Below, piece by piece: positions 1 to 29,984 of a stretch of 29,984 nucleotides of DNA. A model generated the notes under the pieces. It was not told where the DNA came from. It made no database searches and saw nothing but the letters and a program-made list of their open reading frames with translations. The DNA is from Nanobdellati archaeon (lineage in GTDB: Archaea; B1Sed10-29; JAGVWA01): contig JAGVWA010000010.1 in NCBI GenBank assembly GCA_018304505.1, forward strand, positions 1 through 29,984, written 5' to 3'. The position numbers were made by a program, and so were the translations under genes. Each line of letters starts with the position of its first letter. The stretch's first letter is position 1.

Positions 1-1083
1 ATTGAATTCATTGCAGACTACGCAACCAGAGACATAACACACTCAAACACAAAAGAACAACAAGACTACTGGATCGCATACATGCAAGGATACGCACAAG
101 GCGGCACAACAAAAGCCCTCGAAGAATACAAAAAAATAAAATACCAAGAACACCCAGAACTACCACCAGCCTGGCAACAAGACACAATCAAAACAGGCCT
201 CGACGCCCCCACAACAACCACCGAAGTCAAAAACAAACGCAACGCCATACTACAAGAACTCAAAAGCGCCAAAAAAGAACCACTAGAAAACCTCACCCCA
301 GAAGAACAAACAAAAATCACGGAAACACTCCAAAAAATAAGCAAACAACTCAGCACACTACCAGAACAAAAAATCGAAGCACACAGAGAACAAATATCCA
401 ACGCAGCCCAAGAAGCCCTCAAAAAACTAGACACCATACCCAACGCAGCAATCATCACAGACTACATCAACAACATAATGCGCATCATAGACGAAGGCAA
501 AAACACCCTACGCACAGACACCTACCTAACAGACGACCCAAGACTCACCACCATGTACGCAGACAAAATCAGCGACACCAGCTGCAACAACATAAACAAC
601 CTAGGCTCTGAACATACAAAAGCCAGAGCACGAATCATACACGACGCCAGATCAAGAATACTCTACGTAGGCACATCAGAAAACGAATTCCTATCCAGAA
701 CCATAATCAACAACTGGCCCGTCAACAACACACCCGAAATAGTAGTACAAAGCTTCTACGGGCTCACCCGAGAATCACTAATGCCCATCATCATCACAGA
801 ACTACTAGAACTCGCCGAAAGGTGCAAGCAACCACTCAACATCCTACAAGAAACACAAAAAGGAAGCAACAAACAATACCTTGAAGACCCCCGAGTACAA
901 GAAATACTACGCCAAAAGGGCTTCACAATAAAAGAAACCACAGTAACAATAACAATACCAGAATCAAAATTCGGGCCCACATACCTCGACACAGGATTCC
1001 AAACCATGGACCAAGGAACCATCACACAAAAAGTCTACCGAATCACCCCCCCAAAAAAAACAGGAGCAATAAAACCAAAATAA
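1..1083 (+). CDS. Hypothetical protein, 5'-partial (frame open from the window edge)
   Basis: Frame 1 has no stop from base 1 (IEFIADYATRDI...WIAY) into the listed 82..1083 ORF. Third codon positions are strongly A/C biased. No family recognised. Confidence 0.7.
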   Translation: MEFIADYATRDITHSNTKEQQDYWIAYMQGYAQGGTTKALEEYKKIKYQEHPELPPAWQQDTIKTGLDAPTTTTEVKNKRNAILQELKSAKKEPLENLTPEEQTKITETLQKISKQLSTLPEQKIEAHREQISNAAQEALKKLDTIPNAAIITDYINNIMRIIDEGKNTLRTDTYLTDDPRLTTMYADKISDTSCNNINNLGSEHTKARARIIHDARSRILYVGTSENEFLSRTIINNWPVNNTPEIVVQSFYGLTRESLMPIIITELLELAERCKQPLNILQETQKGSNKQYLEDPRVQEILRQKGFTIKETTVTITIPESKFGPTYLDTGFQTMDQGTITQKVYRITPPKKTGAIKPK

Positions 1084-1096
1084 GAGCACACATAGC

Positions 1097-1110
1097 AAAG
1101 TTATTTAAAC
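1097..1110 (+). promoter_or_regulatory. BRE/TATA promoter of the C/D sRNA
   Basis: AAAG-TTATTTAAAC lies about 25 nt upstream of the sRNA 5' stem. Confidence 0.6.
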
Positions 1111-1131
1111 CCCAAAAACACGAATAATATT

Positions 1132-1193
1132 GGCAATGAGGATACCGTCCCGGACTGATTTGGACACATGAAGAACGGAGTAACTACTGAGCC
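1132..1193 (+). ncRNA. Box C/D methylation-guide sRNA
   Basis: GGC, C box ATGAGGA (1136-1142), 12-nt guide, D' CTGA (1155-1158), C' ATGAAGA (1168-1174), 12-nt guide, D CTGA (1187-1190), GCC. It has a terminal stem and an upstream TATA. Confidence 0.85.
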
Positions 1194-1198
1194 GCTGA

Positions 1199-1915
1199 CT
1201 ACTCTTGCGCTTCTCGAATTCTCTCCATGATCGTCAGCGCGGCCTCTGCTGGATCGGGGGCGTTGTAGATCGCCCTGCCGATTGTTTCGAAGTTAGCGCC
1301 CGCCTTGACGGCTTCACCGTAATTGCCCTGCGTGTTGGCCGCAAAAATCAGGATGTCATCCCCAACAAAACTGCGCACTTGGGTAATGTCATCAGGCCGT
1401 GCACTGGGCACGGTTACGCCGGCAGCGCCGAGGTCCTTGGCAAGCATGCTCAACGGAATCAAGTTGGGGGCCAAGAATTCTGAATTTGCCTCTTCCTGCG
1501 TCACGACCAGAATGATGCCCTTGTTGGGAAATTCTTTCATCATTGCTTGTATCGGATCACTGCCAATGAAAGCGTGCGCGGTAATCGCACTAAAATTTAC
1601 ATTGAACGCATGCTCTGCAATGATATTGTTTATATAAGTAATGTCCGCAAGCTTAAAATCAGCAATGAACGGCACCTTGACTTCCTTGATGAGCTGCTTA
1701 ATCGGATATAAACCGACGGCGTCAATCAGGGGCCTGTTCACCTTGATTGCGGCAACGTACTTTCGCAAGCCCCGGCAGATCTGGAACGATTGCTGCAGCA
1801 GGTTCTGCTGGTCCCTTTCCGACGAAATTGGCTTGGATATGTCTAGATTGAAAACTAGATTGGTTTCTTTTTTCCACGCGTCCTTTAGAATCCTCTTTTG
1901 GAATTCATTCTGCAT
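1199..1915 (-). CDS. pyrF: Orotidine 5'-phosphate decarboxylase
   Basis: Motifs DFKLADI (DxKxxDI), AIKVN, TAHAFIG and IGRAIYNA. Start placed at ATG 1915 after a GGAG-rich SD; the ORF track extends to 1993. The usual PG(V/I)GAQG loop reads AANTQG. Confidence 0.85.
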   Translation of the reverse strand: MQNEFQKRILKDAWKKETNLVFNLDISKPISSERDQQNLLQQSFQICRGLRKYVAAIKVNRPLIDAVGLYPIKQLIKEVKVPFIADFKLADITYINNIIAEHAFNVNFSAITAHAFIGSDPIQAMMKEFPNKGIILVVTQEEANSEFLAPNLIPLSMLAKDLGAAGVTVPSARPDDITQVRSFVGDDILIFAANTQGNYGEAVKAGANFETIGRAIYNAPDPAEAALTIMERIREAQE

Positions 1916-1993
1916 ACTGAAAAACCCTCTCCTACTCCTGATTGGTCTCCTCGCCTGTTTAGAAACAAAAGCGTTGCAAATTTGAGTAAACAC

Positions 1994-2013
1994 GATAGCT
2001 TTATAAAGCTATC
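1994..2013. promoter_or_regulatory. Perfect 20-bp palindrome centred on a TATA-like core
   Basis: GATAGCTTTATAAAGCTATC is its own reverse complement and lies between the divergent pyrF and tRNA-Thr. Confidence 0.55.
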
Positions 2014-2114
2014 CATAGAAAATAATTCTCAAAATGCACTTTCCTTAGAAACTAAAAAGCAAGGTCACATTATTTATATCCCTTCTTCTATATATATCTT
2101 CGTCATAATTGCAC

Positions 2115-2231
2115 GCCTCAGTGGCTCAGTCTGCAAAGGAGCAAGCTCTTTGCTTGTCATCCTGGCAGGAGAAGTGGTAGAGCGACTGCCTTGTAAGCAG
2201 TAAGTCGTGGGTTCAATTCCCACCTGAGGCT
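2115..2231 (+). tRNA. tRNA-Thr(UGU) with a 45-nt D-loop intron (predicted 15/16, 2130-2174)
   Basis: Acceptor GCCTCAG/CTGAGGC, anticodon arm ACTGC-CTTGTAA-GCAGT, T arm GTGGG-TTCAATT-CCCAC. Removing 45 nt restores the D arm GCTC-AGTGGTA-GAGC. Confidence 0.92.
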
Positions 2232-2253
2232 CTCTTAATTTTGCCTTAGCAGT

Positions 2254-2478
2254 TCATGCCTTGAGACGCCTTGATTCTTTTATCATTCTACCAACGTCTC
2301 TATCGCTTAGCTTTCTGGCTCTTGCTTCTGACCTCAGCGGTTTCATGACCTTATCCCAGTCCTTTAACGCAGGGAGTTCCAGCTGCTTCAGGACTATTGA
2401 ATCATTCAACAAAAACACCGCGAACCTGTTTCCAGCTTGCAGATGTGTTCCAAAACCGATAAATACAACAAAAATCAT
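2254..2478 (-). pseudogene. AbrB/MazE/SpoVT-like protein remnant lacking the N-terminal strand
   Basis: HLQAGNRFAVFLLNDSIVLKQL followed by a helical tail resembles the second half of archaeal AbrB-type proteins. No S-x-K-G-Q-I-x-I-P motif is present upstream. Confidence 0.5.
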
Positions 2479-2507
2479 AATGTATTAAAATGTACTAGTG
2501 AGATGCT

Positions 2508-2657
2508 ATGGCAAAACCGATACGGCCAACACCCACACTGCGCGGCGATGACGCTATAAAATTTCTTAAGAACATGCTCCTTGAAGAAAAAAAACCAAAC
2601 CCAAAAAGAATAAAATTCATTGAAGACTCTCTAAAAATTGATTTCAAGGCCTACTGA
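2508..2657 (+). CDS. 49-aa micro-protein (below ORF-track cutoff), candidate partner/antitoxin of the adjacent GNAT
   Basis: MAKPIRPTPTLRGDDAIKFLKNMLLEEKKPNPKRIKFIEDSLKIDFKAY*. A GTGAG SD-like sequence and TATTAAA lie upstream. It overlaps the GNAT 3' end by 14 nt. Confidence 0.7.
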   Translation: MAKPIRPTPTLRGDDAIKFLKNMLLEEKKPNPKRIKFIEDSLKIDFKAY

Positions 2658-3186
2658 CATCAAAATACATCGGCGTGGTCCCCTTTTGCCTCTCTTTTAA
2701 AATAACAAAACCAAGCTTCTTGTAGAAATGTATCGCGTCTTTCGACCTGTCGGTGTTTCTCTTGGCATCAATTGTTATGAATCTGCAACCAGCAATCTCC
2801 CCATACAGCTGGTCTGCTTTATTCACGGCAAAACTTATCATCAATTTTCCGATGCCCATTCTCAGAAAGTGATCATCAACACACAATCGCCCTATTTTCA
2901 AAGCTGGCAACGCCTTGTAATTAATTCCCTTGCCCCTAAAATAGGATTTAAGATTCCCTTCCAGGTGGATCCGATCTGTCAACATTGTTATATACCCAAC
3001 CAAGTTCCCACAATAGAACCATAGGTAAGTAACTGATACCCGCTTTTCCTGATTGTCCAAGGCATCCTCAAAAAGAAATTTTACTAATTCAAGCTCGTAT
3101 GATTTAAAGCTATGCAGATCATGATTTTTATTCAACCTTTCTATCCTAATATCGCTAGCTATAATCTCCTCGGCTGGTTTTCTCAA
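2644..3186 (-). CDS. GNAT acetyltransferase (AtaT/TacT-like)
   Basis: PALKIGRLCVD...RMGIG acetyl-CoA motif, GCRFITIDAK and AIHFYKKLGF. Confidence 0.88.
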   Translation of the reverse strand: MRKPAEEIIASDIRIERLNKNHDLHSFKSYELELVKFLFEDALDNQEKRVSVTYLWFYCGNLVGYITMLTDRIHLEGNLKSYFRGKGINYKALPALKIGRLCVDDHFLRMGIGKLMISFAVNKADQLYGEIAGCRFITIDAKRNTDRSKDAIHFYKKLGFVILKERQKGTTPMYFDVSRP

Positions 3187-3355
3187 AATCTCACATCCGT
3201 GCTAGGCATACAATAGTTGTGACCAACTAAGAATAAATTGATTTTGCAACTTTATCCAGTTTACACTAGTTTAAACAAGAAACAGTTATTATCGAGGCAG
3301 CCCCGACCTCAAAGCTTAATAAACCATGACGATGATATACTACGCAGTGATGTGA

Positions 3356-3697
3356 ATGACAGTTAAGATATGGAAAATCGACCGGGATAAAGTTAGGGAG
3401 CTGAACAAGGTCCTGGAAGCACCGGAAATCGCAGACGCTGAAGGCAAGATCATACTGAACCAGTTTGCGCGCAACGGCTACCAACTGAAAGACGGAAAAA
3501 TCATTGGCTTTGAAGAGTCAAAGAATTACCTGTACATCGAGGCCTCGGATGAATTCTTCATGGAGAACGCGAAGAAAATCGACATGCCTGGCGTGACTGA
3601 GCTTTCTGGCGAGGAATTCGAAACGGTTAAGAAAAAAATCGAGGAAGAGCAGGCGGACTCCATTGCAGGCATGGGTTCTGTTTTCGAGGGCTTCTAG
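3356..3697 (+). CDS. Conserved-looking archaeal hypothetical protein with a stalk-like C-terminus
   Basis: Clean 113-aa ORF with an upstream AAAGCTTAATAAA promoter and GTGA SD. It ends EEEQADSIAGMGSVFEGF. Confidence 0.8.
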   Translation: MTVKIWKIDRDKVRELNKVLEAPEIADAEGKIILNQFARNGYQLKDGKIIGFEESKNYLYIEASDEFFMENAKKIDMPGVTELSGEEFETVKKKIEEEQADSIAGMGSVFEGF

Positions 3698-3704
3698 CAT
3701 GCAG

Positions 3705-3751
3705 AAAAACAGATTTGCCGCATCGGGCTTTGCTTGATGCAACTGTTTTTT
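3705..3751 (+). terminator. Hairpin plus T-run after the 113-aa gene
   Basis: AAAAACAG...GCATCGGGC-TTT-GCTTGATGC...CTGTTTTTT. Confidence 0.5.
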
Positions 3752-3811
3752 CCCGCTTGTAGCAATCAAAAGCGTGAACATTTAAATAGATTAAGACAGT
3801 GATAATATACA

Positions 3812-4084
3812 ATGAAAAGCGTTATATCCTTTCCAGTAGTTCTCGGCAGGGAAGGCAAATGGCACACTGCATATTGCCCAACCCTGGATTTGGCAACTCA
3901 GGGGAAGACACAAGATGAAGTCATACTGAATATGCAAGACATGATTCAGGAATACTTGGAGGATCCAGAAATACCAAAGCCAAAGATCAGCAGAACCTCA
4001 CTATCCATTTCTATAACAAGCGTACCAGTAAAAATCCCAAAGGGTGAAAAGCATCCAGAAGTTGCGGCCATTGTCACAGCGTAA
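3812..4084 (+). CDS. hicB: HicB-family antitoxin
   Basis: EGKWHTAYCPTLDLATQGKTQDEVILNMQDMIQEYL pattern. It overlaps the downstream HicA. Confidence 0.85.
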   Translation: MKSVISFPVVLGREGKWHTAYCPTLDLATQGKTQDEVILNMQDMIQEYLEDPEIPKPKISRTSLSISITSVPVKIPKGEKHPEVAAIVTA

Positions 4085-4250
4085 AGTCATAAGTGTTCTC
4101 GAACAAAACGGCTTTGTGAAAATCAGGTCAAGGCGCCACATAACATTCAGGAAGCAGACAACTGGTAAGGTACTGACAACTTGGGTTCCACATCACAATG
4201 AAGTAACTGCCTTTACATTAAACCACATAACAAAACAAACAGGGATCTAA
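4044..4250 (+). CDS. hicA: HicA-family toxin, probably C-terminally truncated by a TAA
   Basis: LSQRKVISVLEQNGF...H-I-T-F...VPHHNEV...TLNHITKQTGI. The frame continues *IEEFYIPDRKKQKK* to 4295. Confidence 0.8.
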   Translation: MKSIQKLRPLSQRKVISVLEQNGFVKIRSRRHITFRKQTTGKVLTTWVPHHNEVTAFTLNHITKQTGI

Positions 4251-4353
4251 ATCGAGGAGTTCTATATACCGGACCGCAAAAAGCAGAAGAAGTAATAGAC
4301 GGCTCTACGGGTGCTGCTTTTATTATTGATTCGATAATATATTTAGTCATAAC

Positions 4354-4452
4354 GGGCTCATCGGCTAGTCTGGTAGGCTTCCAGCTTCGGATCCACCTCA
4401 TTCACGAGGGGCGAAACAGCTGGCGACCTGAGTTCAAATCTCAGTGGGCCCA
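4354..4452 (+). tRNA. tRNA-Pro(CGG) with a 26-nt 37/38 intron (4392-4417)
   Basis: Acceptor GGGCTCA/TGGGCCC-A, anticodon stem CCAGC/GCTGG, BHB with central helix TTCG/CGAA and bulges GAT and ACA, T arm CTGAG-TTCAAAT-CTCAG. Confidence 0.9.
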
Positions 4453-4517
4453 TCAAGGGGGCTTCCTCTTTACACACAACGTTTTTATTTACAGCAAATG
4501 ATAATCTATACTGAAAC

Positions 4518-4635
4518 CCCGACTTAGCTCAGCGGTAGAGCGCCTGGCTGTAGTATGGAACGCAGCATCTCGATTTCGAGACGCAGCTCCAGGTCAGTTA
4601 CCGGGAGACCGCCGGTTCAAATCCGGCAGTCGGGA
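4518..4635 (+). tRNA. tRNA-Tyr(GUA) with a 46-nt 37/38 intron (4554-4599)
   Basis: C1-G72 acceptor CCCGACT/AGTCGGG-A, CCTGG-CT-GTA-G...A-CCGGG, T arm GCCGG-TTCAAAT-CCGGC. The intron has a TCTCGA/TCGAGA hairpin. Confidence 0.93.
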
Positions 4636-4673
4636 CTCAACCACAGTACTATGGTGACGCTTACGGTGATGCA

Positions 4674-5264
4674 ATGATTTCAAAAGGCCTTCGCTTGCTA
4701 TTGATTTTCGACGCAATCAGCATTCTCATCGCCGGCATGTTTGGTCCGTTGTATGGGATCTTTGTCGAACGCATCGGCGGCGACATTCTCCAAGCGAGTT
4801 CAATATGGACCGCCTTTCTGTTTACAGCAGGCGTCCTAACCTTCGTACTCAGCAGATGGGTAGATAGCCACAGGCATTATAGAAAGTTGCTTCTTGCAAA
4901 CTATGCCATGCAAACCATAGGCTATATCGGCTACTTGTTTGTGCAGAACCCATTGACCCTGCTGATTGTACAGGTTGTGTTCGGTGTTGCCCGGGCGCTG
5001 GGGTCACCGGCATATGATGCGCTGTACAGCATTAACACTGACAGGAAACACCCTGCGTACAGCTGGGGCTTGTGGGAATCTATGCAGCCAATAACAACCG
5101 CTGCCGGTGCCTTGATCGGCGGGCTTGTGGCCAGCATCTATGGTTTCTCGACGCTGTTCATGCTGATGAGCATTGTCTCGCTGATGTCCCTTGCATACAT
5201 TGTCATTAATGCTCCAAAGATACCAGAATCCACAATACGTGCCAGTATGAGCAAAGCGTTTTAA
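4674..5264 (+). CDS. Half-size (about 6 TM) MFS-type membrane protein
   Basis: Hydrophobic helices, the MFS motif-A-like SRWVDSHRHYRK, and GALIGG near the C-terminus. Confidence 0.8.
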   Translation: MISKGLRLLLIFDAISILIAGMFGPLYGIFVERIGGDILQASSIWTAFLFTAGVLTFVLSRWVDSHRHYRKLLLANYAMQTIGYIGYLFVQNPLTLLIVQVVFGVARALGSPAYDALYSINTDRKHPAYSWGLWESMQPITTAAGALIGGLVASIYGFSTLFMLMSIVSLMSLAYIVINAPKIPESTIRASMSKAF

Positions 5265-5289
5265 ACCCAAACCCCCAAGAAAATAAGAT

Positions 5290-5362
5290 GCTCCGATAGT
5301 CTAGTGGCCTAGGATGCGAGACTGTCACTCTTGCGACCCGGGTTCAAATCCCGGTCGGGGCG
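5290..5362 (+). tRNA. tRNA-Asp(GUC), intronless
   Basis: GCTCCGA/TCGGGGC-G, CGAGA-CTGTCAC-TCTTG and CCGGG-TTCAAAT-CCCGG. TTTTAAA lies about 25 nt upstream. Confidence 0.95.
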
Positions 5363-5377
5363 TCATGGTGATGACAT

Positions 5378-6124
5378 ATGCTAAAAACAGTACCCGTAAC
5401 AGTATCAGTCGTTCTGCTCGCTATCGTAGCATATGCAATGCTCTCAACAACCACTGGCGTGTTACAAGGCAACAGTGTTAATGAGAACCTCAGTGATGAT
5501 GACATAATCAAGGCCTATAACGCACTTCCAGAGCAAGCAAAGCAACTTTATTTCCAGCAAAGCGATGAACTTACAAAAGCTGTGCCTGAAAGGCTTGTCG
5601 AGCTTGATAAACTTAATATTGGCTGTTTTGGTCCAAGCACTATTATAGGAATGTCAAGCAGCGAGATGAATCTCGGGGGACAGTGCTGCGGAGCACTGAA
5701 AAACTTAGACGCTTACGATGCCCAACTGCTGGCACTAAAAAACTTCATTGACGAAAACGGTGCACTGGACTTCATACCACTTGACCCATACAACATTTCT
5801 ATTGAACATGCTAAGGCCCTCATTGCTTTTGACAGTTCAATATCGTTATCTGCAGCGCAACAGCAGCTGTACGACGAAGCTGTTGAAATGTCCCACCACG
5901 GTGGCCCCTGCTGCTGCAAATGCTGGAAATGGTACGTGATGTCAGGGCTTGCGAAAAAACTCATCGTAGATCATGATTGGGATTCGCACCACATCGCGCA
6001 GCTATGGGACTTTTCGAGCTCCTGCGGCCATGAAGAGGACACAAACATGCATGAGCACTACACCAGCGCCAGCAACCAAACGCACGATGATGCACATGAT
6101 AGTGCACACAACAGCATGCAGTGA
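5378..6124 (+). CDS. Exported/membrane-anchored Cys- and His-rich hypothetical protein
   Basis: N-terminal hydrophobic segment, GGQCCG, HHGGPCCCKCWKW, SSSCGH and a His/Asp-rich tail. A GGTGA SD precedes the start. Confidence 0.8.
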   Translation: MLKTVPVTVSVVLLAIVAYAMLSTTTGVLQGNSVNENLSDDDIIKAYNALPEQAKQLYFQQSDELTKAVPERLVELDKLNIGCFGPSTIIGMSSSEMNLGGQCCGALKNLDAYDAQLLALKNFIDENGALDFIPLDPYNISIEHAKALIAFDSSISLSAAQQQLYDEAVEMSHHGGPCCCKCWKWYVMSGLAKKLIVDHDWDSHHIAQLWDFSSSCGHEEDTNMHEHYTSASNQTHDDAHDSAHNSMQ

Positions 6125-6158
6125 CACAGAGTTAACCGACACTGGTTTAAACCAGTTG
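6060..6158 (+). repeat. 99-bp direct repeat, copy 1
   Basis: ACACCAGCGCC...ACTGGTTTAAACCAGTTG is identical to 7232-7330. Confidence 0.95.
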
Positions 6159-6295
6159 GCAAAATCGTTATAAACAACAATTGACATAACTAATTCATAC
6201 GCAGGACAGATTGGGCCTAGCCCCCCGGCGACCCCAACTTTAATATAGCTCTGCAAGCCTAGTATCATAAGTAATAAAATAAATGGGTAAACACT

Positions 6296-6538
6296 ATGGA
6301 ACTAGTATCACTGAAAAGCATGCCCCTGGAGGCAAAGGTGGGCCTACTAAAAGAACTTGGCTACAACTCAGACAAAAGATTTGTACTCGGGCAAGACGGT
6401 TCGAGGACAAAGGACCCATACACCGAAACTGAGGTTGAACTATCGAACATGCTCATCCTTCCAGGCAGCACACTGATTCTCGACAACAACCCCTTGAGCA
6501 TAGCTGCTTATCTCGAGGAATACCCCGATGCCCTCTGA
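6296..6538 (+). CDS. Hypothetical protein (80 aa)
   Basis: Clean ORF whose end overlaps the start of the next gene. Confidence 0.75.
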   Translation: MELVSLKSMPLEAKVGLLKELGYNSDKRFVLGQDGSRTKDPYTETEVELSNMLILPGSTLILDNNPLSIAAYLEEYPDAL

Positions 6539-7232
6539 AAACAGAATAATAGAAGAAGCAGCTAGGGGGGCGACAAAGGGGGCACTTGAATTCACAGAGG
6601 AAAAGATAAAGCAATACGCTAAGCGCTTTCTGAATAAGGAAGTGGGCTTTATCGAAGACACTGAGATCATTGACTTGGTTAAGGCACAACGAAAGAGGCC
6701 TGAACTAACATTCTTACGTAAATACGTAAAAAACCCCGAACATCTGCTACAAATTCAAATGGGGTATACCCTAAGAAAGCTAGAAGAAAACAAAGATGCT
6801 CAGGGCCTACAAAAACTTCGGCAGGCATTGCTTAAACGCTATGGCAAACGGGGACTACACGTTGCCCAACTTGCACAACGGGGAATTCTAAACAAATCAT
6901 TTTTCCAGGTTGCAGGGCTATCAGAAAACGATGCAGAATTAGAAGAAGTCTTTACGGAATTCCTAGAAAACACAGATAAATATTTCATATTCATACAGGC
7001 AACTGACAACCCCCTGCGGCTCAAAAACACAATAAACGCAAGGCTGGAAACAGGTATGCCTCAAATAATGGTCATCTTTAGCAAAGGCAAACCCGCCATG
7101 GGCAATGCAAAGTCATTAGTGCAGCTCCTAAAGAAATCACTAAACATCGACTATGCCTTTGAGCGATACGAAGACAACTCCCAGCAGTATGATTTCATAA
7201 TGCGAAAAACGACATACCCAAATTTATCCTGA
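6528..7232 (+). CDS. Hypothetical protein (234 aa)
   Basis: Long ORF, apparently translationally coupled to the 80-aa gene. Its stop codon abuts repeat copy 2. Confidence 0.8.
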   Translation: MPSENRIIEEAARGATKGALEFTEEKIKQYAKRFLNKEVGFIEDTEIIDLVKAQRKRPELTFLRKYVKNPEHLLQIQMGYTLRKLEENKDAQGLQKLRQALLKRYGKRGLHVAQLAQRGILNKSFFQVAGLSENDAELEEVFTEFLENTDKYFIFIQATDNPLRLKNTINARLETGMPQIMVIFSKGKPAMGNAKSLVQLLKKSLNIDYAFERYEDNSQQYDFIMRKTTYPNLS

Positions 7233-7330
7233 CACCAGCGCCAGCAACCAAACGCACGATGATGCACATGATAGTGCACACAACAGCATGCAGTGACACA
7301 GAGTTAACCGACACTGGTTTAAACCAGTTG
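7232..7330 (+). repeat. 99-bp direct repeat, copy 2
   Basis: Identical to 6060-6158. Confidence 0.95.
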
Positions 7331-7355
7331 CCCAACCATAAACATTGTGAGGGAT

Positions 7356-7574
7356 ATGAAAACGCAACCGGGGGAAATATTCATAAGCGTTGGCTTTAAA
7401 CTAAAGGTCGAGCCTGAAATCACAAAGGAAGATGACTGGTACATCATCGCGGACAAAATAACAAACGTGGCTACGCAAGCGAAAAACAAAAAACAGCTGA
7501 TGGAACGCTTCCTCGAAGCACTAACACTCTACTACGAAGAGTTCATACCCGAGATTTCTATAGCCCGCGCGTGA
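7356..7574 (+). CDS. hicB: HicB-like antitoxin
   Basis: KEDDWYII...NVATQAKNKKQLMERFLEALTLYYEE. ATG 7356 follows GAGG; the alternative start is GTG 7347. Confidence 0.7.
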   Translation: MKTQPGEIFISVGFKLKVEPEITKEDDWYIIADKITNVATQAKNKKQLMERFLEALTLYYEEFIPEISIARA

Positions 7575-7782
7575 TGTAGTAAAGGCCTTACATAAAATAG
7601 GCTTTGAATTCAGGACACAGCGAGGAAGCCACATAAAACTCATAAAGGACTCGGAAAGAAAGCTAGTTGTTACAGTTGTGAATGAGAAAGAGATCAAGAA
7701 AAAGACCCTGATATCGATTTGTAAACAAGCAAGAATTTCTAGAGCACGACTCTATGAACTAATCAAGAAAAGCGAACAATAA
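7534..7782 (+). pseudogene. hicA: HicA toxin pseudogene (no start codon, in-frame TAG at 7561)
   Basis: The frame reads TKSSYPRFL*PARDVVKALHKIGFEFRTQRGSHIKL...KKTLISICKQARIS... The GSH motif is intact, but there is no ATG/GTG/TTG before it. Confidence 0.8.
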
Positions 7783-7947
7783 ACCCCCTAACAGCATGCT
7801 CAGACACTGAGTTCCCGCCGTTGCGCTCATCATATATAAAGCTTTGCCTCAAAATGGCCAGGGCACAGAAACGCTTATATATGTGAAAACTGACAAAACA
7901 CAGAGCTGTTTCTGGCTATTTTTTACCAGATCGGGGGAAGAGGCCTT

Positions 7948-8178
7948 TTGACAAAAAACGTTCTAGAACACGAGCTCGTTCCAAAGCACGAAATACTCAC
8001 TAAAACTGACGCAAAAAAGCTGCTTGAGAGCCTCGGCTCTACGCTTGAGCAACTGCCAGGGATAACCGAAAATGACCCCACAGTTAAAGGGCTCAATGCA
8101 AAACCAGGCGACGTGCTAAAGATAACCAGAAAAAGCCCAACAGCTGGCACGGCCATCTACTACAGGGCAGTAGCATGA
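7948..8178 (+). CDS. rpoH: RNA polymerase subunit H (Rpo5)
   Basis: HELVPKHEIL, QLPGI...DP, GDVLKITRKSPTAG...YYR. TTG start. Confidence 0.97.
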   Translation: MTKNVLEHELVPKHEILTKTDAKKLLESLGSTLEQLPGITENDPTVKGLNAKPGDVLKITRKSPTAGTAIYYRAVA

Positions 8179-8198
8179 ACACCTTCTGAGGTAATTCA

Positions 8199-9677
8199 AT
8201 GTATCATTGGGAAGTCGTAGAGTCACTATTCGAGGAATACCCTCTAGTCAAGCAGCACATTGATTCTTACAACGAATTCATTGACAGGAAAGTAGACCAG
8301 ATACTGCAAGAGGAAAACGAGGTCACGACAACCAAAAATGAAGGCACAAAAATCAAGTTCCACGCCATCCGGATCGAGAAGCCGACAATAACAGAGGCCG
8401 ACGGCTCCAAGAGACTAATTTACCCAATGGAAGCCCGGATGAGAAAATCAACATACGCCGCATCACTATTTCTGGACATGAGCCTCCTAGATGACGGAAA
8501 GGAAATCGACCGTGATGAGGTATACGTCGGCGAGCTGCCAGTGATGGTACGATCCAAGCTTTGCAACCTGAACGGCATGGCAAAGGAAGCCCTTGTAAAG
8601 GTTGATGAAGACCAATACGAGCAAGGCGGCTACTTCATTGTTTCAGGCAATGAAAAGGTCCTGGTTTCCCAGGAAGAGCTGGCTCCGAACAGGGTCATGA
8701 TCAACAAGGAAACAAAGACAGGCAAGATAACCACGACCGCCAAAATCACTAGCAGCAAAGGCCGCTTTAGGGGCAAGATCGCGCTTGAGAGAACCCCTGA
8801 AGGCTTAATGTACCTGCAATTCCCGGGGACTCCAAAGAACCTGAACATGCTCGTGGTCCTCAGGGCCCTTGGAATCGGGACGCAGAAGGAAGTGCTCGAA
8901 GCATTTTCAGACAAAACCGACACAGTCAATGACATTTTACTAAACCTTGAGGCAGTGCCTCTGAAGAATTCAAAGGAAGCAATTGATTACCTTGGAAAAC
9001 GCATTGCTGCAGGCCAATTAGAAGAGTACAGGCTCAGCAGGGCGCAACAGGCAATCGACAACTACCTGTTTCCACACATTGGCACCTCACCAGAAGACAG
9101 ACTCAGCAAGGCGTACTACCTAGCAAGCGTTGCAGAACGCGTAATGGATGTCTCCCATGGCTTAAGGGAAGAGGACGACAAGGACCACTACATGAACAAG
9201 CGCATCAAGATCTCTGGCGCACTAATGGAAGACCTCTTCAGGTACGCCTTGCAGAGCTTCACCAAGGACCTGGGATACCAAATGGACCGGGCCTTTAGCC
9301 GTGGCCGCAAGTTGCAAATCCGCACCCTGGTAAGACCCGACGCCCTAAGCGACCGACTTGGTTTTGCTATGCGTACAGGAAACTGGATCCAAAAACAAGG
9401 CGTTGCACAACTCCTTGACAGGCTGACTTACATGTCCACTGTATCACATTTGCGCCGCGTCAATTCGCCGCTGTCAAAATCACAGCACCACTTCGACGCC
9501 CGTGAATTACACCCAACACATTTTGGAAAAATCTGCCCGAACGAAACGCCTGAAGGCTCGCCTGTAGGGCTGGTTAAAAACATAGCCATAGGCTGCTTCA
9601 TATCAACAAAAAACCATGCGGGCATAGAAAACCAGCTCTCTGACCTGGGCCTCGAAGTCATAAAAAAAGGCAAGTGA
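8199..9677 (+). CDS. rpoB2: RNA polymerase subunit B'' (Rpo2N)
   Basis: QHIDSYNEF, GGYFIVSGNEK, DKDHYMNKR, SHLRR and CPNETPEG. Confidence 0.98.
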   Translation: MYHWEVVESLFEEYPLVKQHIDSYNEFIDRKVDQILQEENEVTTTKNEGTKIKFHAIRIEKPTITEADGSKRLIYPMEARMRKSTYAASLFLDMSLLDDGKEIDRDEVYVGELPVMVRSKLCNLNGMAKEALVKVDEDQYEQGGYFIVSGNEKVLVSQEELAPNRVMINKETKTGKITTTAKITSSKGRFRGKIALERTPEGLMYLQFPGTPKNLNMLVVLRALGIGTQKEVLEAFSDKTDTVNDILLNLEAVPLKNSKEAIDYLGKRIAAGQLEEYRLSRAQQAIDNYLFPHIGTSPEDRLSKAYYLASVAERVMDVSHGLREEDDKDHYMNKRIKISGALMEDLFRYALQSFTKDLGYQMDRAFSRGRKLQIRTLVRPDALSDRLGFAMRTGNWIQKQGVAQLLDRLTYMSTVSHLRRVNSPLSKSQHHFDARELHPTHFGKICPNETPEGSPVGLVKNIAIGCFISTKNHAGIENQLSDLGLEVIKKGK

Positions 9678-9684
9678 TGAAAAC

Positions 9685-11499
9685 ATGAAAAAAACCGCAG
9701 TTTATCTCAACGGCTCATTGATCGGATTCCACGAAAACGGAAACGACTTTGTACAAAGCGTAAAAAACAAAAGACGCAAAGGCGACCTACCCTTCGAGGT
9801 AAGCATTACCAACTACAAGGAAGCCAATGAAGTTCACTTAAACGCCGATGAGGGCAGGGCAATGAGACCCCTCATTGTAGTGGAAAACGGCAAGCCAAAG
9901 CTCACTAGCGACCACAAGAAGATGCTCAAATCAAAGAAGCTAAGGTTCTCAGATCTCCTCAAATCAGGCGTCATTGAGTTCATGGACGCAGAAGAGGAAG
10001 AAAACGCATACATCGCTGTCAATGAAAAGGAATTAACCCAAGAACACACGCACCTCGAAATACACCCCTCGCTAATGCTCGGCGTGTGCAGCGCGCTTGC
10101 CCCGTTCCCTGAACACAATTCATCTCCCAGGGTAACAATGACAACGGCTATGATCAAGCAGTCCCTCGGTTTTTACGCGTCAAATTTCAAGCTAAGGACA
10201 GACAAAAACAGCCACATACTATATTATCCACAAATCCCAATAGCCCAGACAAAATACACTGACGTAATAGGCATTGACAAAAAAGCAGCTGGCCAGAACT
10301 TTGTCATAGCCGTAATGCCATTCAGAGGATACAACATCAATGACGCCATCATCATGAACAGGGGAAGCATCGAAAGGGGGCTTGGCAGAAGCATTTACTA
10401 CAACCTGTACGAAAGCGAAGAACGCAAATACCCTGGCGGGCAAAAAGACAAATTCGAAACACCAAAAGCAGAAACCCCCGGGTACAGGGGAGACGAGTCA
10501 TACAAATACCTTGACGAGGAAGGCATTGTGGAACCCAACTTCACGATTGCGTCAGGGGACGTGCTGATAGGCAAGACCTCGCCGCCAAGGTTCCTCGAAG
10601 AAGTCGGGGAGTTCGGAATGATAGCCGAAAAGCGCCGTGAAAACAGCGAAGCTGTAAAACCAGGCGAAGACGGCATTGTTGATACTGTACTGCTCACTGA
10701 AGGCCAGGGCGGAAACAGGCTTACTAGGGTAAAGACACGCAAGATCATGAGCCCGGAAATCGGCGACAAGTTCGCAGCAAGGCACGGGCAAAAGGGAGTC
10801 ATCGGCCTTACTGTAGACCCTTGCGACATGCCGTTCTCTGAATCGGGCATCATCCCGGATCTGTGCATCAACCCACACGCAATACCCGGAAGAATGACTG
10901 CGGCCTATTTGCTGGAAACAATAGCATCAAAGGTCGGGGCCCTGCGGGGCGGGAACGTTGACGCGACACCATTCGACGGTGAGACACAGGGAGACATGGA
11001 ATCAGCACTGAAAAAATTCGGCTTCTCGGAAACCGGCACTGAAGAGCTATACGACGGGGTGAGTGGAGAAAAAATACAAGCGCGCATATTCACAGGCGTC
11101 GTCTATTACCAGAAGCTGCACCACATGGTTTCAAAGAAAATACACGCCCGCGCACGTGGTCCTGTACAAATCCTGACAAGGCAGCCAACAGAGGGCAGGG
11201 CCAGGGAAGGTGGCCTAAGGTTCGGGGAAATGGAACGTGACGTACTAATCGGCCACGGCACCACGATGCTGCTCATGGACCGGCTCCTAGAACAGTCAGA
11301 CAAGGTCACTGAATTGATTTGCAGCAAGTGCGGAACCATAGCAGTCAATGATCAAATCAGGAGAAAGCAGTACTGCCCATTATGCTCTTCAGACTCTGAC
11401 ATACAGGAAATCGAGGTAAGCTACGCCTTCAAGCTGATGCTCAACGAGCTGATAGCCACGTGCATATTCCCTCAGTTAAAACTCGGAGACAAGGTATGA
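9685..11499 (+). CDS. rpoB1: RNA polymerase subunit B' (Rpo2C)
   Basis: GDKFAARHGQKG, YQKLHHMV, GGLRFGEMERD and a C-terminal Zn ribbon. Confidence 0.98.
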   Translation: MKKTAVYLNGSLIGFHENGNDFVQSVKNKRRKGDLPFEVSITNYKEANEVHLNADEGRAMRPLIVVENGKPKLTSDHKKMLKSKKLRFSDLLKSGVIEFMDAEEEENAYIAVNEKELTQEHTHLEIHPSLMLGVCSALAPFPEHNSSPRVTMTTAMIKQSLGFYASNFKLRTDKNSHILYYPQIPIAQTKYTDVIGIDKKAAGQNFVIAVMPFRGYNINDAIIMNRGSIERGLGRSIYYNLYESEERKYPGGQKDKFETPKAETPGYRGDESYKYLDEEGIVEPNFTIASGDVLIGKTSPPRFLEEVGEFGMIAEKRRENSEAVKPGEDGIVDTVLLTEGQGGNRLTRVKTRKIMSPEIGDKFAARHGQKGVIGLTVDPCDMPFSESGIIPDLCINPHAIPGRMTAAYLLETIASKVGALRGGNVDATPFDGETQGDMESALKKFGFSETGTEELYDGVSGEKIQARIFTGVVYYQKLHHMVSKKIHARARGPVQILTRQPTEGRAREGGLRFGEMERDVLIGHGTTMLLMDRLLEQSDKVTELICSKCGTIAVNDQIRRKQYCPLCSSDSDIQEIEVSYAFKLMLNELIATCIFPQLKLGDKV

Positions 11500-14153
11500 T
11501 AACGAAAAAAATCGACTCAGTAAACTTCAGGTTCACAAGCCCAGAGGTCATTAGAAGCTTCAGCACAATAAAAGTCGTAACCCCTGATACGTACAGCGAA
11601 GACGGCTTTCCGCTAGAAGGAGGCCTCATGGACCTTCGTCTGGGCGTAATAGATCCTGGTCTGCACTGCAAGACCTGCGGCGCCCGCATGACCGTGTGCC
11701 CTGGCCATTTCGGCCACATCGAACTAATAAGGCCCGTAATTCACATCGGCTACGTAAAACACATCCTGATCCTGCTAAAGGCGACCTGCAAGGAATGCGG
11801 AAAAATCCTGCTGACACCAGAGGAAATCGAGGAATACAAGCAGCTGCTGCTGAAGGAAGAAACAACAGAAGCTGCAGAAGAAATGACACTGCAGAACATC
11901 AAGGAAAAATCCAAGAAAGTAACCAAGTGCCCGCACTGCAAGGCAAAACAGGACGACATAAAACTCGACAAGCCGACCAACTTCTGGGCTAACGAATCGC
12001 AAAGGTTGCTGCCAAGCCAGATCAGGGAACGCCTTGAAAGGATACCCGACGACGAGGTAAGGCTACTTGGGATAAACCCTGAAGCCGCAAGGCCGGAATG
12101 GACCATCCTCACCGCACTGCCCGTGCCTCCGGTTACAACGCGCCCAAGCCTGACGCTGGAAACAGGAGAACGCAGCGAAGACGACCTGACACACAAACTG
12201 GTGGACATTATCAGAATCAACCAACGCCTAAGCGACAACATCAGCGCAGGAGCTCCTCAATTAATTATCGAAGACCTCTGGGACTTACTCCAATATCACG
12301 TAACAACATACTTCTACAACGAACAATCCGGAATCCCGCCGGCAAGGCACAGAACTGGCAGGGCCCTAAAAACGCTATTCCAAAGGCTACAAGGAAAAGA
12401 AGGGCGCTTTAGGCACAACCTCTCAGGCAAGCGTGTAAACTTCTCCGCGCGTACCGTTATCTCGCCAGATCCCGAGTTAAGCGCAGGCGAAGTCGGCGTA
12501 CCACAAGAGATTGCCGAGATACTGACCGTACCTGAACACGTAACAGAACACAACATCAAGGACCTAAAGAAACTAATCAAAAACACCCAGTACCCAACAG
12601 TGAACTACATCATACGCCCAGACATGCGAAAAAAGAAAATAACCGAACTCAACCGTGACGAAGTGATTGAAGAACTCACGACAGGATACGTGGTCGAAAG
12701 GCAACTCATCGACGGTGACGTTGTAGTGTTTAATCGACAGCCTTCATTGCACAAGCACTCAATGATGACGCACCTCGTAAAAGTACTGCCTGGAAAGACC
12801 TTCAGGATTAATGACGCCGCCGCGACGCCATACAACGCAGACTACGATGGCGACGAAATGAACATGCATGTTCCACAGTCAGAGGAAGCAAAAACCGAAG
12901 CAAAGGAGCTCATGTCAGTAAAGAAGCAGATCCTCTCAGTGCGCCACAATCAGCCGCTCGTCGTGGGTCAACACGACCACGTGTCTGGCGCATACCTTTT
13001 AACAAAAGAGGGACAAGAATTCACAAAAGAACAGACTGCCAGGCTGCTCAGCAGCATCGGCATAAAATCAGCACTAGGCAAGCCGAAGTACACTGGCAAG
13101 GAAATCTTTTCAATGATCATACCAAACAACATGAATCTCGAGTACTTCAGCAAAAAGCTGGCCGCTGGCCTGAGTCCAGAAGAGGCGAAGAAACAAAAGC
13201 ACGACTCGTACATCGTAATCAGGAACGGCAAGATCATTAGTGGCGCAATGGACTCAAACAGTGTTGCTGGGTCGCTACTCAAGGCGGTGTATAAGCAAAA
13301 CGGGCCAGAACAAGCAATGCTATACATAGACCGAGCAACAAAACTCACGCTGGAATCGATAATGATAACCGGCTTAACCTCGAGCCTGGAGTTCTACAAG
13401 ATACCCGAAAAAACACAAAAAGAGATCAACAAGGTCGTGAAAGACGCAGAAAAACAGGTAGATGAACTCATAAAGACATACACGGCAGGCAAGTTAGAGA
13501 GAAGCCCAGGCAAGACAGAAAAGGAAACCCTCGAGGACACCATCATGTCTGTTCTCAATGAGGCATGGAAGGACTCTGAAAGGCGCTTAGAAGAAGTTCT
13601 CCCCGAAGACAACCACGCACTCATCATGGCCCGCTGCGGCTCAAGGGGCAACCTGACGAACGTAAACCAAATGGCCTCAGTCATTGGACAGCAGGCAGTG
13701 CGCGGAAAAAGGCTGCTCCGGGGATACAAAAGCAAGTCCTTACCTCATTTCAAGGAAAACGACATAAGCGCAATATCACGTGGATTTATTGAAAGCAACT
13801 TCGTAAAAGGCATGGCCCCTTTAGAGTACTACTTCGCATCAATGGGGGGCCGAGACGCGCTGATGGACAAGGGCATCCAGACCGGGGTTTCAGGATACTT
13901 ACAGAGGAGGCTCATCAATGCACTCCTAGACATTGTCGTAACGTCCGATGGAAGCGTGCGCGACTCAGCAGGAAACGTAATACAATTCGCATACGGCGAA
14001 GACGGCACATCCCCTGAAAAGGGAGAAGGCGACAACGCCATCGACTTAAGCAATTACGTCAGGGGGACAACGGTCTTTGAACGAGAGGAATACCGCGAAG
14101 ACCGCGACCTCGCAGTAGACATAGAAATCGAAACCGAGGGCTTCGAAGAGTAA
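11496..14153 (+). CDS. rpoA1: RNA polymerase subunit A' (Rpo1N)
   Basis: CPGHFGHIEL, GKEGRFR, NRQPSLH, catalytic NADYDGD and SGYLQRRL. ATG 11496 overlaps the rpoB' stop (ATGA). Confidence 0.98.
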   Translation: MITKKIDSVNFRFTSPEVIRSFSTIKVVTPDTYSEDGFPLEGGLMDLRLGVIDPGLHCKTCGARMTVCPGHFGHIELIRPVIHIGYVKHILILLKATCKECGKILLTPEEIEEYKQLLLKEETTEAAEEMTLQNIKEKSKKVTKCPHCKAKQDDIKLDKPTNFWANESQRLLPSQIRERLERIPDDEVRLLGINPEAARPEWTILTALPVPPVTTRPSLTLETGERSEDDLTHKLVDIIRINQRLSDNISAGAPQLIIEDLWDLLQYHVTTYFYNEQSGIPPARHRTGRALKTLFQRLQGKEGRFRHNLSGKRVNFSARTVISPDPELSAGEVGVPQEIAEILTVPEHVTEHNIKDLKKLIKNTQYPTVNYIIRPDMRKKKITELNRDEVIEELTTGYVVERQLIDGDVVVFNRQPSLHKHSMMTHLVKVLPGKTFRINDAAATPYNADYDGDEMNMHVPQSEEAKTEAKELMSVKKQILSVRHNQPLVVGQHDHVSGAYLLTKEGQEFTKEQTARLLSSIGIKSALGKPKYTGKEIFSMIIPNNMNLEYFSKKLAAGLSPEEAKKQKHDSYIVIRNGKIISGAMDSNSVAGSLLKAVYKQNGPEQAMLYIDRATKLTLESIMITGLTSSLEFYKIPEKTQKEINKVVKDAEKQVDELIKTYTAGKLERSPGKTEKETLEDTIMSVLNEAWKDSERRLEEVLPEDNHALIMARCGSRGNLTNVNQMASVIGQQAVRGKRLLRGYKSKSLPHFKENDISAISRGFIESNFVKGMAPLEYYFASMGGRDALMDKGIQTGVSGYLQRRLINALLDIVVTSDGSVRDSAGNVIQFAYGEDGTSPEKGEGDNAIDLSNYVRGTTVFEREEYREDRDLAVDIEIETEGFEE

Positions 14154-14167
14154 CGGGTGATCAACAC

Positions 14168-15286
14168 ATGGCAGACATATTTGAAAAATATCAAGAAACG
14201 CTTCCTGAAAAAATACTCACTGAAATAAAGGGCGCAACAAAAAGCTTAAAAACAGAGTCCATCAAAAAGATATTAGAACAAGTTCACCAGGACTACGAAA
14301 AAGCAAAAGTAGAAATCGGCGACACCGTCGGAATTGCAGCTGCTCATTCTATGGGAGAGCCCGGAACGCAGATGTCAATGAGGACATTCCACTACGCAGG
14401 TATCGCAGAGCTGTCGTTATCAACCGGCCTGCCACGCATCATAGAGCTTGTCGACGTCAGAAAAACGCCAGAGACACCGGCAATGTGGATCTACACAGAA
14501 TTCCCTAAAGACAAGCAAAAAACCATTGAGCTGGCCGCAAAACTAGAGGAAGTCACGGCAGAGCAAATAGCTGACATCGTCGAAGATTTCGCAAACAAGA
14601 AAATAGAAATAATAATTCACGAAGACAAAATCAAGGGCATCACAACAATCGAAGACACCCTAAAGGCAATCGAAAAATCAATACGCAAAAAGGCAAACAA
14701 GATAGAAGCCAACATGGCTATCTTCGAGCCCAAGACCGTATCGCTGCGGGCCCTGAGGAAATACACAAACAAGATCAAGGAAACCAAGATATACGGCATA
14801 CCCGGAATAAAGAAAGCCGCTGTTGTCGAAAAGAACAATGAATACGTGATACAAACCGAAGGAACAAACCTCAAGCCGGTGCTCGAATTCCAGGGTGTTG
14901 ACCACAAGAGGACAATATCAAACAACCCGAAGGAAGTCGAGGAAGTACTCGGCATAGAAGCAGCACGCAGCGTCCTGCTAAACGAGCTGAAGATGGTACT
15001 TGACACCCAAAACTTCAAGGTAAACATCCGGCACCTGATGCTGCTCGCCGACCTAATGACGCAGGATGGAACAATAAAAGCCATCGGCCGAACAGGAATC
15101 TCAGGTGAAAAGGAATCAGTGTTCGCAAGAGCGGCGTTCGAAGAAACAAGGAACCACATACTGAATGCGGCCATCAAGGGCACAAAGGACAAGTTGCAAG
15201 GCGTGACGGAAAACATCATAGTCGGACAACCAATTCCAGTAGGAACCGGAACAGTAAAGTTAAAAATGACACACAACAAGAAGTAG
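14168..15286 (+). CDS. rpoA2: RNA polymerase subunit A'' (Rpo1C)
   Basis: GEPGTQM..RTFHYAG trigger loop, GLPRIIE, ARAAFEE and GVTENIIVGQ. Confidence 0.98.
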   Translation: MADIFEKYQETLPEKILTEIKGATKSLKTESIKKILEQVHQDYEKAKVEIGDTVGIAAAHSMGEPGTQMSMRTFHYAGIAELSLSTGLPRIIELVDVRKTPETPAMWIYTEFPKDKQKTIELAAKLEEVTAEQIADIVEDFANKKIEIIIHEDKIKGITTIEDTLKAIEKSIRKKANKIEANMAIFEPKTVSLRALRKYTNKIKETKIYGIPGIKKAAVVEKNNEYVIQTEGTNLKPVLEFQGVDHKRTISNNPKEVEEVLGIEAARSVLLNELKMVLDTQNFKVNIRHLMLLADLMTQDGTIKAIGRTGISGEKESVFARAAFEETRNHILNAAIKGTKDKLQGVTENIIVGQPIPVGTGTVKLKMTHNKK

Positions 15287-15318
15287 GCGAGCAGAAATCG
15301 GAAAGTAAGTGAACAGAA

Positions 15319-15633
15319 ATGGCGAAACAGCAAATAGAACTTAACCAATCACTAAAACGAATTCAAGAAACAGGCAAAATCGAGCTAGGTTTCAACAGCG
15401 CCAGGAATAACCTGCTGTCTGGAAAGGCAAAACTCGTAATCATTACCCAAAACACGCCACGCGAAATCAGCACGGACTTACGCCATTACGCCCAGCTGGC
15501 AGAGACCCCCATGCTCGAATTCCCGGGCACCGCCATGGAACTCGGGGAACTACTGGGAAGGCCATTCCTCGTTGGATCAATGACGGTCCTCAATCCAGGC
15601 ACGGTCAACATAAAACAATTAACAAAAGCGTGA
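15319..15633 (+). CDS. rpl30e: 50S ribosomal protein L30e
   Basis: TGKIELG, AKLVII and ELGELLGRPF, in the canonical position. Confidence 0.95.
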   Translation: MAKQQIELNQSLKRIQETGKIELGFNSARNNLLSGKAKLVIITQNTPREISTDLRHYAQLAETPMLEFPGTAMELGELLGRPFLVGSMTVLNPGTVNIKQLTKA

Positions 15634-15639
15634 GACAAC

Positions 15640-16047
15640 TTGATCAAACTTACCGTCACAGAACTCCAATACATCTCACTGCTTGAAAACCAAACCCGGG
15701 TTACAGTCAAGGACTGCATCATAACCCCGGAGAGCATCACGTTCATCGTAAAGGAAGGCCAAATCGGCCTCGCCGTCGGCAAGAAAGGCGAAATCATCAA
15801 CAGGATCAAAAAGAAAATCAACAAGGAAATCAACATCTACGAACACTCCCCGGACTTGGAGAAATTCGTGAGGAACCTGCTGTTTCCAGTCGAAGTCGAC
15901 AAAATCGAAATCGAAGGGAAAACAATCAAAGTGTACCCCGAAAAGTCACAACGCAAACGGGCAATCGGAAAACAAGGATCAAAAGTCCGCAAGGTAAAAG
16001 ACCTCGTGGAGCGCCACTTCGGCGAACACGAAATCAAAATCATGTAA
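15640..16047 (+). CDS. nusA: Archaeal NusA (two KH domains)
   Basis: AVGKKG and AIGKQG KH loops, located between L30e and S12. TTG start. Confidence 0.95.
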   Translation: MIKLTVTELQYISLLENQTRVTVKDCIITPESITFIVKEGQIGLAVGKKGEIINRIKKKINKEINIYEHSPDLEKFVRNLLFPVEVDKIEIEGKTIKVYPEKSQRKRAIGKQGSKVRKVKDLVERHFGEHEIKIM

Positions 16048-16108
16048 AATCAAAATCATGCAACATTAAAATCAGGTAACGATAAAGATAAGAGAAAAGT
16101 GATACGCA

Positions 16109-16537
16109 ATGCCAGGAGAATTTGCAGCAAGAAAACTGACGAAGGACCGACAGCACTTCCGCTGGCACAGTCCAAAATACGTCAACTTCATGCGAAAAAG
16201 AATAGGAAGGGCGCCGGACCCCCTGAGGGGCTCACCGCAAGCCAGGGGCATCGTCACTGAAAAAGTAGGCAGGGAGCAAAAACAGCCAAGCTCTGGTATT
16301 ATCAAGTGCGTCCGCGTTCAGTTAGTGAAAAACGGGATCCCTGTAACTGCTTTCCTGCCTGGCGATGGAGCAGTCAAGTTTGTAGATGAACACGACGAGG
16401 TCCACATTGAAGGCCTTGGAGGCAGCAAGGGAGGCCCAATCGGAAGCATGTGGGGCGTTTCATACAAGGTTACAAAAGTTAATGGAATCTCGCTAGACCA
16501 ACTAAGGCGAGGCAAGAAAGAAAAGCCAAAACGATGA
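16109..16537 (+). CDS. rps12: 30S ribosomal protein S12 (uS12)
   Basis: [15 protein letters not shown] and AFLPGDGA...DEHDEV. Confidence 0.97.
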
Positions 16538-16580
16538 TCCTAATCAAAATAATAATCAATAAAAAAATCAATAAAAAATC

Positions 16581-16626
16581 AGAATAACAAAAAAGTGAAG
16601 CATAGAATAACAAAAACGTGAAGCAT
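16581..16626 (+). repeat. 2 x 23-nt tandem duplication ending at the rps7 start
   Basis: AGAATAACAAAAAAGTGAAGCAT / AGAATAACAAAAACGTGAAGCAT (one mismatch). Confidence 0.85.
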
Positions 16627-17227
16627 GATGGAATACAAAATCTTCGACAAGTACGAATCAAAGGCAGAAATAACCGACCCTGGCATAAAGAACTACATAA
16701 ACCTCGAGCCGAAGTACTCTTTCTACAGCCAGGGCAAACAAGCCAAAAAGATATTCGGAAAGCAAAAGGTGCACATTGTCGAGAGGCTTATAAACAACCT
16801 CATGCGCTCAGGCACAGGCGGCAAGCTGGCCGGCAAACTAATCAGGGGCAGGAACGGCACAGGCAAAAAACAGAAAATGGCCAAGGTTACTGAAAAAGCC
16901 TTCGAAACCATCGAAAGGCGCACCAAGAAAAATCCACTACAAATTCTCATCAAGGCTATAGAAAACGCAGCTCCGCGAGAAGAGACCACACGCGTCAAAT
17001 ACGGGGGCGTCGTAAACCTCATCGCAGTCGACATTTCCCCCCAAAGAAGGGTGGACTTTGCGCTAAGGAACATCGGAAAGGCCGTCGTAATGAGAAGCTT
17101 TGACACGAAAAAATCAGCAGACCAGGCGCTTGTAGAAGAGCTAATTCTAGCATCCAACAACGACACAGGAAGCCACGCCATAACAAAGAAAATCGAAATA
17201 GAACGAATCGCAGCAAGCTCACGCTAA
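16625..17227 (+). CDS. rps7: 30S ribosomal protein S7 (uS7)
   Basis: IVERLINNLM, NAAPREE, VDISPQRRVD and ERIAASSR. Confidence 0.97.
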   Translation: MMEYKIFDKYESKAEITDPGIKNYINLEPKYSFYSQGKQAKKIFGKQKVHIVERLINNLMRSGTGGKLAGKLIRGRNGTGKKQKMAKVTEKAFETIERRTKKNPLQILIKAIENAAPREETTRVKYGGVVNLIAVDISPQRRVDFALRNIGKAVVMRSFDTKKSADQALVEELILASNNDTGSHAITKKIEIERIAASSR

Positions 17228-17241
17228 TTATCAAAACCAAT

Positions 17242-17277
17242 AATGAAAGACTAAATGAAAGATTAAATGAAAGAATA
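17242..17277 (+). repeat. 3 x 12-nt tandem repeat
   Basis: AATGAAAGACTA AATGAAAGATTA AATGAAAGAATA. Confidence 0.85.
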
Positions 17278-17300
17278 AAAACCAACACAAGGGACTGATT

Positions 17301-19490
17301 ATGGGACGCAGGGAAGACATGGTAAAACGCGCACATGAGCTGATGTACTCCCCAGAGAACATCCGAAACATGGGCATCATTGCGCACATCGACCATGGCA
17401 AAACAACACTGTCAGACAACCTCATTAGCGGCGCTGGCCTCATGAGCAGCGAATTATCAGGATCTGCAAGGGAACTCGACAACTATGAACTCGAAGCACA
17501 ACGCGGAATAACAATATTCGCAGCAGCCATCTCCATGGTGTACAACCATGCCGACAAGGACATGCTCATCAACCTTATCGACACCCCGGGGCACGTCGAT
17601 TTTGGGGGCGAGGTAACCAGGGCCCTAAGGGCCATAGACGGCGCCATTGTTGTTACATGCGCCGTCGAAGGCTGCATGCCCCAAACAGAAACAGTTATAC
17701 GCGAGGCCCTAAAAGAGCGTGTCAGGCCAGTGCTGTTCATCAACAAGGTAGACAGGCTCATCAATGAGCTACAGCTCACGCCTGAGGCACTGCAGCAAAG
17801 GCTGCTGAAAATCATCGCCCAGGTTAACGGGTACATTGAAAAATACGCCGCGCCAGAATACAAACAGAAGTGGAAGGTCAGCGTGCAGAACGGCACAGTT
17901 GCCTTTGGAAGCGCGTTCCACAACTGGGCAATCTCAGCCCCATTCATGACCAAAACCGGAATCTCGTTCAAGGACATAATCGACTACTGCAACAACGAAA
18001 AGCAAAAAGAGCTGGCTGCAAAGATACCTGCCTACCAAGTAATACTTGACATGGCCGCCCAACACCTACCAAACCCAGTAACCGCACAGGCATACCGAAT
18101 TCCACACATTTGGCACGGCGACAAGGAATCAGACATCGGGAAATCAATGCTCAACTGCGACAAGGACGGAAAACCAGCACTAATAGTCACGAAAATAACC
18201 ACAGACCCGCAGGCTGGAGAAATCGCGCTGGCGCGCCTGTTCTCAGGCAAGATCAGCCGGGGCACCAAACTCGAGCTCCTAAATTCGAAAAGCACAGGCA
18301 CGGTACAACAGCTTGCGATCTACATGAGCGACCAACGAATTGCCATCGAAGACGCTGTTGCAGGAAACATCGTTGCCATCTCGGGCTTGAGGAACGCCAC
18401 GTCCGGAGAAACCGCATCAACAGAAACAATAGAGACATTCGAAAGCATAAAACACTACTCAGAGCCCGTCATTACGAAGAGCATTGAAGCCAAGTCACCA
18501 AAGGACTTGCCAAAATTGATCGAGGCCCTGAGGCAGATCGCAAAGCAGGACCCAACAGTTAGCGTGCAGATCAATGAAGAAACCGGAGAACATCTACTTA
18601 GCGGACAGGGTGAATTACATCTGGAGATTATCGAATACATGATACGGAACGACAAAAAAGTCGACATCGAGACCGGGCCTCCTATAATTGTTTACAGGGA
18701 AACGGTCAACGCAAAGAGCCAGGAAGTCGAAGGCAAGTCAGCCAACAAACACAACAAGTTCTACCTAACAGCAGAACCTCTGCCGGACGCGATTTACAAG
18801 GCCATCACCACAGGCGAGTTGCCTAACGGCAAGCCGAAGAACCCCAAGGACCTTGCAGAAAAACTCAGGGCGCTGGGCATGGAAAAAGACGAAGCAAAGA
18901 AGGTCTGGGACATCAAAAACAATTCCATGTTCCTGGACTCAACAAAGGGAATACAGCAACTGCATGAAGTTAAAGAGCTCGTGCTACAGGGATTTGAAGA
19001 AGCCATGTCCTCCGGGCCGCTGGCGCAGGAAAAGTGCGACAAGATCCTGATCAGGCTGCACGACGCAAAGCTCCACGAAGACGCGATACACCGTGGGCCT
19101 GCACAAACCATACCCGCAGTGAAGAACGGTATACTAGCCGCAATGCTTTACGCAAACGCGATACTGTTTGAGCCAAAACAAATGCTAATCATATCAGTTC
19201 CACAGGAATACATGGGCACGGTAACCACGTTCGTGCAAGGAAAACGCGGGCAGATCCAGGAGATAGACCAACAAGAGGATGCAATGACCATCATATCAAA
19301 GGTGCCGATAGCGGAAATGTTCGGGTCGTCTGCAGAAATCAGAAGCGCCACCCAAGGGAGGGCAATGTGGAATACAGAATACCTCGGCTATGAGCAACTA
19401 CCGCGGGACCTGCAGGAAACCATTATCCAACAAATAAGGTCAAGAAAGGGCCTTGGCACAAGGAAGGCACCGGAGGACTTTTTAGCTTAG
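17301..19490 (+). CDS. fusA: Elongation factor 2
   Basis: AHIDHGKTT, RGITI, DTPGHVDF, NKVD and the diphthamide loop HEDAIHRG. Confidence 0.99.
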   Translation: MGRREDMVKRAHELMYSPENIRNMGIIAHIDHGKTTLSDNLISGAGLMSSELSGSARELDNYELEAQRGITIFAAAISMVYNHADKDMLINLIDTPGHVDFGGEVTRALRAIDGAIVVTCAVEGCMPQTETVIREALKERVRPVLFINKVDRLINELQLTPEALQQRLLKIIAQVNGYIEKYAAPEYKQKWKVSVQNGTVAFGSAFHNWAISAPFMTKTGISFKDIIDYCNNEKQKELAAKIPAYQVILDMAAQHLPNPVTAQAYRIPHIWHGDKESDIGKSMLNCDKDGKPALIVTKITTDPQAGEIALARLFSGKISRGTKLELLNSKSTGTVQQLAIYMSDQRIAIEDAVAGNIVAISGLRNATSGETASTETIETFESIKHYSEPVITKSIEAKSPKDLPKLIEALRQIAKQDPTVSVQINEETGEHLLSGQGELHLEIIEYMIRNDKKVDIETGPPIIVYRETVNAKSQEVEGKSANKHNKFYLTAEPLPDAIYKAITTGELPNGKPKNPKDLAEKLRALGMEKDEAKKVWDIKNNSMFLDSTKGIQQLHEVKELVLQGFEEAMSSGPLAQEKCDKILIRLHDAKLHEDAIHRGPAQTIPAVKNGILAAMLYANAILFEPKQMLIISVPQEYMGTVTTFVQGKRGQIQEIDQQEDAMTIISKVPIAEMFGSSAEIRSATQGRAMWNTEYLGYEQLPRDLQETIIQQIRSRKGLGTRKAPEDFLA

Positions 19491-19595
19491 CTAATATAGT
19501 TAATTGCCAGAATATCGACTTTAACACAGTAACGTTAATAAACTAAAAAACAACACAATGAACACACGAATCAAATACACAAGGAGGCATGGAAT

Positions 19596-20864
19596 ATGGC
19601 AGAAAAACCGCACCTTAACCTGGTCTTCATTGGGCACGTCGACCACGGAAAATCAACATCCGTCGGAAGATTGCTTTATGAAACAGGTGCAATGAGCGAG
19701 GCAGAACTAAGAAAACTAAAGGAAACCGCTAACGCAGTTGGCAAGGCTACTTTCGAGTTCGCATTCGCAATGGATACCCTAAAAGAAGAGCGAGAACGAG
19801 GAGTCACAATAGACGTAGCGCACAAGGATTTCCGCACAGACAAGTACTACTTTACAATAATCGACGCGCCGGGACACAAGGACTTCGTCAAGAACATGAT
19901 CACGGGCACAAGCCAGAGTGACGCCGCTGTATTAGTGGTAGCAGCAACCGATAGCTGGAAAGAGCAAACAAAGGAGCACGCTTTCCTCGCCAGGACAATG
20001 GGCGTAAAACAGCTTATCGTATCAATAAACAAAATTGATGCTGTCGAATACAAACAAGAGCGATTCAACGAAGTCAAAAAGCAGATGGAGGACCTCTTAA
20101 AACCAATGGGCTGGAAGATCGACCAAATCCCCTTTATACCAGTATCAAGCCTCAAGGGGGACAACGTGGCAAAGAAATCAGAAAACCTACCATGGTATAC
20201 TGGCCCAACACTGCTTGAAGCACTAAACAACCTGATACTGCCAGAAAAACCGATAAACCAGCCCCTAAGGCTGCCGATCCAGGACGTTTACACCATTCCA
20301 GGAATCGGAACAGTGCCCGTAGGCAGGGTTGAAACAGGCACGGTAAAAGCAGGCGATAAGGTAATCATCATGCCTGGAAACGTTACCGGGGAAATCAAGA
20401 GCATCGAAATGCACCACCAACAGCTGCCGCAGGCCCAATCAGGAGACAACATCGGCTTCTCACTAAAAGGAGTGGACAAGAAATCAATAAAGAAAGGAGA
20501 TGTCATCGGGCACCCAGACAACCCACCAACAGTAGCCGAGGAATTCACCGCACAAATCGCAGTGCTGAACCACCCCACCGCAATCACTGTCGGATACCAG
20601 CCTGTACTGCACTGCCACACAGCGCAAGTAGCGTGCTCTGTTACGCAAATCATAGCAAAGCTTGACCCAAAAACAGGCGCAAAGGTTGAGAACGTCGAGT
20701 TCCTAAAGAACGGGGACGTGGCCTTCGTAAAGTTCAAGCCAACAAAGCTCATGGTTGTCGAAAAAGCCTCAGAGTTTTCACAACTCGGTAGATTCGCGAT
20801 CAGGGACATGGGCAGAACAGTAGCCGCAGGCCTTGTCACAGACGTCGTGCCAAAGAAACTCTAA
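19596..20864 (+). CDS. tuf: Elongation factor 1-alpha
   Basis: [26 protein letters not shown] and [16 protein letters not shown]. Confidence 0.99.
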
Positions 20865-20942
20865 AAACACAGCAGCACACAAAACCAGTATAATAAAAAC
20901 AAAACCATCTAAAATAAACAATTGGAAGAAGTGAAAGGTAAA

Positions 20943-21254
20943 ATGACCCAAACCGCAAGAATCAAGCTCGTAAGCCCAATGTACGAGCGCCTCGAGCAGG
21001 TCTCGAATGAAATCAGGGACATAGCACAAAAAACAGGTGCCAAGGTTAGCGGGCCGATTCCATTGCCCACCAAGAAATTGGAAATCCCTACCAGGAAAAG
21101 CCCCTGCGGAGATGGGTCAGAAACCTTCCACAAATTCCAAATGCGCATACACAAACGCCTAATCAACATAGCCGCAGACGACCGCACGCTCAGGCAGATA
21201 ATGCGCGTACAGGTCCCAGACTCAGTGCACATCGAAATCGAACTAAAAACCTAA
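20943..21254 (+). CDS. rps10: 30S ribosomal protein S10 (uS10)
   Basis: GPIPLPTK, RKSPCGDG and MRIHKRLI. ATG 20943 is preferred over TTG 20922. Confidence 0.97.
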   Translation: MTQTARIKLVSPMYERLEQVSNEIRDIAQKTGAKVSGPIPLPTKKLEIPTRKSPCGDGSETFHKFQMRIHKRLINIAADDRTLRQIMRVQVPDSVHIEIELKT

Positions 21255-21291
21255 CCCTACTATTTTGGCGCTAACGGGGTGAACAAAAACA

Positions 21292-21510
21292 ATGTGGGAA
21301 GTACAATTAACACTAGAGCAATTCGCAGATTTCCAAGTGACACAACGAGAAAGACACGTCACGCCACTGCCCCCCATAAAAACAACAGACGCAGACATTG
21401 TAAGATACGCAGACGGGAACAGGGTCCTAATAACAGACCAAGGCGGGGGCACGACATACACTCATTTTAAGCCCGGAGAACAGATTCCCATACCTCAAAT
21501 AGGCCAATGA
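21292..21510 (+). CDS. Small hypothetical protein, MW-start #1 (72 aa)
   Basis: GGGGTGA SD upstream; begins MWEVQ. Confidence 0.6.
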   Translation: MWEVQLTLEQFADFQVTQRERHVTPLPPIKTTDADIVRYADGNRVLITDQGGGTTYTHFKPGEQIPIPQIGQ

Positions 21511-21545
21511 ACTGAGCCACAATGGAAAAAATCACATTTTTACAA

Positions 21546-21558
21546 AAAGCTTAAATAT
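21546..21558 (+). promoter_or_regulatory. BRE/TATA promoter
   Basis: AAAGCTTAAATAT about 30 nt before ATG 21589. Confidence 0.7.
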
Positions 21559-21588
21559 ACCCTCTGGGACATATTATACTGAAGCTAT

Positions 21589-21855
21589 ATGTGGAGCACA
21601 AGCACAGATACTCAAGATGCGCAAAAACCAAGATTTGACTCATTTGAAGAAATTGACCAATGGTTTGACACCGAAAGGAAAGCAGTCGAGCTCGCGGCAA
21701 ATATGAAAATTCTAGACATAAATGTTCGTACCCAAAAAGCAATACATGGCCTAGAAGCAGAACGGATTGAGCTAAGGCGTGGCGTGCTAGAACATCGCGA
21801 CGGTCATGCCGACCAAAGCGTACACGACGCAGAATCTCCATCAATCTACAGCTAA
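21589..21855 (+). CDS. Small hypothetical protein, MW-start #2 (88 aa)
   Basis: Has its own promoter; begins MWSTST; the middle looks helical. Confidence 0.7.
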   Translation: MWSTSTDTQDAQKPRFDSFEEIDQWFDTERKAVELAANMKILDINVRTQKAIHGLEAERIELRRGVLEHRDGHADQSVHDAESPSIYS

Positions 21856-21883
21856 GCCCAAACAGCGTGCGGGGGCACAAACC

Positions 21884-21897
21884 AAAGCTTTAAATAT
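21884..21897 (+). promoter_or_regulatory. BRE/TATA promoter
   Basis: AAAGCTTTAAATAT, near-identical to 21546-21558, followed by a GGTGA SD and ATG 21931. Confidence 0.7.
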
Positions 21898-21930
21898 CAC
21901 AATATTGCATAATTACTTGGTGATTACATC

Positions 21931-22119
21931 ATGTGGGAAACTAATAGAGAACACGACGCAGTGCTGCCTGCAGAAGATTCAAGACCAACATACGGCGCAC
22001 CGAAAGTTCGACACGAAATTGTCGACCACCCAATAGACGACCTTGACCACTTGCCAAATCCATTGGACCGCGAGCCAGTAGACCCATTCAGGCCGCCAAC
22101 AAGACCCATGGATTACTAA
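21931..22119 (+). CDS. Small hypothetical protein, MW-start #3 (62 aa, Pro/Asp-rich)
   Basis: Promoter plus GGTGA SD; begins MWETNRE. Confidence 0.7.
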   Translation: MWETNREHDAVLPAEDSRPTYGAPKVRHEIVDHPIDDLDHLPNPLDREPVDPFRPPTRPMDY

Positions 22120-22208
22120 AACAGCTACTAAGCACGCCGAAAAAAACGGCACCTTGGCAAACCCAATAAACTTTTTATAGTTCAGTCTACACAAACATAC
22201 AGAGCAAC

Positions 22209-22721
22209 ATGCTAGTCTATTTGTCACCTTCCGAGATAAAAATTTTCAATGCACCATGGCCAAGGATAAGACACTGCCTTAGAATGTACTTTGGCAAACC
22301 ATTCAATAACTCAACCTTCGGGAAAGAATACTGGAAATACCCAAACCTTGACTATGATACAAAAGTCTCAAGATTCCGCGGCACAAAATTAGAAATCACA
22401 GAACCATCATCCACCCAAGAAATACGAATTGAGACCCCCAAAATCACCAGGAAATTCGGCTCGGTTGGCCCAGACATAATAATAACAGGCAAAATAGACT
22501 ACCCCCTATTTTTGAAATCGCTAAACACTGCAGGGTACGGAGTAAAACAAAAAGACTTGACGAAAAAAACCAAGGCGCTCTACTTCGAGGATATTCGCGT
22601 GGGTTTTGCAATAGATAAAAAAAACAAATTCAAAAAAATTCAACTAGACAGTAATATACCCTACGAACTAAAGATACCACATAACATAAAAGATAAAATA
22701 AAGCTATGTGAAGATCAATGA
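22209..22721 (+). CDS. Hypothetical protein (170 aa, basic)
   Basis: TTTTTATA about 30 nt upstream; ATGA overlap with the methyltransferase. Confidence 0.75.
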   Translation: MLVYLSPSEIKIFNAPWPRIRHCLRMYFGKPFNNSTFGKEYWKYPNLDYDTKVSRFRGTKLEITEPSSTQEIRIETPKITRKFGSVGPDIIITGKIDYPLFLKSLNTAGYGVKQKDLTKKTKALYFEDIRVGFAIDKKNKFKKIQLDSNIPYELKIPHNIKDKIKLCEDQ

Positions 22722-23380
22722 CCTGGAACGACAAGTACTTCGAAAAATGGAAGCAAGCCAGGAAACACAGGGCCTACAACGAATACCTCTGGACAATACA
22801 ATTGGCAGAAGAAGCTAATTCCAGGGGTTTGAAGAAAGCACTAGACATCGGCTGCGCAGTTGGCTACCAGAGCGTGTGGCTCGCAAAGCAAGGCTTCAAC
22901 GTCACAGGCCTCGACATCTCAGAGAAGGCGCTCAATGAGGCCAAGGAACTAGCAGAAAAGGAAAATGCCACAGTAACTTTTGTAAACGGCGACGCGGCAC
23001 AAATGCCAGTTCCTAACAACGAATTTGAAATGGTGCTGTGCAGCGGCGTAATTCAATACAACACCACCAACCGCATTAAACAAATCATCAGTGAAATACA
23101 CAGGGTCATGAAACCAAAGGGCATCATGATCATGCACTTCCCGATCCACAGCAAGGAATTCAACATCGACTTCCCGAACCCGGGAAAGGAAGTAGAGCCG
23201 CGCACGTACTTAAAAAATGATGGCTATGCAAAGGGGCTTCATTACCACCTTTTCACAAAAGACGAAGTCGACAATTTACTGAGTGATTTCAACATCATCC
23301 AGAAAATCACGTTCACGACAGACAAAAAACGCAAGCCTCCAGTGCACTACTGGGTGCGCATCATCGCGGAAAAAGGGTAA
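22718..23380 (+). CDS. Class I SAM-dependent methyltransferase
   Basis: Motif I LDIGCAVG, VTGLDIS, GDA and HRVMKPKG. Confidence 0.92.
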   Translation: MTWNDKYFEKWKQARKHRAYNEYLWTIQLAEEANSRGLKKALDIGCAVGYQSVWLAKQGFNVTGLDISEKALNEAKELAEKENATVTFVNGDAAQMPVPNNEFEMVLCSGVIQYNTTNRIKQIISEIHRVMKPKGIMIMHFPIHSKEFNIDFPNPGKEVEPRTYLKNDGYAKGLHYHLFTKDEVDNLLSDFNIIQKITFTTDKKRKPPVHYWVRIIAEKG

Positions 23381-23386
23381 AAGACT

Positions 23387-23806
23387 ATGAAGAAATACGA
23401 ACTGCTCGAAGGAATTACCGCAGATGTCGGCATCAAAGCCACGGCAGACACATTCCCAGAATTACTGGAGATGTGCGCGCAGGCGATGTTCGAAATCATG
23501 TACAAGACCGACAACGTCGACATGATTGAGGAGAAAACAGTGGAAATCGACGTACGCAACAACAACGAAGAAACACTACACGCGTTCCTCGGCGAGCTCC
23601 TGTTTATATTCCAGACCGAGTACATCATATTTAAGGACTTCAAAGTACAAATCCAAAATGGCAAGGTAACGTGCGTTGCGAAGGGCGAAAAAGCCAAGGA
23701 AGGAAAACACGAATACAACATCGAGATAAAAGCAGTAACATACCACGAATTAAAAGTAGAAAAAACAGACAGGGGATACACGGCCACGGTGATATTCGAT
23801 ATCTGA
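23387..23806 (+). CDS. Archease (RtcB cofactor)
   Basis: TADVG, EIKAVTYH and C-terminal VIFDI. Confidence 0.95.
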   Translation: MKKYELLEGITADVGIKATADTFPELLEMCAQAMFEIMYKTDNVDMIEEKTVEIDVRNNNEETLHAFLGELLFIFQTEYIIFKDFKVQIQNGKVTCVAKGEKAKEGKHEYNIEIKAVTYHELKVEKTDRGYTATVIFDI

Positions 23807-23843
23807 ATGCGTGGTGCAAGAGGCATAACAGAGGTAGTGTAAG

Positions 23844-24272
23844 ATGAGGGGACGGCCAGCAGTAACAGACATAATACTAGAATTCGAAGGCAAACTGGCC
23901 TTGATAAAACGAGGCACTGAGCCATACAAAGGTACCTACGCGCTGCCCGGCGGCTATGTAAACGATGGAGAGACCATTGAACAGGCAGCAATTCGTGAAA
24001 TGAAAGAAGAAACCGGGCTTGACATTAAAGTAAAATACATCCTTGGCGTTTACTCAAACCCAGAACGGGACCGCAGAAAAAACATCTCAACAGTCTTCAT
24101 CTGCGAAAAAACCGGGGGCGAACCAAAAGCAGGAAGCGACGCCAAGGAAATCCACACAATGCCCCTAAGCAAAATAGACTTCAGCCAGATAGCTTTTGAT
24201 CATGACCAAATAATCCAAGACTATATAAAGTGGAAAAAAGAAAAAGGAACCTACTGGAGCACTAAGCAATAG
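23844..24272 (+). CDS. Nudix hydrolase (ADP-ribose pyrophosphatase-like)
   Basis: Nudix box GGYVNDGETIEQAAIREMKEETGL, AGSDA and AFDH. Confidence 0.95.
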   Translation: MRGRPAVTDIILEFEGKLALIKRGTEPYKGTYALPGGYVNDGETIEQAAIREMKEETGLDIKVKYILGVYSNPERDRRKNISTVFICEKTGGEPKAGSDAKEIHTMPLSKIDFSQIAFDHDQIIQDYIKWKKEKGTYWSTKQ

Positions 24273-24284
24273 CGAGATGATTAA

Positions 24285-24725
24285 ATGGAAGCCCACTTTG
24301 TACAGAAAAACAACACAATACTGAAATGCGAGAAAACCGACAGCGGCTACCTCGTTCAAGCCAACTTGGAAGAAGCTGTGCAGTTCCTGAACTGCTTGTA
24401 CACCAAGCCCAACCTTAGCGAAGTGAAGGTCAACGGCAGAAAAAAGCGCTTGCTGTTCAAGGACAAGGACATTACGCGAAGCGAAGAAAGCGAAATCGAC
24501 GACGGCGAACTCAGGGTCAAGGTGAAATACAAACCCTACGAGCTGATCCTGCCGGAAGACGAGTTCATGCCAGACTACGTTTCCATCAAGGGCAACTTAA
24601 CAGAACAGGACATCAAACGAGGTTTGCAATTGACGTTCGGCGCATCATTTGATGAAGTATTACCCGAAACCTTCAGGATGGTACCCTCAACCACAATGCT
24701 AACAACCCGCGGGGATGAACAATGA
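24285..24725 (+). CDS. Hypothetical protein (146 aa)
   Basis: Clean ORF with an ATGA overlap with rtcB. Confidence 0.8.
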   Translation: MEAHFVQKNNTILKCEKTDSGYLVQANLEEAVQFLNCLYTKPNLSEVKVNGRKKRLLFKDKDITRSEESEIDDGELRVKVKYKPYELILPEDEFMPDYVSIKGNLTEQDIKRGLQLTFGASFDEVLPETFRMVPSTTMLTTRGDEQ

Positions 24726-26149
24726 AACAAATAAGCGAAGGCATATTCGAATTCCCCGCTGAGGGGGGCATGGAAGTGCCTGCACGAGTATACATGACAA
24801 AGAAGATGCTCGAAGAGGCGGATGAAACCGCGATACAACAGGCCAGAAACGTGGCCCATTTGCCGGGCATACTGAAACACTCAATCATTTTGCCCGATGG
24901 TCATTTTGGCTATGGGTTCCCAATCGGCGGCGTCGCAGCCTTTGACGCAAAAACGGGAATAGTAAGCCCCGGGGGAATTGGTTTCGACATTAATTGCGGT
25001 GTAAGAACTTTACGAACATCGCTAACGCATAGCGATATCAAAGACAAACTCGACGAATTAATCAGAACGCTATTCAAAAATGTTCCCTCTGGTGTTGGTT
25101 CTGAAGGCCGTATCAAACTCAACGACGATGAACTAAAGGAAGTTTCGCACCGAGGTGTCGACTGGGCTATCGAAAACGGCTATGGGGAAAAGAAGGACCC
25201 GGAGACGATCGAGGAAAATGGAAAAATTGCTGGTGCGGATTTCTCAAAGATATCAAGCAGGGCCAGGGCCAGGGGAAGACCGCAGCTTGGAACCCTTGGT
25301 TCTGGAAACCACTTCCTGGAAGTGCAGCGCGTAGAGTCAATTTACGATGAAGAAACTGCAAAGAAGTTCGGCATCACCGACTTAGACCAGGTAATGGTTA
25401 TGATACACTGCGGCTCGCGGGGCTTCGGCCACCAGATTTGCACCGATTACCTAGAGGTGTTCAACAACGCCTTCAGCAAGTGGAAAACCGACTTGCCGGA
25501 CAGGCAACTGATTTATGCCCCGCTGGAGTCACAGGAAGCTCAAGACTACTTGGGGGCGATGAACTGCGCAATCAACTTCGCCTTTACTAATCGACAGCTC
25601 ATTACGCACTGGGTCCGCGAGTCGTTCCAAACGGTATTTGGAAAAGACCAAGATGCGCTGGGCATGGACATTGTTTACGACGTTTGTCACAACATCGCAA
25701 AATTTGAAGACCACAAAATCGATGGCGAAACAAGGCGCGTGTGTGTACACAGAAAAGGCGCCACGCGGGCGTTCCCCGCAGGCCGGCCGGAGATTCCAGA
25801 AAAGTACCGCGACGTGGGTCAGCCCGTGTTGATTCCGGGAGACATGGGCCGCTTCAGCTACGTCTTAGTTGGAACGCAAAAAGCCCTGGATGAAACCTGG
25901 GGCAGCAGTGCTCATGGAGCTGGCCGGGCGCACTCGAGAAGCCACATGCTGAAAACGCTACGCGGCTCTGATGTAAAACAGATTCTTGAAGCCAAGGGCG
26001 AGGTCATCTACGCAAAATCCCCAAAAGTGCTAGCAGAAGAAGCACCCGAGGCGTACAAGAACGTTGACGACGTCATCGAAGCCACTGAGCTGGCAGGCAT
26101 TTCCAAGAAGGTCATACGACTAAAGCCGCTGGGCGTAGCAAAGGGTTAA
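24722..26149 (+). CDS. rtcB: RNA-splicing ligase RtcB
   Basis: DGHFGYGFPIGG, DINCG, GNHFLE, HCGSRG, HNIA, HRKGAT and HGAGR. No intein. Confidence 0.98.
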   Translation: MKQISEGIFEFPAEGGMEVPARVYMTKKMLEEADETAIQQARNVAHLPGILKHSIILPDGHFGYGFPIGGVAAFDAKTGIVSPGGIGFDINCGVRTLRTSLTHSDIKDKLDELIRTLFKNVPSGVGSEGRIKLNDDELKEVSHRGVDWAIENGYGEKKDPETIEENGKIAGADFSKISSRARARGRPQLGTLGSGNHFLEVQRVESIYDEETAKKFGITDLDQVMVMIHCGSRGFGHQICTDYLEVFNNAFSKWKTDLPDRQLIYAPLESQEAQDYLGAMNCAINFAFTNRQLITHWVRESFQTVFGKDQDALGMDIVYDVCHNIAKFEDHKIDGETRRVCVHRKGATRAFPAGRPEIPEKYRDVGQPVLIPGDMGRFSYVLVGTQKALDETWGSSAHGAGRAHSRSHMLKTLRGSDVKQILEAKGEVIYAKSPKVLAEEAPEAYKNVDDVIEATELAGISKKVIRLKPLGVAKG

Positions 26150-26184
26150 ATAATTTGCATGCTCCAATATATCCAGGTGTTACT

Positions 26185-26349
26185 ATCTGGAGTACTGACA
26201 ACCGTGAAGTAAGTTTACCGCGGAAAACCCTTCCAAAAAAACCACCAGCAGACCCAGGAGAGCCGTCCATAGAATCATTCGCAACAGAACTAGACGAATT
26301 CCTCGTTGACTTGAAGGAAGACCTGATGAGGCTAAGCAGGCAACGATAA
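26185..26349 (+). CDS. Small hypothetical protein, (I/M)W-start #4; start uncertain (ATC 26185 or TTG 26155)
   Basis: AGGTG SD lies 5 nt before ATC-TGG. IWSTDNRE resembles MWST/MWETNRE, and the C-half aligns with 26374..26589. Confidence 0.55.
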   Translation: MWSTDNREVSLPRKTLPKKPPADPGEPSIESFATELDEFLVDLKEDLMRLSRQR

Positions 26350-26373
26350 AACTAACGCAACACAGGGTTCGAC

Positions 26374-26589
26374 ATGTGGCACAACATTCCTGACGCCCGA
26401 CGCGCTCCGAAACCACAAGACCAGACACGCATCGAGTGGGACGAATTCAAAATTATGGATCCCGAAATGTCGAGCTTCGCAGAACAGATGCAGGACTTCC
26501 CGAACTCGCTCATGGAAGACATCCTCAGAAGAGTTAACCAGCCGCCAACAACGGTTGTTGACAAAAGGCCAGGAGCAGGGGCGCGATAG
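26374..26589 (+). CDS. Small hypothetical protein, MW-start #5 (71 aa)
   Basis: Begins MWHNIP; ungapped similarity to the preceding ORF. Confidence 0.7.
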   Translation: MWHNIPDARRAPKPQDQTRIEWDEFKIMDPEMSSFAEQMQDFPNSLMEDILRRVNQPPTTVVDKRPGAGAR

Positions 26590-26625
26590 CTATGCGGGAA
26601 AACAAACCCACGCACAAACCAGCAC

Positions 26626-26637
26626 AAAGCTTATAAA
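26626..26637 (+). promoter_or_regulatory. BRE/TATA promoter of the rpl3 operon
   Basis: AAAGCTTATAAA. Confidence 0.65.
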
Positions 26638-26679
26638 GGGCATTTCATCCAAGATAGCTACAGTATTTTTTTAAATACG

Positions 26680-26759
26680 AAATTTACGGGTCTAGTACGC
26701 CCAACTGTCCCAAAAAGACAGGGCGCGCGATGAAGACGCATGTACAAGATTCCAAATTT
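26680..26759 (+). promoter_or_regulatory. Candidate structured 5' leader of the rpl3 operon
   Basis: An outer stem GGGTCTAGTAC/GTACAAGATTCC encloses hairpins GCC..CTGTC/GACAGGGC and GCG-ATGAAGA-CGC. Confidence 0.5.
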
Positions 26760-26773
26760 TACCGTGAACAAAA

Positions 26774-27763
26774 ATGGTAAGAATAAGTTGGCCAAGGCGA
26801 GGCAGCCTTGCGTTCTACCCACGAAAGAAAGCCAAAAGGCAACACCCCCAGTTACGCAGCGTTAAAAAAACAGGTGAAGCAAAGCCGGGCTACTTCCTGG
26901 GATACAAGGCAGGAATGAGCCACGTCCTGGCTGTTGACACGTACGAGAAGTCACCTAGCTACGGCCAAACCATATCCCTTCCAGTCACATTCATTGAGTG
27001 CCCGGAAAACAGGGTAATCGGCATCAAGGCTTACACCCAGAGGCCTGAAGGCACACTCAATTTCACGACCCTCTACACAGAAAAACAGGACAAGGAAATC
27101 ACGAGAAAGACAAAGGCCGCAAAAAACAGCAAACCTGACGAAGTGAGAAAGAAGATCCAGGACAACCTCCCAAAGATACAGGAAATCAGGCTCATCGTGG
27201 AAACGCAGCCAAAGAAAATCATGCTCAAGAAGACACCGGAAATAATCGAGGTGCCATTCACGACCGAGAAAGTGGAAGACCAATGGGCCAAAGCCCAGGA
27301 ACTGCTCGGCAAGGAAATCAAGGTCTCTGAGGTGCTGCAAGAAGGCACATATCTTGACACGACATCAATAACAACTGGCCGCGGAACCGAAGGTCCGCTA
27401 AGACGATTCGGCCTAAAGAGGCAGAGGCACAAGGCGAAAGGGCACATAAGAAACCCAGGGTCTATAGGGGCATGGCACCCGGCTCGCGTTTTATGGACAG
27501 TCGCGATGACTGGGCAAAAGGGATATCAGCGACGCACCGAGTTAAATAAGCGCCTGCTCAAGATATCAGACAAACCAGAAGACGCAAACCCCGTTTCTGG
27601 CTTCAGAAGCTATGGAACGCTGAAAACAGACTACCTAATAATCAAAGGCTCAATAGGCGGGCCAAAGAAACGCCTAATAGCACTCAGGCCAGCGCTGAGG
27701 GAAAAACATGCAACCCCAATGCCTGAAATAAAATCAATATCCACAATAGCACAAAACAGATGA
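26774..27763 (+). CDS. rpl3: 50S ribosomal protein L3
   Basis: PRRGSLAFYPRK, GYKAGMSH, GSIGAWHPARV and RTELNKR. Confidence 0.98.
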   Translation: MVRISWPRRGSLAFYPRKKAKRQHPQLRSVKKTGEAKPGYFLGYKAGMSHVLAVDTYEKSPSYGQTISLPVTFIECPENRVIGIKAYTQRPEGTLNFTTLYTEKQDKEITRKTKAAKNSKPDEVRKKIQDNLPKIQEIRLIVETQPKKIMLKKTPEIIEVPFTTEKVEDQWAKAQELLGKEIKVSEVLQEGTYLDTTSITTGRGTEGPLRRFGLKRQRHKAKGHIRNPGSIGAWHPARVLWTVAMTGQKGYQRRTELNKRLLKISDKPEDANPVSGFRSYGTLKTDYLIIKGSIGGPKKRLIALRPALREKHATPMPEIKSISTIAQNR

Positions 27764-28569
27764 TGCGAATGAAGGCCAAGGTACTAGCAATCGATGGGAC
27801 CAAGAGCAAGGAGATCTCCCTGCCAGACATATTCAACGAAGACTTTAGGCCCGACTTAATTCGCAGGGCAAGCCTCGCGCTGCGCTCCGGCGCGTATCAG
27901 GCGCAGGGCGTAGACCCAGACGCCGGCTTCAGGACAAGCGCAGCGTTCTTCGGAAGGCGAAAAAAGGTATTCAGGACAACAAACAACCGAGGCATATCCC
28001 GGCTGCCACGGGTGAAACTCTCTGGTGGGGGCCTTGGCGAGGTACGAAGGGTCCCGCAATCCAAAGGAGGCAGGACTGCACACCCACCGAAGATCGACAA
28101 GATCCTTGTTGAAAAAATCAACGACAAGGAAAGAAAAAGAGCAATAAGGAGCGCTATTGCCGCGACAATAAACCACGAGCTGGTGATAAAACGTGGCCAC
28201 AAAATAGGGCACCTGAAGGAATTGCCGCTGGTGCTGGAAGACAAGTTCAATGACCTGAAAAAAACAAAAGACGTACTCGAAGTGCTAAAAAAGCTCCAAC
28301 TAGAAGCAGAACTTGCGAGGGGGGCAACGGTAACAATAAGGGCAGGCCGCGGAACAATGAGGGGGCGGCCATACAGAAGAAAACGCGCAGGCCTCATCGT
28401 GACTGACAAGGAATCGGGGCTCTTCAAGGCCCTGAAAAACATTCCCGGCTTCGAGATCAGGGTTGCAAAGGACCTAAACGCAGACATACTAGCCCCTGGT
28501 GGAGACGCAGGCAGGCTAACGATATACACCGAGTCCTCGATATCCCAACTAGAAAAAATGTTCCGATAA
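27760..28569 (+). CDS. rpl4: 50S ribosomal protein L4
   Basis: RPDLIRRA, GGRTAHPP, RAGRGTMRGR and LAPGGDAGRLT. The start may be 27769. Confidence 0.98.
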   Translation: MMRMKAKVLAIDGTKSKEISLPDIFNEDFRPDLIRRASLALRSGAYQAQGVDPDAGFRTSAAFFGRRKKVFRTTNNRGISRLPRVKLSGGGLGEVRRVPQSKGGRTAHPPKIDKILVEKINDKERKRAIRSAIAATINHELVIKRGHKIGHLKELPLVLEDKFNDLKKTKDVLEVLKKLQLEAELARGATVTIRAGRGTMRGRPYRRKRAGLIVTDKESGLFKALKNIPGFEIRVAKDLNADILAPGGDAGRLTIYTESSISQLEKMFR

Positions 28570-28617
28570 TTCCGATGATATAATGTAATGTTCACAGTAA
28601 CGTTCAGATGATGCACA

Positions 28618-28863
28618 ATGATCCAATACCCACTGCTAACCGAAAAAGCGATAGGCGCAATAGAAAAACAGAATCAGCTAGTGTTCATTGTTGATGACAA
28701 AATGACAAAGGACCAGATAAAAAAGGACATCGAGGCGCTGTACAGCGTCAAGGTACAGCGAATAAACACCCTGAATTCAATGAGGGGAAAGAAAAAAGCC
28801 TTTGTCAAGCTACGCAAGGAAAGCAACGCAGGGGACCTCGCAACCAAACTGAAGATAATGTAA
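28618..28863 (+). CDS. rpl23: 50S ribosomal protein L23
   Basis: PLLTEKA, LVFIVD and KKAFVKL. Confidence 0.97.
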   Translation: MIQYPLLTEKAIGAIEKQNQLVFIVDDKMTKDQIKKDIEALYSVKVQRINTLNSMRGKKKAFVKLRKESNAGDLATKLKIM

Positions 28864-28898
28864 TTAATGTAATGAAATAAATTGACTGAAGTGATTGA

Positions 28899-29609
28899 AT
28901 GGGAAGACCACTAATATCGCAACGCCGAGGAAAGGGCTCGCCTAGCTTCAAGGCGCCATCACACCACTTCAAGGCAAGGTCAAGATACGGAGACACAGTT
29001 GCAGATAGAAAAATCGCGCAGGTGACAAAATTCATCGATGACCCATCAAGAACCGCAGTCCTCACACAACTTACGTATGCAGACCAAACAACAACCATGA
29101 TACCAGCAGCAGAGGGCCTCAAGATCAATGACCTAATAGAAGAAGGCGCAACAGCAGGGCATGGAATCGGGCACATCCTTCCCCTGAGCAGCATACCCGA
29201 GGGCACACCAATATTCAACATAGAGCTAAGAGCGGGCGACGGAGGAAAGCTCGTAAGATCCTCAGGATCAGCGGCATACCTTGTAAGCAAGGAACAAAAC
29301 AAGGCATCTGTAAAGCTCCCGTCTGGAAAGCTCAAATACTTCCCGCTGAACGTAAGGGCCACACTTGGCATTGTCGCCGGCGGCGGACGAGTAGAAAAAC
29401 CCCTCCTGAAAGCAGGAAATGCCCATTATAAACACAAGGCCAAAGGGCAGTGGTACCCAACAGTCCGGGGCGTGAAAATGAACCCTGTCGAACACCCATT
29501 CGGTGGAACACAGCACCACGGCTCTAAAACAAAGAAGGGCAAGGGCGGATCCCCGGGACAACATGTCGGCTCATTCGGGGCAAGCAGAACCGGAAGAAAG
29601 AAACGCTAA
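28899..29609 (+). CDS. rpl2: 50S ribosomal protein L2
   Basis: QRRGKG, VKLPSG and VRGVKMNPVEHPFGG. Confidence 0.98.
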   Translation: MGRPLISQRRGKGSPSFKAPSHHFKARSRYGDTVADRKIAQVTKFIDDPSRTAVLTQLTYADQTTTMIPAAEGLKINDLIEEGATAGHGIGHILPLSSIPEGTPIFNIELRAGDGGKLVRSSGSAAYLVSKEQNKASVKLPSGKLKYFPLNVRATLGIVAGGGRVEKPLLKAGNAHYKHKAKGQWYPTVRGVKMNPVEHPFGGTQHHGSKTKKGKGGSPGQHVGSFGASRTGRKKR

Positions 29610-29622
29610 ATAAAGTGATCGC

Positions 29623-29984
29623 ATGGCAAAGAAACAATTTACATTCTATGGCAAGGAAACCGAGGCTCTAAAGCAAATGAAGCTTGAAGAGTTCGCGCAG
29701 CTGCTGCCGAGCAGGCATAGAAGGTCAATAAAAAGGGGCCTAACAGCAGAACAGCAATCCCTGCTGAAAATCCTACAACACAAAAAGAGCGAAAAACCCC
29801 TGAGGACACACGTGCGGGACATGGTCATAGTTCCAGAAATGCTAGACAGAAGAATCGCAGTATACAACGGCAAGGAATGGAACATCCTAACGATAATACC
29901 AGAGATGCTGGGCCACTACCTAGGCGAGTTCAGCCTCACACGAAAGAACGTAAAGCACTCTGGCCCAGGAATAGGCGCAACACG
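29623..29984 (+). CDS. rps19: 30S ribosomal protein S19, 3'-partial (absent from the ORF track)
   Basis: MAKKQFTFYG...RTHVRDMVIVPEM...YNGKEW...PEMLGHYLGEFSLTRKNVKHSGPGIGAT runs off the window end. Confidence 0.97.
   Translation, partial: MAKKQFTFYGKETEALKQMKLEEFAQLLPSRHRRSIKRGLTAEQQSLLKILQHKKSEKPLRTHVRDMVIVPEMLDRRIAVYNGKEWNILTIIPEMLGHYLGEFSLTRKNVKHSGPGIGAT

Follow-up and report, generated by a model that had tools for sequence, protein, structure and literature searches.

The internal proteins of T-even phages carry a capsid targeting sequence, a short N-terminal address tag on otherwise unrelated small proteins. A minimal motif also marks repertoires of effectors and secretion substrates: the WXG100/Esx proteins, the mycobacterial PE/PPE proteins and, in filamentous pathogens, the Y/F/WxC and RxLR effectors. 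In eukaryotes, Met-hydrophobic N-termini act as signals for modification and recognition, and serve as N-degrons, acetylated or free. In trp attenuators, tandem Trp codons within a very short ORF lie ahead of the trp genes together with alternative hairpins and a terminator. We know of no archaeal NatC-like specificity or Met-Trp N-degron pathway. N-termini of the NatC type, in which a retained Met precedes Ile, Leu, Phe or Trp, are acetylated by a dedicated N-acetyltransferase according to one report (PMC4692089).

We analysed a 29,984-nucleotide stretch of an archaeal genome (contig JAGVWA010000010.1), which as a whole is referred to as the window. Its source is a tiny, host-dependent type of archaeon. 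Five small ORFs of the window (Table 1) are members of a class of about 80 small, acidic, Arg-rich proteins that are without detectable relatives and share a Met-Trp (MW) start. No description of such a class was found in the literature. The explanation we favour, with a probability of roughly 0.45, is that Met-Trp would be a protein-level N-terminal tag with a putative reader.

Table 1. Positions of the small ORFs, their expression signals and the surrounding block genes in the window
Feature	Position	Strand	Description	Basis
Ribosomal protein S10	20943..21254	+	Left edge of ancestral block; 77% identical to S10 beside RtcB in relative G013; not a class member	
GGTG Shine-Dalgarno (SD) of ORF 1	21278..21281	+	GGTG-N10-ATGTGG, 10 nt ahead of start	Pattern match
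MW ORF 1	21292..21510	+	72 aa, MWEVQ..., acidic orphan	ORF list and sequence
BRE/TATA-like box AAAGCTTAAATATA	21546..21559	+	About 30 nt ahead of ORF 2 start; leaderless-like, no SD	
MW ORF 2	21589..21855	+	88 aa, MWSTS...; flexible 18-residue N-tail, then predicted single long helix	ORF list, AlphaFold2
BRE/TATA-like box AAAGCTTTAAATAT	21884..21897	+	Ahead of ORF 3; generic consensus	
GGTG SD of ORF 3	21919..21922	+	8 nt ahead of start	Pattern match
MW ORF 3	21931..22119	+	62 aa, MWETN..., Pro/Asp-rich	ORF list and sequence
Archease	23387..23806	+	Context	Pfam PF01951, E = 3e-37
RtcB RNA ligase	24722..26149	+	60% identical to G013 copy; context	Pfam PF01139, E = 3e-175
ORF 4	26155..26349	+	Frame open from TTG 26155; reads ...GVTIWSTDNRE	ATC TGG at 26185-26190
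GGTG of ORF 4	26176..26179	+	5 nt ahead of ATC (26185)	
MW ORF 5	26374..26589	+	71 aa, MWHNI...	ORF list and sequence
Ribosomal protein L3	26774..27763	+	Right edge of ancestral block; context	

The class resembles the T-even system in that many small, fast-evolving, unrelated proteins have a few N-terminal residues in common, their genes are clustered and a common reader is implied. However, the MW genes are chromosomal and lie amid housekeeping genes without phage context, the tag is essentially two residues, and no protease or particle is known. A phage or virus mini-protein cluster was rejected, as 0/85 MW ORFs had a PHROGs family and no integrase, capsid or terminase gene was present among 134 neighbours. 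The likeness to the WXG100, PE/PPE, Y/F/WxC and RxLR repertoires lies in a large lineage-specific gene share (about 8% of the gene set here) of small, acidic, tandem proteins that are diverse beyond a minimal Trp-including motif. Unlike in those systems, the motif sits at residues 1-2 rather than in a helical hairpin or after a signal peptide, no secretion machinery is linked, and the organism is an archaeon. No MW ORF matched WXG100 or PE/PPE in Pfam (0/86), and membership in WXG100 or another named small-protein Pfam family was rejected for the five window ORFs (no family at E <= 0.001) and for 82/86 MW candidates, the other four having a family. By definition the MW proteins have the Met-Trp sequence of NatC-type N-termini. 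With the Met presumably retained, they would, like eukaryotic Met-hydrophobic N-termini, form a class of N-terminus readable by enzymes and receptors, but Met-Trp in eukaryotes is rare and does not mark a gene class.

Each window ORF (54-88 aa) has one Trp at codon 2. As the earlier note had claimed, four plus-strand ORFs begin ATG TGG, a fifth reads ATC TGG behind a well-spaced GGTG, and Trp is not the second residue of any core gene in the block. MW starts four of the block's 11 genes, compared with a background rate of 1.24% (binomial p = 7e-6). No other ATC-TGG ORF in the genome is both hydrophilic and preceded by an SD; ORF 4 has ATC as its start codon in the place where the class has ATG. 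All five N-termini are polar or acidic; the predicted pI is 5.07 for ORF 1, 4.93 for ORF 2, 4.75 for the very hydrophilic, Pro-rich ORF 3 (GRAVY -1.15) and 5.23 for ORF 5. Codon-usage scores were 0.28-0.32 (0.32 for ORF 1), compared with 0.31-0.66 for neighbouring core genes. ORF 1 had neither a Pfam nor a PHROGs family, and exhaustive HMMER searching returned itself and five weak matches to unrelated repeat proteins; ORFs 2, 3 and 5 matched only themselves among 5.8 billion proteins. The GGTG SDs described for ORFs 1, 3 and 4 are present. AAAGCTT(T)AAATAT is indeed common to the promoters of ORFs 2 and 3, but this is not peculiar to them: it is the general BRE/TATA consensus of the genome, standing ahead of 80 genes; AAGCTTTAAATA (at most 2 mismatches, at most 70 nt upstream) precedes 65/945 non-MW and 15/81 MW genes. 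Judged by these signals and codon-usage scores, the ORFs seem to be genuine genes; the five are probably lineage-specific protein genes.

The motifs said to unite the five were found as described: W-(S/E)-T in ORFs 2, 3 and 4, and P-x-x-x-S-F in ORFs 2, 4 and 5. NRE..LP is readable in ORFs 3 and 4, but BLAST gives no significant alignment between them (E = 5.7). BLASTP aligned ORFs 4 and 5 over 28 residues (E = 2e-5), and these two are tandem paralogues; ORFs 2 and 5 aligned at E = 0.034 only. The proposal of one diversified family is borne out for ORFs 4 and 5 only, the class as a whole falling into 79 BLAST clusters. P-x-hydrophobic-x-S-F-x6-F, a motif defined from ORFs 2, 4 and 5, occurs in no others genome-wide; as it coincides with the predicted helix start in ORF 2, it may be a helix cap. 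The description of the peptides as largely disordered was partly upheld. AlphaFold2 modelled ORF 2 (pLDDT 81.2) with a 58-residue helix at 19-76 behind its Met-Trp tail, the first 10 residues having a mean pLDDT of 62. ESM Atlas models of ORFs 1 and 5 had pLDDT values of 0.54 and 0.50.

Across the genome, N-terminal Met-Trp is far too frequent for chance. The genome-wide count gave MW starts in 75/380 genes of 60-150 aa (binomial p = 1e-64), with ATGTGG making up 390/31450 of all ATG as background. When overlapping genes were excluded, leaving 1026, the proportions were 48/182 at 60-100 aa and 27/198 at 100-150 aa, but 4/601 at 150 aa or more (1/121, 1/202 and 2/278). Raw first-ATG ORFs gave 63/1226 (60-100 aa), 32/718 (100-200 aa) and 3/534 (at least 200 aa), and likely-coding ORFs 46/219, 24/316 and 3/466. 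At 60-100 aa, W is found at position 2 more often than any other residue. The 81 MW genes are spread over 16/21 contigs, mostly amid housekeeping genes: 71 of the 134 neighbours have Pfam families, all housekeeping or one of a few toxin-antitoxin types. MW genes also adjoin one another, with 22 adjacent pairs compared to 6.2 expected (maximum of 14 in 2000 permutations).

The class appears to be lineage-specific. When the same method was applied to the nearest relative, G013 (329 kb), MW starts numbered 0/64, 0/127 and 1/193, with 0/191 for the small genes together; at 88 other archaeal loci they numbered 10/750 and 3/547. The SD-ATGTGG pattern occurred 32 times here and 7 times in a reversed control, compared to 208 and 181 in 30 relatives summed. 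No relative closer than order level was present in the collections searched.

Members range from 41 to 153 aa (median 91), with a median pI of 4.94 and GRAVY of -0.63. Arg makes up 8.1% and Lys 4.7% of residues, whereas the remaining genes have 4.3-5.0% Arg and 7.4-9.0% Lys. MW genes also have a stronger SD signal than the rest (G 41-48% at -13 to -9); 51/81 MW genes are SD-led and 17/81 are TATA-only and leaderless-like. Deeply diverged paralogue pairs (28-43% identity, synonymous sites saturated) kept MW in 8/8 cases, and pS exceeded pN in all eight. In one paralogue pair, GTG TGG stands opposite ATG TGG. Residues 3-5 carry weak extra information (0.45-0.63 bits; 99.9% null 0.37), which may reflect the usual abundance of A-rich codons close to starts.

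For the tag reading, selection would keep Met-Trp at the protein level. Methionine aminopeptidase is expected to be blocked by a bulky second residue, and the initiator methionine is presumably retained. One putative lineage-specific reader would then recognise the Met-Trp tip, which in many members would sit on a flexible tail, and give otherwise unrelated proteins a common fate. The likeliest such fate would be sorting or transfer to a partner, either a structure or a cell; the alternative would be controlled turnover. SD-led and leaderless-like genes both carry MW, which we count in favour of the tag, as we do the unrelated bodies, the coherent composition and the absence of MW from small G013 genes; conservation in the eight paralogue pairs and the GTG TGG/ATG TGG pair speak for selection on the Trp. 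Counted against the tag are the weakly informative residues 3-5 and N-termini in which no known archaeal export-signal features are present. A Sec/Tat signal peptide, which would have a positive n-region ahead of a hydrophobic h-region at least 10 residues long (with twin-Arg for Tat), was rejected, given the mean net charge of -0.73 over residues 3-10, the GRAVY value above and polar or acidic N-termini. Possible, although we hold it only tentatively, is a bolder version: a two-residue N-terminal address label new to archaea, routing the small, acidic, fast-evolving products of about 8% of the genes to one reader, for delivery to the host interface or the host cell or for timed destruction, as an effector-like repertoire. 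If the tag is real, it identifies at once a lineage-specific toolkit of an uncultured symbiotic-type archaeon, some 80 proteins invisible to homology searches, and Met-Trp gives a handle on the reading machinery. How tiny archaea deal with their hosts becomes a testable question when orphan proteins share a label.

Neither Met nor Trp has a synonymous codon, so a hexamer signal anchored on AUG would look identical, and a protein tag is inseparable from it by sequence alone. We consider it unlikely, nevertheless, that the RNA hexamer AUGUGG rather than the dipeptide is a translational control element shared by about 80 mRNAs. In one form, a first A-site Trp codon would tie initiation clearance to the level of charged tRNA-Trp, and a symbiont auxotrophic for Trp would express the set only while its host provides Trp; in another, the hexamer would be the site for an RNA-binding factor. 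TrpA and IGPS were not found in this 92.8%-complete genome, whereas both are present in 14/14 control genomes, and the lone tRNA-Trp(CCA) gene has a 64-nt intron; maturation of intron-bearing archaeal tRNA-Trp needs a splicing ligase. Codon 4 begins with A in 59% of MW genes and 39% of others, and non-ATG starts look rarer in ORFs with Trp at position 2 (6/36 against a noisy baseline of 94/249). Against this, leaderless-like genes carry the hexamer at the extreme 5' end and SD-led ones carry it internally, GTG TGG and ATC TGG versions occur, and genes that are long and highly expressed do not use it (3/466). Trp content past position 2 is ordinary (0.84%, compared to 0.8-0.9%), and no RNA structure is added (MFE -8.1 vs -7.5 kcal/mol). 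Classical Trp sensing, with tandem Trp codons, very short leaders and trp genes downstream, is absent here. An early Trp codon in a small ORF could, as in trp leader peptides, couple expression to Trp supply in a genome apparently without Trp synthesis, but the MW ORFs have a single Trp codon at position 2, encode folded products in about 80 copies, and lack a downstream trp gene or terminator/antiterminator pair. We rejected a trp leader-peptide attenuator for the window ORFs on their length, single Trp and the missing TrpA/IGPS genes; Rfam gave no match at E <= 0.1 over 20800-26900. Were an RNA-level signal the true explanation, the genes would form an amino-acid-gated regulon of a new kind.

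It is similarly improbable that one ancestral small protein expanded and diverged past recognition, the Trp being a core or anchor residue of its fold, with neither tag nor reader. Members are alike in size, charge and composition, they form tandem clusters, and MW is kept in six small paralogue groups, in ORFs 4 and 5 and in a four-member island family. T, I and V abound at positions 4-6, a composition like that of an N-terminal strand, and the AlphaFold2 model of the island family (pLDDT 81.8, pTM 0.73) has a strand at residues 5-7. However, 86 looser candidates fell into 79 unrelated BLAST clusters, and when the five window proteins were compared by phmmer with about 3800 ORFs, the only match below E = 0.05 was that between ORFs 4 and 5. 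Predicted architectures differ as well: in the two structures modelled with AlphaFold2, the island family forms a five-stranded sheet with a helical hairpin and ORF 2 a long helix with a low-confidence MW tail, while ORF 3 is Pro-rich. A core residue is unlikely at position 2 of a flexible tail.

The earlier note had suggested that the peptides regulate the enclosed enzymes (RtcB, archease, methyltransferase or Nudix), dock onto them or serve as their substrates. This idea is largely refuted, and we regard it as highly improbable. The five members do flank the block, and tRNA-Trp requires splicing, but only four (five with ORF 4) of about 81 members are here; the other 76 or so are on 15 further contigs, where their neighbours are unrelated housekeeping genes, and ORFs 1, 2 and 3 have promoter or SD signals of their own. 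A tblastn search of 88 other archaeal RtcB loci found a relative of any of the five in 0/88, whereas archease adjoins RtcB in 65/88, and a role as RtcB-archease accessory factors was rejected for want of conserved linkage. The note had itself stated that MW peptides scattered without RtcB linkage would undo the link while sparing the family, and this was the outcome seen. No tie of the five to the RNA-ligase genes is detectable in these comparisons. In G013, S10, archease, RtcB and L3 follow one another with short gaps and without the MW small genes; the five ORFs are thus lineage-specific fillers of two gaps, between S10 and archease and between RtcB and L3, in an ancestral S10-archease-RtcB-L3 block. 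They should be annotated as members of the genome-wide class and not as RtcB accessories.

Least credible of all is the reading that denies the ORFs the status of genes and puts the MW starts down to chance or an assembly artefact: the ORFs lack homologues and are known here from sequence alone, but the binomial excess, the SD/TATA signals and codon-usage scores, the excess of pS over pN in all paralogue pairs, the confident fold predictions and the core genes on the same contigs argue against it, and contigs from four sequencing runs match the stretch over this part without a differing letter.

Small ORFs beginning with Met-Trp (MW) were common throughout the source genome (917 kb in 21 contigs, one of which, C12, is the entire window; rated 92.8% complete, and archaeal from its gene content). 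ORFs opened at the first ATG were compared by size, both raw and after restriction to likely-coding frames, defined by a codon-usage score above 0.15 with the score trained on 372 long ORFs. MW starts accounted for 33/2651 raw ORFs of 30-60 aa, 63/1226 of 60-100 aa, 32/718 of 100-200 aa and 3/534 of at least 200 aa; for the last three classes the likely-coding figures were 46/219, 24/316 and 3/466. The hexamer background was 1.24% (390 ATGTGG per 31,450 ATG). When 1026 genes were chosen greedily without overlap, MW starts made up 48/182 at 60-100 aa and 27/198 at 100-150 aa, with 1/121, 1/202 and 2/278 in the longer classes. The earlier note had treated the Met-Trp start as the mark of a peptide family, and the genome-wide count bore out the enrichment, the binomial probability of 75/380 at p = 0.0124 being 1e-64. 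Trp was the commonest second residue at 60-100 aa. The 81 MW genes shorter than 200 aa cover 22.8 kb on 16 of the 21 contigs and are clustered: 22 pairs of them are adjacent, where 6.2 would be expected and the highest count reached in 2000 permutations was 14. Within core genes, internal ATGTGG occurred 28 times in frame against 37.3 +/- 4.5, an ambiguous depletion not separable from codon-pair bias, and 31 times in frame +1 against 63 +/- 7.9, which is ambiguous for the same reason.

Four of these ORFs and a fifth small frame lie in the window, between EF-2, EF-1alpha and S10 upstream and L3, L4, L23, L2 and S19 downstream. The order from S10 to L3 is ORFs 1 to 3, a 170-aa orphan, a SAM methyltransferase, archease, a Nudix hydrolase, a 146-aa orphan, RtcB, and ORFs 4 and 5. 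The four ATG TGG starts, the fifth frame with ATC TGG and the GGTG Shine-Dalgarno (SD) sequences previously described were all found (see table). ORF 2 is leaderless-like, having a TATA-like box and no SD. The near-identical promoters ascribed to ORFs 2 and 3 represent the organism's general BRE/TATA consensus, which also precedes 65 of the 945 genes that lack an MW start. Rfam gave zero matches within 20800-26900, and the search for insertion signatures around the MW ORFs yielded only short, chance-level repeats and no flanking repeats. When contigs from four DNA runs were compared with window positions 19000-29000, no letter differed over the MW region among the pieces listed, and thus no polymorphism was usable for a dN/dS test. 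The 4-base stop/start overlaps suggest that each orphan is coupled in translation to the enzyme that follows it.

Positions of features discussed in the text (G000, source genome; window positions unless a contig or locus is named)
Feature	Position	Strand	Observation	Basis
ORF 1	21292-21510	+	MWEVQ; GGTG SD 10 nt before start	pattern match
ORF 2	21589-21855	+	MWSTS; TATA-like box ~30 nt upstream, no SD	sequence
ORF 3	21931-22119	+	MWETN; GGTG SD 8 nt before start	pattern match
ORF 4	26155-26349	+	ATC TGG at 26185, GGTG 5 nt ahead; in-frame TTG at 26155, six bases past RtcB stop	sequence
ORF 5	26374-26589	+	MWHNI	
Orphan/methyltransferase overlap	22718-22721		170-aa orphan stop and methyltransferase start, 4 bases	
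Orphan/RtcB overlap	24722-24725		146-aa orphan stop and RtcB start, 4 bases	
Conserved block	20943-27763		counterpart in G013 (nearest relative compared) at locus L116 4345-8172	
MW family island on C15	G000:C15:27219-31005		locus L029 201-3987	
tRNA-Trp(CCA)	G000:C3, 106320-106457		sole gene, 64-nt intron; ~160 bases from MW gene	
MW gene near tRNA-Trp	G000:C3, 106003-106158	-		

The MW ORFs look like real genes. Their SD signal was stronger than that of other genes, the codon scores of the window members (0.28-0.32) were close to that of RtcB (0.31), and pS (0.61-0.97) exceeded pN (0.41-0.54) in eight MW paralogue pairs. AlphaFold2 modelled the four-member family on contig C15 as five strands and a helical hairpin (pLDDT 81.8, pTM 0.73); Foldseek returned zero matches to this model at E <= 0.001 in PDB or BFVD, and the best VIA-align score (Z 5.7) was confined to the hairpin. 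The model of ORF 2 (pLDDT 81.2) comprised an 18-residue low-confidence tail bearing Met-Trp, followed by a helix at 19-76. ESM Atlas models were poor for ORFs 1 and 5 (pLDDT 0.54 and 0.50). Their ESM Atlas feature matches (0.90, a Colicin_D cluster, and 0.80, respectively) were discarded, both falling within the tool's stated chance range.

The class also has a composition of its own, with a median pI of 4.94, a GRAVY of -0.63, more Asp and Glu, and 8.1% Arg and 4.7% Lys, for which the other genes have 4.3-5.0% and 7.4-9.0%. The five window proteins match it (pI 4.75-5.23, R > K). Trp content beyond position 2 was ordinary. GC3 was lower in MW genes (0.51 vs 0.54-0.56) and total GC higher.

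This abundance appears restricted to one lineage. In G013 (329 kb), the same ORF method gave MW starts in 0/64, 0/127 and 1/193 ORFs, and at 88 RtcB loci from other archaea (~660 kb) in 10/750 and 3/547; the 11/397 among long ORFs there were conserved starts of RtcB and putative RFC orthologues. The SD-ATGTGG pattern occurred 32 times in this genome against 7 for the reversed control; 30 relatives from its order or class together gave 208 against 181. No relative closer than G013 was present in the collections searched, none of the other genomes compared belonging to the same family or genus, and a metagenome search with RtcB returned 80 loci at <=57% identity plus one identical fragment. In several archaea (L049, L053, L066-L069, L076) a ~316-aa protein beside RtcB, presumably the RFC small subunit from its appearance, starts with a conserved MWVEKYRP, which shows that core proteins too can have a conserved Met-Trp start.

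Because Met and Trp are both encoded by a single codon, sequence alone cannot separate a protein tag from an RNA signal. We favour, at a probability of about 0.45, a protein-level N-terminal tag that would be recognized by some reader. Counted for such a tag were the occurrence of the Met-Trp start in both SD-led and leaderless-like genes, the existence of GTG TGG starts (one of them in a gene whose paralogue has ATG TGG), the retention of TGG in ORF 4 despite its ATC start and of Trp at position 2 in all diverged MW paralogues, and the predicted placement of Met-Trp on a flexible tail in ORF 2. The proposal that the N-terminal Trp is a signal survives, with a mechanism that we infer, and is stronger than the window by itself could show, since ~8% of the gene set conforms to it. 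In eukaryotes, Met-Trp N-termini are among the substrate classes of NatC, and 1.3% of human proteins have Trp as their second residue (PMC4692089). Our literature search found no account of small archaeal proteins that begin with Met-Trp.

A signal in the RNA itself (AUGUGG), or one of Trp supply, would suit a genome in which neither TrpA nor IGPS was found and which has a single, intron-bearing tRNA-Trp gene, and non-ATG starts seem under-represented among ORFs with Trp at position 2, against a noisy baseline. We consider such a signal unlikely. RNA structure at MW starts showed no MFE difference, and the higher pairing of UGUGG there is what its G/U content would lead one to expect. A weak further preference at positions 3-5 (polar, then T/I/N/V, then Q/T/I) could be claimed for the tag or for RNA.

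It is likewise improbable that the MW proteins form one hyper-diverged superfamily. BLAST divided 86 MW candidates into 79 clusters, and the single diversified family envisaged for the window held for ORFs 4 and 5 (E = 2e-5), with no other demonstrable relation there. The P-x-x-x-S-F motif said to be shared with ORF 2 is present; it coincides with the predicted helix start of that protein and may be a helix cap. Pfam families were assigned to four of the 86 (RpoP, an AAA ATPase, a DsbA-like protein and a DUF655 fragment in which the supposed start Met is probably internal) and PHROGs families to 0/85. ORFs 2, 3 and 5 matched only themselves in a 5.8-billion-protein collection. Exhaustive HMMER searching with ORF 1 gave five matches (E 3.5e-8 to 8e-4) to heterogeneous repeat proteins; these summed matches, from different families (Ig-like, Big_2, SprB, FG-GAP and CHU_C-type), were rejected as beta-strand look-alikes.

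The earlier note had tied the MW ORFs to the RtcB block, an interpretation not supported, as members elsewhere lie beside unrelated genes, no relative of the five ORFs occurs at the 88 other RtcB loci and the G013 block is without them. Pfam families were found for 71 of the 134 neighbours scanned outside the window (from 185 selected, of which 41 lay beyond the sequence covered, 8 belonged to the window and 2 were long genes with an MW start), including prefoldin, FEN1, ribosomal proteins, aminoacyl-tRNA synthetases, PolB, FtsZ, Cdc6, SepF and similar, and a few toxin-antitoxin types; these 134 included no mobile-element or viral hallmarks. Archease adjoined RtcB in 65 of the 88 loci, none of which held a relative of the two orphans or the methyltransferase. 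G013, with RtcB 60% and S10 77% identical, has EF-1alpha and S10, then, after a gap of 447 bases, archease and RtcB, and after another of 170 bases L3 and L4 onward. Therefore, S10-archease-RtcB-L3 is the ancestral arrangement, with MW ORFs filling the gaps in this lineage only. In this genome the block has also gained the methyltransferase, the Nudix hydrolase (present at one of the 88 loci) and both orphans. In four relatives (G025:C48, G021:C43, G006:C1 and G023:C4) RtcB matched in two pieces that share one open frame (983-1016 aa), a pattern that a large insertion near residue 90, possibly an intein, would give. The RtcB match at G001:C29:5698-7086 has one in-frame TAG.
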